A DNA stretch of 63,963 nucleotides, counting the filler, from Thelocarpon superellum (Eukaryota), in the NCBI GenBank assembly GCA_026025795.1. It is 9 parts of 9 records of this genome, joined end to end, with 100 filler letters (N's around TTAATTAATTAA, not from the genome) between each part and the next. Parts side by side here need not be neighbours in the genome. Positions count along the whole stretch, not along the records: positions 30,503 to 37,932 come from JAPEUG010000634.1; 8 more parts are not named here. One strand, written 5' to 3'. The notes under the pieces were generated by a model. That model was not told where the DNA came from and did not search any database. It saw only the letters and a program-made list of their open reading frames with translations. Below are positions 1 to 63,963 of the stretch, in pieces. Within the stretch, counting starts at the first letter, position 1; every line of letters begins with the position of its first letter. Position numbers and translations under genes: made by a program.

Positions 1-331
1 GGTCAATACCATGGGCCGGTACCGCCGAATAACACTGGCAGCTCGAGCATAGTCACCGTGAACATCTCCGCCCCGCCATTCGATCTCCTCTGCACGTCTT
101 CCGCGGACTTCCTCTACATCAGAGCCACGCACGCTCTTACATTCTTTCCTCGCTCCCATCTGCCACCTGGCCATCATCTTCCACGGCTTTCCTCGCGCTA
201 CACGTGGCGAGATCTCAAGGACGTATCCGCAGCTCGCTCTCGTGACCGCCAACGGTGGACCCCCTCATCTCCCGTCTCCCATCTCCAACTTCCGGTTCTT
301 GTCGTCCCGACTCGACCCAACGCCTGTGAGC

Positions 332-1143
332 ATGGCCGAACGTATTCTGCTCAACGAGTACAAGACGCTGTCCAAGGAGGCATGGGTCAATATCCAGGTT
401 CGTTTCATGCATGATCTCAGGTCTTGATGACGTCGACTGACCGCCGTGGGCAGCTCAACGAGGAGAACGTGATGAACTGGACGGTCGGTCTGATTGTCTT
501 GAATCCCGACTCGCTCTACCACGGGGGCTACTTCAAAGCCAAGATGTCCTTTCCGAGCAACTATCCCTACTCTCCGCCTGGTCCGTGGCCAATTACCCCC
601 CTGAGACCTCTCGTCTCCCGCTTAACGTCGCCAGGTTTCAAATTCCTCCGGCCGCTCTTCCATCCAAACATCTACGCCGACGGGAAACTGTGCATCTCCA
701 TCCTGCACGCGCCCGGTGACGACGAGATGTCAGGCGAGCTGGCGGCAGAGCGCTGGTCGCCGGCACAACGCGTCGAGTCGGTGCTGATCTCGATCCTGTC
801 GCTCCTTGACGACGCCGAGGTGTCATCACCGGCCAACGTCGACGCGGGCGTCATGCTCCGCAACGATCCAGAGGGGTACAAGGAGAAGGTCAAGCAGGAC
901 GTGCAGGCGAGCAAGCGCGACATTCCCGAGGGATTCGTCATGCCGACGGCCATGTCGGGCACGTCGGGCAAGAACGTCAAAGCGAGCAATGACGACGCAG
1001 AATTCTGGTACGAGTCGGGCGAAGAAGAGGACTTTGGCGGTAGTGACTCGGACGAGGAGATGCAGTATGATGATGAAGATGATGAAGAGGAGGATCGAGA
1101 GAGTGAGGGCGAGGGAGACGGAGAGGAGAGCAAGGTGGATTAG
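332..1143 (+). CDS. CDC34: Ubiquitin-conjugating enzyme E2, Cdc34/Ubc3 type (3 exons; introns 398-453, 581-634)
   Basis: HPNIY..G.LCISILH catalytic motif, acidic loop insertion PGDDEMSGELAAERW and a long acidic C-terminal tail. GT-AG introns join MAERILLNEYK.. to the core. Confidence 0.85.
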
Positions 1144-1187
1144 ACGACGACGTCTTTTCACCACTTACATTTTACATTTCACATTTA

Positions 1188-1230
1188 CTCCCACGACATC
1201 TCCCACGACATCTCCCACGATATCTCCCAC
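1188..1230. repeat. 12-bp tandem repeat (CTCCCACGACAT) about 3.5 copies, in the 3' UTR
   Basis: Seen directly in the sequence. Confidence 0.7.
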
Positions 1231-1615
1231 TCGTCACGTCTCCCAGACGTCACATTTCCCATTTCTAGCATAGCCCAGTCCGTCATTCCGCTTCATTCAG
1301 AGACCCTACATAGGATGGATAGGTTCAGGGTGGGATGGGATGGGATGGGATGGGGCAGAACGAAGTGAGCATGAAGACCATCGAGCAAGCAAGCAAGCAA
1401 GCGGGCGGCCGGGGAACCTGATTTCTGACTACAGGTCAAGATCACTTGAATGCTTCACCACTACTTTAATTTACTGGACACTTTTACTCGGAAAAGATAT
1501 CCCGATGATTGAATGATTGAATGATTGAATGCGAGAAGAAGTTCACAACGCCCTCGCTATGCAAGCGTGTATCTAAAGAATTCTGAAGACACGCGACATG
1601 GAAGTAGAAGAGACG

Positions 1616-4577
1616 TTACAAGACCATGCGCGTCTCTTCTTCGCTCTCCGTGCCCGTGCCCGTGCCCGTGCCCGTGCCCATGCCGGTGTCGGTGCTCAAG
1701 CGTCGGTATGCCAGACGTGGTGTTCGTACTTCCCCCTCCCTTTCCCCCTCGCCTCCACTCTCTTCCTCTGCTTCTTCTTCTTCTCCGTCTGGGTGCATGG
1801 CACTACCACGCTCACTTTCCGAGCGCGCAGAGAGCGACAGCGGTGTCGGAGGCGACAATTCAGGCGTTGGGGAGTGCAGTGCCATTTCCGTTCCTGCTCC
1901 TGTCCTCGTCCCCATTCCTGCGTCGGTCCCCGTCCATGTCTCCGCCGTTCCGGTAGTGGAGGTCTGCGATGCCTGAGACTGCGTGGACTGTATTGATTGC
2001 GTGGACTGGTGTCGTTGATGGCGCGGATGATGTCGATTATGATCATGACCATGATTTGGGTTATGATGGTGGCGATGGTGATGAGATGGTGACTGGGACG
2101 CAGAGTGGGAAGTGGCGTCCCGTATCTCGTTCGCGTCGTGTTCTTCCCACGACGACGTGGGCCGAGTGGAAGGCGGACTACGGTCGGGACTCTCAAAGGG
2201 AAACTTGAACGAGCTGGACGACCGAGGTAGATGCAACATCGTCTGCAGCGACGACAGGGGCACCGGCATATCTGAATATGCGCCCGTCGTGCCCGAGGTC
2301 GAGGTGAGCGTCGTCCGCGAGAAGATGAGTAGAGCAATGCAGAGGAGCAGCAGGACAGACTGCACAATCGACATGCGTTTCTGGAAGATGACCTCGTCCG
2401 CGAGAATGCCCAGTCGTGCCGTCACTGCCAGGATCTCGCGCTGGGTTTGCTCGCGCTGCGTCTCGAGTTCGATGATGGTGGATTGCCAGATCTGATCATA
2501 TTGCTGTCTCTGTGACGTATCAGTCACGGCCCTCCCTGACTGGGTGGTTTGGGAGACGTACGAATCCACGAAGTTCAGTCAGTACCGTGGCGTTCAGGTT
2601 CTCGAGAAAGGTCGTTGTCTTGGCCAACTGTCGTTTCTCCACCTTGGTGAAGGCGTCGCGGAGGATGCGCGACTGCTCTTCAATGTACTGCAGGGACAGG
2701 GTGGAGTTGGACTCGAGGAGTTGCAGGCGCTTGTGGATCGTCTTGAAGAAGCTCTCCTGCGTCGTCGGCATGGCTGACGGAGGCTGCGTGCTGGACGAGG
2801 ATACCTTGGTCGTCGATTCAGCTACATCGCTGCTAGGAGCCTTGGGCGTGCTCTTGGCTTCCGTCGATGATGGGGGTCCGGTGTCCGTGGAGTCATTGCC
2901 GGCTCCTCTGCCCGACCCGTCAACCACCGAGGTGGGAAGGGGGTCAGGATTCGAGGTTTGCAGCATCGTCGTGTTGACCGAGACCACCACTGTGCTCGTC
3001 CGGATGGTCGGAGTCGATGCGTGTGTGTCGGACGAGATTCCCTCGTGCGGAGGACAGAGCGGGAGTGGCGCGGAGAAGATGTGATGTGCTGGATCCTCCG
3101 AAAGCAGGCATGTATCTCCAGCCACCGTTCGATTGGCCGCTGGGAGCTCTGGGGGCTCCACGTTGCGCGTTCCCAGCACCATTCCCGCCACTTCATCGTG
3201 GATTGGCTGCTGGGACGGCTCCAGGATCTCTGGACCGGTCTTGTTCTCCGATGCCCGTTCCTCCTCTTCACTCTCATCATCATCAATCTCTTCCTCGCCC
3301 CGCGCCGTATCACTGCCGTGTCGAAACTCCTCCATCATCGTCGTGCCGTGGACCCGCAGCAGACTGACAGGACAGTAGTATTCGTTGCCGAAGTGGGTCA
3401 AGAACTCGATCCGCAGATATTTGGCCCAGATTAACGGGCTCTCCACCAAGAAAGCCTGCACCTCCCGACTGTTCCGCGCCTCAAAGGTGCCCAGGTCGCG
3501 CCAGCGATCCATCTTCACCGGGTATCGGTCGGAGACGCTGACGCGAAAGGTGCGGAACATGGAGCTGAAGAACTCAAAGTTGGCCAGCACCACGGTGTCG
3601 ACAAGGATGATGTCACAGAGCTCGACGACGACAAACTTGTTCTCCGCCGAGCACTCGTCCAGCAGGTAGCTGTCCTTGTTCTCCACCAGGATCGACGACG
3701 AGCTCTGACACTGTGGGTTCGTCTTCAGCACCGTCGCCGCGCAGTCAAAGGAGGCGTAGTTGAACCGTTCATTGCACGTCTTGCCCGCGTCTTCGCTCCG
3801 TAGCCGTGCCTGTGGCGGAAGTCCCGTACCCGCCGCCTGCTCCGCCGTCTCGCCCTCATGGCGACCCTCGTCGCTCCGGCCGCCACGCTTCCACTCTGAC
3901 GCGGCTTCTTCCGGTCCGTCCGAGCCCGGCGTTGGGCCGACGAAGCCGCGAAAGTCCAGCTCGATCTCGGCGTCGTCGCCCAAGGCGTCGAGCGCGTTGG
4001 CTATGCTTCCCGGCCGGCGTCGCGCCTGGGCCGCCGACGCCGACCGCTTCTCCTCCAGGTCGGCGGATTGCCCCGCCCGCGCCAGATTCTGCTTCTTCCA
4101 TTCCTCAAAGGAGAGGAAGTCGGCATCGTCAAAGGGCGACTCGGCCTCGACCTCACCATCCGTCACGACGGGGGCAGAGGACGCCGTCGAGCTCGCGGGG
4201 GAAGCGCCCGTGCTGGTCGAGGTCTCAGCCTGCTCGGTGGTCTGACTCGAGCTACCGCTGCTCGAGCCGGAGACGTCGGGCATGCTCGAATGTGGTGTCT
4301 GCTCGTCGGATGGGCTCTCCACGGCCGTCGGGGAGACCTCGGGAAATGCGGCGCCCGGGGCGGTCGGACCGGTCCGCGTCTGCGCGAGGCATTGCTGTGG
4401 CAAGGAATGGGTGATGTAATTGATGGTGCGTGATTGACAGGTAGATGGTGCGACGGGATCGATGAAGCTCGTCGCCGTGACGCTGGTCATCGTCGTCGAG
4501 CGTGAGACAGCCGACGCGAGTACACCGAACAGGAGGAGGCGGATGGGACGGGAGCGGTGGAGATGATTCCAGGCCAT
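1616..4577 (-). CDS. SLP1: Mid-SUN domain ER membrane protein, Slp1 type (intron 2510-2561)
   Basis: ERFNYASFDCAATVLKTN..ENKDSYLL..VELCD..ANFEFFSS..YYCPVSLLRVHG SUN domain, QESFFKTIHKRLQLLESNSTLSLQYIEEQS coiled coil and a C-terminal TM helix. ATG at 4577. Confidence 0.9.
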
Positions 4578-5047
4578 GGTGGAAGCATCGCGGAGATGCT
4601 CTCGGCCACTCTCCGGCTCCCAGCGAGGATTCGAACGATGCAGTGGAGGGGGGAAAGGCTGGGATGCTTGACTGGATGGCGATGTGATGCTACTTCGACC
4701 ACGACGACGTACGGTACTTCGTACGGTGGTGCACAGCTGGGATGCTCGAATAGAGTTCAACCACCGACGCTCATCGTCCTCGATCCCTCTCGAGTGACAT
4801 TAGCCGTCGCTCCCCCCTCATGACAGACGGCGCCACTGCACATCATCCACCGCCAGACCTGGTGGTGCGACATGGAGATTGGGGGCTGTGAGTAGCATTG
4901 GAGCTCACGCTGCTACGCAAGTGCAGCTCAAGGTGCTACATGATTGGAGGTGCTCCCGTCCAACTCAGCGCAAGCGTCGGGATGTTGGGGATAACTCTGT
5001 ACTCAGATCAATACAATTGGCTCCCGCCCGGTTCGCTACCTTGTACT

Positions 5048-5092
5048 TGCTGCCTCTCATGCTGCCTCTCACGCTGCCTCTCATGCTGCCTG
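5048..5092. repeat. 12-bp tandem repeat (TGCTGCCTCTCA) about 3.5 copies
   Basis: Seen directly in the sequence. Confidence 0.65.
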
Positions 5093-5254
5093 CTCCTGCT
5101 ACTCTAAATCCTTCCTACCGATCCTTGCCACGACGCGGACTGCCAGGTGATTCACCTTGTCCCCGAGAAGTCAGGCAGCGGAGCGGACGCGGGTCCATCT
5201 CTTACCACGGTCATCTTGACTCGCGTTAGCATCTCACAATCCACCCGCCGCAAA

Positions 5255-7593
5255 TTACGCTATCGGCTGAGTCTCTCGTGTCAACCAACTCATGGCGATT
5301 GCATCATGCTCTAGGTACGGCCGAGTCTTGGTCAGAATCTCGGCGTGGTATGAGTTGAGCCACGCCTTCTCCTTGGCCGTCAAAAGCTGCTCGTCGATCA
5401 ACTTGCGACACATGGGGACCATGGTCACATGCTCGAAGCAGAGATACGGCTTGTCGCCGAACTGGTGCGTCGTCTCGGCCTCCTTGGCCATGATGATGTC
5501 TGTTCCACATGAGCGTCGGCCACCTCCATCTCAGGCCGAACCGGACTCACTCTCGATCCGGATCCCAAACAGCCCGTCTTCGTAGTAGCCCGGCTCTGCA
5601 TGTTGGGTCAGCGTAGTCTAGTCCCCGAGCAGCAGGCCACTCACCGTCCGAGAGCACGTTCCCTGCTGAGAGGGAGATCTCCGAGTACTGAATCCGCGTG
5701 CCCACGCCGATCGGCCCTTCATGAACGTTCTGCAGCATCTTAGTCGGGCTCACGGCCACCACGGGTCACCAGATCCTACCAGGTACGATCCCACCCCATG
5801 ACCGGTACCGTGTCGGTAGTCCAAGCCCTCCTCCCAGAGGAACTGACGGGCCAGGGTATCCAAGGCAAAGCCACTGGTCCCTTTCGGGAAGATGGCCCGG
5901 TCAAGAGCGATGTTGCCTTTCAGCACCAGCGTGTATGCCTTGCGCTCCATCTCAGTTGGCGAGGTAAAGTGAAGGGTGCGGGTGGTGTCGGTGGTGCCAT
6001 CATAGTACTGCGCGCCCGAGTCGCACAGATAGACGGCGCCTGGGTCGATGATGGAGCAGTTGCCGGGCTCGGGCTTGTAGTGGATCACCGCCGCATTGGC
6101 TCCCGTGGAGGATATGGTGTCAAAGGAGAGGCCTACAAAGTGTTGATGTTTCCTGTCGCCACGTCAATCCACACGCTCACCCTCCTCTAGGGAGGAACAC
6201 AGACGATCGGATCTGTTCGAGCTTATCCGCCGCCTGGACCTCGTCGAGTGTCGCCTTCTTCTCCAGCAGCTCATGTTCCAGCCAGGCAAAGTATTCACTC
6301 AAGGCCGCGCCGTCGCGAACGTGGCACGCACGCATGCCCGCCAGCTCCGTCTCGTTCTTGACCGATTTGGCGTCGCCGATGGGACTTCGCACTTCCTCAA
6401 CCCGGTCCTCCCCACCCAACGCCTTGCTCAGCGCCCACGACGTCTTGTTGGAGACGAGGTACTTGGTCCGCCCCGTTGATGTTTCCGCTGTCGGGTCGCC
6501 CGCGGCGGCGGCGAGGGACTCGCCCAAGACCCGGACATCCTCCAAGATGTTCTCGTATGGTCGGATGGCGACGGCGCTGCCCAGATGCGCACGCACACTG
6601 TCCGTCACTTTGTGCGCGTCGGCGTACAACGTGGCGTCGGAGGGCGTCACAACGGCAAAGGAGAAGAAGACCGGATTGTAGGGGATACTGGAGGACCAAT
6701 CAGCCAGGTCCACAGCCTCCCAACGCCCAGTCATACTCGTTCCCGCGAAGATTGAAGAGCCAGGCAATTTCGTCGAGCAGGCCTGGGCGTGCGTGAGTCA
6801 GTCGGACATGGATGCAGTGGGGTTTGGGAGACTAGGACGGACAAACGATGAAGCCGGCGCTCTTCTTCTTATTCAGCTCCCTCCGGAGATCCTCGAGCTT
6901 CTCCTCGAATTTCTTGCCCGCGAATTCAACGCCCAACACCTTGATCGGCTCATTCGGTCGTGCCGGGCGGCTAGCGCCCCAGACGTGATCGACGAGATTC
7001 TCCTGCACGCCCACCAGATCGCCGCCGCCATGCTTTTTGATCTTGTCGGACAATTTCCGTGCATCCGCTTCGTACCGTCAGCATCAGGCTGTTCGTCGGT
7101 ACGCAATGGAGGGCTCACGCGCGGTGATGACGCTTGGATCTACCCCGACCACCTTGCCCGCTTCCGACTGCTCCGCCGTCCTGGGCCCCGTCAGCGCTCC
7201 GGTACCCGAACCGGCCCGGGCGTAGTGCTACCGACCACTCCTGCCACGTGGGCACATCCTGCATGCCTTGTTTCAAGAGTGTCCAGTTGCTGTCCAGCTG
7301 ATGTTCGGCTTGATTGAAGTATCGTCCGTCCGTCGACAAGGCCGCCTTATCGAGGGTAATGACTGCGCAGCCGGCGGAGCCCGAGAAGCCGGAGATATAC
7401 TCTAACAAGACATCAGCACCAGGCGCCGCGCCCGCCGGCGACACCCTGACCTCGACGCCCGTCGCACGGCGCAATGTACTCTGATTGATGCCCATCTTCT
7501 GAGGGAACCACTGCCGCCGGGTCAGCGCCAATGGACCTCGCACGTCGAGGAGGACCGTGACATACCATACACGTCCACCTTGTGCTGTTTCAT
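5255..7593 (-). CDS. ampp: Xaa-Pro aminopeptidase P (M24B), multi-exon, 5' end truncated by the contig edge
   Basis: [62 protein letters not shown] and EPGYYEDG motifs spread over spliced exons. Confidence 0.92.
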
Positions 7594-7693
7594 NNNNNNN
7601 NNNNNNNNNNNNNNNNNNNNNNNNNNNNNNNNNNNNNTTAATTAATTAANNNNNNNNNNNNNNNNNNNNNNNNNNNNNNNNNNNNNNNNNNNN
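7594..7693. other. Artificial contig linker N44-TTAATTAATTAA-N44 (also at 15244-15343, 22872-22971, 30403-30502, 37933-38032, 45411-45510, 52864-52963, 60298-60397)
   Basis: Identical 100-nt spacer with stops in all six frames. Genes are cut at several of these edges and do not continue on the other side. Confidence 0.98.
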
Positions 7694-10600
7694 GCTGCGT
7701 GGACGAGGGCATCAGCGCAAGCTCATTGGCCGCGTTGACGGAGCCCACTTCAACCCCATCGGCAGTGTTCGTTGCTAACAGACACAATTAAGGTGTCAAG
7801 GCCGACGGCCCTGCATGGCGACCCCATCCTTTCACTCGTTCGTGGGTGGTAGCGTGGAGTTGGCGCGCCGCCGAGCCGTACTCGGAGAGAGCAATCGAGC
7901 AGATGATGCATGGAAGCTGCCGACCGGAGCGTGCAGCGCCTGCATCGCCTGCACCCCCCAGCTGCAGGAGGCTGCGTCCGAACTCGAGCATCCTGGCGAG
8001 CTGCATCGTCCACGCCCCCTAACGCTATGGAGACTGGCCTTCGCCCTCCGTCGGCCAGGAGGCCCTCGGATCCGGGGAGGCTCGCCGAACTTAGGGGCTC
8101 GGTCAGGGTCCAAGGTGCGGAGATGGTCCAGCGCACACCACCTACGCCGTTTCCCACGGGCGCTCGTGGAGAAGAAGCGCATACGTAAAATGAGCACGAC
8201 GTCGACAGTCTCGCAAGCGAGGCGGCCGACGGACCGGCCGGGGGGGTGGGACGCAAAGAGTGGGGGTCGATCATCTGCTCTCTCTCCGCGCGAGCGCGCT
8301 CCCTCTCGCTTGGGTTGTCTGGTCGCGGTCGCGGTCGCAGTCGCGGCGGGCAATGGGCAGTGGGCGGTGCGCTCCGCCGAGTTCGCTGCGGTGTTCGGGA
8401 GCTGGTGTTGGCGGCGTGACTGGACGACTTGGCACGCTCGTCTACCCCCTCCAACCGATTTGGCCCGAAGCACAGGCCAAGCACCCTCGGAAGAAAGAGT
8501 GAGGTCCGGCGACGGATCGGAAGAAGTAGGGACGCCACATGCTCAGCCAGCTGCCATCATGATCCACCCACACCGGCGGCGTGTCCCCCGTTGGAGGCGT
8601 GCGCGACAAAGACGTCAGTGGCCCGGTTTCACCAACGGGCACAGTACTACCTTACTGCATGGCACCGCGTGGCGAGCGATGTGGAGGAAGGATATCGTGA
8701 CTACAATGTTCTCCCATCGCCTCGCCGTGGTCTCGCCTGCCTCCCCCCTCGCTGCCAGTCGTCGCTCGCCGACGCTGCTGGTGAGGATGCCACTGGCGCG
8801 CAAGCGGAACACTTGCGTCCCTGGCCAGAGCGGAAGTGCATGATGGGGTTCGTTCCATTCCTGCACGGCACACTAAGGCGCTGCTCCAGGAAGTAGTCGA
8901 AAGCTTTTTCTGGCTGGGAGCGCTGGGTAGCGTCGGTCAGAGTCTGCGCTCCTACTCCATCTTCCCTGTCCATTCTGCGAGCCATCCGCAACTCTCCTCT
9001 ACCAGTTGCCTGCACTGGAAACACCCGCGACCACCTACTCACCAACCTTTCGGTCCTCGACACGAACATGCGTGGTCTCCTCCCGTCGCACCACGCCTCG
9101 TACTGGTGTGCTTCAGCGGACCGCTGTGGCCGGTGGCCGTCTCGGCCCTCTGGTCAGCATGGTTGGCCCCCCTTCGCAAGGCGCGAGGCGCGTGGCGATA
9201 GGCGAGCCGGGTCACCACCATCGTCATCTGGTCGCCCGCAGCGCCTTCGGAGGCGCCCGCGCGCGTCATGGCCGTGGTCGAGGCACATCCGTACGCCTAC
9301 CGGGCACCGGAGGCCCCGCGAGAGACACGATGACGAGCGTTGGGAGGGTGTTATAAGCATGGAGATCTGATATGAGCAAATCGTCTCTCTCTTCGATCAA
9401 TGATGTAATTTGGAGAACTGGCCTTCGGCATGCGTTACGCCTGTCGTGGCTGGGTCCCGATCGAAGTGCGCTCTAGGCTTCGGAGGGGTTGGGATTTGGA
9501 GCAACCATGGGGTGGCCCCTCGTAGGCGCAACAGCTGCCAGGCATGCCCGTACGTTATGTGGGGTCCGGAGGCCCCAGGTTAACTCCACAAGGGCCCTCC
9601 TTCGCACTTCAACCTGGTCGCGCGCAACGCGCCGGGGCTGCCCTCTGGGCGAGAGAGGCGAGCCACCACCATCCCCTGCCGGACTACTGCAACGGTTCGA
9701 GTCTTCCTTCACCTCCCCTTGCCAAAGCATGCCCACGTTCGAACTCCCGCATGCATCACGCAGGCCCCCATCCAGGGCCAACGTCGTCCTCGACCTGGTC
9801 CGTGGCCGCCACCGTTGCCATCGTCCCCTCGACCGTATACTGCTTTCCCTCACACCTGCAGACTGACTCTCCCTTCGCGCCTACACTACTCTGCTACCAG
9901 GACATGCGCCCGCACCAAGCCTTGAACGTAGAAGCACCCTTGGATACCGTCTCGGTAGCAGTACATGCAGCCGTCGTCCGATGGAAAGACTATGCCCACG
10001 CTACTGCTACGAGAGACCCTTCCTCACCCACGACCCATCGCCCAATGCGAAGTAGACCAACCCCCAGCAGCGCGCATTACCGTGCGCTGACTCGTGCTGG
10101 ACCGGCCACTTAGTGTTGAAGCCCCCCACCATGTCATTTCGCCCATCCCGCCGGACCCCCCCCGTTTCCCATCCTCTGGATCTAGCCATCCACCGAGGCT
10201 GCGAGATTACAGCGCCCAGCGTCACCGTCCACTCGCGTCTCGACGACCGCTCCGTGACCCCCTCCACCCACCCCCCCCTCCATCTTTCCCCATCCTTGCG
10301 CGGACCGCCGCCGCGACCTCGCTGGGGTCTTCTTACCTGCGCACGCCGTCCGCCGGCTCGACCGACCGTGCGCTACTGACGACAGAGGTCCCGTTGGTGC
10401 CCGCCGGGCCTGCACTCCACGCACGGGTACATCGCACCTACATGCGGATCCACCACCACCACCACCACTGCCATCGGAGAAGACTGCCGCCACGACGTCT
10501 CCCTCCACTACTCGCGCTCCACCACTCCACTCCTGGTCCTCGCCACGATCCGTCGTGTTCCTCTCTCCTTCGCCGCGCGCGCCCCTCCCCCGAAAGCAAA

Positions 10601-10754
10601 ACGCTCTGGGCTCTCGGCCGACACACCCTGGACCGACCAATCGACTGAACTGACTGGCCGAGAAGCGAGCCCCGACGCCGGCCGTGACGATCCCCACCCG
10701 GCGCACGACTGCTGCGCGCGCGCACCCTCGCTCCCCGGCCCTCGCCCCCCGGTG

Positions 10755-13748
10755 ATGGATGGCGCCCTACACCAGGAGCGTGGGGGAGGTCCACCTGCCC
10801 AGGCCCTCTCCACAAATGCCAAGGCCAAGATTCTGGAGCAGAGGCACAGCGGGCTACGTTCGCTGACCACCTTCGACCCTTCGCCGTCCCATGTGCCTCC
10901 GCCCTCTTCGTCCGCCTCCTCATCGTCCGCCATCACCCCGGCCTCGTCTCTTCCTCACCCTTCGTCGCCCTCTCAGCACGCCCCGCCGTCGAGGAAGAGT
11001 GGGATGAGGGCCGACGCCTCCGACGTCAAACTGGATCTCCTGGCCGCCAACAACGTCGCGCGTGAAGAGGTCCTTCGACATTCCCTCTTCCCCACCTGGA
11101 GGCATGATGCCGTCGTCGACGATCTCGACAGTCCGGCTGAGATGCAGAAGAAGGACCCCCTAGCGGCGCAGATCTGGAAGCTGTACAGCCGGACCAAGAC
11201 CCAATTGCCCAACCAGGAGCGCGTGGAGAATCTCACCTGGCGGATGATGGCCATGAGCCTGCGTCGTCGGGAACGAGAACAGATCCGGTGGGAGCAAGAT
11301 GGACATGATGGAGCGGAGCCGGCTGGACTAACGACCACCAGGCTGTCACGGCAGAAGAACACGTCCGCCACCAGCGCTCCAAGTGGCATCGCGCAGCTGC
11401 GGAGGTCCGGCGACCCCAGCGCCTCTCCCTCGGCAGATCTCATGAACCTAGACGACTTCATCTTCCCCTCATCCATTGCGTCCCCGACCGGCGTTTCCCC
11501 CACCTCCCCGGCCCCGGACTCCTGCACGATGTCGTCCAACGCCCTGGCGACGGCCATCCCCATCAAGGCCAAGGACACGCGCCAACTGCCCCAGGCCGAC
11601 CTCCCTCCGGCCTCGGCCCCGGTGCCGCCGCCGACACGGCAGAGCGGCGGTGAATTTGCTTACGTTCAGCGGCACGTCCGGAAGACCAGCATCGACGAAC
11701 GACGAGTCAGTCATGAGCTTTCTTCATCGGCCGATCGCGCTAATGGTGATGATCAGCCCCGCAAACGACCCGCCAACTTCTCCCCCCAGGTGCCCGCCGT
11801 GGGCCACATCGTCATGCCAGGCGACTCTCAGGCCGAGGTCGAGTTGAACAACTACTCTCTCGATCACAACGGGCCTCTTCCGTTGCGTCAGGCGGACGCT
11901 CAGGTACATGCGCATGCCCCCTTTCATTTCGATTCGTTCGATGTCAACCATGATCCTATCATCACTTCGGCCGGACCGTACCAACAGCACTTTCCCTTCT
12001 CGCCCCACCAGTCGCCCCTCGTCACGCACGGTCCCTTTTCTTCGGTCTATCATGGACCAACGGGCGGTCCAGCGTCGCTCACATCGGCCGAGTATTACTC
12101 TCCCTCGGGTTCGGCTCATCCCTCCACCGTCTCGACCCCGCAACCCATCACGGAGGGCGAGCAAATGTTCTTCAATCCGACCGCCATCGACCTCAAGACG
12201 CACCAGCCCATGTCCAAATACCCTCACTCCCGTCCCCTTACCCTGACCAATACCATGACGCCGCACTACATCTACAACCCGAACAGCGAGTCTCTCTTCA
12301 GTGGAGTCAGTGGGGTCAACAGCGTCAGCCCGGCCTCGGCGTTTCCATCACCGGGCTATGGGATGCAACAGCACGTCAATCCTTCGCAGGTGCTGCAGCA
12401 AAGCTATGCTACCTCGAACCGCTCCTCCGACACGCATCTGTCACGGAATGAGCAAGCCTTTGCGTTTGGAGCCGACTCCGACAATGAGGACGAGGACGGC
12501 ATCGCCTTCCCCGACCGGACGATGACGATGCCCACAGACTTCTCGTCCATGGAGGAGACGTCTTACGATCTCCAATCAGGTCTGCAGTGGGAAACCAGCC
12601 TCCCCACCCAAATCAACACGATCGCAGCACGCTATCCGGCCGGTCCCCCGCGTAAGCAGGTGACCATCGGTGGGACGGAAACAGTGTCCTCACCCTCGGA
12701 GTGGAGTCAGGTCGGCAGCCTGGGCCGGTCGCATGGTTCCACGGCGTCGGTGAGTGAGGCGAGGAACCGGACTCAGGATTCGCGCAGACAGAAGATCCCC
12801 CGGACGGCGTCGACGCCAAATGCAACACACCTGGCGCAGCAACCCCTGGATCCTCGGGCGCAGTCGAGCCCCAGCTCTCCTCCCGAGTCGGGCCTCAGCT
12901 CTACCACGCCATCGCGACCGAACACCCCAGGCGGCAGCAAAGGCGCCAGCGGTGCTGGAGCCGGCGCTGGAACCGGCACTGCAGCAGGAGCGGGCGTCGG
13001 TGCGGGAGCGGGCGCGGGCGCGGGAGCTGGAAGTGGCGAGCAGAACGGAGTGCCGACGACGTGCACGAATTGCTTTACTCAGACGACTCCGCTGTGGCGA
13101 CGTAACCCAGAGGGCCACCCTCTGTGCAACGCCTGCGGATTGTTCTTGAAGCTTCACGGCGTGGTCCGACCGCTGTCGCTCAAGACCGATGTGATCAAGA
13201 AGCGCAACCGAGGGAGTGGAGGTGCCGCTCCGGTCGGTGCGACCTCGACGCGATCGAAGAAATCGGCGCCACGGAAGAACTCGATTCAGCAAGCCATGGT
13301 CACCTCCCCCACCTCAGCTAAAGCGCAGAGCGCGTATAGCTCAGAGTCCCCGCCCTCGGGGCAAGGCTCGATGCACGATAGCTCGACCGCAGGTAGCACA
13401 CCTTCCAGCAACGCGGCGGTCAACACGAGCACAGGCAACAGCGGCAAGACCGGGGTGGTTCCTATTGCCGCCGCCCCGCCCAAGGCCTCGACCATGTCCG
13501 GGTCGACACCAACCAATCGCACGGCCGTGGCGCCGAAACGGCAACGACGGCAATCGAATGCCGAGCCTGGGCCGGAGATGGAAATGTGGGATGCCGAGGG
13601 ACCAGCAGGGTCCGGGGCTTTTGCGTTGAAAGATGCCTCCCTCGGGACGCTACAGTCTTCTCACCCTCTCATGAACACGATGAGCCCGATCACGTCGGGA
13701 GGAGCTTCAGGGGGCCAAGAGTGGGAGTGGTTGACCATGTCGCTCTAA
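10755..13748 (+). CDS. areA: Nitrogen regulatory GATA transcription factor AreA/NIT2 (introns 11288-11341, 11706-11756)
   Basis: [22 protein letters not shown] motif, RKTSIDE, GATA finger [50 protein letters not shown] and C-terminal EWEWLTMSL. Confidence 0.97.
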
Positions 13749-14017
13749 TATCTCGCCATCGTGGTGTGGTCGCTACTCGTCACCTCTCACCTCCCACCTC
13801 CCACTCCTACCTCACACCCGATACCCCGTCGACTCATCACCTCCCTTCTCCTACTTTTTCGCCCTTTCATGATCTCCACATTCTCACGTCACTCTACCTA
13901 ACTATTGACCTACCATAATGTGTATGACGGATGGTGTTTACAATACAGCGAAGGACTCTTCAGCGGGTGGGCTATACAGCGGGAGGATTATACAGCGGGG
14001 ATCGGTAGGAAGGAGAT

Positions 14018-14086
14018 GGGATTGGAATGGATTGGATCGGATCGGATCGGATCGGATCGGATTGGATCGGATTGGATCGGATTGGA
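14018..14086. repeat. Pentanucleotide microsatellite (GGATY)n downstream of areA
   Basis: Seen directly: GGATC/GGATT array. Confidence 0.85.
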
Positions 14087-14814
14087 CTAGTCGGTCGGGG
14101 AGATGCATGGCGCCCGGAGTTTTTTCTTTTTTCTCCTTTTCTTTCCTTTTCTTCTTGTCCTTCATGCTCCATCCAATATCCGGTTCATCTATTTGCTCAT
14201 TTGTCCATTCATCCACCGTTGGGCATATCCATTTCCCACCTTTATCGTCATACCCATCATCATGCTCATTACCATACCCATTACCGTACCCAACATCATA
14301 GAGACGAAGAGTGGTGCAACATCATTAGGTGGCGAAGTGTTGTGTTTCATTGCGATGCGGGACGTTGGACGTTTGCACTTTGAATCGTTGGGTGTCGAAT
14401 ACTGGATGCGAATGTGGACGGCGGGTGTTGCACTGGACATTGGACGTTGGAAATTGGATATTCCACACGAACAACTAAATAGACCCGCACCGTGTGCGTC
14501 TCCTGGAGCACATCGTTTTAGGTACCATCCAAATGCAGGATTTGGTCATCGATGAAGGGGAGAAATGCAGAAGATTACCAGCTTGTTCTATAGATACGTG
14601 AAGCCCGCGAAGCTGGCTAAGCTGGTAAGCCATGTAAGATAAGGCGCATACACATACATTGTATGTACATAGTCAAGTGGATCTAGACCTGCAAAGACGG
14701 ACGCTCCCTACCCAAGCCTACCCACCAACCCAGCCCATACCCATTTCGTCTCTCGTAAGAAAGCAAACAGCACCGGCAGCAGCCCGAGTCCTCGTAACTG
14801 AATCACACGCGTCT

Positions 14815-15243
14815 CTATTCCCTCTCCGTCTCCTCCCCTCCGTCTCCTTCTTCCTCAACCAATCGCTCTCGTTGGCGGTCTCTCTCCTGCTCCCGCTGCC
14901 TCTCTTTTTCTCTTATCCGCTCTCGCTCCCTCTCTCGCTCTTGCTCTTGCTCTTCGCCTAACACTTTGCTTGCGGACATGAACCTGCGGCTTCCATCAGT
15001 GATCATCTACAATGAGGACGCCGTAAGCGGCGGAAAGATGACGAGGCGGTAGGGGGTTGAGAGGCGGGAAAGGAGGAGGGAAGGCGTGTGGGTAAACTCA
15101 CAAACTAGCATGCCAGGCACCCAAATCCCTCAGAAACTCCGCCTGCACCGCCGTCATCCGGCTCAGGTTTTCCAGATCCGCAAGCCGCGCCTGTAACTGC
15201 GCCAGCTGTGAATGCAGGTGGGCTAGTTGGCGCGGTTTGAGGC
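14815..15243 (-). CDS. HSK3: DASH/Dam1 complex subunit Hsk3, 5' truncated (intron 14984-15101)
   Basis: Manual translation gives KPRQLAHLHSQLAQLQARLADLENLSRMTAVQAEFLRDLGAWHASL|FMSASKVLGEE, matching my recollection of the fungal Hsk3 signature. GTGAGT..CTGAT..CAG intron. Confidence 0.8.
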
Positions 15244-15343
15244 NNNNNNNNNNNNNNNNNNNNNNNNNNNNNNNNNNNNNNNNNNNNTTAATTAATTAAN
15301 NNNNNNNNNNNNNNNNNNNNNNNNNNNNNNNNNNNNNNNNNNN

Positions 15344-15513
15344 CCCCATTCGCCCGCCTCGAGGGGAAATGTCTCGTTGACCTGTTCTAGAAGCTGGGCG
15401 ACGGTGGTGGAGCGGGTGGTGGAGCGGTCATCTTGGTTGCCGGTGCTCTTGAGCTTCCAGAGCACACTGGTGGAGGGCAGGCCGGGCCGATGGACGGCCA
15501 GGTACAGCCTCAT
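15344..15513 (-). CDS. N-terminus of a conserved Pezizomycotina protein, truncated by the contig edge
   Basis: MRLYLAVHRPGLPSTSVLW..TVAQLLEQVNETFPLEAGEW resembles a recurrent fungal N-terminal ubiquitin-like domain. ATG at 15513. Confidence 0.55.
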
Positions 15514-15978
15514 CGTTCCGTCATGCTACGGACCCTGAGCTGGTTCGATCATCGAGCAGGGTGTGCATGGTCGACGTGGGTGAACATGTCACGAAGAGAG
15601 GTGGGGAGAAAGGCAATTGTACGGTGGGCGGGATAGAGTTTGATACTGCGCCGATGAAGTACGAGTGTCCCTGACGGGTCTCCAGTCAAGCGTGCACAGT
15701 CACGCGAGCTGCTCATTGGACGATGCACGGTTGATTCTGCTTGCAGAGCCCACTTTCTCTTGTATAGCTACCGCGTATGAACCGTGCCTGAGCAGGAAGA
15801 ACTTACCATACACGACGGATACTTTTACTTGAACACAGCCCCTGTTCAGCACGCGATAGAGCAAGGAGAACACCTATCCCTCAACCGCCCGCCATAGCCT
15901 CGCCTCCAAAAGACATCGTACATCGTACATCGCGAATATAGACACATCAGGCCCCTGCAGATGAAAAGGCACCAAGTC

Positions 15979-17150
15979 TTATCCCAGGGCCCTGTCTTCC
16001 GACCAATGCATTCCATGTTGTACTTGAATGGATCCCAATGGGATCGCACTCTCAACATCCTTCTCCCGAGGCTCGGCTTGCACATCTGCGACGAAAGCCG
16101 TTCGGGATTCGTTGGCAGCTTTCTGTTGGCCTTGCGCATGCTGATCGGATTTCGACGTATGAGTCCCGTACTTGTTTCGTTTGGACGACGTCCAGGATCG
16201 AAAGGGAGAAACCCAGCGCACGACAAGAGCTCTGGTCGTAGGCAGGCAGGCGGTGATGCAGGCAATGCAGATCTCCAGCTGCGTCCAATTGCCCGCGTTG
16301 GTATCCGCCCCTGTTTCTGGTCAGCGATGGGTTGCAAAGGAGCACAGGACGCTCACATGTAAAGTCTGGATCCACCAGTTCCTTGATTGTGGTCGTGCGT
16401 ACAATGCTGATGGCGCAAACAAGTCCCCCCGCCATGAAGATCAACATGAGGCCGAATTTCTGAGCGCGGGTGATCTGGAGAGCCCAGACAATGGGCATGG
16501 GAAAGACGTAGATGAAAACGTCCGTAATGACGTTGAAGATGTTCTCCGAGATGTACAGCGCATATGTATTGTCACACTGGCCCTCGGCCCCTGCGGCCCG
16601 GGTCCAGAAGTACTGGACAGGAGCGCACTGGGCCAACATGGCGAAAAAGTAGGCAACGACCCATGCCACGATGACGCTCATGAGGATGAACAAGATCGTT
16701 CTCGTTCGAGGGTCGATGGCGAAGACGCGCTTGTAGAAGAATAGGATGGAGAGCTTGACGGCGCCAATGTCAAGGATATAGACCAAGTTCCACGCGTACA
16801 GGAGCTAGGCAAGTCTAGTCAGAGAGCCATCTCGCTGCAGGCTTGAGGCTACACTGTACCTTCAAAGCCTTGACCCGGTCTTCGATGGGCACCTCGGTGA
16901 TGTGCAATCCCAGGCCATAGTGCCATATATAGACGTTGAAGGCACAGAGGGTCCAGATACAGACGAGTGCAAAGACGATCAAGTAGTCATCCGTCGCCCA
17001 GCCCACACGCTGCACTTGTCTCAAGATCAGTCGACCAGCGACGGCAAAGGTGGCCAACGCAGGTAGAATGGTCGAGAAGCGTACAGTCTCACTTCCGCCT
17101 GGGTTATTGATGTAGCCAGGGGTGGGGGGCGGTGGAGGTGGAGCAGCCAT
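15979..17150 (-). CDS. PTH11-like (fungal rhodopsin domain) seven-TM integral membrane receptor, no CFEM domain (2 introns)
   Basis: DDYLIVFAL, YGLGLH, KLSILFFYKRVF, QCAP..FW..C, NVITDVFIYVFPMPIVWALQI and W..LEICIACITACLP family motifs. Confidence 0.9.
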
Positions 17151-19089
17151 GACGGTCCAAAGACGCAAGAACTGCTTGCTGGGAAAAGCATGATCGCGGA
17201 GGCGGACATGCGACGCTGTTTAAAACCACGCGATCGAGCTCGTGCTGCTGCTGCTGCGGCTGCTCCAGTGTACAATACTACACTCACTTTGGGATGCAGC
17301 CCACGACTCCGAACTCACCTTGATGGTTGTCAGAGAGAAGATCGGGACCACTAGTCGAAGCGAGCGTGGGCGTGCCCTGGAGGATTAATCCCGGAAGATT
17401 GATGAATTATGACGTCGGCTAGCTGGTTGGAAGGACAGTCACAGCTCACGACCAAATGCGATTCGTTGATTGACGTCATGGCCGCCATTCAGGACGGGAA
17501 GAGACGGGAAGAGGATGGAGACGAAGACATGGCTGGGCTGCCGCCAAAGCGTTTGGTGTACCCCGCAAGCTTGCGAATCCACTACTCGCACTACGATAAT
17601 GTTAGTATCTATATACAAGGACCGTCTTATCTGGAGGACATCTACCTCTTGGTCGGCAGCTGTATTATAGGCGTGCATGAAGCTTTGGCCGTTCCACGGT
17701 CATCGTTTCTTGGCGACTTGGCTGACATGCTGGGACTGCGCTAGGCCGCGCTCCCGGCCGCACGGACAGCCGCCACCAAGTCATAGGCGGCAGAGGCAGG
17801 TTCAGAGTCAAGCCACCCGATCAGTGGAGGCGGGCATGCCCTACGAACAATCATGGCCTTTAATCTGCTGGTGTGAGATCGACGATTGACGACCACATGC
17901 AGTGATGTCGGTGGCAGCTGTACCAGGTAGGCCTCACGGAATACTCGAACATCTGTGTGGTTTAGAACCCTGACTACGAGTACAGCTTCTGAGGACGGCA
18001 CGGACATTTCAGTCGCGCTCTCTCTCTATGGAGACCCGAGACGAGGTATCAATTGGCAGGCTGACGGTGCTAAGGCATCAAGGCAGACTGCATGGATGCA
18101 GTCGGCCATAACAATGTGTCCGAGCGGGCGTGTCTGTCAATTACACGCACTCGGTTAGTCGCCATTGGATCAATGACATTCCTTGCCGATGGTTCTGGGA
18201 GAAGATTGAACTCAAGCCGCCGTGGTGGATGTAGTGAGAGCTAGATCGAGCTTGAGATTCCAATCAAGCTGTCCCGTCTCTGCATCACAGACAGTCGTTG
18301 TGCCAGGAAGCGGACGGATCGGCCACGGTGAATTTGTGGTCCGGTAGCGATGATCTGCAAGCGGTCAGTTGACGTTAGCTTGGAGCACTTTCGTGGTGAC
18401 ATGACGGAGATCCTGGAAGTGGTGGGTTGTTCTACGGAAGCCGTGGAGTGTCCTACGACCAACAGACAGTGAGGACTTCGTCATGTGGGCGGTAATTCCG
18501 GCAGCTGCCACTGCCATAAACCATCTTCTCCAGTAGAGTCACCTCTTTCATCACCCTACCCTTGTCTGATCCCAGCGCACATTACGAGTACGCCTGCACC
18601 TAAGCCTCGACGGTTCTGGTTTCTTGCCAGGCATACTAACGAAAGCGGACAGAAAAGGAGGGCTGGGAGAGCGTCGATGGGAATGACGCCCATCTTCTGA
18701 CACGGAGTGGTGGAGTGGGAGGCTGCGGCCACAGGCTTCGCCGTCGTCTGGGTCTCGTGGCGGTTTCCATGATCCAACACAGGCTCGACGGGCGCGTCGA
18801 CGCGGCCGTCGAAGCAGGTTTCAGGAGGGATGGGTGGGCAGAGCACCCGGTACTCGTCCAGCTGAGGCTCGCGCGAGGACTCGCGCGGGCCGCTCAGTAC
18901 ACCCAGCTAGAGCGCCGAGGGTGCTTTCGACTTTGGTACGATCTACGCGCGCTTATAGTACAGCATGACGGTACGGATGCCGCCAAATACGCAACAACTA
19001 CCACTCTGGGTCTATCTATCCGCTCAAGCCAGTGCAGCTGGTGCACGTTCTTCATGATCTGACTCCAACCTTCAGCCTAACTTCATTCG

Positions 19090-20058
19090 TTATGCAGGCC
19101 TCGAGTGCGATGTGTCTGAACTAGTCTGGTGCCTCTTCAAGCCCCCGTTTCTGTCTGCTATTCGCCTGCCGGGGCGAGGATGAGTGCCATTGGTCAGCAG
19201 CGCCTTCTCTTCATCGTTGTCCAGCATCGTCCCCTCGATGCTCAGAAAGCCCTTCTCGCGGTCGAACGAGGTCACCACGTCGGCGACTCGGAATCTGATT
19301 GTACCCCGGATCCTCTTCCCAGCACCATCCCGATAGAAGCCTTCCCCACGCTCCTCCTCCGGCGCATCGGCGTCGGGCAGATCTTCGGCATCGCCACGAG
19401 ACGGGCTTGACACGTCTCCGCCGGCCGGGATCCAGGTCCAGTCGGAGGGCAATCTCATGCGGCCGATGCTCGCGTTGAAGAGATTCCAACACACTAAGCC
19501 AACGTGACCCTCGTTTTGCAGATTGACGTAGCCCTCGATCCACTCTCCTCGCTCCGGCTGGAAGAGGAGGAACTCTGCCGTCAGCCACACAAAGCTCGCG
19601 GCTGATTCGTCCACGCATCGGGACAGGACGGGGCGTGGCTGAGGTGTGGCTTGTGGCAGCGGCCGTTCCGACAGGCGCGCATTGCTGTAGGACAAGATGA
19701 TGCCGTGGAAAGGAGAATAGTAGGTGAGGATCAGGGGCGAGAGATGTTCCGCACAGAGACCCTCGAGCGGGTGAAGTTGAGAGATGGGAGAGAGCGAGAG
19801 GTAGAGCGACGACGTCTGGACATGAAAGGGAGAATCAAGTGGGGGCGCCACGACGGTCGTAGTGGCGGGCGAGGTGACTTTATGGGAGGTGAGGTGAAGG
19901 TGAGCTTTCTTGGAGGGAGAGGTCTCTTTGCCGTGGCTGCTGTCCCGCTTCCGCTTCTTGCCCGTGAACTTGGGCTCGTCATCTTTTGCACGTTCCCGGC
20001 TGGATCGGTCCTTGTGCTTCTTCGCCCGCTTGGGCGTTGGCTCGTGATCGAGAGACAT
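19090..20058 (-). CDS. RPA43: RNA polymerase I subunit Rpa43
   Basis: SSLYLSLSPI..EHLSPLILTYY..GIILSYSN, FVWLTAEFLLFQP..EGYVNLQNEGHVGLVCWNLFNASI and FLSIEGTML. Basic N-terminus. Confidence 0.88.
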   Translation of the reverse strand: MSLDHEPTPKRAKKHKDRSSRERAKDDEPKFTGKKRKRDSSHGKETSPSKKAHLHLTSHKVTSPATTTVVAPPLDSPFHVQTSSLYLSLSPISQLHPLEGLCAEHLSPLILTYYSPFHGIILSYSNARLSERPLPQATPQPRPVLSRCVDESAASFVWLTAEFLLFQPERGEWIEGYVNLQNEGHVGLVCWNLFNASIGRMRLPSDWTWIPAGGDVSSPSRGDAEDLPDADAPEEERGEGFYRDGAGKRIRGTIRFRVADVVTSFDREKGFLSIEGTMLDNDEEKALLTNGTHPRPGRRIADRNGGLKRHQTSSDTSHSRPA

Positions 20059-20504
20059 TGAATGATACAGGGACAAGTGACGAGCGGCGGTTCAATGTAT
20101 TGCCCGTCTGGTCGAACACCATCGTCCTCGTTGGCGGTATGCATTCGCCGCGCATCGTAGTTATTTTCGCCCCACGTACTTCGTACGACCGTGCGGCAAG
20201 TGCCGACGAGTGGTCCAGCTTGAACGGTGGCAGGTCCACGGGTGACAATCCCCGATCCAATCGGCGGCTAAGCGCCAACACGGCGAGTCACGCTCGGTGC
20301 TGTCACGTCTGCCGTAGCTTTAACATACTGCTCGAGGGGTCGCTTCAAACGAGACCCAATAGTGAAGAGTCTCGCCAAGGTGGCATCACGGCCCACTCCA
20401 CGCCCAGGAGGCGCCATGCGCAATGCGCCGATCCGCCATCGTCTGACTTTGCCCTTAACGTGACGGCTTCACACTGACCAGATACTCATCAGTTGGCGCC
20501 TACC

Positions 20505-21821
20505 ATGGCATCTAACCTGCTCTCTTTTGTGGGCTGGACCTTTCTTCCAAACGTGAGTGTGCGTGGCGGCGGCGTGGGACGAGCATGACTGAGCCGGGCG
20601 CAGATGGTGACCGGATGGGTCCAATCCATATACTACGGCATCAGCATCCGGGCGGGTGAGCCCAAGCCTCCTCCCGGTTCACCTCGATACGTCAAACATC
20701 GACGACGGATCAACATCCTGGTCATCGCCGTCTACCTCCTCTACACCATCTACGAGGCGGACTGGCAGATGCGCCGCGCCGGCGACTTCTACAGCGACCT
20801 GGGCGTGACGCCGGCGGTGGAGGACCGGGTGATCAAGTCCAAGTTCCGAAGACTGTACGTGGGGCTCTGGTGGCGGCTCGAGGACATGAAAGATAGACGG
20901 AGGTTGACCATGGGACAGCGCGGCGCTCCATCATCCAGACAAGGTGGCCTCGACCGAGACGGAGGGATCATCCGACGCCGTTTTCGTGCACCTCCGCCTG
21001 GCACAAGACACGCTGCTCCACCCCGTCAAGCGATTTGCCTATGACCGCTTCGGGCCGGACATTGTCGAATGGCAGCATTGCCTGACGGTGCGCGACTACC
21101 TCCTCGTGGGCCTGCAGGGCATCATCCCCTTTTACGCCGGGGCGGGCCTGGTCATGATCGTGTTGGGAATGCTAGGCTATCTCGAGTGGGGTCGTTACGT
21201 ACGTGCTCCCTCCCGTCTCCACTCTCATGAAACGCCTCCCTGACCAGACCGCTGCTTATCCAGTGGCGATACGTATCCTTTGTGGGCCTGCTCGTCTTCG
21301 AAGTCTTTGCCCTGACGCGGCCCTACTTCCCACCCATCACCAGCAAAGTGGTCGACCCAGCGCTCTCATTCTTCTCATCACACACCGTCTACCTCCCCTT
21401 CCAGCAGATCATCTTGGCGCGCAAGATTCTCTTGACGCTGTTCATTGCCTTTTCGCAGCTCGGCCCGCTTCTCCAGTCCCCGTCCACCTCATCCTCCGTC
21501 TCCTCCAACACCGCGACGCCCGGCCTACCGCCCTCGAGCAACGGCCCGGCGCCGAGAAACGCCGAAGAAGCCCTGCAGACGCAAATCACGCGCCTCGGCG
21601 CGCTTAGCAAGGCCACCGACACGGAAGCATCACGACTGCTCGGCCTCGACATGGCCCCGTTCGCAGGCGACGAGGCGGCGCTCGCGGAGCTCCGTGGTAG
21701 GTTGAAGGAATGGCTGGTGCAGAACACGATACGCTCTGATCGCGAGGTTCGTGATGCTGTGGGGACCGTGCTGGCCAGGCGACGCCAGCACGCGCCGCAT
21801 GGTGCGAGGGGGACGCTTTGA
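20505..21821 (+). CDS. Membrane-associated DnaJ (J-domain) chaperone, 4 exons
   Basis: DFYSDLGV..IKSKFRRL|AALHHPDK..RFAYDRFGP J-domain with HPD motif and flanking TM helices. Divergent from RPA43. Confidence 0.88.
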
Positions 21822-22141
21822 CCTTCCCTGCAAAGCGTGGGGCGCGGTGTGGTTTGCTTGACGTTGTTTTGGTGTTGGCGTTAGTGTTGGTGTTGTCATG
21901 ACATTGGCGTTGCGTTGAAGATTGGAAAGCGCACTGCGGTCCTGGAAGTTATCATCGTCAGATAGAAGTAGAATACAAAGAACAACAAGCCCCTCCATCC
22001 CTTTCCCTATCCCCACCCCCGTTCCTATCTCTATCAAGACCCCATGTAGGGAACATGGGCATGAACATGAACAGCGCGGGAGGTCTCTAGAAATGCGTAT
22101 GTAGTGTCCAGTGTTCAACACCACCGCCACCGCCACCTCCT

Positions 22142-22854
22142 TCAAACACGCGAGTCCCACAACATCCAGATATCCCCCATCTCACCAAACGCCTCCATCA
22201 TCGTCGTGGCGTAGCCGAATCGCGCGACGGCGTCGTGGCCAAACTGGCCCTCCAACATTCCCCGTCAGCAGCAGGTCAGTAGGTAGGTGGGTCGGTGGGT
22301 AGGTGAGTCTGGCAAGAAGGGTTCGCGCACGCCACGCACCTTCACTCTCAGAATGACGAGTATCACCCGCACGCCTGACAGGACGCGCTCACGCGTTGGA
22401 CGACAGCTAAGGTCTGCCATTGTGGGGTCGTCGTACTTCCTCCGTCAGCACGAGGGATGCAAACACATCTCATTGAAGGAGAATCTCTGACGAGGGGAGA
22501 GTGAGGACAGAGACAGTCGGAGAAGAACCGGGCAGAGAAAGAAGGTCAAGTCAGGAAACCTACATATTCCGCCATCTCACTCCTCATCCGCAACACCTCA
22601 ACCAAGAGCAGGTTCATGAGGAAGTTATCGACGAGCGTCATCGTCGCATGGGCGGTGTTGGTCGATGCAGCGGTACGGTCGTTGGTGCGAGCTGGGCGGG
22701 CGGCGCGAGATGGACGAGCGCCACGCGCGCGACGAGGCACGGCCGCAGGACGAAGCGTAGCGGACGGCGGGGTCGAGCGCGCAGCCCTCGTGGAGGAACG
22801 CAAGCAACGAGACGTGGCAGCCGGAGGCGGAGGGCAACGGGTAGAAGACACCAT
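22142..22854 (-). CDS. Putative orphan protein of about 162 aa, 3 exons (22564-22854, 22340-22435, 22142-22243)
   Basis: Two phase-0 introns with GTAGGT/GTGCGT donors and CTGAC branch points join an open frame. No recognised domain. Confidence 0.4.
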
Positions 22855-23137
22855 CGTGAGATTGCTCGGAGNNNNNNNNNNNNNNNNNNNNNNNNNNNNN
22901 NNNNNNNNNNNNNNNTTAATTAATTAANNNNNNNNNNNNNNNNNNNNNNNNNNNNNNNNNNNNNNNNNNNNCCGATCCAGGCCACCATCCAGCATCCCCC
23001 AACTCCTCGTACATTTCTCACCCGCTGCGCCGCTCGCCCTCCGTGAACTCGTGACTCATGACCGTCACTTTCTCATTTCGATTCCCGTTTCGTGGCTCTT
23101 TCTCTCTCTCCGCATCCGCCGTCTGGGTGAACGTCAT

Positions 23138-24370
23138 TCAAGGACCTTGAGTCTGATCCCACATGCCGCCCAGCAGACCCGGGAAGCTGGGATTCCGCCA
23201 GTCGCTCCAGTTGGCATTGAGCAAACCCCATGTCTCTTCCGCCGCAATGTTGCCCTGACGAATGTAGTAGCTGCCCTGAAGCGCCCAAACGGCCCAGTCG
23301 GCATCGTTACCGGTCAAGTAGTCGACGACGCAGCTGATCCAATCCGTGTCGGGACTGCCCACGTCGGTCCCGAACTCGCTCATCCAGAGCGGGCCGGTGT
23401 AGGATTGACCGGAGGTCAGCAAGTAGCCGGTCTGGCCGCCAATCACTCCCTTCACGAAGTTGCAGTCACCGATCGGGTACGAGGTCTTGTACCAGTGAAA
23501 CTCCCAGACGACGCGGTTCGGGAAGGCAGATCGGTCGAGCGGGTTCTTGCCAAGATAGCTCATGTCCGTCGCATAGTTGAGCCCGCCGATGACGATCAAC
23601 AATTTGTCGTTGGCCGAGTGGATGGCTTGCGCGCCCTTCTCGACGTTGGTGTACCAGTCGTCGGTATCGTAGGACAGAGGGCGGAGCTCATTCCGTAGCG
23701 ACATGGCAATCACGTTTGGCTGCGTGGCGGAGAAGGTAGCCATGGCCTTTAGCCCGTTGACCCAGTTGGGGATGTCGAAGTACTTGGAGTCGATGTCAGT
23801 GGTGGAGCCATCCGTGTCGAACCAGCCGTTGCCATCGTTCAAGGCGCAACACCACATGGCCTTGGAGACGTGGTTGTCGAGGATGACTTTGACCCCCTTG
23901 CTGTCCAGCGACTGGATGACTTTCTCAAAGGTTTCGAGCACCGTCGAGCTGGACAGCCAAGGGTTGTTCTGCACGGCTTGCTGGTAGAGACCGTGCAGTT
24001 GGTCGGCATCGACGTTGGCGGCCACGGCGGCAGCGGGGAAAGAGTCCGAGACGGCAAGGTCGGGGTTCAAGGCCATGTCGATGGAGTAGGTCAGACGCAC
24101 ACAGTTGAAGTTGTTCTTCGCAATCCACGACGTGATGGCATCGACCGGTTGGTGCTGCAGACCTTCGGGGATATTGGTCTCCATGTGGCCCGCCCAGTTG
24201 ACGCAGCGAAGCTTTACCCGCTTGCCATTGCTGTCCACAATCCACCGATCCGACGTGGTCAACGGCCCATCCGGGATCGTCGAGACGGCGAGCGGGGCAT
24301 TGCTCGCCGCGGGAAGGGCCACAACCGCGCTCGCCGCGAGCAGCCAAAGGCTGGCGAGTCGGAAGAGCAT
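23138..24370 (-). CDS. Secreted glycoside hydrolase family 5 (GH5_11/GH5_16-like), intronless
   Basis: Signal peptide MLFRLASLWLLAASAVVA, RVKLRCVNWAGH, LDNHVSKAMWCC, acid/base SLRNELR, nucleophile WMSEFG and WAVWALQGSYY. Confidence 0.92.
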   Translation of the reverse strand: MLFRLASLWLLAASAVVALPAASNAPLAVSTIPDGPLTTSDRWIVDSNGKRVKLRCVNWAGHMETNIPEGLQHQPVDAITSWIAKNNFNCVRLTYSIDMALNPDLAVSDSFPAAAVAANVDADQLHGLYQQAVQNNPWLSSSTVLETFEKVIQSLDSKGVKVILDNHVSKAMWCCALNDGNGWFDTDGSTTDIDSKYFDIPNWVNGLKAMATFSATQPNVIAMSLRNELRPLSYDTDDWYTNVEKGAQAIHSANDKLLIVIGGLNYATDMSYLGKNPLDRSAFPNRVVWEFHWYKTSYPIGDCNFVKGVIGGQTGYLLTSGQSYTGPLWMSEFGTDVGSPDTDWISCVVDYLTGNDADWAVWALQGSYYIRQGNIAAEETWGLLNANWSDWRNPSFPGLLGGMWDQTQGP

Positions 24371-25645
24371 CGTCACGACACGAAACAGAGCACTCAGGGA
24401 GAGAACTGTCTTTTCAGGCGAAGGAGGAGGGTAGAAGAAACGCAAAGCCACTTCAGGCCCAGTGACGAACGCACGCGCAGGTACGCCCAATTTTAGGAAG
24501 CTGAAGAGTCAAACTTGATCAAGTGGAAAGGGACCATGGGTCCTTTAGTAGGCACGACCGGGCCATCCTCTTCAACGGCTATATCGGCCCGCGGCCCACG
24601 ATATCATCTTGTGGTCGTGGAGCGACGGAAGCCTGTGACAGAGAAGTTGACGAAGCCGCTGACTTCTCCCTTCTCCTGCAACGCCCACGATCTAGTGACT
24701 GAAGAAGGTCGGTTTTGCCAATGAGAAAGGAAGGTGTTGATCCGTGGCGCGCGGCGGAGCGCGGGGCCGGGGACTGGTCTGATCTTTAGGGACCGGTGGA
24801 CACCACGGAGCCGGTCCAGTCTTGTGCCGGGTGGTGGGACCGGACCCGGTCCGCCGGTGCGGGCTGCGGGCTGCGGGCATGGCGATGCAGATGAAGTGGG
24901 CATCGCGGATCATGTCCGTCTTGGACAGGAACGGGAGCGAGGCCTGTTTCATCTGGGCGGGAACTTTCCATCGCGCCAGCGAGGGGGAGCTTCATGCATG
25001 AGGAACCTAGAAGGAGCAGGGGACGCACGGGCTCGTGATTGTATCAGTGGTTTCGTGGGCGGACGAATCAATACTGCACAGAGCAAAGACCGCTCCTCCG
25101 CCAAGCTAAGACCTACATTCGATCTTACGCCGCGCTCCTACCACATCCTGTCCCCGCCAGACGTCAGAGCGCTCAAGTCAGCTCTATGTCTATCGAGCCA
25201 TGGCACAATGAGGCAGAGCATCCCTCGGCACAGCACCAGTCCTCCTCTTAGAGCTCGCTCGCTCACTCGCGGTCGCGGGAACTCAGCTTGATTGCAGCGA
25301 TGTGGCCGGGAGTCTGGAACGCCTCGCTGGTCCCTTCGAGTAAGTCCCCTCCGAAGCTCTCCTCGCCACTTGCCTTGTCGTCCGATAGGCTTTTGGAAGC
25401 GACCTCGATCCGACGGGAACGATTGGCATAGGACCGGGATAAGAGGGGTCGTTTGAGGACGAGGTTTCTGACTTGATCCGACATCCGGTCCGGATTTGAG
25501 TTTCGCCTTTCGGCCGTGGATGCTTGAATCTGGCATGTCGGCCCGTGCGTGCGTGCGTGCACATGCTTCTCCACATCTTCTACTGTTCTTCTGCACAGGA
25601 CTGTCCGTTGCTCTTTGTTTCCAAGGCTGCGTTGAAGATAGATGG

Positions 25646-25953
25646 CGATTGGTCAAGTGAACCCTCTCCTTTTGGAATTGGGCGGACGGTATATTCCGAG
25701 AACCGCTGGACATGTCTGCCCAGATTCCCCGTCCCGAGACTGAAAACCCTAGGCACCAACGCCCTGGCACGGCTATCTGGCGGATACAAGTTCACAGGAT
25801 AGGTGATACGGACCACTCTCTATTGCATGGGCATGCGCGTAGATGCCTTTAATGTCACGGGCCGCTTGTAAGGCACAAAAAGTGTCTGCGAGTCGGCGGT
25901 AGGATTGGGAGTTTGCGATGCTTGGGTTCACGAGCATGAATGGCTGTATAATA
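25646..25953 (+). promoter_or_regulatory. Probable ATP18 promoter: three ATTGG (reverse CCAAT) boxes and a TATAAT
   Basis: ATTGG near 25648, 25677 and 25904, TATAAT near 25947, about 200 nt before the ATG. CCAAT/HAP control of respiratory genes is established, but the assignment here is inference. Confidence 0.3.
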
Positions 25954-26155
25954 GTTAAAGCAGCGACAGAATCGGGCAAAGCGGCGTCGACCGACGACCA
26001 GCCGAACTCATCAACTCATCTCGAATGTCCGCCATCGCCAACAACTCTCAGTCGACGATTGACATCTACCGGACGTAAATTCTCCATCTTAGCGTTCCAC
26101 CTCCCACTCCCCATCCATACCTCCCTACAGTCCGACCCTCCACTAGAATACGACC

Positions 26156-26640
26156 ATGTCGTTGTTGGGCAAGAAGTTTCCCGCGCCGATCGGTTCGTCT
26201 TCATCATCGCCCCAATCCCTTCATCATGCCCGCGCCCGTCCCCCCATCAATCCGTCTTGCAGCCCTCAATTGGACCCGCGTGTGCTGATATGAATCTGTA
26301 GCGAAACCCATGGCACCGTTCTTCGCGGCCGGTGCGCGCCTGTCCTTCCCTCCATTGCCGACCGTCGAGTCGCGTCCACCGTGGCCTTACCAAGCTGAGA
26401 CGTGCAACAGGTCTCGTGATCCTTTACGGCGTGAATTCCTTTTCCAGTCTCCTTGCCAGCTGTATGTGAAATCTTCTCTTGTCGCGAACACCCGAACGGC
26501 AGCCCAGATGAGTGGACAATGGGGCGGATAGTAAGAGGACGATGGCTGATTCGAGGTCTTGATCCCCACCAGCGCCGGAATACGCCAACGATCCGCGAAA
26601 CCCCAACGCCAAGGCCGCGAAACCAGCCGCTGGCCACTAG
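26156..26640 (+). CDS. ATP18: Mitochondrial ATP synthase subunit j (i/j), 61 aa, exons 26156-26192, 26302-26331, 26411-26461, 26573-26640
   Basis: Spliced translation MSLLGKKFPAPIAKPMAPFFAAGLVILYGVNSFSSLLASSPEYANDPRNPNAKAAKPAAGH carries the KKFP.P..KP..PFF.AG and NDPRNP signature. Confidence 0.93.
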
Positions 26641-27540
26641 TCTCAAGTCGCATGGAACAACATGGGGAAGAAGGGATGGAGGCGAGAGGTGATTTGTGAT
26701 GATAGATGGGCTGGGGTCCATCGGGTGCGTTGAACCGGATGTAAATCATAGCATTCCTTATGGAAAGGCCTCGGGACAGTGCAAAATGCAGCGTTAGACC
26801 AATATCCGACGTGACGTCTCCCCATGAACTCGACGTTCACCCTCCTACGTTTGCCCGCCCTGCGTTACACTCAATGAGGTCTCCAGCCATACTACACGTT
26901 CCAACAACACTCTCGCTGACGAAAGTTCGCGACGGCGGAGATGGCGATGGTGGAGAGCCCTTGGTCGGAGAGATTAATGAAGTAGATACAACGAGACGCC
27001 CGATCTAGGATCCTTCCGTGCAGCTGCGCATGCGTGGTTCCGATCCGATTCCATCCCATCCCATCCTTTACTGTGCCCATTTCATTCCACCGCAATCGCC
27101 ATTGCTGCCGCTGATCCTCCGCTAATGCCCGTAGAAGCGCCCTTCCGGTACGTGCGCGCACGCACATAAATGCTACATACAATTTCCCTGGCTGTCCTAT
27201 ACTACCCTACCATGACATCCGGCGCATAGCCGGTCGATGAAGGAGACTGTGAGGGGAAAGGAACGGAGAGGGAAGGGGAGACACGAGACCGGGTGAGAGA
27301 GAGATATGTGCATGGTCGGACGACCTGTAAGCCGGGATGTGAGCTTTCCGCAACCGAGCAACCGTGTGCTTTTTTGATCGGACACCGCACAGGGTATTCA
27401 CGGTCCGAGGAGAAGAAGAAGAAGGAGAGGAAGACGAAGAAAAAGAAAAAGAAGGAAAAGAAGGGGAAGGAAAAGAGGTCGCGCAAGGGATAGGACGCCG
27501 GTGTCGGCACCACAAGTCCGGCTGGTGGTGACGGCCCTGT

Positions 27541-29312
27541 TCATCTCTTGCACTCCGGAACGCCACGCGATTCAGGCTTCCACATCTCGGGCTGAAAGTC
27601 AGAGTTGAGAAAGTGGGCTGGATTGAAATGCGAACTGGTCTCATCAGCGTGTTGCTCGCAAAGTCGTGCCTAGTTACTCACTCGCGAAAGGTAGCCGTCT
27701 GAAAAGGTTTCGTGGCCGCGGGAGACGGGAAGAAGCTTTCGTACTCGTACTTAGAGTGACGGAAACTTCCCGCCTTATTCTCCAGGGCGCTGGGACTCGT
27801 GCGGAAGGTCGGGCTTGTGGGAATGGCCGGCACCGGGAGGACCGGTCGAGGCCCAATCGACAGAGGGGACAGAGGTACGGTGGAGACCGGAGACAGGGGC
27901 ACGGCGGCCTGTTCGCTCGACACGGACGGAGGGATCGACAGCGGAGGCATCGGCATCGAAAGGCCCATGGGTATCATACTACCCCCCGACATGCCCACGT
28001 ACGACATGCCGGGAATAGAGGCCAGGCAGGGTACGGCGCCATGACCAATCGCTGCCGTCGGCAGGTCCTGGATCTCGTTGTAGCCAATGTCGACCAGCGC
28101 CACTTGCGTCTGGGGAATCTCTGGGGCCGCCTCGGCGCGATACAGGATGTCGTAGTGACCCCTGAGACTGTCAATTCCAGTCCCCGCAAACGCAGGACCT
28201 TCGGGACACATACGGTCGGTACAGGAGTCTCATCGTCGGTGCGGTGTAGATGGGTGTACCCGTCGCGTCACATGTTTCAAAGCGGTGCTCGTTGACCTCT
28301 AGGCCGGGGCTCCGATCGAGGTAGAGGATTTCCACGGCGAAGCCGGCAGGCTTGACCAAGGCGTCGATCATTGCGTTCATGCCGACATGTTCAATTTCGA
28401 CTTGATAGGGCTCGATCTGGGCCGCGCAGTACTGCTCCACGGTGCCGTCGAGGATGAAGGGTTGGTACGAGGCCGGTCGAGTCTTCATCCACGCGCTCGT
28501 GATAAGCTAAAGGCCGGGTGAGCAACGGCCTCTGGAATCACGGGAGGGGTCCATGACGTGGCCAGGCATACCCTGAAATGCGTGATGATGGCATTGGACA
28601 CAGCAGGGTCGTTGAATTTGTCGAAGAGCAGCGTGTCTCCCGTCGCGCTGGGTGGGGACGATGCAATTAGGCGGAGCAAACTTATGGTCTCGTCCACGAA
28701 ATCCTCGTAGAGATAATGCTGGAATCCGGCGAGGTTCAGCAGATTGTTCAGCGACCGCAGCCGCGTCTCCTCCTCGAGGATCCGTTGGCGATCGCCCACG
28801 CGCTGAAGCGTCTCGAAGTAGCTGAAGGCAATGGCTGATGGTAGGTTAACGATGTGGAATGGAGGGAATCGACCTCGCTGGCGGGGGCTCCGCCTGGAGA
28901 GTCGGAGGAGAAAGACCAACCTCTCCAACCGCAATTCCCATCGCCCTTGACCGTCCGATAATGGGAGTATTTGTTGGGAAGGGCCTGGGCGAGCGTAAGA
29001 GTCAGAGCCTGTGCCCGGGGAAGCCAGCGGGGGTATGAACCTACCGCGGTCTTTTGGACGAAGACGGGATCCGCCTGGGCGTACTCCGAAGTCAAAGCGT
29101 CGCTCGAGCGTAGTGGTCCCACGAGTGGTCCCTGGGAATACCGAGTCGCAAATCAGTTCACGTTATGAGGTCGTTCGATGCACCGACGAGAGGCATGATT
29201 GGAAGGGATGTCGACGCTGGTTTCGCTCTTCCCTTACCTCGACATCCGGCTGGTACTCATTGGAGAGCTTCTGTAGCTGTGCCAGCTCCTCCTGGGCGGC
29301 CGAGGCCTCCAT
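27541..29312 (-). CDS. Otubain-type deubiquitinase (peptidase C65), multi-exon; start could lie further upstream
   Basis: YSHYRTVKGDGNCGWR|AIAFSYFE catalytic Cys, LLYRP|GHYDILY catalytic His and C-terminal FRDSHFNPAHFLNSDFQPEMW. Confidence 0.9.
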
Positions 29313-30825
29313 CTTGCTCACAGGATGCCGTTTGTTTGGAAAGTTGGGGCATGGAATTGATGGTGGTGGAGAGGTGAAGGCCGAGGTGTCGGGAAACTCC
29401 GGCAGGTGGTGGGGCAGTGGAGTCAAATTGGACGCTGCACGGTGCGGCAGGACAGCCGCGAGAGGTGAGGCTGCAGTGGTGTACGGGTGGGCTTGACGAC
29501 GCTGCTCTAGCCGTCTGGTCCACGCACCAGAAGGATGCATCATGGTACTCTCGCCGTCCATGACTGTTGGTGAGAGAGCGGAGTCGATCGTCGCTGGCGA
29601 CGCTTTTACATCCAAGTCCCACGTGGAGCCCTTTTCAATGGCGATTGACAAACGGCCCAGAGCTGTTGCCGGCTACTTCAAGACAGCAGCGACGAGGTGG
29701 TGTGCACGCAGGACAGAGCAAAGCTTAGTCGGTGTGACGTCGGGTTGTTTAACGTTCTGCGACAAGTTCATATTCGACGGGCGACTGAGTCGGCGACTAC
29801 GAAGTGGAGGGGGAACCGGGCGAGAGGGGAGTGGGGGGGGCAAAAAGACGACGAGCGCCAGAGGCTGGCCCGGAGGAGCAGCGAGAGGGTGAGGGTGAGA
29901 GTGAGAGCAGCAATTCGGGTCCATGCAGCGCCCTGCTCAGCACTCGGAATCCCGCTTGATTGCTAACGTCTGAGCTGGGGTCGGGGTGGTGGAGGATCAT
30001 GGAGATGGGTGCCGAGGCGGACGCATTGCTCGGCCTCACCGTCGATACTACTCGCTGGGTCTAGTGCTTCCAGTGGACCAGCTCGAGTCCGATCACTCGG
30101 CTGGGCGCTGGGCGCTGGGCGCTGGGCGCGAGGGTGGGCGGGCGTCGAAAGGCGTCGCTCGGTCTTGACGAACGCTGGGCACGATGGTGGGCAGGGGTTT
30201 TCTGCGGGGGTCAAGCCCGCTGCGTGTGGTGCATCCGGCAGGGCGAGCACATCGGGGGGACCAAGACGCATGCCGGCAGGTCCGCCAGTCGGCCGGCCAG
30301 CAGTCAACATGCCGATCAGCTTGAGCAAACAACTCTGCATACCGGCAGACCAGCCGCCACCGGCAGGCTCGACGCGAGTGGTAACAGCACCGAGATCGAC
30401 AGNNNNNNNNNNNNNNNNNNNNNNNNNNNNNNNNNNNNNNNNNNNNTTAATTAATTAANNNNNNNNNNNNNNNNNNNNNNNNNNNNNNNNNNNNNNNNNN
30501 NNATGGTGTGCAGTAGCTTCGCCCGCATGGACCCGGCGACGTCGATGAAGCTCATTCGCCACTCGCACGTCTACCGCTGGGGCCGGTAGGCCCGCACCGC
30601 CCCATCGGCTGCGGGGAAGCCGACCACGTAGTGGCACGTCCACCCATGGCCTCTGCACCTCTTGTCCTTTCCACCCTTCTGCCATTGACCACGACCGTGG
30701 ACCACGACGAGGACTACGACCAACCTGGCACGGCCTGCATCCACATGGCACTAGACACGTCCGACGGCTTGCATGGATCGTGACAACACACCTGTAAGGT
30801 CTGTTTCTTCTGCATTGCCGGCGCC

Positions 30826-30914
30826 GTGCATCCATGGACGGTGCATCCATGGACGGTGCATCCATGGGCGGTGCATCCATGGGCGGTGCATCCATGGACG
30901 TTGCATCCCTGGCG
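30826..30914. repeat. 15-bp minisatellite (GTGCATCCATGGRCG) x5 plus one degenerate copy
   Basis: Seen directly. No spacers between units. Confidence 0.9.
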
Positions 30915-31316
30915 TACTTTTCGAGCGCATGGCGGCACGGGCGGGATAGGGTTACAATCTTGAATGGATCGGCGCGTCATCTCACATCGCCCCATGCCGT
31001 CTCTTGTTCGAAGACGAGTCATGATGTGTCCCTCGCCCCGGTCGATGCCTCTCCTGCCGACGAGTACTGCGGCTAGTCCGGGGGAGGGTCTTCGAGTCTC
31101 ATTTCTTTCATGTACTCTTAACGTCGAATCAAGGCAATGGTCTGTTGGGCTGACTGGTCTCGTATTCCATTCCGTTCCTTGCCGTTGCCCGTCCCCGCCC
31201 CGCATCCCTTTTCGTCCAGACCTTTCCCTCTCCTCTCGTCCAACCATTTTCTCTCTCGTCCCGCCTCCTGCTCCTCGTCCCCGCCGCGCTGGTCTCTTCC
31301 CTTCCCGTGGCTCCAC

Positions 31317-31781
31317 CTACTCCTCCAGAATGTCCTTCAAGGCGCCGTGGCAAACGCAATAAAAGACGATGCGAGCGAAGAGATACAGACACGGAATCAG
31401 CAGCACGATGGCCGCGGACGTGAGCATGATGACGATGACGATGATGACGACCACCTTGCGTGCCCCACCGATCTCCTCCACCGGTCCGAGGGCCATCTCC
31501 TGCGCGAGAGACATGGTGGTCGTGGCATCGCTGTCCATGCTATAGCTTGCGGTGGCGTTGTCGGGCGTGGATCGATGGAGATGACGCACGGCGTTGACCC
31601 TCCCGGCCGTGGCCGCGTCGGCGCGGATGAGGTGCACGCTGGTCAATTGAGAGCTGGTGTGGACCGTGTCATGTGTCGCCAGGTCGATCGCAGTCTCGGT
31701 CGGATGGGCGAGGACGACGGGGACCAGACCGCTCATGCTGACCAGGGTGAGAAGGAAGGCGACGGTCGAGGTCAATTGCAT
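31317..31781 (-). CDS. Orphan single-pass membrane protein, 154 aa (signal peptide, Ser/Thr/His-rich ectodomain, TM helix, Cys-containing tail)
   Basis: MQLTSTVAFLLTLVSMSGLVPVVLA|HP signal, VVVIIVIVIMLTSAAIVLLIPCLYLFA TM segment and FYCVCHG tail. Confidence 0.6.
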   Translation of the reverse strand: MQLTSTVAFLLTLVSMSGLVPVVLAHPTETAIDLATHDTVHTSSQLTSVHLIRADAATAGRVNAVRHLHRSTPDNATASYSMDSDATTTMSLAQEMALGPVEEIGGARKVVVIIVIVIMLTSAAIVLLIPCLYLFARIVFYCVCHGALKDILEE

Positions 31782-32363
31782 CGTGACCGTGTTTCGACTG
31801 ATCTCGCAGCGAGGGAGGGAGGGATGTGAGGGAATGCAAGTTGCAAGATGTTTCAGGCCAGCAGGTGATGCGAGAATCACACTGGATGCGGAATATGTGG
31901 CGCCGTGGAAGATGTGGGAGATGAAGCAGGCCGCATGAGAGAAAGCAACTCCCGCGAGGTGCTATCGACTGACGACAACGCGTCTGGCAAGCCCAGTTTG
32001 CAGGCGCCGTGCCCGCTCATCGTCACTGAAATTAGCGTCGCCGTCACTGAGAAATGTACTGACGATGGGCACTTTTCGTGAATGCAAACAATTTACGACA
32101 CGAAGAAGACCACAGCAGGGAGTGCTCCCTCGAGGCATGAAGAGACGGGGACATCACGACAGCACAACTACCCGAGGCCCCTCTTGACCAAGTAGATGGT
32201 ACAGGGCACTCCCCGTGATCTGGGCATAAGTGGTGTTAGTAGCATGGGGTGCCTCCACAGCACCGTCAGTGTCTACGGCGTAAAGACGAGCCGGAGGCGT
32301 TCGATCACGTTCAATCGCTCTTCACCAGGCCATCGATCTTGATACTCGTCAACACGACGCCGA

Positions 32364-32415
32364 TCGTCCACTGTGTTCGTCCACTGTGTTCGTCCACTGT
32401 GTTCGTCCACTGTGT
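32364..32415. repeat. Perfect 13-bp tandem repeat (TCGTCCACTGTGT) x4
   Basis: Seen directly in the sequence. Confidence 0.9.
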
Positions 32416-32779
32416 GGCGACCTCGACGCATCCAAAGTCATTGGCTTCGGCGCCATGCTACTATATTCCTCGCAGTAACGTTCCCACGCTGTGGCAGTAG
32501 TGGAGGGGAGGTGGATGTACGCCGACTTGCCACCGGTAATACTGAGTTGGTGACCTCGTAGGTCCATCTCGCCTATTCTCCGGTTGTGGAATGGCCCGAG
32601 TCGCCGGCCGAGAGTCGCTCGCTACTGGCGAGTTTGGTTGGAGAAAGAACATGCCGGTACTGACGAAGCTTCCATTGATCATTGATCCATTGATCCACTG
32701 ATCAAATCATTCAAGCTCCAACGGGGCCAACCAGCCCTCGTCCTGGATAGCGACTACCTCCCGGCACTGGTTCCCGGCC

Positions 32780-33793
32780 ATGCCTCCTCCCGTCACACCG
32801 CGCCCAGGCCTCCTGCGCGCCCCGCGAGCGCCACTGGTCCGCCGTGCAAGATGCTCCGCCCAGGCTCGTCCATTTACCCAGTGCCATGCGCGCCGCGCCG
32901 CCGAGATCGCCCCGTCCGGCACTCGGGAGATGCGCAACATCCGGAATCCCGAGCAGGTGGCCAAGGATCAAGGCCAATTCCCCGATGAGATTGGCCTGCT
33001 TCCGTGTGCGTGGCCTCCCACCCCATCACCGTGAGCATCACCATTGACCACCATACGCCTGCTAGACACCTTTGTCATGCCCGCGCGCGTCAACCGGCCT
33101 CCGCTCTTCGCCGCTTGGCGCGATCGATGGACCTTGGTGTGGGCCCAGCAAAAGTACCGGGTCATGGGGCTCATCAGCCTCATGCTCTATCGCACCAAGC
33201 CGAAGCGGCGGGTGAAGCTACAGCGTCGACAGATCCCACCGACCGCAGAGGCGCTCCACTTGCGCATGTACAACGCCGTGGCGACGTACGTGGCGCATGC
33301 ATTGGGTCGAACGACCGCTAATGGATCGCAGGGCCGACTCCAATACCCTCCGCCTCGTGTGCGGCCCGAGCCTGGTGAACCGTCTGCAGGCACGGATCCA
33401 CGCGCGCGGCCGCGCCAAGGTGCGGTGGACCCTGCACCGATACACCGCGCCCATCAAGATCATGTCCCATAGCGCCCTGGCCTTTCCCACCGGCGCCGCC
33501 GGCATCCGGCAGGCCGTCGTTCGCGTCCAATCGCAACAGAGCCTGGCCCACGTCGCGCGCGATGGCAGCGTCGTCCCGGGCACGGGCCACCCCAAGGAGA
33601 TCCGCGAGTACCTGGTCCTCCAGCGCGTGTTGCGGGACGGCAAGGAGGGGCCCTGGAAGGTGTGGGGTACGATAGAGGAGACGAATCGTATGTGATGGCG
33701 GGAGATCGGTCCACATCCCTGCTCGCTGCTAACGTTATCCTGGCAGTGGACCGGTTGAGGGACATGGAAAAGCTGGCCGAGGCTTTTACGTGA
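32780..33793 (+). CDS. MBA1: Mitochondrial Tim44-like domain protein, Mba1/mL45 type (4 exons)
   Basis: Arg-rich mitochondrial presequence, EIGLLP|DTFVMP, RQAVVRVQSQQSL and REYLVLQR..WKVWGTIEET. Confidence 0.7.
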
Positions 33794-34804
33794 GCGCAGT
33801 TAGCGTCGGGCGGAGGTCGTCATCATTCTCATTGCTTCGTTGGCGGAATGTCATCTCGCGTTGGGAGTCATGTCATGACTGCATCAGCGCATTTCTCCAA
33901 CGGCGACCATCGATCTATGAAGGTTGATGAGACGGCACCTTTGCCCATCGTGTTGCATCTACCAATGTACGAGAACATGACTCTTGGGTCTCGCAAGGAC
34001 ATCAGATCACGACAAGCAAGGTTGACAGGTTGTCCATTTGTCCATTTACGTCACGGCATGCGCGTCCAGGTCTGGAGCTGGGAATGCATGGGCACGGGCA
34101 CGGGCATGGGCACGGTGCGAGGTCGGAGGCGGCAGCAAGACATCGCGAATCGCCAAAGCCCCCCACGTCCGCCATGCACGGCACTTAGTGTGCCCACCGC
34201 CGACCAATGGACCGGCGCCTTTGTAGACCCTGGTCAGTCTTGCGACGTCCGACGATAATTGTAGCGCATCACGTGATGTCCATCGATTCTGTCACGGGCC
34301 AATCATGACGTGGGGGCCCCCAGCTAGCTCATGCCGGACGCCAGGTCGGTGGGAGAGTTTGGCACAGTGTCATTAGTCGCCCTAAGCTCCAGGTAAGCTT
34401 CCCCAACAAGCCGCCTGAAGCCCGCCGAGCCTCCGCGCGTCGCCCACCTAACTAACCTCTCCGAGCTCGTCAGGTCAAGAGTTCGGTCCGTCGGGAAGGA
34501 AGAGACATGGGCCACGGGCGCAAGTCATCCCATCCATGTGCACGCCATCTTTCTACCTGCCTTCGTCATGACTACTTCTCTTCCCGCCTCGTGCATCGTA
34601 CATTAGCCTAGTCGCTGGCATTGTGTCACACGCCGAGATCGCTGATGGGCCGAAGCTACGAGTGCACATATAGGCTGCGTGGTCCATCAGTCGTCTACTA
34701 ACCCGTCCATCGGATCTGCCGTCATCCCACCACTTTGCCACGGTCGCATTCACCCCTCAGTGACCGGCAGTGTCATCCACTTTCGATCCTTTGACCCCAC
34801 GACA

Positions 34805-37243
34805 ATGGGCGCGCCCTCGTCCCAGGCATCCAATGCCATCATCTACCTGACCTATGGAGCATTCCTGTTCGTGGCCGTCCGCGTCGCGGCTGCTTCTGCC
34901 TCCCTCTCACGCACGCCGTGCTGATGGTCTGACCAGGGTCACCGGCCTGTACATCGCCTGGCGTCTCCGACACCAGAGCAAGGCGCAGTTCCTCTCGAGC
35001 AATGGCACGCAAAAGGGTCAGATCATCAGGCGCATGCCGTGCCCCCCGCAGCCACTCGCACGATGGTCCCATACTAACCTCCCCCAGCGTTGCCCCTCGC
35101 CCTAAACTTCATCGCGTCGGGTGAGTGGCCATGCATGCCCCAAGGGGCACGGTGGAAAGCGGCAGCGATGGCCATGCCGAGCTCGTGACAAGCCACCGAG
35201 CCACCGAGCAAGCATGATGGAGCATGCATCATGTCCTCATCTCCAGATCTAGGTTCGTTTCTGTAGCATTCAACGCTGGACCGTGGTCGGGGCGGCGTGC
35301 ATACCGTCGTCGTCCTGCACCGGCTCCGGCTCGTCCCGGCCACGGTTGAGCGCGGCTTCACTACGGGCGCTGATCCCGGACGGAGGCGGGACATCCACCT
35401 CTCTGCCATGCAGGAGAGATGTCTCCGTCCGTCTGGGGGATGCTGAGATTGCACCGTAAATACTCGATCAAGTTAATGCTTGCGTGGGGAACGTGCTGCC
35501 GCTTTCGACTCCCCCTGCCCCTCCCCCTCCCCCTGGCGACGAGCATGCTGACCGCAGATGAAGCGCTGGGATCCGGCATTCTGTTCACCTACCCGGAGAT
35601 ATCCACCATCGCCGGCGTCCAAGGCTTGGTCGTCTACTGTGTCGCGTCGGCCTTGCCCCTGATGGTCTTTGGCTACCTGGGACCCATCATTCGACGCAAG
35701 ACGCCCGAGGGCTTCGTCTTGACCGAGTGGACCCGGCAGCGATATGGACTGGTCGCCGCCTGGTTTCTGAGCGCCTTGACGTGGGTCGACTGGTCACGGA
35801 GGTCATCCGGAGACTGACGGTGACACAGCTTGATCACCATCTTCCTGTACATGGTGGCCGAGCTGTCCGCCTTGCAGCAGATCATCAATGCCCTGACCGG
35901 GCTCAACGGGCTTCCCGTGGTCATTGTCGAATGCGCCGTCACCACCATCTATACCTGTGGGTGCTCTAGTACCAGCGACCGTGAACTACGCTGACATGCC
36001 CCCACGTACGACAGCCATGGGCGGATTCCGCGTCTCTTTCGTGACCGATAACATCCAGGGAGCTATGGTGGTCGGCTTGATCATCCTCGGCGTCATCTCC
36101 GTGGGCGCCACGACCCACATTGACCGCAGCTTGATTGACTCGTCGGGACTGCTCAATGCGAGTCTGCTCGGGTGGCAGTTGATCTACATCCTGCCCGTCG
36201 CGGTCCTCACCAACGACTTTTTCATCTCGGTATGCACCGCACCACACTGCACCACCTGTCCCAAAGCTCGGCGACTAACCCTCCCAGGGCTTCTGGATGC
36301 GCACGTTCGCGTCCAAGACCGACAGAGACCTCGTCATCGGCGTATCCATTGCCACCGTCGTCGTCCTGTGCATCCTCACGTTGGTCGGATCCGCCGGGTT
36401 ACTGGCGGCATGGACGGGCACGTGGCCTGGCAACCCGGCGCAACCGGGCGACATCTCGCTATTCCTGCTGCTCGAGAACCTACCGAACTGGGTGGTTGGC
36501 GTGGTGCTCGTCATGGTCGTGTCCCTCAGCACGGCCGCGTTCGACAGCTTCCAGTCGTCTATGGTCTCGACCTTTTCCAACGACTTCTTCCGCAACCGGC
36601 TGCCGATCCTGTGGGTGCGCGCGGCGGTCGTCATCATCATCGTGCCCGTGGTCGTCGTGGCGCTCAAGGGCCCCGACATTCTCCAGATCTTCCTCATCTC
36701 CGACCTGGTCTCAGCGGCCGTGGTGCCCGTGCTCCTCGTGGGCCTGAGCGACCGCTGCTACTGGTGGCGCGGCTTTGAGGTCGTCGTCGGCAGCCTCGGC
36801 GGCATGTTGACCGTCTTCATTTTTGGCGCCATCTACTACAACGACGCGCAGCAGGGCGCGTATTTGCTCCTGCTCGAGAATGGGCTGTACGGCAACGACT
36901 GGAGTGCATTTGGTGTGTTTCTCCCCTGCGCCTCTCTGCATGCCATGCATTCATCTAACAATGGAAACCAGGCGCATTCGTCGCAGCGCCAATAGGCGGT
37001 CTCATATGGGGGTTTGGCGCCCTCGCACTCCGCCTCACGATCCAGTGCGTGTTGGCGCGTGTACACAACCGCCGCTTCGACGCGCTGGATCGCCCGATGC
37101 CGCTCGGTGCCTCCTCTCCCTCCTACGTCGCTTCGTCGGTTGGTGAGAGGGGTATCGAGGACGCAGAGTTGAGCGATGAAGAGCGTCGGAAGCATCTGGA
37201 GACGGGCGGGGTGAAGGCCACAGGGGAGGGAAAGTTTTTCTGA
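34805..37243 (+). CDS. Sodium:solute symporter family transporter (often labelled urea transporter; NCU01977-like putative thiamine or thiamine-precursor transporter), multi-exon
   Basis: LNFIAS|ALGSGILFTYPEI, PEGFVLTEW..RYG, LYMVAELSAL, GGFRVSFVTDNIQG, FWMRTFASKTD and STAAFDSFQS. Many TM helices and one unusually long intron (35121-35563). Confidence 0.9.
35352..35502 (+). ncRNA. TPP (thiamine pyrophosphate) riboswitch aptamer inside intron 35121-35563
   Basis: P1 GCGGC..CAC/GTG..GCCGC, P2 ACGG(35363)/CCGT(35454), extended P3 GGACGGAG/CTCCGTCC and GACATC/GATGTC, conserved GCTGAGA (35442-35448), GATC, P5 CAAG-TTAATG-CTTG and GCGTGGGGA. Confidence 0.93.
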
Positions 37244-37503
37244 TTGACGACGGACGGGAGGATTCGAATCGTTTCGTACCTGAGGAGGAGGAGGAGGAGG
37301 AGGAGGAGGTGGTGGTGGAGGAGTAGCCAGTGTGCATGACATCTTTCATTTCTTGACGGCCCAGTCTACACATGAAGTATGACCGAAATTGTATATGAGA
37401 TTATGAACGAGACTAAACAAAAACGAGACCGAGATCGAGAGTGATAACAACAAAGATCATGGTCGATTGCGTATCCGCCTTCCTCTTCCCCTTACTCCCT
37501 TAC

Positions 37504-37540
37504 ACCCTTGACCCTTGACCCTTGACCCTTCGCCCTTCAC
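37504..37540. repeat. Heptamer repeat (ACCCTTG)n
   Basis: Seen directly in the sequence. Confidence 0.7.
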
Positions 37541-38555
37541 CTGTACTTAACAACCTAGGAGATCACATCTGCATCGAATGTCCATGACGGTGTAATCTAA
37601 TTGTTTTGATTAAGCTAAAGCCAGCAAATAGTCTAGTAATCTATCTCTCTAGCTTTCTCTGACAATGCAAATAAGAGAGGAGTGAGCGTAGTGTAAATCA
37701 CTGGAGCTCTTCCATCCCGTCCTGTCATCCTCGCTCTTCCTCCCGCTTGTGATTCATCCCCCATGGCTCGAGGAGACGGGTGGAAGAGACCGTGAGACGA
37801 CAGAGAGGGTTGGACGGGAAAGGCAAGGAGAGAGCGAATGCAGAAAGGGGAAAGAAAACGCGAAATGGTACATGACCTTTTTTTGGTGATCGGAATCGAT
37901 ACAGATTTCGTGGTTGCACAAGGAGACGGACGNNNNNNNNNNNNNNNNNNNNNNNNNNNNNNNNNNNNNNNNNNNNTTAATTAATTAANNNNNNNNNNNN
38001 NNNNNNNNNNNNNNNNNNNNNNNNNNNNNNNNCTGTCCCGCCCGTTCCGTTCCAGCCTCAGCGCCGGCGCAAAGGACTTTCATTTCCCTCTTCCATCCCT
38101 CCCTCCATCCACTCATCACCATACCCCCCCTTCCCTTCATGTGCGTCCTGCTCATTATCATAAAAGTCCGCAATCGTAAAATGAAGAGATTGAATGAGAA
38201 ATTCAGCGCCCGCCCAGTCATCCACCAACCCAGCGGTCGAATGGCCCACAGCACGCATCATTGGATTCGTGTGTCGACCCGCTCGAGTAAGGACATGAAG
38301 TGATCTGTTGGCATGGACTTGGTTCACGGGAGGGTAAAGTGGGGCCGAGAATTCGTGTTGACGAGTTGTGCGGTGGAGCTACACCGAGGACTCGTGCGGT
38401 GAGCTATTGCTGATATGAATCGTCACCGCGGAGTCGCGCCGAGTGTCGTGTGGTTGATCCATGCCAAGGAGGGGTGCGGTTGGAATTTGCGGGGACCATC
38501 GTCTTAACGTGTTTTTCGCTTGAGAGTGATTGCGACAATCATCGTGGAAGAGGCC

Positions 38556-41500
38556 TCACGGAAGGTACGGCTTGTACCAACCCGCCCATCCCGGTCCACA
38601 GCCCAGATGAGGAGTAATTGGAATAGCCTGTGGAAAGCCGAAACCATTCCAACGCGCGTATGGATCATGCGCCACGTGAGGATCGGGGTGCTCGCGGCGC
38701 CAAAGACGAAGAATCGGGTTGGCAGCTTCAAAGTCCGTCACCCACCCCAGCATTGCGCCTGTACCGAACCATTCTAGCTCCAGATTGACGGCTTCGTTCC
38801 CGGCAAGGCAGCAAGGATCGATGCGGAATTCCGTAAAGAATTGATGGCGCAGCTCCAGCTCCATCTGGGGCGTCCAGACATGGTGCTGCTGCAGGTAGTG
38901 CCGGAAGATGCGGTACAGCAGCACGATAGGCCCCGTGAGACGCGTGTCGAGGAAGGCGAGATTCAGAAGTCGGTTGACGATGTCTTTCATTGGGTCGCCG
39001 GGTTGATACCAGATGTGGTAGACGGGAAAGGGGGTAATGCGTGCGTGGCCGCGCGATTCGACCGCGCGTTGATAGTCGTTAAAGATGGCGTAGTCCGAGT
39101 AATCATGTCGATGCATGCTCCAGGTCTGTTGGCGGCGAAGTTGTGGAGACGACCAGAGGTGATTCGCAATGGCCGGGAATTGAGCAGTGTAGCGGAGGGG
39201 TAGGGTCGAGAAGTCCGTGTAGATCTCAAGCGGCGTCGTGTTACAGACGGGCCAGTGGCGCTCGACGTCTAAGAGCATGTGATCTTGACAGCAGTACCGC
39301 GTCTTCGAATGCGGTCCACAGCCGTTGCAAATGACTGTAGACGGGTCTCGATCGTGACAGAGGCCGTGGCAGAAGTTGCAGTTCCATTTCATGTGCTTGA
39401 AGGAATACATCGTCGGTCCTGTCTCGACCGCATCCGTGAGTGACGGAGACGATTGATGGGGTGGTGAGCTGTCGTTCCACTCAGGTGCAGATACCTCGGG
39501 CGCGTCGGAGCCTCCAGGCGTATGGAGGCATGCAGGTGAATCGGAAGACCTAGACGTATCGGAAGATCTAGACGTATCGACGTATCCGGGGGTATCGAGC
39601 ACCTCGGGTGCCTTCGCTTCATGCGTGTCGGGGACCTCGAGCACTTGGAGAACGTCAGCCATCTTGGGCATCCCATGATCTGGCGCTTGTGTCGCTTCGT
39701 GGCATTCGTCCTCGTCGTTAGAGTGTGCCTTTTCCTTCCCTTTGTCTGGCTTTGGGCCGGTGGGCTCGATTTTCGGGACTTCTTGTTCCACGACCAAGGA
39801 GAATGTCTCCGCAGGCTTCAGCTTGCTATCCCCCAGCAAGGTAATGGCTTCTGCGAGCTTTGTTCCTTCAGACGGAGCTTGATCCACCGGGGCTGATGAC
39901 TTGAGGGCTGATGTCACGGATGCCAAAAGCATTGATCGAATCCGAGCCTCAAAGCTCATCGGGGACTCTGCTGGAGTCGTCGCTGCCGGAGTCGCGGGAA
40001 GAAGGGGAGAAGGAGGTGATTCAGCTATCGACTTGTGCTTCGCTGCAAGGAACTCCGGAGACACGTCATAGTACTCTGCGTACGACGACATGCCGTTGTC
40101 ACCGTCATCTTGTCCACAAGCACCCGTTGGTGTCTTGGGTGATGACGGCTTGGCCGGGTTCTGCTTCGGTGGCGATGTCTTGGCCCGAAGCGTCGATGGT
40201 GACGAACATGATGCGTCCGGCGCCTTCTCGGGAGTAGTGGGTGAATGGGGGGCGACTGCGGGCATCGCCTCGGAGGTGTCGCTGGCACGTTCCGCATTCG
40301 GCGACACCGTCGACATATCGCCTGCAGAGTCAGAGCGGTACACGAGGCGGTCGCGGATGAACTTGATGCTATCTGCGCGCTGTTGGCGGACGCTCAGGCC
40401 TCGGTCACCGTCCTCCTCAGGGGACCCATCGACGTGCTCGGCCGCAGGAGCGACCGGAGCTTTGATCTTATCGCAGAGGTCACCCGGCGCCGCCGAAGCG
40501 GTCGACTTAAGGATGCCCCATAGCGTCGATGGGTGCTGGACCCCCCGGGAGGGCGGCACCTCGGCGTTGCCACCCTTGACCACTAGCGCGTCCGGCGAAG
40601 ACCAGGTCGTCAGCGAGTCGTCTGGCGATTGCGTAACAGACGAGCCCTCGACTGTAGCCAAGGTCGTTGCTGTTTCGCCAGATGGACCACGCACGCCATC
40701 GGTGCCGACCTTGGATTGCTCCTCGGCCGACGGCTTCGCGCGAACGGCTATCGTTGGCAAGATGTCGTTCGGGGGTGACTCCAAACGAGTCACCGAGACC
40801 TTCTCGACCGTGGCAACCTGAGTCATCTCAACCGTGTCGACCGCTGCAGCGGCAGCTACAGCGGCCTCGGCAGCTTTGCGCCCTCGCTCCCGCTTCTGAA
40901 GCTGCTTGCGCTTCTTCGCCCCCACCTTCGTCGTCGCCGGCGGCTTCGATGCCCCCGTCACCTGCACCACGCGAGAGGATTCGGCTACCACCGCCGCAGG
41001 GAGGGCCCGAGCGCCCGGCGGGGGATTCTTGAGAATCTCCCACCACTCCTCACGGCGGGGTTGCTGAGCCTTGACGAGCTCAGCCGCGATCTTCCGAAGC
41101 TCTTCCATCACGCTTGGTTTGACTGCGTCAATCGAGAACGTCTGAAAGACGATTCCATTTTGGCCATGAGCGGGAAGAGCCTCGGCACTCTCGGGTGTCT
41201 GGTCGACGAGGGCGGTCTCCGTTGGCGAAGAGGCAAGGCCATGGAGTGTGGCAGGCTCCATGGCCTGCGGGGAGGTCGGACCGGTCTCGACTTCGGCCTC
41301 GTCGGGGGTGCCCTACAGACAACGTTGGTTAAGATCCTGTCGAAGATCAAAGCGCGGAGGTGGGAGGACATACGGCTCGACTAACCTTGTGGGCCATCGC
41401 GGTCTCGGCCACTAAATCGTCCTCGGCCACCACCTTCGCTGGGACGTTGGCCTCCCAAAGGATGGGCACGGGTTCAAGATCACCGTAGGTGATCATGTCG

Positions 41501-41697
41501 TCCCGCCAAGTCTCCACGGATGGAGCTCGGGCAGGAACGGTCCCGGCCTCAACCGAGGGAGCTCCGACCAACGGTGGGGCATCGCTCGCAAGGGCCGGGG
41601 TGTCGATAGGCGACGCGGGAGGCTTACCGCCCCCGTGCGTCGCCTTCTTGCCCCGACCCTTCTTCGCCTTGCGAGAAGTCTTTCGGCTAGAGGGCAT
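38556..41697 (-). CDS. Protein of about 1020 aa: long disordered N-terminus and C-terminal MYND-like Zn finger plus helical domain (intron 41313-41385)
   Basis: CNFCHGLCHDRDPSTVICNGCGPHSKTRYCCQDHMLLDVERHWPVC. A GTTAGT..TTAAC..TAG intron joins the basic N-terminal exon in frame. Confidence 0.75.
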
Positions 41698-43197
41698 TAT
41701 GATGTCAGTTGTCGACTTTGAAGAGAGGTGTCGTGATGACTAGAGCTGGAGGTAAATCGCGCTGGAAAGGTAGCCAGAGGAAACTAGGCCACGGGGCTGC
41801 GACAATCAAAATGGGAGCAGGAAGGGCAGGAAGTCGAAGTGTCCGATCAGTCTGCAAGTGCATGCTGGAGAAGAGAGAAGGACAGGAGAGGCAGTGGAGC
41901 AGAGGATCTTATAGCCTGATCGAGTTCCACCCAACACGGTCGCACCACTCGAAAATGGATGGTATCGAGGTTGAGCTCTTGTTGTGCCGACCGCATAGAA
42001 TGATTTGACAGCCACAGAGATAACACTCGAGTCGAGATGTGGAGATGCGGAGACGGGCTGTGTTGAAAAGTTGCAACGATGTTTTCGATCGACAGGAGAG
42101 AGTGTGGGTGGGCAGAAGGGCCCAGGGCAGACGAAGGAACAACAGATCAAGGACAGAAGGGCGACACGAACTCACCATCTAGCCGAAATCTAGCAAGGCC
42201 CAGGCTCCCTATCATGATCCACGCCGTTAGTACAGTGACGGTGGAGACGGTGTTGGGTGGCGTCGTCACTGTGAGGTGCGATCGCCATTCACGGAGACTC
42301 ACAAGCTGGAGCCAGGCAAGACCTGCTTGCCGAAACGATGTTGACACCCGACCACACAGCGTCGGCTCTCCTCATGCTGCCCTGCCATACCTGGGCAGGA
42401 CAGCATGGCACCACATAAGATCAAGGTGTTTCCCTCGATGAAGATTGCGTGTAAGTGGCGATGGCGGACGAGAAAACAGCCTGCGGGATCGCCGAGTTTC
42501 CACAGCATCTGTGGGCTCACTTGAAACGAGAGAGTGACGTCACATGTCAAGCCATCGCGCTCATTACGCGTCGGACTCGACGGTGAAGGAAGCCCTGCCG
42601 GAACAGGGGCGACGGACTCGAGGACGAGTGAAGCATCACGTGTGCGAAACTGCATCTATTTGGAGGAATTTCTCAGAACGGACATTGCGATAGATGCGAT
42701 AAATCTCAACGAGCTTCACTGGTCGAACTACGCAGTCAGGGTCCACTGACATGCAATGGAAATGTGAAGAATCTTGATGCGGTGAAAGTGAAGCGTACGA
42801 CGTATGGCCGCGTCGTTTCTCTCGCCAGTTGATGTCCATCACCGCGGACGGCGACTAGCCGAAATGGGAATAGACAAAACGTCGCCTGTCGAGTGTCCGG
42901 CCTCGAGGCGATGAGTTGATGCCCTTCACTTCCCATGCTAAACGCGCCGTCCATCGCCCGCTCTTTTGATCAATTGGCACTATGTGCATCGGCCGTTGAA
43001 AGACCATGTGTGCTCGTACCCGTCCCCGTACCCGTACCCCGATGTGAACATAGCTGTAATATCTCGAATCTGTCTGACACCTTCCGCTCCCATTGACTTG
43101 TCCGCATGATTGCCATCTGACCAAGTGCCACTGTACCCGCTGTACTGTCACCTAATCATCTTGAAGCTTGCACCTCGTGTCGTATCTCAGGTTCGCC

Positions 43198-45291
43198 ATG
43201 GCGGAGCCGCCAAACATCTCGTCCATCTTGGCAGCACTGGGTCAGTGTGTTTGTGGCGTGGTGATCTCATCCGTCGGCGTGTGAGTGCTAACCCGGCCGG
43301 TGCGCAGCCGCCCAGCGACCTGGAGTCACGCCAAGCCAGACGCTCTACCCCAATCCCCTGAATCCGCCCGCAGCAGGAGTGCCCACTCCCTATTCCACGG
43401 GGTATCCTGATCCGGCCCAGCCCGGTAACGTTGGCGGCTTTCAATTACCTCAGCCGACCAACTCCGGCAGCTTAGACCTGAGTGGCATCAAGCCAGTCAG
43501 TACGGGCACCGGCATCGCCGAGGCCATTGCCAAAGCCCGTGGCATCGCCGCGGAGAAGGGCGTCACTTACGATCAACGACGGCGTACGTGAGACGATGTG
43601 ATGCTCACAGTGTGCTGAGACCTCCGAGGCTGATGGCTCGACTTCATAGCTACCAGTCGTGACGCTGACGGTCGGCTCCCCGGACGTGGTTATCGTCGCT
43701 CTCGTTCGCGTTCTCGCTCTCCTCCACCCCCGCGTCGTGACAACTTTCGCGACAACTATAATCCGTATCGTGATGAGCGCCGTGATGATCGACGCGGTGG
43801 TGGCGGTCGTGACTTTCCTCGCGACCGCTCCTATTCTCCCGGCCTACGTGATCGTCGAGGCCCCGGTCACACCTTCTCTCCCCCGCCGGGTGGTCGTGGC
43901 TTCGGCGGGCGCTCTCCCGCACGGATTGGGGGCGGCGGCGGTGGGGCCGCAGACGACAATAGCGAGACGATCCAGATCGATTCCAGCCTCGTGGGACTGA
44001 TCATTGGCCGACAAGGCGAGAACCTACGACGGGTCGAGAGTGAGACCGGCGCTCGCGTGCAGTTCGTTACTGGGCCCGACGCCTCTGGACCTACGCGTGG
44101 ATGCAAGATTAGTGGCACACGCACTGCGCGTGAAGAGGCCAAGTCCGAGATCTTTCGCATCGTGGAAGACAACGGCCGGTCCGGAACAGGCATAGCCTTT
44201 GAGCGGACGCCTCGACCCGATGCCGGACCACTGCCCGGCTCCCTCCAACCCGCCTTGCGCGAAGGCGAAGATAGCCAGCAGATCATGATCCCCGATCGTA
44301 CCGTGGGCCTGATCATCGGTCGTGGCGGCGAGACCATACGCGACCTGCAGGAACGTAGCGGATGTCATGTCAACATCGTGGGTGAGCAGAAGAGCGTCAG
44401 CGGCCTGCGTCCGGTGAACCTGATCGGCACGCCAAAAGCCGCTGCGATGGCCAAGGAGCTCATCATGGAAATTGTCGACAGCGATACAAAGAGCCTCGCT
44501 AACCAAGGCCTTCCTCCTCGTGACGCAGGCCACGCCGCAGCTGGTGGTGCAGGTTACGGAGGATATGGCGGATTCGGAGGCGGCAGTGGGGGCGGTGGCG
44601 GTGCTATTGGTGTTGGTGCTGGTGTTGGTGCTGTTAGCGGTGGCAGCGGCGGGGGTGGCCGGATCAACGATACCATCCGCGTCCCATCGGAGGCTGTCGG
44701 CATGATCATCGGCAAGGGTAAGTTCACTCGACCCTAAGTCAACACATCCACGCTCATTCTTTTCCAGGCGGCGAGACGATCAAAGACATGCAGAACACGA
44801 CCGGCTGCAAGATCAACGTGTCACAACCCTCCGGGTCGGGTGAGATGGATCGCGAGGTCGGCCTGGTGGGCACGCGCGAGGCCATCGAGCTGGCCAAGCG
44901 GGCGATTGAGGAGAAGGTAGAAGTAGTGGTATGCCACCCCTTCTTATCCCCTCAGCCCCAGCTGACAGTCCTGCTGTGCCAGCGTGGAGGAGGTGGACGT
45001 GGCGGCGGACGCGGACCGCGTGACGATCCGTACAGTGACCGCTACTCACAAGGTCAAGTGCAAGGGGTGTCCTACGGGACAGGCCAAGTCCAAGCACCTG
45101 CCGCTCAGGCTCAACCTCAAGGTGCTGTGGCTGCCGGTGAAGCTGACCCGTACGCCGCCTATGGCGGCTACCAGAACTACGCCGCCATGTGGTACGCGGC
45201 CATGGCTCAGCAGCAGCAACAACAGCAGCAGCAACAGTCACAACAACCGGGCCACGGTGCAGGTGAGCCGCGACCGCCGGGAACCGCGTGA
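43198..45291 (+). CDS. Three-KH-domain RNA-binding protein with RS/RD region (FUBP/KSRP-like)
   Basis: VGLIIGRQGENLR, VGLIIGRGGETIRDLQ and VGMIIGKG|GETIKDMQ GxxG loops, RSRSRSRSP tract and DPYAAYGGYQNYAAMWY tail. Confidence 0.9.
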
Positions 45292-48200
45292 GATCACTTC
45301 CACCGCGAGATCGAAGCCATGCCCCCTCGCCGTGACTGCCACTCTATCTGCTCCAGATGTCGTCATTGACGCGTCGCTTCCTGACTATGCGCTCGCCAAG
45401 ATTCCATGTGNNNNNNNNNNNNNNNNNNNNNNNNNNNNNNNNNNNNNNNNNNNNTTAATTAATTAANNNNNNNNNNNNNNNNNNNNNNNNNNNNNNNNNN
45501 NNNNNNNNNNTGATCTCTGCTCTAGTTCTAATTGTGGTCCAAATGCACTGCAAGGCTTAGGGTCCGGAGGGAACTAGTTACCCCCTACTTAGCCCCTACC
45601 CGGATAGATCCGAATCGAGACCGTTTGTTGAAAGGAGTGGCGCCTCCGAGCGATACCGAATCATAACGACCTTGGCCCCGGACCGCCCGTTACCATACTT
45701 GTCCCATGCTTGGCATCTCCTTAGCAGTGAACCCACCCGTGCCCTCAAGGAACCAGATGATATGGCACGGGTTCAGTCCGAGTAATTGGAGGTACCGGCC
45801 AGGCACGCCTCGGGAGCAATCTGCACGAGATTCAAAGCCCCGCACTTCCGGCGATGAACGGTGAGATGTCTGTGAGAAATGTTGCGGGACATCGTGAGTC
45901 GACCAGTAAGATTGAACAGAACCTCCGACTCACAGGACCAGTCGACCTTCGTCTTGATCGAGGACGACTACGAAGTATCGTACGAGGACAAGTACGAGTC
46001 CCGCGCTCCTACCGGCAGGGATCCCGAGCGAAGCGAAGTCAAGCGAAGTGAAGTGAAACGACAGGGTGGTGACGAGGCGAAGCGGCGGCGAGAGACTGAG
46101 GCCAGTGGGCCGCCAAAAGATTCGGGGAAGTCAGAAATGTTCCGAACGTCGAGTCTAGGGCATGCAGACCCCGAGTGATGAGAGACCCGTCGTACGCTTC
46201 TGCATGCGCTCCTGTGAAAGGCACCGCAGCAGCACTCCCGACTGGACAACATCCCCAAAAACCTCCCTATCTGGCGCCGGACGTGTCCGCGCTCGCAGGG
46301 ATTCGTGGTGGGGGCTTTATTGGTGTGATGGTACTACGATTGGACGAGCATGGTCCATGGGAGTGGGTGCGAGTGCGAGCACGAGTACCATGCTCCCAAT
46401 GTTGGAACCGACGTGACGGTGCCCACACGCCCGACCACCCATCAACGGCACCCTCGAGGTGATTGGCATGACGCGCCTGGCCGCGGCGGCGATCGCGGTC
46501 GAGGGACGACAGGTCCTTCCTAGTGTACGAGGTCGTACTCGTACCATACCGCTCGTGCTCATGCTCGTGCTCGTGCAGGAACACGTCTGGCCACCCCCAG
46601 ATACCGGCCCGGATGGGCGCGCTTGGGTTCATGGAGTGACGGGGAAGAGAGGGGAGCATTCGACGCCCACAGCGCGGCGCGACGCGGTAGCGAGTGACAT
46701 AGCACCTCCTGTTCTTGGCACGGCACTGTTCAAACGCGTGCCCCCAGCGGTAGATGGGTGTCGAAGAGCCTGCTCGGTTAGAGCGCGAAGCAACCACGAC
46801 GGGTCCGACGGTACTTGGCGAGGCACCGAAAGGACGAGTACCGCACGATAGTCACACACCACCGCCCGTGAAGGATCGGGCGGCGTCGATGGCGACGGAG
46901 GTCACACCTGTAGCAGAGGCGTGCGCGTCCAACACTGACCGTCCGAGGACGATACTCGTCCTCTCTCGTCCCCAGGTTCCTGGCCAGGTTCCTGGTACCC
47001 TCCTTCCGATCGCTCGTCCCAGCACGATGAGGTCCTCCGGCGACCCTGCGGAGACCCTGGGCGCCGGTGACGGGGATGCGCCTGCACAAAGCAACGGTAC
47101 CTGGGGTGCCAGCGCCGGCAAACCAGGGTCCTCGGAAACCCAGCTAGAGCCAACCAACCTCGACCAAGGGAACCGTTCTGGAGCGGAGAGCACCGGCCAG
47201 AGACATGCCAAAGGCCAAAGGCGCGCTAGCTGTAGGCGAGCTGCCGGGTCATTGGAGGGTTAGAGCCGGGCGTGCCCAAGGAGAGTCCGGTGGTCCCCCC
47301 TTCACGGTTCATCTCCCCCGCTTACCGAGACTAGCCTCCCAAAAGTCTATGAGCACATCCCTTGGGCGAGGATCGTCCAGAGCCCAACCCAGCCGTCCGA
47401 TCCCACCAGCAAGGGCTGGCACCGAACTTGGGAGCAAAGTTCGACGGGGCTGAAGCCTGGTCCATCGACCAGATGCGGCCCTTCCAATCGCCTCCCTTTT
47501 GTGCACCGCGTCAGCGGCCTCCCGACGTTGTCGTCATTGAGAGCTTGGAGTCGTCCACCCGGGGCCCCCCGTCGTACGACTTTAATGCTGTGATCTGTGC
47601 CTCATACAGGTCGTCCGATCCTTTGTGTCTCGCCCCCGCTGCTCGCGTGGACCCGCTCCCCATCCCCGGCCAACGAGGATTTTCCGCCGAGGCAAGCACC
47701 GCGTAGCTTTTCATGTGAGGAGGTCATGGCGTTCTATCCTCCTGTCGATGGCTGATGGTCCCCCCTCCAGCGTCCTCCTCCACCGGGCCCCCTCTCCATG
47801 TCTTGCTCGCGGCGCAAGTGCACAACCATGAACAGCTTCTGAGCCCCCACGGTCCCGTGAACGCGACGCGAGGTTCTGAGACGTGGTGGGTCACGAGCGT
47901 GGCTGAGGACGGGTGGATCGTGACGGGCACCCTCGAGGCATTGGAAGACACTGCCGTAACGCGGTGCTACACGACTGATAGATGAAACACGACCATTCCT
48001 GCACGGCTTCTGGAGCAACGCTTTCACGTCGGGCGAATTGACGGGTCGAGAGTGAGATCGAATACCTTTGTGAGGTAAGCTACCGCCGGCACTCGCCAAG
48101 CAATACCTCATGCAGCTGGACCTGGAGCCGATGTTGACCCGGCGCGGGGTGCAGTGACACAGTACGACTAACCTCCATCCCGTCGTTGCAAACGCACCCA

Positions 48201-48336
48201 CGGCCGTATCTTGATTCGATCAGCGGTGGTCCGTGAAGAACCTCCATTACGCCAGGGTCATGTTCCGTGTTCGAGCGCTCGCGACCTGAGTTGTAGAGCG
48301 CGCCCAACACCGGTGGCCGTGGCACCCTCGAGCATC

Positions 48337-51300
48337 ATGGCCATGCCAGAGCACGCCGAAGAGGACTCATACTTGGGTCAGGCCCTGCCGAGCCCGACCA
48401 ATACCCCCTACCGGACACCTTCTCGATCACGGTCGCGACGGTCCTCGACCTACGATGCCTCCGACTTGGGCCCCTCGTCATCCCCTCCACCATTACCGCC
48501 CGACCAGAATTGGTCCCAGGCCAAAGACACCGCCAACCAGGACATGTCCGCAATAGATCCCCGGCGCTTCACTCCCACTCTACACGCCAACCTCGTGGCG
48601 GAGATTCTCTCCCTGCGGCGTGATCTAGACTCCAAGAATGGCTTCATCGACGGACTGGAGAGCAATCTCCACACGGCCCGCGCCGAATATGACGCTTTGA
48701 ATACCACCTTCTCCGCCAACGCCAAAGAGGCACGCTCGCTACGCCGCCAGCTGCAGTTGCTCGAGGGCGGGACGTCCTCCGCCCTGAACGAATTGGCCCG
48801 AGAGCGAGATGAAGCGGTCGATCAAGCGGTGGAAACCAAACGTCGTCTGGAGATCAGCCAGAAGAAGGTGCGCACGCAGGAGGATGACGCCATGCAGGCG
48901 CACGAGGGCTGGGAAAAGGATAAACAGCAATGGGACGCGGAGCGGCGGAATCTGCAACGAAAGGTCCACGTTGTGGAAGGGAGACTCAAAGCCATCCTCG
49001 AGGAGGTGGCCATCCAGCAGGCGGCCGCTAATGCCCACACCCGCGCGCACGACAGTGGTGCGGAGAGCGACGCTGACGACGCCAAGGAGAATGGCGGAGG
49101 CGCAGGCAGTGATACGGCCAGCGTAAGGTCCCTGCGAGGCGTCCGTCCCATGAGTGCCATGAGCGTCGACGAAACGCGAAATGTTCGCTTGTCGACGCTC
49201 AGCGGCCTTAACGGGCTGGGGGCGATCAAGGCGAACGGCCGCAGTCTCGCGGACGAGCTGAATATGGACGAAGAAGATGAGGAACACGAGACCGAGGGCA
49301 CAGAGACACCAGCCCCGGATGCGGATCCGACCATCCCGGTACCGGAGGGCCTGGAGGCCAAGCCTGACCCGGGCGGGAGCATGGAAAAGGAGCTGCCGAC
49401 ACCGCTACCCAAGGTCGAGTACGTGGAGCGTGGAACACAGCCATCACCGCCACCGTCCCCGACGATGCCTTCCCGCTTAGGACAACAGATCAAGCCCGAT
49501 GTTGTGGAGGATCGTGCGCCGTCGCCCACCAGCCAGGAAGCCAACCAACGACGCAAACGGATGGCGGCGCAGCGTCCGGTGTCGCCCGTGCCCACGCGTC
49601 CGGTGTCGATCGTGGTGCCATCGCCATTGACGGTGTCATCCGCGTGCCAGACCATCGATGGACCTCTCAGTCCGCCCAAGACCCCGATTTCCCCCCTCGA
49701 CGACAAACCCCCGCCCCCGACCACGACTGTGCCGCCGATCGAAACCTTGTCCGTAGCGACCCAGACGGATCTAGTGGAGCTTCGTAAGGCGGTGCGCACG
49801 CCGACCCCGCCGCCAATGGTGGTTCCATCGATTGCAATCCATCCCCCCACGTCGGCGCCTTCGTCTCCCGGCAAGTCCGTCTTACCCCCACAAACCAAGA
49901 GCGTTGGCTGCCAAGCCTCCATCCCCGTTTCGGCCGTGGCCAAATCCAAGTCGACGGGCATGCAGACCGAAGAGATTCGGATCGACAAGCGATCCGTCAC
50001 GCTCCCAGCCAATCTCCTCCCGTCGGCTATCTCGTCATCGCCGCCCGGTCCGGATCGGGCTCCGGTCCGCGCGCCATCGAAAGAGATGCTGAAACGGGGA
50101 GCCAAGAAGTCGGTCAAGAAACCTGTCAAGGCGAAGAAAGCGCCGCCGGAGCCAACGTCACCCCCGCCTGCCCCACCCCGCGATGCCTATCCCGGGCACA
50201 ACGATGACGGCGTACTCCGATCGGGGAAGACCAACAAGATCAGGCGACCCTTCCGCACGAGCAGTCTTTTTACCGGCTTCGATCTGCCGAGCTCCGATGA
50301 CGCGGATGAATTCGTGTCGGCGGAGGAGCCGGAGAATGACTTTGGCACGGCGCTTACTGCACCCAAACCGCGGGCGGCAGCCCCGGCGCGGCTCAATGCG
50401 AGCGCAGTACTTCCGGGACCCGCCATTCCGGAGCTCGACTCGGACGAGGAGGTCGACCCGGGCTGGGCGCATATCTTCACGAGCAGGAGCAGTGCGACCA
50501 GCTCCGTGACGGCGGGCGAGACGTCCAAGCCGAAGCCCGTGGCGCCTTTGGGGGCTCGTAAGGCGTCGGACAAATTGATGAAAGTACGGCATGGAGAGAG
50601 TCCGCTCCAATCCAACCCGGTCAAGGTCCCGAACTTTCGCAAGTCCGCTCTGATCTCAAGTGGCGCGGCGGCGCACACGCAGCGCGCCCGCAGTCCCAGT
50701 CTCGACGATATTCGCGAGGGCAAGTCCACCCGAACGCAGCCGACGCCTCCCTTCCCGGTCCCGACTCGATCCAGCTCGCGGCGAATCCCCGTCAGCTCCA
50801 GCGAGGGTGCGCGGAGCCCGACGCGGCAAAGCAGTAGCAGCCATCGAAAGCGGACGGTGGTGGCAATGCCGCCCAAGAAAGAGAACCTCCGCAAAGTCCG
50901 CTCGGCTGCGGCCATCGCGCGGCACTCGCGGCGCGACCGACCGCGGAGCCGCTCGCCACCGGCGTTGTCGACCTCCTCGATGGCGCCGGATAGTCCTCGG
51001 CTGCCGCCACTCCCGCAGCATGAGGTGACGACGCCACAGCATGCGCATGACCACCAGCGCCGTGACCATCATCATCATCAACCCTCGAACATGAGCTCCA
51101 TCAACGGAAGTGCATCGCTCCACAGCTCCGTGACGCCGACCAATGTCGTCGATGCCATCTCGCAGACGATGGTGGGCGAGTGGATGTGGAAATATGTGCG
51201 GAAGCGAACCTCTTTTGGCATCCCGGAGTCCCCGCAAGGCGGTCCGGATACCGGCAAGCCGGGCGATGATGGAGCGGTCAATGTGACAGGCAGCGGGGTG

Positions 51301-52393
51301 CGCCATAAGCGTTGGGTCTGGCTGGCCCCATACGAGCGGGCCGTCATGTGGAGCAGTCGACAGCCGACGTCGGGGTCGGCGTTGCTCGGGAAGAGCGGTC
51401 GCAAACGTAAGCACTTCCGGGATCCCTCCTTCCCTCCCCGCCTTCCTCCCCCAATGAAGTACGATCGGTGCTGACGACCCAGCAGTGACTATCCAATCGG
51501 TGCTGGATGTCAAAGATGATACGCCGATGCCCAAGAGTACGGCGTCGCAGCCCCTCTTCAACCGGTCCATTCTCATTCTCACACCGGCACGGGCGCTCAA
51601 ATTTACGGCGACGTCCAAGGAACGTCACTACATCTGGCTGACGGCCTTGTCGTTCCTGAGTCACTCGTCGGACAGCGCGAGTGAGATCTTCCACATGCCG
51701 CCGCCACCGCTGCAAGAGTACGAAGCACCACCCCGTCAAGCAAGCGGGAGTCTTCGTCGGAATACGATCCGCGATTCCATCCGCGTCGCCAAGGGCAAGT
51801 CGCGGCCGGAGCTAAATGGCAACGTGCCGCGGCCGGCGCACAGCGGTGGCGGGTCTCAGCAGAGCATCCAAGAGCTTGGGGCGAGTGTGGGATCGTTTGA
51901 CGCGATGGCGCTCGCTGCGGATCCACCCATCGTGCCTCGCTTTACGTCGCACAACCGGCGGCGGAGCAACACCGGTCCGCGCGCGCCGCCACCGTCGTCC
52001 TTCCGCAGCTTCACGAATCACGTGCCGGCGCCGTCGTCGACCCATAGCTTTGTCACCAACGGCTCATCCGAGGCGTACGGCAACGGGTCGTCCGTCGGCG
52101 GGCTTGGCTTCCACAGTGGACAGAGCAGCCTCAGTCGGGGCACGTCCGAGGTCGGTGGGCTATCGACCCAGAACTTTTTTGACGCCGTGGGGACGGTGCG
52201 CATGGAGGCGTTCGTGCGCCGGACGCCCTTCATGGACTTTGACTCGTCTGGCCCAAGTGTTCCTGGGCGGCGCGGTGACGGATCGCACAAGCGGGAGAAG
52301 GCGGCTTGGAACGGCGGGACGGATTTGGACGGGGAACGGATCGCGCAGCATGACCATTTTGTCTCTGGCGAGGATCCCTTCCGCGGGTTCTAG
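48337..52393 (+). CDS. Coiled-coil plus Mcp5/Num1-type PH-domain cortical protein (intron 51407-51485)
   Basis: DPRRFTPTLHANLVAEILSLRR coiled coil and QTMVGEWMWKYVRKR..RHKRWVWLAPYERAVMWS..SILILTPARALKFTATSKERHYIWLTALSFL PH domain. Confidence 0.85.
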
Positions 52394-54844
52394 CGCATCT
52401 TGTGTCATCCTTGGGACTCTGTATACAAGGCGTCTGGGGCGAGAAAAAGCAGACGAATCTATTAGTGGCGCAAGCCTGACCGCGTCATCGGTGCGAAACG
52501 TCATGAGTTTTGTGCCCATTCTCCAGTCGTACATGATTCCGTACGGTCCTGCTACAGAGGCAGAGGGAAGACTGCCGAACACGAGGTCGAGGTAAGGAGG
52601 AGGTAGAAGATATGCAGGGCCGGCGAGGGAGGGCTGGTATGAAGTCGAGTGAGGAGTTGGTGCTCCCTCTGCCCCGCTTCACGCGTGAGCCTTCTATCCT
52701 GCGTTAGACAAGCATACCTAAGTGGACGATCCAATGCCTGAGGGGGAGCGGTTGTCGTCCTTTCTGTCTCTCTCCTTCTACGCTTTACGCTCCTACCAGC
52801 CCGTGACTTGGGCGGTGCCCGACCGCGCATCCATTCTCTTCCGTCGGCTACGATAACTACTCGNNNNNNNNNNNNNNNNNNNNNNNNNNNNNNNNNNNNN
52901 NNNNNNNTTAATTAATTAANNNNNNNNNNNNNNNNNNNNNNNNNNNNNNNNNNNNNNNNNNNNTCGCACGAGGGTGGCAATGATGCCAATCTTTTTACAG
53001 GCACTTCCTTGACTGGCCGGCAGCTTTTCACTCTTGTAACCTAATGGTATCAGGGCCGCCTTAGATCAAACAACGTGTGGATAGCCCACGGGGATGCCTA
53101 AATCCCGTTGTTGGCAAAGTTGCTTCAAAGATCAAAGGAGGTGCAGCGTCCTCTTATTATAACCGGCGCTTGACACGGGCGCACGGGAGTACCTGCGTAC
53201 GCAAGCCTTACGCGACGAGCGCCAGTCTTACTTATATCGTAGCTTCAACTAGGCAGCAATACTCTACCGGACTCTTTACAATCATCATCATCATCATCAT
53301 CGCATGTACGTACTTCGTACATCGAGTATCAAAGGCAAGCCGCGATGGCGGCTTGATACCTGCCTGCCTTGAGCTCAGGGATGGTGACGTGTTTGTCGGA
53401 GGCTACGTTGAGGTGTGACTCGACAGGGACATGGACATACCATAACAGTGCCGTAGCCATGCCACACGAACATGGGATCGACGACGCACCTACCGTCCGG
53501 GCCCGGACCGAGCATCTCCACCCGGCCGGCACTTGCATGGGCCACGCCGTGCGGGTGGGTGCCGGCGTCTGCATCTGCATCTGCTGAGGCCGGTATTATT
53601 GCCGCCGCCGCTGGTGCTGGAACGCGTACAAGTATGTTAGTGCGTGCAGCTGGCGGAAAACGAGCTGGCGTGGTGTCGTGGGCTCGTCGCCATTGTGGTG
53701 GGATCTTGCGTCACCCTGCTGACGTCTTCTCGCCTCCTCTTCGCTGCCGCCGCTCTCCTCCGCCGCCCTCCTCCCACGGCGCCACTTTACAGAGTGATGG
53801 GAGGTCCGGACGAATGAGCGTTCCCGGCCTTCGTAGCATGATCTCCTACGCATACGGATCCAGGCACCCGTCGCCTATCTGGGACGATATCTCCAGCCTC
53901 GTCCAAGCCATGCAGGAGAATGACCACCGTATGGACCAAGCCATACAAAAGAAAAGGGTCGTTCCGACCCAGCCGTACCAGACAAGCTTTGGTCGTCGAC
54001 GACGACACAAGCCACCCGGACAAAGGTGGGGGGCCCGAGGGAGACCCCGAGCGAGGGTGGAGGGGCCGGCCCAGTGGTTCGCGCTGCGTGGCGTGATCCG
54101 GCTCGTCTCCAGCTGAAGGGAGCAGCCGAAGGACGGAGGGCCGACGGGTACCGGATGGCCCGCCGCACCCACGTCCAGGTCCACGGCCACATGGGGCGTA
54201 CGAAGAACGTATCGGACGAGGTACCGGAGCTCGTGGCTGATCCTGGCCGTCTTCCCATGGCACGCATTTGCGTCCGCGTGCGCGCACAGTCGGTCTCGAC
54301 CGCAGCTGTGGAGGAGTGCTCTGGGTGGGGCGCCTCTCATTGGCGGCGCGCAGGCGAGCGACTGGTCGAGTCAGTCAATTCGGTTGTCTCGGTTGACTCG
54401 GTCCCCTCGCGTCAATTGGCGACCGGGCTTGGCCAAGCGACGCAGCAGGGGTGGGGGACCGGGGGAGGGAAGGTGGTGGGGGGCTTAGTGGCGGCGGCGG
54501 TGGAGGTCGTCGTGTTACCACTGCCGCAGCAGGTGCAGGTGCTGCCCGGTGTTGCTGCGGCTTGCGCTGGCTGCGGCGGCGGCGGCGACGGTGGTGGTGA
54601 AGGGTAAGATGGAGGTATGTAAAGTTCTTGGGGCTGCCCTGGGTGCTGCCCTGGGTGCTGCTGGTGCCGCTGGCGTGCAGTGGCGGTGGATGCAGGCCAA
54701 CATGCGTGCTGGTCCAGCCCTCCAGCCCTCCGAAAGCACCCTCTCCCCCATCAACCCACCCTCGTGAGGCTTTCGCCGCGACGACGCTCGCGGCAGAGGT
54801 GACCCGTGCCGCCACCACGGTTGCCCTGCTACTGCGGGTTGCTC

Positions 54845-54850
54845 TATAAA
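54845..54850 (+). promoter_or_regulatory. Candidate TATA box for the 55360 gene (followed by a CT-rich tract and a likely 5' UTR intron ending at 55344)
   Basis: TATAAA in GC-rich context, with a CTGAC branch point and TAG acceptor 15 nt before the ATG. Confidence 0.35.
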
Positions 54851-55359
54851 GAGAGCGTCAGACAACCATGGGCTCCAGCGGCCGATCTATGGTCGGAATG
54901 GACGGCGTGGAGGATCTCGGGAGGTAACCACAAAGCCGCTGGCGTCACGGTACGATTCGAAGGCTTAGCCGAGCCTTTTTTTGACTTTCTTTTCCCATCC
55001 TTCATCCCTTCTTTTCATCCGGAAGGACTCGCTGTGCCTCACCGTCCCCGGTGTGTGGTACCACGTCCCCGGACGTGCCGTGTGGTGAGCTGGTGTTGTG
55101 CGTGGCGTGCGGTGCCTCGCGTGGTGTTGGGGACTCTGGCGCTCCGCCTTGGCCCGTTTGATCTCCCCACCCTCACCCTGCGCTCGCCTCCCGCCCCATC
55201 ACGCCGTGTGGGAGTGAGCATCGTTCGGAGACGAGCTCGTGCTTCGTCGTCCCATGTGCCTCGGCCCGTCTACGTCCGGTGGAGCCTCGAGCACGCTCAT
55301 CGTGACGCGCCTAGCGGCTGACGCTCGCGCTCGGCGAGGAATAGGCCACGGCCATCTCG

Positions 55360-56103
55360 ATGGCCTTTGCCAGCCACGACGACGACGGTCCATACGAGCG
55401 GTTCCAGCATGCGAGCTTTGCCGGTCTCTCCAGCCCCGGCCCCAGCGAGGTGCGCCGCGTCGACGACATGCAGTTTGACATCTTCGACTGGTACCCCCAC
55501 CATCAGAGCTGCCAGCGTTACTTCCTCGATCACGCTCAGCACAGCGCGCCGGTCCAGGCCGTGGCCAGCTTCATCAACATCACGCTACCCTTCCAGCGCC
55601 AGCCCACACCGGTGCTCAGCTACACCTCCACGTCACGCTCGCCCGGCTTTCCCCTTGGTCCTGCCTCGCCCGCCGGCCCCGCACCCCTGAGCGGAGGGGG
55701 CGCGCCCGTCTCGCTCCCCAACACGGCCGCGGGCCAAGGCGTGTCTCTGATCCCCTATCTCCGCCGCCTGGTCGTGACGGGACTCGATCTCCCGGGCGTG
55801 CTCCATGGCTTCTTTGGTGATGACTGGGCCAAGGGCGTGGGCGCGCTGCACGAACAGGAGCGACGCAACTATCTCTTTGCCGCCAAGAGCGGCGGCTGGG
55901 CGGCGGTCAAGAAGGACTACGACATCCTCCCGCTCGAGACGGTCCCCTTCCTCCGGCCCTTGCGTGGGCCCACCGACGCGGAGATTGAAGCGGCGGAGAA
56001 GACGTGGAGCGAATGGCTTGCCATGGAGGATTGGATGGTGGGACCCCGTGCTCCGATGCCCATGGACGAGGTAGCGTCCAATCGCCCTCGGGCATCGCGA
56101 TGA
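55360..56103 (+). CDS. Conserved Pezizomycotina protein of unknown function (family often mislabelled 'Ilp apoptosis inhibitor')
   Basis: FDIFDWYP..CQRYFLDHAQH, SLIPYLRRLVVTG.D..LHGFFGDDW..G..LHEQERRNYLFAAKS and WSEWLAMEDWMVGPRAP. Confidence 0.82.
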   Translation: MAFASHDDDGPYERFQHASFAGLSSPGPSEVRRVDDMQFDIFDWYPHHQSCQRYFLDHAQHSAPVQAVASFINITLPFQRQPTPVLSYTSTSRSPGFPLGPASPAGPAPLSGGGAPVSLPNTAAGQGVSLIPYLRRLVVTGLDLPGVLHGFFGDDWAKGVGALHEQERRNYLFAAKSGGWAAVKKDYDILPLETVPFLRPLRGPTDAEIEAAEKTWSEWLAMEDWMVGPRAPMPMDEVASNRPRASR

Positions 56104-56925
56104 TGACAGATTTGATGTGGGCGGCATGGCAAGCGATGGTGCACCGTGCGACAATACGACGGTTGGACCTGGTACGTTACGAATGTCGGAGCAGAAGGCC
56201 TGTTGGCCGTCTTTGTGGGCTTCTGACGTCAGAAGCGGGAAGAAATTCAATCCTGAGGTCATCCGCAGCAAGCTCCCTTCTCCTTCGGCGTTCTATCAGA
56301 TACGGCTTTCATACGTCCTGGGGCGCATGAGAGCCCATGACTGTATCGGACGGCCACTATGAGATTTTGTTCCTGCAGGGTATCATGTAGGTGGTTGGTG
56401 GTGGGTGGTGGGTGGTGGGATGGTTGGATGGTGGGAGGGATGGAGATTAGGCGGCCAACGATTGTATGATATTAGTAATATTCGTTGCTTTGGCTGCCAG
56501 GCGAGCGGGAACGTCAAGGCGACCCTCGTTGTAAAAGGTGCTGCTTTCGTTCTCGTACTCGTACTATAGATGGCGGTACTGACGCACCCCGGTTATTCCA
56601 CTGGAGATGGGTGGTCTATTCTACGGAAGCTATCCGTCGTTCTGATATACAGCTATTGTGGGTCACGTGAGGCGGCTTACTCAGAAGCCTCGAGCTCCCG
56701 TACGGAGCCTCCACAGTACCGTGACGAAGCTCCAACGAAGAGGAGCACGCACATAGTATCCCTCACCCACTCATAACCCCTCCAAAATCTCCCCGGGCGT
56801 TCCATGAAGCTCCCTCTGTGACCACTGATGTGAGATCCGCCACCGTAACCCGCACGAGCGGAGGGAAAGCCGTGTCCACCCGCCCTCTCCCTCGGGCGTC
56901 TGCTGGCAAGAGGCCCTGCGGCACA

Positions 56926-59900
56926 ATGGTAGGAATTACGAGCAGCAATCACGCGGAATGGTGCAAGCTCCTCGACCGGTGCCTGCTCGGACGCATCCGC
57001 GGCGACAAATTCGAATCCTATGCCAAGATCCTCGCGGGCACGTCCCCGCTGCCGAGTGTGCAAATTGCAGTCGCCCTGTTGCAGCGCTCGTCGAATGCTC
57101 CTCCGCCCGCTTTTGACCCACTGGTCCCTGTCTATGCCGAACGGCTGCTCAAGCTTGATGTGGTGCATGTGCACGATCTGCTGCGTGGCCTGCTGCAGAC
57201 GTCGCGACTCCACACGTCCAGTACAGCTCACGATGGCACTGCCTCGCCTGCACATGATGCGGCAGTGTCCCAAAACGACGGTGCGACGGAACTAATCCCG
57301 GCAGAGGTCAAAGACAGGGAGCGACCCAAGTGGAAGAATGCGCCGGAATTGGAGGAAATCTTGCTGTTTCGCGTCTCGCGCTGCATGTCCACGGGAGTGC
57401 AACCCAAGCGTAGAGATGAGACCCTAGCAACGTTGAAGGCCGTGTCGGGATGGATGTCCAGCGTGCTGGCGACCAGTACCAGGGACGAGATGGTCCAGGG
57501 TATGAACGGAGACGCCACGCACGTCTCACACGACTCTCTGGCCATCCGCGAGGCCATTGGCATGCTGGTCATGGCCTTGGCCGAAAACCCTCGAGTAACT
57601 ACTCTGATGGGCTCATGTCCGAAAGGTACGTTCTTTCGATGGCAGGAAATGCAATCGCTCACTCGCGTTTAGACATTCGACGCCCCTTTGCCCACTCGCT
57701 CTCCCTCTTCATTCCCTTCCTGGCACAGACGTCGCTACAGATTTCGAATCGACTCGAGGCCTTTCAACGCGAATACAACATCTTCGACGATAGTCCGAGC
57801 AAAGGACTTGGCAACATCTTGAGCGGGGTGGATGTCAATGGTATACACATGCAGGGCATGGACGGGGAAAATGTGGTGGACGGGCCTATTGTCCATTCTC
57901 GAGCGGGTCTCTACATCTATCTAAATGCCTTGGTAAGCATGTTGATGGGGTCGGGGTGCGTGCGTCGCTCATGGTCTAGTTGGTGGGACGCCCGATGGTC
58001 AGCGACGCACGGATATTGGACTATCTGCAATTGCGATATCAGGTAGGATGCCGCGACGACATTCGAAGCCAATCTGACAGGAGTAGGGCAACACGTCAAA
58101 CCTGATGATCGACCTGGTGACGGCAGCGTTTGACGTACTCTCAAACGCTACGTTCCGCAACGAATCCAAGCAGACCCTGTTCACCCTTCGATCGTTCCTG
58201 GTGAACAAGATACCTCTGCTTCTGACGACTCTCTCCGCATCCTTGTTTCCCCCTCTCACGTCCGAGTTCTGTATCACGCAGGCTCTGACCCATGTCGACC
58301 CTCAGGCATTTCCCTCCTTCTCCACCGTCTTTGAAGTGCCTGCCGACGGGGACATCTTTTCGGACGTGCGGCAGGAGTTTCTCTTTGCCGCTTGTCTGCA
58401 TGGCTTGATTGAAGAATCGAGCATCGAGCGACTGTTGGGGGAGATACCCATGCAAGTCTTACCGTCGGGCGGGAGATACGCCAAGGATGAAGTCGTGAGT
58501 CAATGCACGACTGATCCGGATCGGATCGAGAGACTGGTGGAAGAGATTGAGGGCCTGGAGGGCAATTCGGGGGCGGTTACGGAGGCTGTCACAGAGGTAA
58601 GGAGAGATTTGCGTGCACCGCGGACCCTCGTATGAAACGCTCACCCGTCTAGGTCATCAATACGCTGTGTGCGAACCGAGAGACCATGACATTGAAGACG
58701 ATATGCATCGCGTTGGCTCAGAAGCCCAAGTCCTTGGACGTGATGCTCCTGTTCAACAGCTCGTCGACCATCCTCCTGCCGATGTGTCAGCTGTTGGACT
58801 CGTGGCGATATGAAGACGATCAGGGTGGGTTGCATTCTGTTTTACAGAGGGGGAGTTGGCTGACGATTTACAGGTGAATATCAGCCGGTGTACGAGGAGT
58901 TTGGTGGAATCCTTCTCCTCGTCCTTGCCTTTGTGCATCGATATGACCTCACAACGCAAGAGATTGGTCTGGCGAAAGAAGACTATCCATCGATTGTTGC
59001 GATTCTGGAGAAAGGAGATGTCAGCCAATCACTGGAGACGTTGACGTCGGATCAAAACCAGCATCTGAGCGGATGGATTCGGGCGTTGTTCGATGCAGAC
59101 AGCGGGATCAGTGATGACTTGATGTCGTCATGTCGACCGCAGGATTTCTACGTCCTCGTCCCCACCCTCTTCAATCAAGCGGTCTTGGCCTGCCGATTGA
59201 ACGTGGTGGAGATGGAGAATCTAAAGGGTGGATTGGAGTGTAGGTGCCACTGGCAACATGAACATGTGTGAGCTCGCTGACACTCGCAGTCCTTCTCGAA
59301 GCGTTCCTCGTCCCCTCTCTAGTCGGAGCCATCACCTATCTGACCAAGGCGATCTGGGAAGCACGAGTGGGAGAGATGGACACGCTGATGCAAATCCTCC
59401 ACGCGCTCATCACACCCAAGACCATGTCCAGCGAGGCCACCAGCATGCACAGCACCGTCCTGTCCATCATCGGGCGTCCACTGGATCATTCCCTCCGCGA
59501 GCTCCGCCGACGCGGCCCATCACGAAGTGACATCGAACCGATGCTCCAAATCTTGCAACCGCACCTCGACTTCGAGCGCACAGCGACCAGCCAGTACAGT
59601 GAGCTGGAGACGTGGACGACGACGCACGGTGGAGGGTTGAGCGCCAGCGTGCGCAACACCTTCCAGACGCTGGTCATGTGGAGCCAGAATCCCGAACTGA
59701 ACATGACACCGGCGACGTACACGCACCGGCAGATCCTGGTGGCTGTGCAACTGCTGGGCGCCCGACGCATCATGCGTGCTCTAGTGGAGGAGCTGAAACT
59801 GCAGACGCAGAACGGCAGCGGAGATGTGGCGATGGATATTGCGACGGCGTTGATCTGCGCGCCGGCGTCAGAGTCGAATCCTAGGGGCGCAGCTCACGAC

Positions 59901-60297
59901 CCGCCGATGGCTTATCTACAGCAGGGTCGTCCCGCCGCGCGCAGCTCGGAGCTGTTGACATTGCAGCAGGCACTGAAGATGGAGATTTCCAGTCTGACGT
60001 CCACATCCACATCCACAGCTACATCTGCATCAACATCCAGAAAGGACCCGGACCCGAGCAACGCCGAGACGATAGCGCTCCTCAGACGTCTCCAGCGACG
60101 AGTCGAGGCGCAGAACCCATCGACCGCGCAACGCCAGCAACAGGAAGCGAGCGCGGCGGCTCAAGCACAAGCGCAAGCGCAGGCGCAGGCTCAAGCGCAG
60201 CAGGACGCGGTTATCTTGGGCGCGATTGAGGGGGGGGTAGTGATGGATGGGATGGCGGGCACGGAAGGCATGGATGGCATGGAGGGGAGTGGCGGGG
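56926..60297 (+). CDS. MED5: Mediator subunit Med5 (Nut1), multi-exon, 3' end truncated by the contig edge
   Basis: [80 protein letters not shown] and ISDDLMSSCRPQDFY. Confidence 0.92.
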
Positions 60298-60863
60298 NNN
60301 NNNNNNNNNNNNNNNNNNNNNNNNNNNNNNNNNNNNNNNNNTTAATTAATTAANNNNNNNNNNNNNNNNNNNNNNNNNNNNNNNNNNNNNNNNNNNNGCC
60401 GACTTTTGTTTACTGCGGTGTCGTGGGGTACGATGTGGTGCGACTCGGGCGATGTTGTGGGGTGGGCGAGACCGCCAGTAGCGCAGATCTCTCAGTCTCA
60501 ATTCCTGGACGTACTGACACCAGATGAGACGTAATGTTAAGATGTAATGTTACTTCGTACACCTCCAACCAATCACCCTTACTGCCCTTGTATTTGGCAG
60601 CGCATCGATTCCCTCCTTTCGTACCACACCGCGGTCATGTATGCATTTTGCACAGCTACTTGACAGTGTCAATGACCCAGCTTCTGTACATTTTCCACCA
60701 CCCAGATGGTCCAAATTAAATCTACCACCGTTTGACCTCCCACCCAACCAAACTCGATTCATCCGGGAGGTCGAGTGGGCCAGGGCCACCGCTGAGAGAA
60801 AAAGATGTGACATGAAAGTAATAGCCTCCTCCACCTCGTCCCCGTCTTGGTCCTTGAGCGCCC

Positions 60864-61809
60864 CTACAAGAACACTCCCATGATAAATGCAACGAGCCCA
60901 GCCGCCGCAAACTGTTCCACGTGCCCGCCCAGCGCTATCCGTGCTGCCGGGTTGGATGTCACCTGTTGCGGGCTCGCCGACGTCGACGTCGACGGCGGCG
61001 GTACGGTCGACGACGGTTCCGCGGCCGCGGGCGAAGCCGAGGTTGCCAACGTGCTCGGCGCCGACGTTGGCGCCGCCGGCACGGCCGACGACGAACAGTT
61101 GGGCGAGATGTTCTGGGGCGCGCTCGCCGCGAGCGCCTTGAAGGCGTCGAGAGTGCGCGATTGGTTGTTGGCCGGCCTATCGGATCCATCAGTCCCATCG
61201 TCCTGAGCATTGCGGTACTCGCATCCACGTACGGGTTGATAACGCCAACCATGCCTGACTCGCAATGAGTCGCTTGAGAGCAGTAGAACCAGATGGGCTT
61301 GGTGTCCGGCACGCGAACGGTAAAGGTCGGCATCATGCTTTGGCCCAGCGACACCGGCATGAAGCCGGAGAAGAAGCCCTGCGAGCCTGGCGTCGATTCC
61401 GAGAGGGGCACGCAGGGATTATCAAAGTTGGACTGCACGACGGAATGGTTCTGGTCCGGAGGTCAGCGACCGACGGTCTTCTCGTCCTCGCGCATCAGCG
61501 CCCGGCCCGACGTACCTTGGGGTAGAATTGGTATTGCACCATGTCGCCCGGGTTGGCCTGCACCTGAGCCGGGGTGAAGGCCAGCGTGCCTTGGGCGTTG
61601 CTGACTTTGACCACATGGACCGAGACCTGGCCCCCGGATGACGAGGCGGCCGTCGGGGCGGCCGCGCCTGCGGAGGCCGCCGCCGCCGTCGCCGACGTTG
61701 CAGCAGTGGTGGCGTCCGATCCGCCCCCTCCGTACGCCCCGTACTGGCCGTGGACGAGGCCGACGCCGGTCAAGGCCATGCCGGCCGCCAGCGACCCGAA
61801 GAAATGCAT
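60864..61809 (-). CDS. Secreted, probably GPI-anchored, Ser/Thr-rich cupredoxin-domain protein (2 introns)
   Basis: Signal peptide, ANPGDMVQYQFYPK|NHSVVQSNFDNPC, IWFYCSQATHCESGMVGVINP (His/Cys/His/Met type-1 Cu ligands) and a hydrophobic C-terminus. Confidence 0.9.
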
Positions 61810-63306
61810 CGTGAACGAGTGGACAAGCACTGGCTCGCAGTGGTTCGAAGGGAGGTGGAAGAACGAAGGGCTCGCACGCGGTCAGAACACCAGGCCGACT
61901 CGTCGATGCGGAGATGCAGAGGGAAGGAAGCCAAAAGGGCGACGAGGACGACGAGCCGTGCCAAGCAGTGAACGTGGTCAGTCGGAGAAGAGAAGGAATG
62001 CGAAAGAACGTCCGACACTAGGAGTCCCAAGAGAAGATCAGGACCGAGCGACCGACGCAGCACAAATGGATGGCGAACCCGGGCGGGGCCGCTGCATAAA
62101 TACCATGCTGTCATCGTTGATGCGTTGCGAGGCTTAGGCAGGTGGGCGGATAATCTGGCGTAGGACCATGTCACAGATGAGCCCGAGGCCGGGCGAGGGA
62201 CTGGGCCGGGGGCCCCCGGGCGTTGGTCAAACACCAAGGCCATCACGGCCGGTCGCGCCCGCCAGGTTCCTCACCCTGGGGTACATTGTCACCCGACCCA
62301 GGCCCGTGGACTAGGCCGACTCGAGTAACACTCGGTCCATCGTCGCTGGTCGCTGGTCGTCTCAGACCTGAGCTGTAGCAGGATGATCCAAGCGCCTGCG
62401 CGCGACCGTGGGTCCCGGTAGTGGTGCAGCGGCAACGGTGGTTGGTACGGCATCGTGGACAACATGGATCTCAACCGAGCTGATCACCCGCCACGGGCCA
62501 CGGACCACGCTGCGGAGAACTTTGTCGCCGTCGCCGTCACCGTGCTCGTCGTGGCTGTGGTTCCGCGGCTTAGGCATGCGTTCTTCAGCCCAACGGGCGC
62601 CTACTGCTACAAAAATACCCGTGACGTGCCACCTTGAGATTGTGTCCTGCGGTCCAGCGCGTGCTCGAACGTCCCGCGTTCCCACAGAATGGCTCGATAT
62701 CCGTCGTCGACCCGGCGGCGATGGGACGAGTGCGACCGGGGCTCATACCTCTCCGAAGCATTTTTCCTAATAATCGTCCCTTTCGAGGGGCACTTCGAGG
62801 GGCAATTGGACACTTTGGCCCGAGAGTGGCAGGAGCGAATGCGAGTTTGAGAAGTGTCGCATAGGTAAAGGACCCGGCCGCTGCTACGCTGTCCCGGACA
62901 AGCGAAGCGCCACCACGCCCATTAGTGCCCGCACCCCCCGGTCGTGGCACATCATTGCCGATCCGTACAACGGCCAGGCAATCTATAAGCTGCTCCTGGT
63001 GTTCCATGCTTATATTATCACAGCCAGACCCCCCGCAGAGGACCCTGATCCAGGCACATGGTAGCGTCGCCGTGTCGGACAGGAAAGCAGAATCGATAGG
63101 AGGTCATGGCAAAGATGAGTGGCTCTTTTTCCGTTCCGGCGCCCGGGTCACCGACGCCGCTACGGCGTCCCGGGTCCGGTCCCTGCGCAGCCCCGCCTGG
63201 CCGTGCCTGCTCCAGACTTGGACATGCGTAATGCCCGAGCGGATCCCCTCCCCAAATCAAGTGTCACGTTTTCCCGTTATCATGGCCCGCAGCATCCCCT
63301 TGCCAA

Positions 63307-63798
63307 TTAAAAGTCCAGCAATAATTGCGGAGCCAATTTCTCCAGGTCCTCGACCTAGTTCCACCGCCCATCCGTTCGTCAGCATGTGCCGTTCGTGTCG
63401 GCCACGCGGTGCAAGGAAAGGAATGGAGGACCGTGGGGACGACGCACCTCTAAGAACTGGTCGCTCGCCGCGCCGCTCTCCTGGCGCCGCTCAAACGCGG
63501 CACGTGCCAGGGCCTCGCGGACAAAGGTTTCCATGTACTTGCCCACCACGGCGTCGGCGTCTTTGGACATGCGCGTCCGCTCGTCCTCGAAGAACTCGTG
63601 CATGATCTTGGTCAGGAGCTTGGACGGGATAGTATGGGCGGCGTCCGTCGACGCAACGTCTTCTGCCGCTTCGTCGTCGACGGGGGGGCTCTCCTTCGAA
63701 GGGCCTGCTCGGGCCGCACGTGATGTGGTCGCTTTGGAGGCCTTGCCGTCTTTCGACGGCCGCGGCGGCTTGAACTTGGATGTTCGTTCCGCCGGCAT
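63307..63798 (-). CDS. MHF2: CENP-X/Mhf2 histone-fold protein (intron 63355-63447)
   Basis: IPSKLLTKIMHEFFEDERTRMSKDA..KYMETFVREALARA..FLE|VEDLEKLAPQLLLDF. Confidence 0.92.
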
Positions 63799-63963
63799 CT
63801 TGAAGATGACGCGAAGTGATGGATGGGCCACGCTTGATGAATGCTGTGATCATCACAGCGACGCGTCGGAGGGGCCACTTCACGTGCAGCTCCGATAGTG
63901 AGGGGCAAGCGAGCGACCGGTCGTGTGCTTACCATAATCGTACCATACATCCCAGCACCTGTA

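Follow-up and report, generated by a model that had tools for sequence, protein, structure and literature searches.

The question raised by this locus is what a complete TPP aptamer is doing inside a coding-region intron of a transporter gene in Thelocarpon superellum, and whether it is able to decide how that intron is spliced. To our knowledge TPP riboswitches are the only riboswitch class known in eukaryotes. The sequence analysed, here called the window, is a stretch of 63,963 nt from this fungus, and the intron in question occupies positions 35121-35563. It is very probably the riboswitch intron of an orthologue of NCU01977/Candida DUR31, acting as a thiamine OFF switch on splicing, and it is a well-preserved new example of the known NCU01977/DUR31 class of switch, not a new mechanism. 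The long-range mechanism of that class was shown experimentally for NCU01977 of N. crassa (Li & Breaker, NAR 2013, PMC3597705).

The host gene and its third intron

The gene and the splice signals of the intron are as follows.

34805..37245, plus strand: host gene, a transporter of the SSF family (PF00474) and of the DUR31/NCU01977 type, with 8 exons and 7 introns, from an open-frame search
35088..35120, plus strand: exon 3, encoding ..ALPLALNFIAS, its last base being the first of the next codon
35121..35126, plus strand: distal donor S1, GTGAGT, the use of which gives the full reading frame
35548..35552, plus strand: candidate branch site CTGAC with its branch A at 35551, read from the sequence
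35556..35563, plus strand: a pair of in-frame acceptors in tandem, a CAG whose last base is 35557 and an AAG whose last base is 35563

The only database protein with 100% identity is P0001, a deposited PF00474 protein that matches the gene model using the acceptor at 35557; its source name is a lichen-associated ascomycete MAG, and the order Thelocarpales is the lineage given by that name. The relatives of P0001, which their sources label as urea transporter or as Na+/proline symporter, include proteins of Coccidioides posadasii and Microsporum canis, both of which are among the species with this riboswitch (PMC3597705). That the host gene is an orthologue of NCU01977/DUR31 is suggested by its family, by an intron position in common and by the presence of the riboswitch. 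Thiamine transport has been demonstrated for Candida Dur31 (PMC5997356), and thiamine would be the substrate of the transporter here.

The aptamer lies in the third intron, within the coding region of a DUR31/NCU01977-type SSF transporter gene. The earlier note had described this intron as unusually long, and at 443 nt it is so compared with the 48-71 nt of the other six introns of the same gene. Among 80 environmental loci the aptamer is found upstream of the same exon in 70, the other ten being eight contigs that end before it and two spliced RNAs, and the LNFIAS exon end is present in 62 loci as well as in the window. The length of 40 orthologous introns ranges from 364 to 652 nt. At the position of S1 the orthologues have GTGAGT, GTAAGT, GTTAGT or GTGGGT, and in most of them GCTGAC or GCTAAC is aligned at the candidate branch site.

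The choice of acceptor alters the protein by two residues, giving 545 aa with 35557 and 543 aa with 35563. As the two extra residues are missing in 14 of 16 aligned orthologous proteins, and an AG at the position homologous to 35563 ends all 40 of 40 orthologous introns, the acceptor at 35563 is favoured. This is the intron end that had been proposed, and it is better supported than the 35557 of the deposited gene model, in which, judging from these alignments, the wrong tandem acceptor was probably chosen.

The TPP aptamer

Within the intron the aptamer is laid out in the following parts.

35353..35508, plus strand: TPP aptamer, RF00059, 40.3 bits, model positions 1-105
35352-35362, plus strand: 5' strand of aptamer helix P1
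within the aptamer, plus strand: helix P2
about 35372-35440, plus strand: P3 insert of 69 nt
35443-35448, plus strand: CUGAGA
35463-35489, plus strand: P4-P5
35492-35502, plus strand: 3' strand of P1

The presence of a full TPP aptamer is borne out by a match to the whole of the RF00059 model at 35353-35508, with the two-arm architecture of P1-P2-P3 and P4-P5, and by its predicted fold. When the 168 nt from 35345 to 35512 are folded in isolation the minimum free energy structure is the canonical P1-P2-P3-P4-P5 with CUGAGA unpaired (z -4.62, equalled by 0 of 200 shuffles).

The ligand-contact motifs of a TPP aptamer are CUGAGA in the P2/P3 junction and GCG on the 3' side of P5. Both are conserved here, with CTGAGA at 35443-35448 and TTGCGTG within 35480-35486 invariant across the 40-intron alignment, and the RNA would be expected to bind TPP.

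A search with RF00059 had been put forward as a check of the aptamer, and its outcome is divided: the match is full length at 40.3 bits, with an E-value of 2.2e-6 in a 701-nt scan and 2e-4 in a scan of the whole window, yet it falls below the Rfam gathering score of 54.3, which is the curators' cut-off and not a structural feature. A default Rfam scan therefore reports nothing, while RF00059 is the only match in the whole window at E<=0.01 when 4227 families are scanned. The RF00059 alignment places the source of the shortfall in the 69-nt P3 insert and the absence of a P3a helix. As the 14 RF00059 matches obtained from 15 orthologous loci also score below 54.3, at 33-49 bits, the low score looks like a trait of this riboswitch lineage, with its long P3 insert and no P3a, and not like decay.

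The score does bear on the possibility that the aptamer is a decaying relic, with S1 spliced constitutively and the complementarity described below having no regulatory role in this fungus, and it is known that some yeast DUR31 genes have lost the riboswitch (Donovan et al., PLoS Genet 2018, PMC5997356). This is very improbable given how much has been retained. The 40.3 bits sit within the orthologue range, the 40-intron alignment has 74 invariant columns, which lie mainly in the aptamer core and in alpha' and are all present in the Thelocarpon intron, the aptamer, the spacer hairpin and the intron as a whole all fold far better than shuffles, and the duplex of alpha with alpha' is the strongest of the 42 variants compared.

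The helices of the aptamer are themselves held in the orthologues, with 79% of cells paired across the 40 aligned introns compared with 30-43% when the partners are slid, and with pairing of 97-100% for P2 and 87% for P4-P5. Covariation across orthologous introns had also been suggested as a check, and in the aptamer helices it gives no support because they are almost invariant, the observed score over the 40 introns being reached by 500 of 500 shuffles.

Predicted long-range pairing between alpha and alpha'

Two elements placed near opposite ends of the intron are complementary to each other.

35143..35167, plus strand: alpha element, with the core AGCGGCAGC at 35158-35166 and a perfect 12-nt stretch at 35155-35166
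35494..35522, plus strand: alpha' element, with a perfect 12-nt stretch at 35495-35506; it can pair with alpha, or else serve as the P1 3' strand opposite 35352-35362

The 12-bp anti-aptamer pairing that had been claimed is exact, with GAAAGCGGCAGC (35155-35166) the reverse complement of GCTGCCGCTTTC (35495-35506); the first begins 34 nt after the GT at 35121, and the second overlaps the 3' strand of P1, which uses 35492-35502. A G-U pair extends the 12 Watson-Crick pairs to 13 contiguous pairs over a separation of 328 nt, and the whole helix has 23 pairs with small bulges. Its duplex energy is -42.6 kcal/mol, compared with -21.9 for P1 formed with the same strand, and when a 483-nt segment of the pre-mRNA is folded the helix appears in both the minimum free energy structure and the centroid (z -3.79, with 0 of 100 shuffles folding as well).

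Li & Breaker describe alpha by the consensus RGCGGYRRY and ask for at least 11 continuous pairs with alpha' (PMC3597705). The core AGCGGCAGC fits this consensus and starts 37 nt downstream of the intron's first base, less than 60 nt from S1, and alpha', with its overlap of P1 and its 13 continuous pairs, lies about 60 nt from the acceptor at 35563 (57 nt from the end of the 12-mer, 61 nt from the end of the core). In 40 introns the median distance between S1 and the alpha core is 39.5 nt, compared with 38 nt here, and alpha' is separated from the 3' splice site by 53-76 nt, compared with 61 nt here.

In an intron from a window of 59% G+C, with ten other short inverted repeats in the region, a match of 12 nt might be chance and have nothing to do with the aptamer. 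That is extremely improbable. A perfect complement of at least 12 nt linking the 231 nt that precede the aptamer to the 25 nt around the P1 3' strand arises in only 2 of 5000 dinucleotide-preserving shuffles, and in 1 of 5000 when only the first 60 nt of the intron are considered; alpha matches the published consensus (PMC3597705), and the same pairing is found in the same place among the orthologues, with both cores in 59 of the 62 loci that have the exon 3 end.

It is also apparent that the flanks of the helix have co-varied. Among 42 distinct combinations of alpha and alpha' the cognate flanks pair better than non-cognate ones, with 0 of 2000 permutations reaching the observed number of pairs or energy, and 83% of the cells of the helix core are paired compared with 26-59% when it is slid. 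Here the proposed covariation holds in part: the flanks compensate, and the covariation score is modest, being reached by 6 of 500 and 14 of 500 shuffles, in an alignment (MAFFT) that is 3 nt out of register for one lineage and with a relatedness among the loci that inflates such tests.

Beyond the conserved part, the 10 pairs of 35143-35153 with 35508-35522 are an extension specific to the Thelocarpon intron, only 30-53% of the equivalent cells being paired in orthologues. A separate helix of 16 pairs (-21.4 kcal/mol) between the end of exon 3 with S1 (35107-35122) and the branch and acceptor region (35543-35563) was considered as a conserved element and rejected; cognate combinations average -11.8 and non-cognate ones -12.6, and 1990 of 2000 permutations do as well.

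The internal donor and the proposed direction of the switch

The remaining elements of the splice choice lie between alpha and the aptamer.

35251..35258, plus strand: internal (proximal) donor AG/GTTCGT, its GT at 35253 and the cut between 35252 and 35253
35186..35188, plus strand: TGA, the first in-frame stop in transcripts that keep this part of the intron

Both the internal donor and the TGA met on reading from exon 3 into the intron are where they had been reported, and the sequence thus has an alternative donor whose use leaves a premature stop. The hexamer GTTCGT is found, as had been said, at 398 and 26193 of the window, and it is also the donor hexamer of intron 1 of the host gene (34867). 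Of 40 distinct introns of the orthologues, 38 have the internal donor AGGUUCGU without any change, as they do the 8-mer AGGTTCGT, and an in-frame stop precedes the donor in 38 of 38.

The proposed mechanism is as follows. At low TPP, alpha' (35494-35506 and beyond) would pair with alpha (35155-35167) and the long-range helix would loop out about 330 nt, the internal donor included. This would bring S1 (35121) near the 3' splice site (35563), whereupon the whole intron would be removed and the transporter made. At high TPP the aptamer would fold, and with P1 closed and alpha' withdrawn from alpha the advantage of S1 would be lost, leaving the transcript to be spliced from the internal donor AG/GUUCGU (35253) or to stay unspliced. 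Either product would run into the TGA at 35186 and encode a stump of 79 residues, and nonsense-mediated decay would probably act on such a transcript as well. The direction, in which low TPP leads through the helix to S1 and a functional mRNA, is the one that had been suggested for this intron and is that published for N. crassa (PMC3597705). Both the thiamine-dependent splice choice and the decay of the aberrant isoforms would be expected to operate in Thelocarpon superellum.

RNA-derived contigs of relatives contain the aberrant products. In two of them (L079, L005) the internal donor is joined to the common 3' splice site, while two others, L001 and L003, keep the riboswitch intron and have lost the remaining introns present in their genomic counterparts L042 and L072, to which identity is at least 99.6% for L001 and 96-100% by segment for L003. 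No fully spliced S1 isoform was found among the 80 loci kept. Four sequencing runs compared with the Thelocarpon locus consist of DNA-type contigs and contain no joint at 35120/35558 or at 35120/35564.

The internal donor is more constant than S1 and is the most conserved element outside the aptamer, which invites a different account, namely that the switch works mainly as in NMT1 and THI4, 'Type I/III' in the scheme of Mukherjee et al. (Sci Rep 2018, PMC5882874). The unbound aptamer would then mask AG/GUUCGU and TPP would unmask it, with the pairing of alpha and alpha' secondary. We consider this unlikely, even though structure prediction lends it something. In the ensemble with alpha paired the donor is often predicted to pair with RCGGGC or GCGGAU in the 5' half of the aptamer. 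The median unpaired probability of the internal donor rises from 0.17 with alpha paired to 0.35 with P1 formed; 25 of 34 loci show such an increase, and the Thelocarpon intron passes from 0.42 to 0.87. This rise is also in line with the main reading, against which it counts that the predicted accessibility of S1 does not change consistently, the state with alpha paired having the higher value in 14 of 34 loci. There is also an 8-nt complement to P5 in the Thelocarpon intron (35208-35215 with 35476-35483), for which 2 of 200 shuffles are as good, and Li & Breaker allow a minor route of this kind for the regulation that remains without alpha (PMC3597705).

Such masking lacks a consistent partner, however. 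A fixed pairing partner for GUUCGU was looked for across loci and none was found, the predicted partner being a part of the aptamer further downstream than the P1-P2 5' strand in 16 loci, upstream in 8, in P1-P2 in 6 and in the hairpin in 5, with the donor unpaired in 3. Masking by P4-P5 was likewise rejected, as the 8-nt complement is not conserved: one of at least 7 nt is present in only 6 of 39 introns, and the mean longest match is 5.15 compared with 4.66 in shuffles. In N. crassa mutations near the proximal site had an effect on expression of only about 2-fold, whereas deletion of alpha nearly abolished it (PMC3597705), and among the orthologues alpha and alpha' are conserved with compensating flanks.

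The spacer hairpin

The interval between the internal donor and the aptamer is occupied by a further structure.

35274..35352, plus strand: long spacer hairpin between the internal donor and P1, with arms 35274-35294 and 35332-35352

In the Thelocarpon intron none of 200 shuffles folds as well as this hairpin (z -3.73), and in 38 of 38 orthologues the equivalent segment folds as a single long hairpin, z being below -2 for 35 of them. It is possible, if on balance doubtful, that the expression platform has parts beyond the published helix of alpha and alpha', in the form of a three-part module shared across distant fungi through which TPP does more than weaken S1. The module would consist of the near-invariant, sub-consensus donor AG/GUUCGU, a spacer of about 10-15 nt and the long hairpin, free in sequence and fixed in placement, its base abutting P1. 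It may hold the decoy donor at the foot of the aptamer, and a closed P1 could stack on the hairpin and so actively present the decoy to the spliceosome. The 10-pair extension of alpha and alpha' and the 16-pair helix between the exon 3 end and the branch and acceptor region would, on the same reading, be reinforcements specific to the Thelocarpon lineage.

The donor motif is not mentioned in what was available of the main texts of Li & Breaker 2013 (PMC3597705) and Mukherjee 2018 (PMC5882874), and the supplementary alignment of the former may show both donor and hairpin. Nor did a literature search on hairpins and alternative splice sites in connection with NCU01977 return anything.

Comparison with known switches

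Set against NCU01977, the anatomy fits point for point. The two share the host gene family, the placement of the aptamer in an internal coding-region intron, an alpha within 60 nt of S1 and an alpha' that forms the 3' shoulder of P1, some 60 nt away from the acceptor. They also have in common a run of 11 or more continuous pairs, internal donors that lead to premature stops, OFF-switch logic and a long, dispensable P3 stem (PMC3597705). This correspondence, along with the internal donor use and intron retention in RNA contigs of relatives, agrees with the splicing switch that the earlier note had read here, and its interpretation is supported because the intron belongs to the class described by Li & Breaker in 2013.

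The differences are largely of dimension. The intron is 443 nt compared with about 680 nt in N. crassa and 550-650 nt typically, alpha and alpha' are 328 nt apart compared with about 530, the riboswitch is in intron 3 and not intron 2, and a single conserved internal donor is seen in place of the three (S2-S4) of N. crassa (PMC3597705). With 23 pairs and -42.6 kcal/mol, the helix predicted for the Thelocarpon intron is longer than that of N. crassa.

In the scheme of Mukherjee et al. (PMC5882874) the intron resembles 'Type II', in which a gene of the urea-transporter family has an internal intron and the P1 3' strand pairs with alpha between S1 and S2. Type II introns are 650-900 nt and Type III introns 200-400 nt (PMC5882874), so that this 443-nt intron and its orthologues of 364-652 nt combine Type II elements with shorter introns. 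Candida parapsilosis DUR31 is likewise an orthologous transporter gene with two donors, a riboswitch and one acceptor, in which thiamine moves splicing to the second donor or to retention; it differs in the position of its intron, close to the 5' end, and in its second donor, GTTGGA, and an interaction of alpha with alpha' is not mentioned in the part of the paper available (PMC5997356). N. crassa NMT1 and THI4 share the aptamer class and the control by TPP of a choice between two 5' splice sites, but there the introns are in the 5'-UTR, P4-P5 masks the proximal donor and uORFs are involved, whereas a conserved complement to P4-P5 was not found here.

Implications for thiamine uptake

The intron is a complete and very well-preserved TPP riboswitch in Thelocarpales, an order for which no riboswitch report was found; among titles and abstract openings on TPP riboswitches and lichens none was on lichen fungi. 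The lineage to which it belongs is missed by the Rfam gathering score, as is seen both in the window and in all 14 orthologous matches from 15 loci. Part of the regulation of NCU01977 was left unexplained by its authors (PMC3597705), and this mechanism gains testable additions from the comparison, namely an internal donor that is invariant, a hairpin that is conserved and isoforms that occur naturally in environmental RNA contigs. For the fungus itself, it is likely that thiamine uptake is feedback-controlled at the level of splicing.

The host gene and the ends of the riboswitch intron

The riboswitch intron falls in the piece 30503-37932 (7430 nt) of the window, within a transporter gene modelled as follows.

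34805 to 37243-37245, + strand, transporter gene of 8 exons, ATG to stop
34867-34936, + strand, intron 1
35017-35087, + strand, intron 2
35121-35557 or 35121-35563, + strand, intron 3 (riboswitch)
35781-35828, + strand, intron 4
35957-36014, + strand, intron 5
36230-36287, + strand, intron 6
36913-36971, + strand, intron 7

With acceptor 35557 the product is identical at every residue to the database protein P0001 (545 aa, Pfam PF00474, sodium:solute symporter family), labelled at source as a hypothetical protein of metagenome-assembled Thelocarpon superellum, a member of the Pezizomycotina, order Thelocarpales. Relatives sharing 70-82% identity across the largest exon carry the source names urea transporter or Na+/proline symporter. 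The remaining six introns are short (48-71 nt). The donor of intron 1 (34867-34872) is GTTCGT, as is the conserved internal donor of the riboswitch intron, so this hexamer serves as a constitutive donor in T. superellum.

Tandem acceptors lie 6 nt apart at 35556-35563 (CAG/ATGAAG/), each in frame, with P0001 following the upstream one at 35557 and so gaining an additional Asp-Glu. As these two residues are missing from 14 of 16 aligned orthologous proteins, an AG homologous to 35563 ends all 40 delimitable orthologous introns, and the AG at 35557 is just 6 nt past the likely branch A at 35551, the intron end at 35563 proposed in the earlier note is preferred. The acceptor in P0001 is likely an annotation slip, or else marks a minor NAGNAG-type isoform.

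Just past the transporter stop, in the presumed 3' UTR, a run of GAG and GTG triplets at 37271-37325 reads (GAG)9(GTG)3, then GAGGAG, with TAG at the end. The pieces of the window, ~7.5 kb each, look like separate contigs arranged from longer to shorter, and every joint consists of two 44-N runs flanking 12 bases (7594-7693, 15244-15343, 22872-22971, 30403-30502, 37933-38032, 45411-45510, 52864-52963, 60298-60397).

The putative TPP aptamer

The full TPP aptamer claimed from sequence is matched end to end by the Rfam TPP model (RF00059) at 35353-35508, the sole Rfam match at E<=0.01 (E 2.2e-6 in a local scan, 2e-4 window-wide), but its 40.3 bits are below the gathering score of 54.3, so that a default Rfam scan is empty and the match is seen only in E-value mode. 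The low score looks like a lineage trait, with matches in 14 of 15 orthologous loci scanned (drawn from 70 carrying the element) at 33-49 bits, every one below the gathering score. The alignment to the model accounts for it: P3 carries a 69-nt insert, and P3a, a small helix expected by the bacterial-weighted model, is missing. On its own, 35345-35512 is predicted to adopt the canonical TPP fold with two arms, made up of P1, P2, a long P3, unpaired CUGAGA and P4-P5 (z -4.62, equalled by 0/200 shuffles).

The orthologous loci come from metagenome contigs scanned with an alignment of 16 orthologues, 80 loci being kept of 187. The aptamer 3' half is found in 70 of the 80, on the gene strand and upstream of the exon starting ALGSGILF; the 10 without it comprise eight contigs cut off short of the aptamer and two spliced RNAs (L005, L079). 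In an alignment of 40 introns, 79% of the aptamer-helix cells are paired, a share that falls to 30-43% once the partners are slid. These helices are nearly constant and thus carry no covariation signal, the observed score being reached by 500/500 shuffles, and their pairing is conservation rather than independent structural proof.

In the sequencing runs X1, X2, X3 and X7, contig depth across 35396-35569 is up to ~1000-fold higher over the aptamer 3' half. Contigs of these runs match 35350-35373 and 35442-35505 and differ in place of P3, which suggests that other TPP riboswitches, paralogous or from other fungi, share the aptamer core in the same communities.

Predicted long-range pairing of alpha and alpha'

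The main text of Li & Breaker 2013 (PMC3597705) dissects the N. crassa NCU01977 intron, where splicing without thiamine starts from donor S1 and preserves the frame, and where with thiamine the products contain stops, through retention or through the internal donors S2-S4. There a GC-rich alpha (consensus RGCGGYRRY, usually <60 nt from S1) pairs with alpha', the P1 3' shoulder, usually <60 nt from the acceptor, a pairing confirmed in NCU01977 by disruptive and compensatory mutations.

The two 12-mers first noticed in the window, alpha (35155-35166) and alpha' (35495-35506), are indeed exact reverse complements; the pairing reaches 13 contiguous pairs including one G-U and, with small bulges, extends over 35143-35167 against 35494-35522. 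Of 5000 dinucleotide-preserving shuffles, 2 gave a complement of this length linking the upstream part of the intron to the P1 3' region, and 1 did so when only the first 60 intron nt were considered. The window intron resembles that of NCU01977 in its alpha core, AGCGGCAGC, an exact fit to the consensus, and in its alpha-S1 and alpha'-acceptor distances, which agree with the published ranges.

The LNFIAS end of exon 3 is present in 62 loci and the window, and in 59 of the 62 both cores are recognisable, with divergent alpha sequences in L024, L048 and L055. The window duplex is the strongest among 42 distinct alpha/alpha' combinations, in which the cores are invariant and the adjacent flanks vary by lineage yet match within a locus (GAAA/TTTC in the window, ATTAGA/TCTGAT, GATCAGA/TCCGATC, GGAAAAGA/TCTTTCC). 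Cognate partners outscored permuted ones in flank pairs and duplex energy in 2000/2000 permutations, a test inflated by kinship of the loci. A tool-based count on a MAFFT alignment, with one lineage 3 nt out of register, is weaker: 83% of core-helix cells are paired and 6/500 shuffles reach the covariation score.

The helix appears in both the MFE and centroid structures of the window's 483-nt segment (z -3.79), and for nearly every locus the ensemble predicted without constraints coincides with the state in which alpha is paired, which fits this pairing being the ligand-free default.

A further helix, between the stretch formed by the final 14 nt of exon 3 and the S1 GU (35107-35122) and the branch/acceptor region 35543-35563 (-21.4 kcal/mol, including CUUCAUC/GAUGAAG), closes the entire intron in the MFE. 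It fails as a conserved feature in 40 orthologues, 1990/2000 permutations equalling it, and is therefore lineage-specific or chance.

The internal donor and the spacer hairpin

The internal donor GTTCGT lies at 35253 as first proposed, and the in-frame TGA at 35186-35188 is the first stop of exon 3 read-through. This donor is not an arbitrary GT: its octamer AGGTTCGT recurs without a mismatch, and once only, in 38 of 40 distinct orthologous introns, 107-218 nt downstream of S1 and preceded by an in-frame stop in 38/38; L039 bears AGGTTTAT and L052 a nearby consensus GGTAAGT. Of the two donors S1 is the more variable across loci (GTGAGT, GTAAGT, GTTAGT, GTGGGT).

From just past the internal donor to P1 the segment folds as a single long hairpin in 38/38 loci (z < -2 in 35, median -4.3, mononucleotide shuffles); the hairpins are unrelated in sequence and length (61-173 nt). 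In the window it spans 35274-35352 (z -3.73, dinucleotide shuffles), its base adjoining the P1 5' strand. With P1 forced and alpha blocked, predicted accessibility of the internal donor rises in 25 of 34 loci, from a median of 0.17 with alpha paired to 0.35 (0.42 to 0.87 in the window); that of S1 is without trend in the same 34.

No common masking partner of the internal donor emerged, the predicted partner varying by locus. One candidate mask was an NMT1-like P5 complement: GCAAGCAT (35208-35215), 44 nt upstream of the donor, exactly complements the P5 loop and 3' strand (35476-35483), equalled by 2/200 shuffles, and a match of at least 7 nt occurs in just 6 of 39 orthologous introns.

RNA-derived contigs of relatives

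At 99.8-100% identity to genomic L042, contig L001 lacks four short introns and keeps the entire riboswitch intron, and L003 shows the same pattern against L072. In L079 and L005 every other intron is absent, and the sequence runs straight from an ...AG, at the site where relatives have AG/GTTCGT, into the start of the following exon; the loci include no genomic version of either, and this junction is placed by homology to L011 and L001. Retention of the riboswitch intron and use of the internal donor therefore both occur naturally in relatives. Among the 80 loci kept, none is a fully spliced contig.

In a single contig, L002 (193-227, against L065 2812-2891), splicing joins S1 to a cryptic AG that lies 45 nt further on, immediately ahead of alpha, and the rest of the intron is retained, an isoform type not described in the literature surveyed.

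Relation to known riboswitches

At 443 nt the window intron falls short of the lengths given by Li & Breaker (550-650 nt) and by Mukherjee et al. 2018 (PMC5882874) for their "Type II" introns (650-900 nt), which the latter place only in urea-transporter-family genes, but it is of ordinary length for the fungi of the compared loci (364-652 nt, median 467, 40 introns). Thiamine transport by Dur31, the orthologue in Candida, is shown by Donovan et al. 2018 (PMC5997356). Since the alpha consensus, distances and gene family match this literature, the splicing switch proposed in the earlier note is the published mechanism correctly applied.

A literature search (titles, abstract openings) found no TPP riboswitch reports in lichen fungi. 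A check of the main texts of PMC3597705 and PMC5882874 gave 0 occurrences of the internal-donor motif; the Li & Breaker supplement may already show the internal donor and hairpin.

Because the donor mask varies by locus and the P5 complement is not conserved, the Li & Breaker mechanism is adopted and, by analogy with NCU01977, should hold for the window intron: the long-range alpha-alpha' helix would loop out the decoy internal donor and so juxtapose S1 and the acceptor. To this the conserved donor-hairpin module is probably to be added as a candidate part of the expression platform, and the intron is a further example of an established riboswitch mechanism, not a new one.
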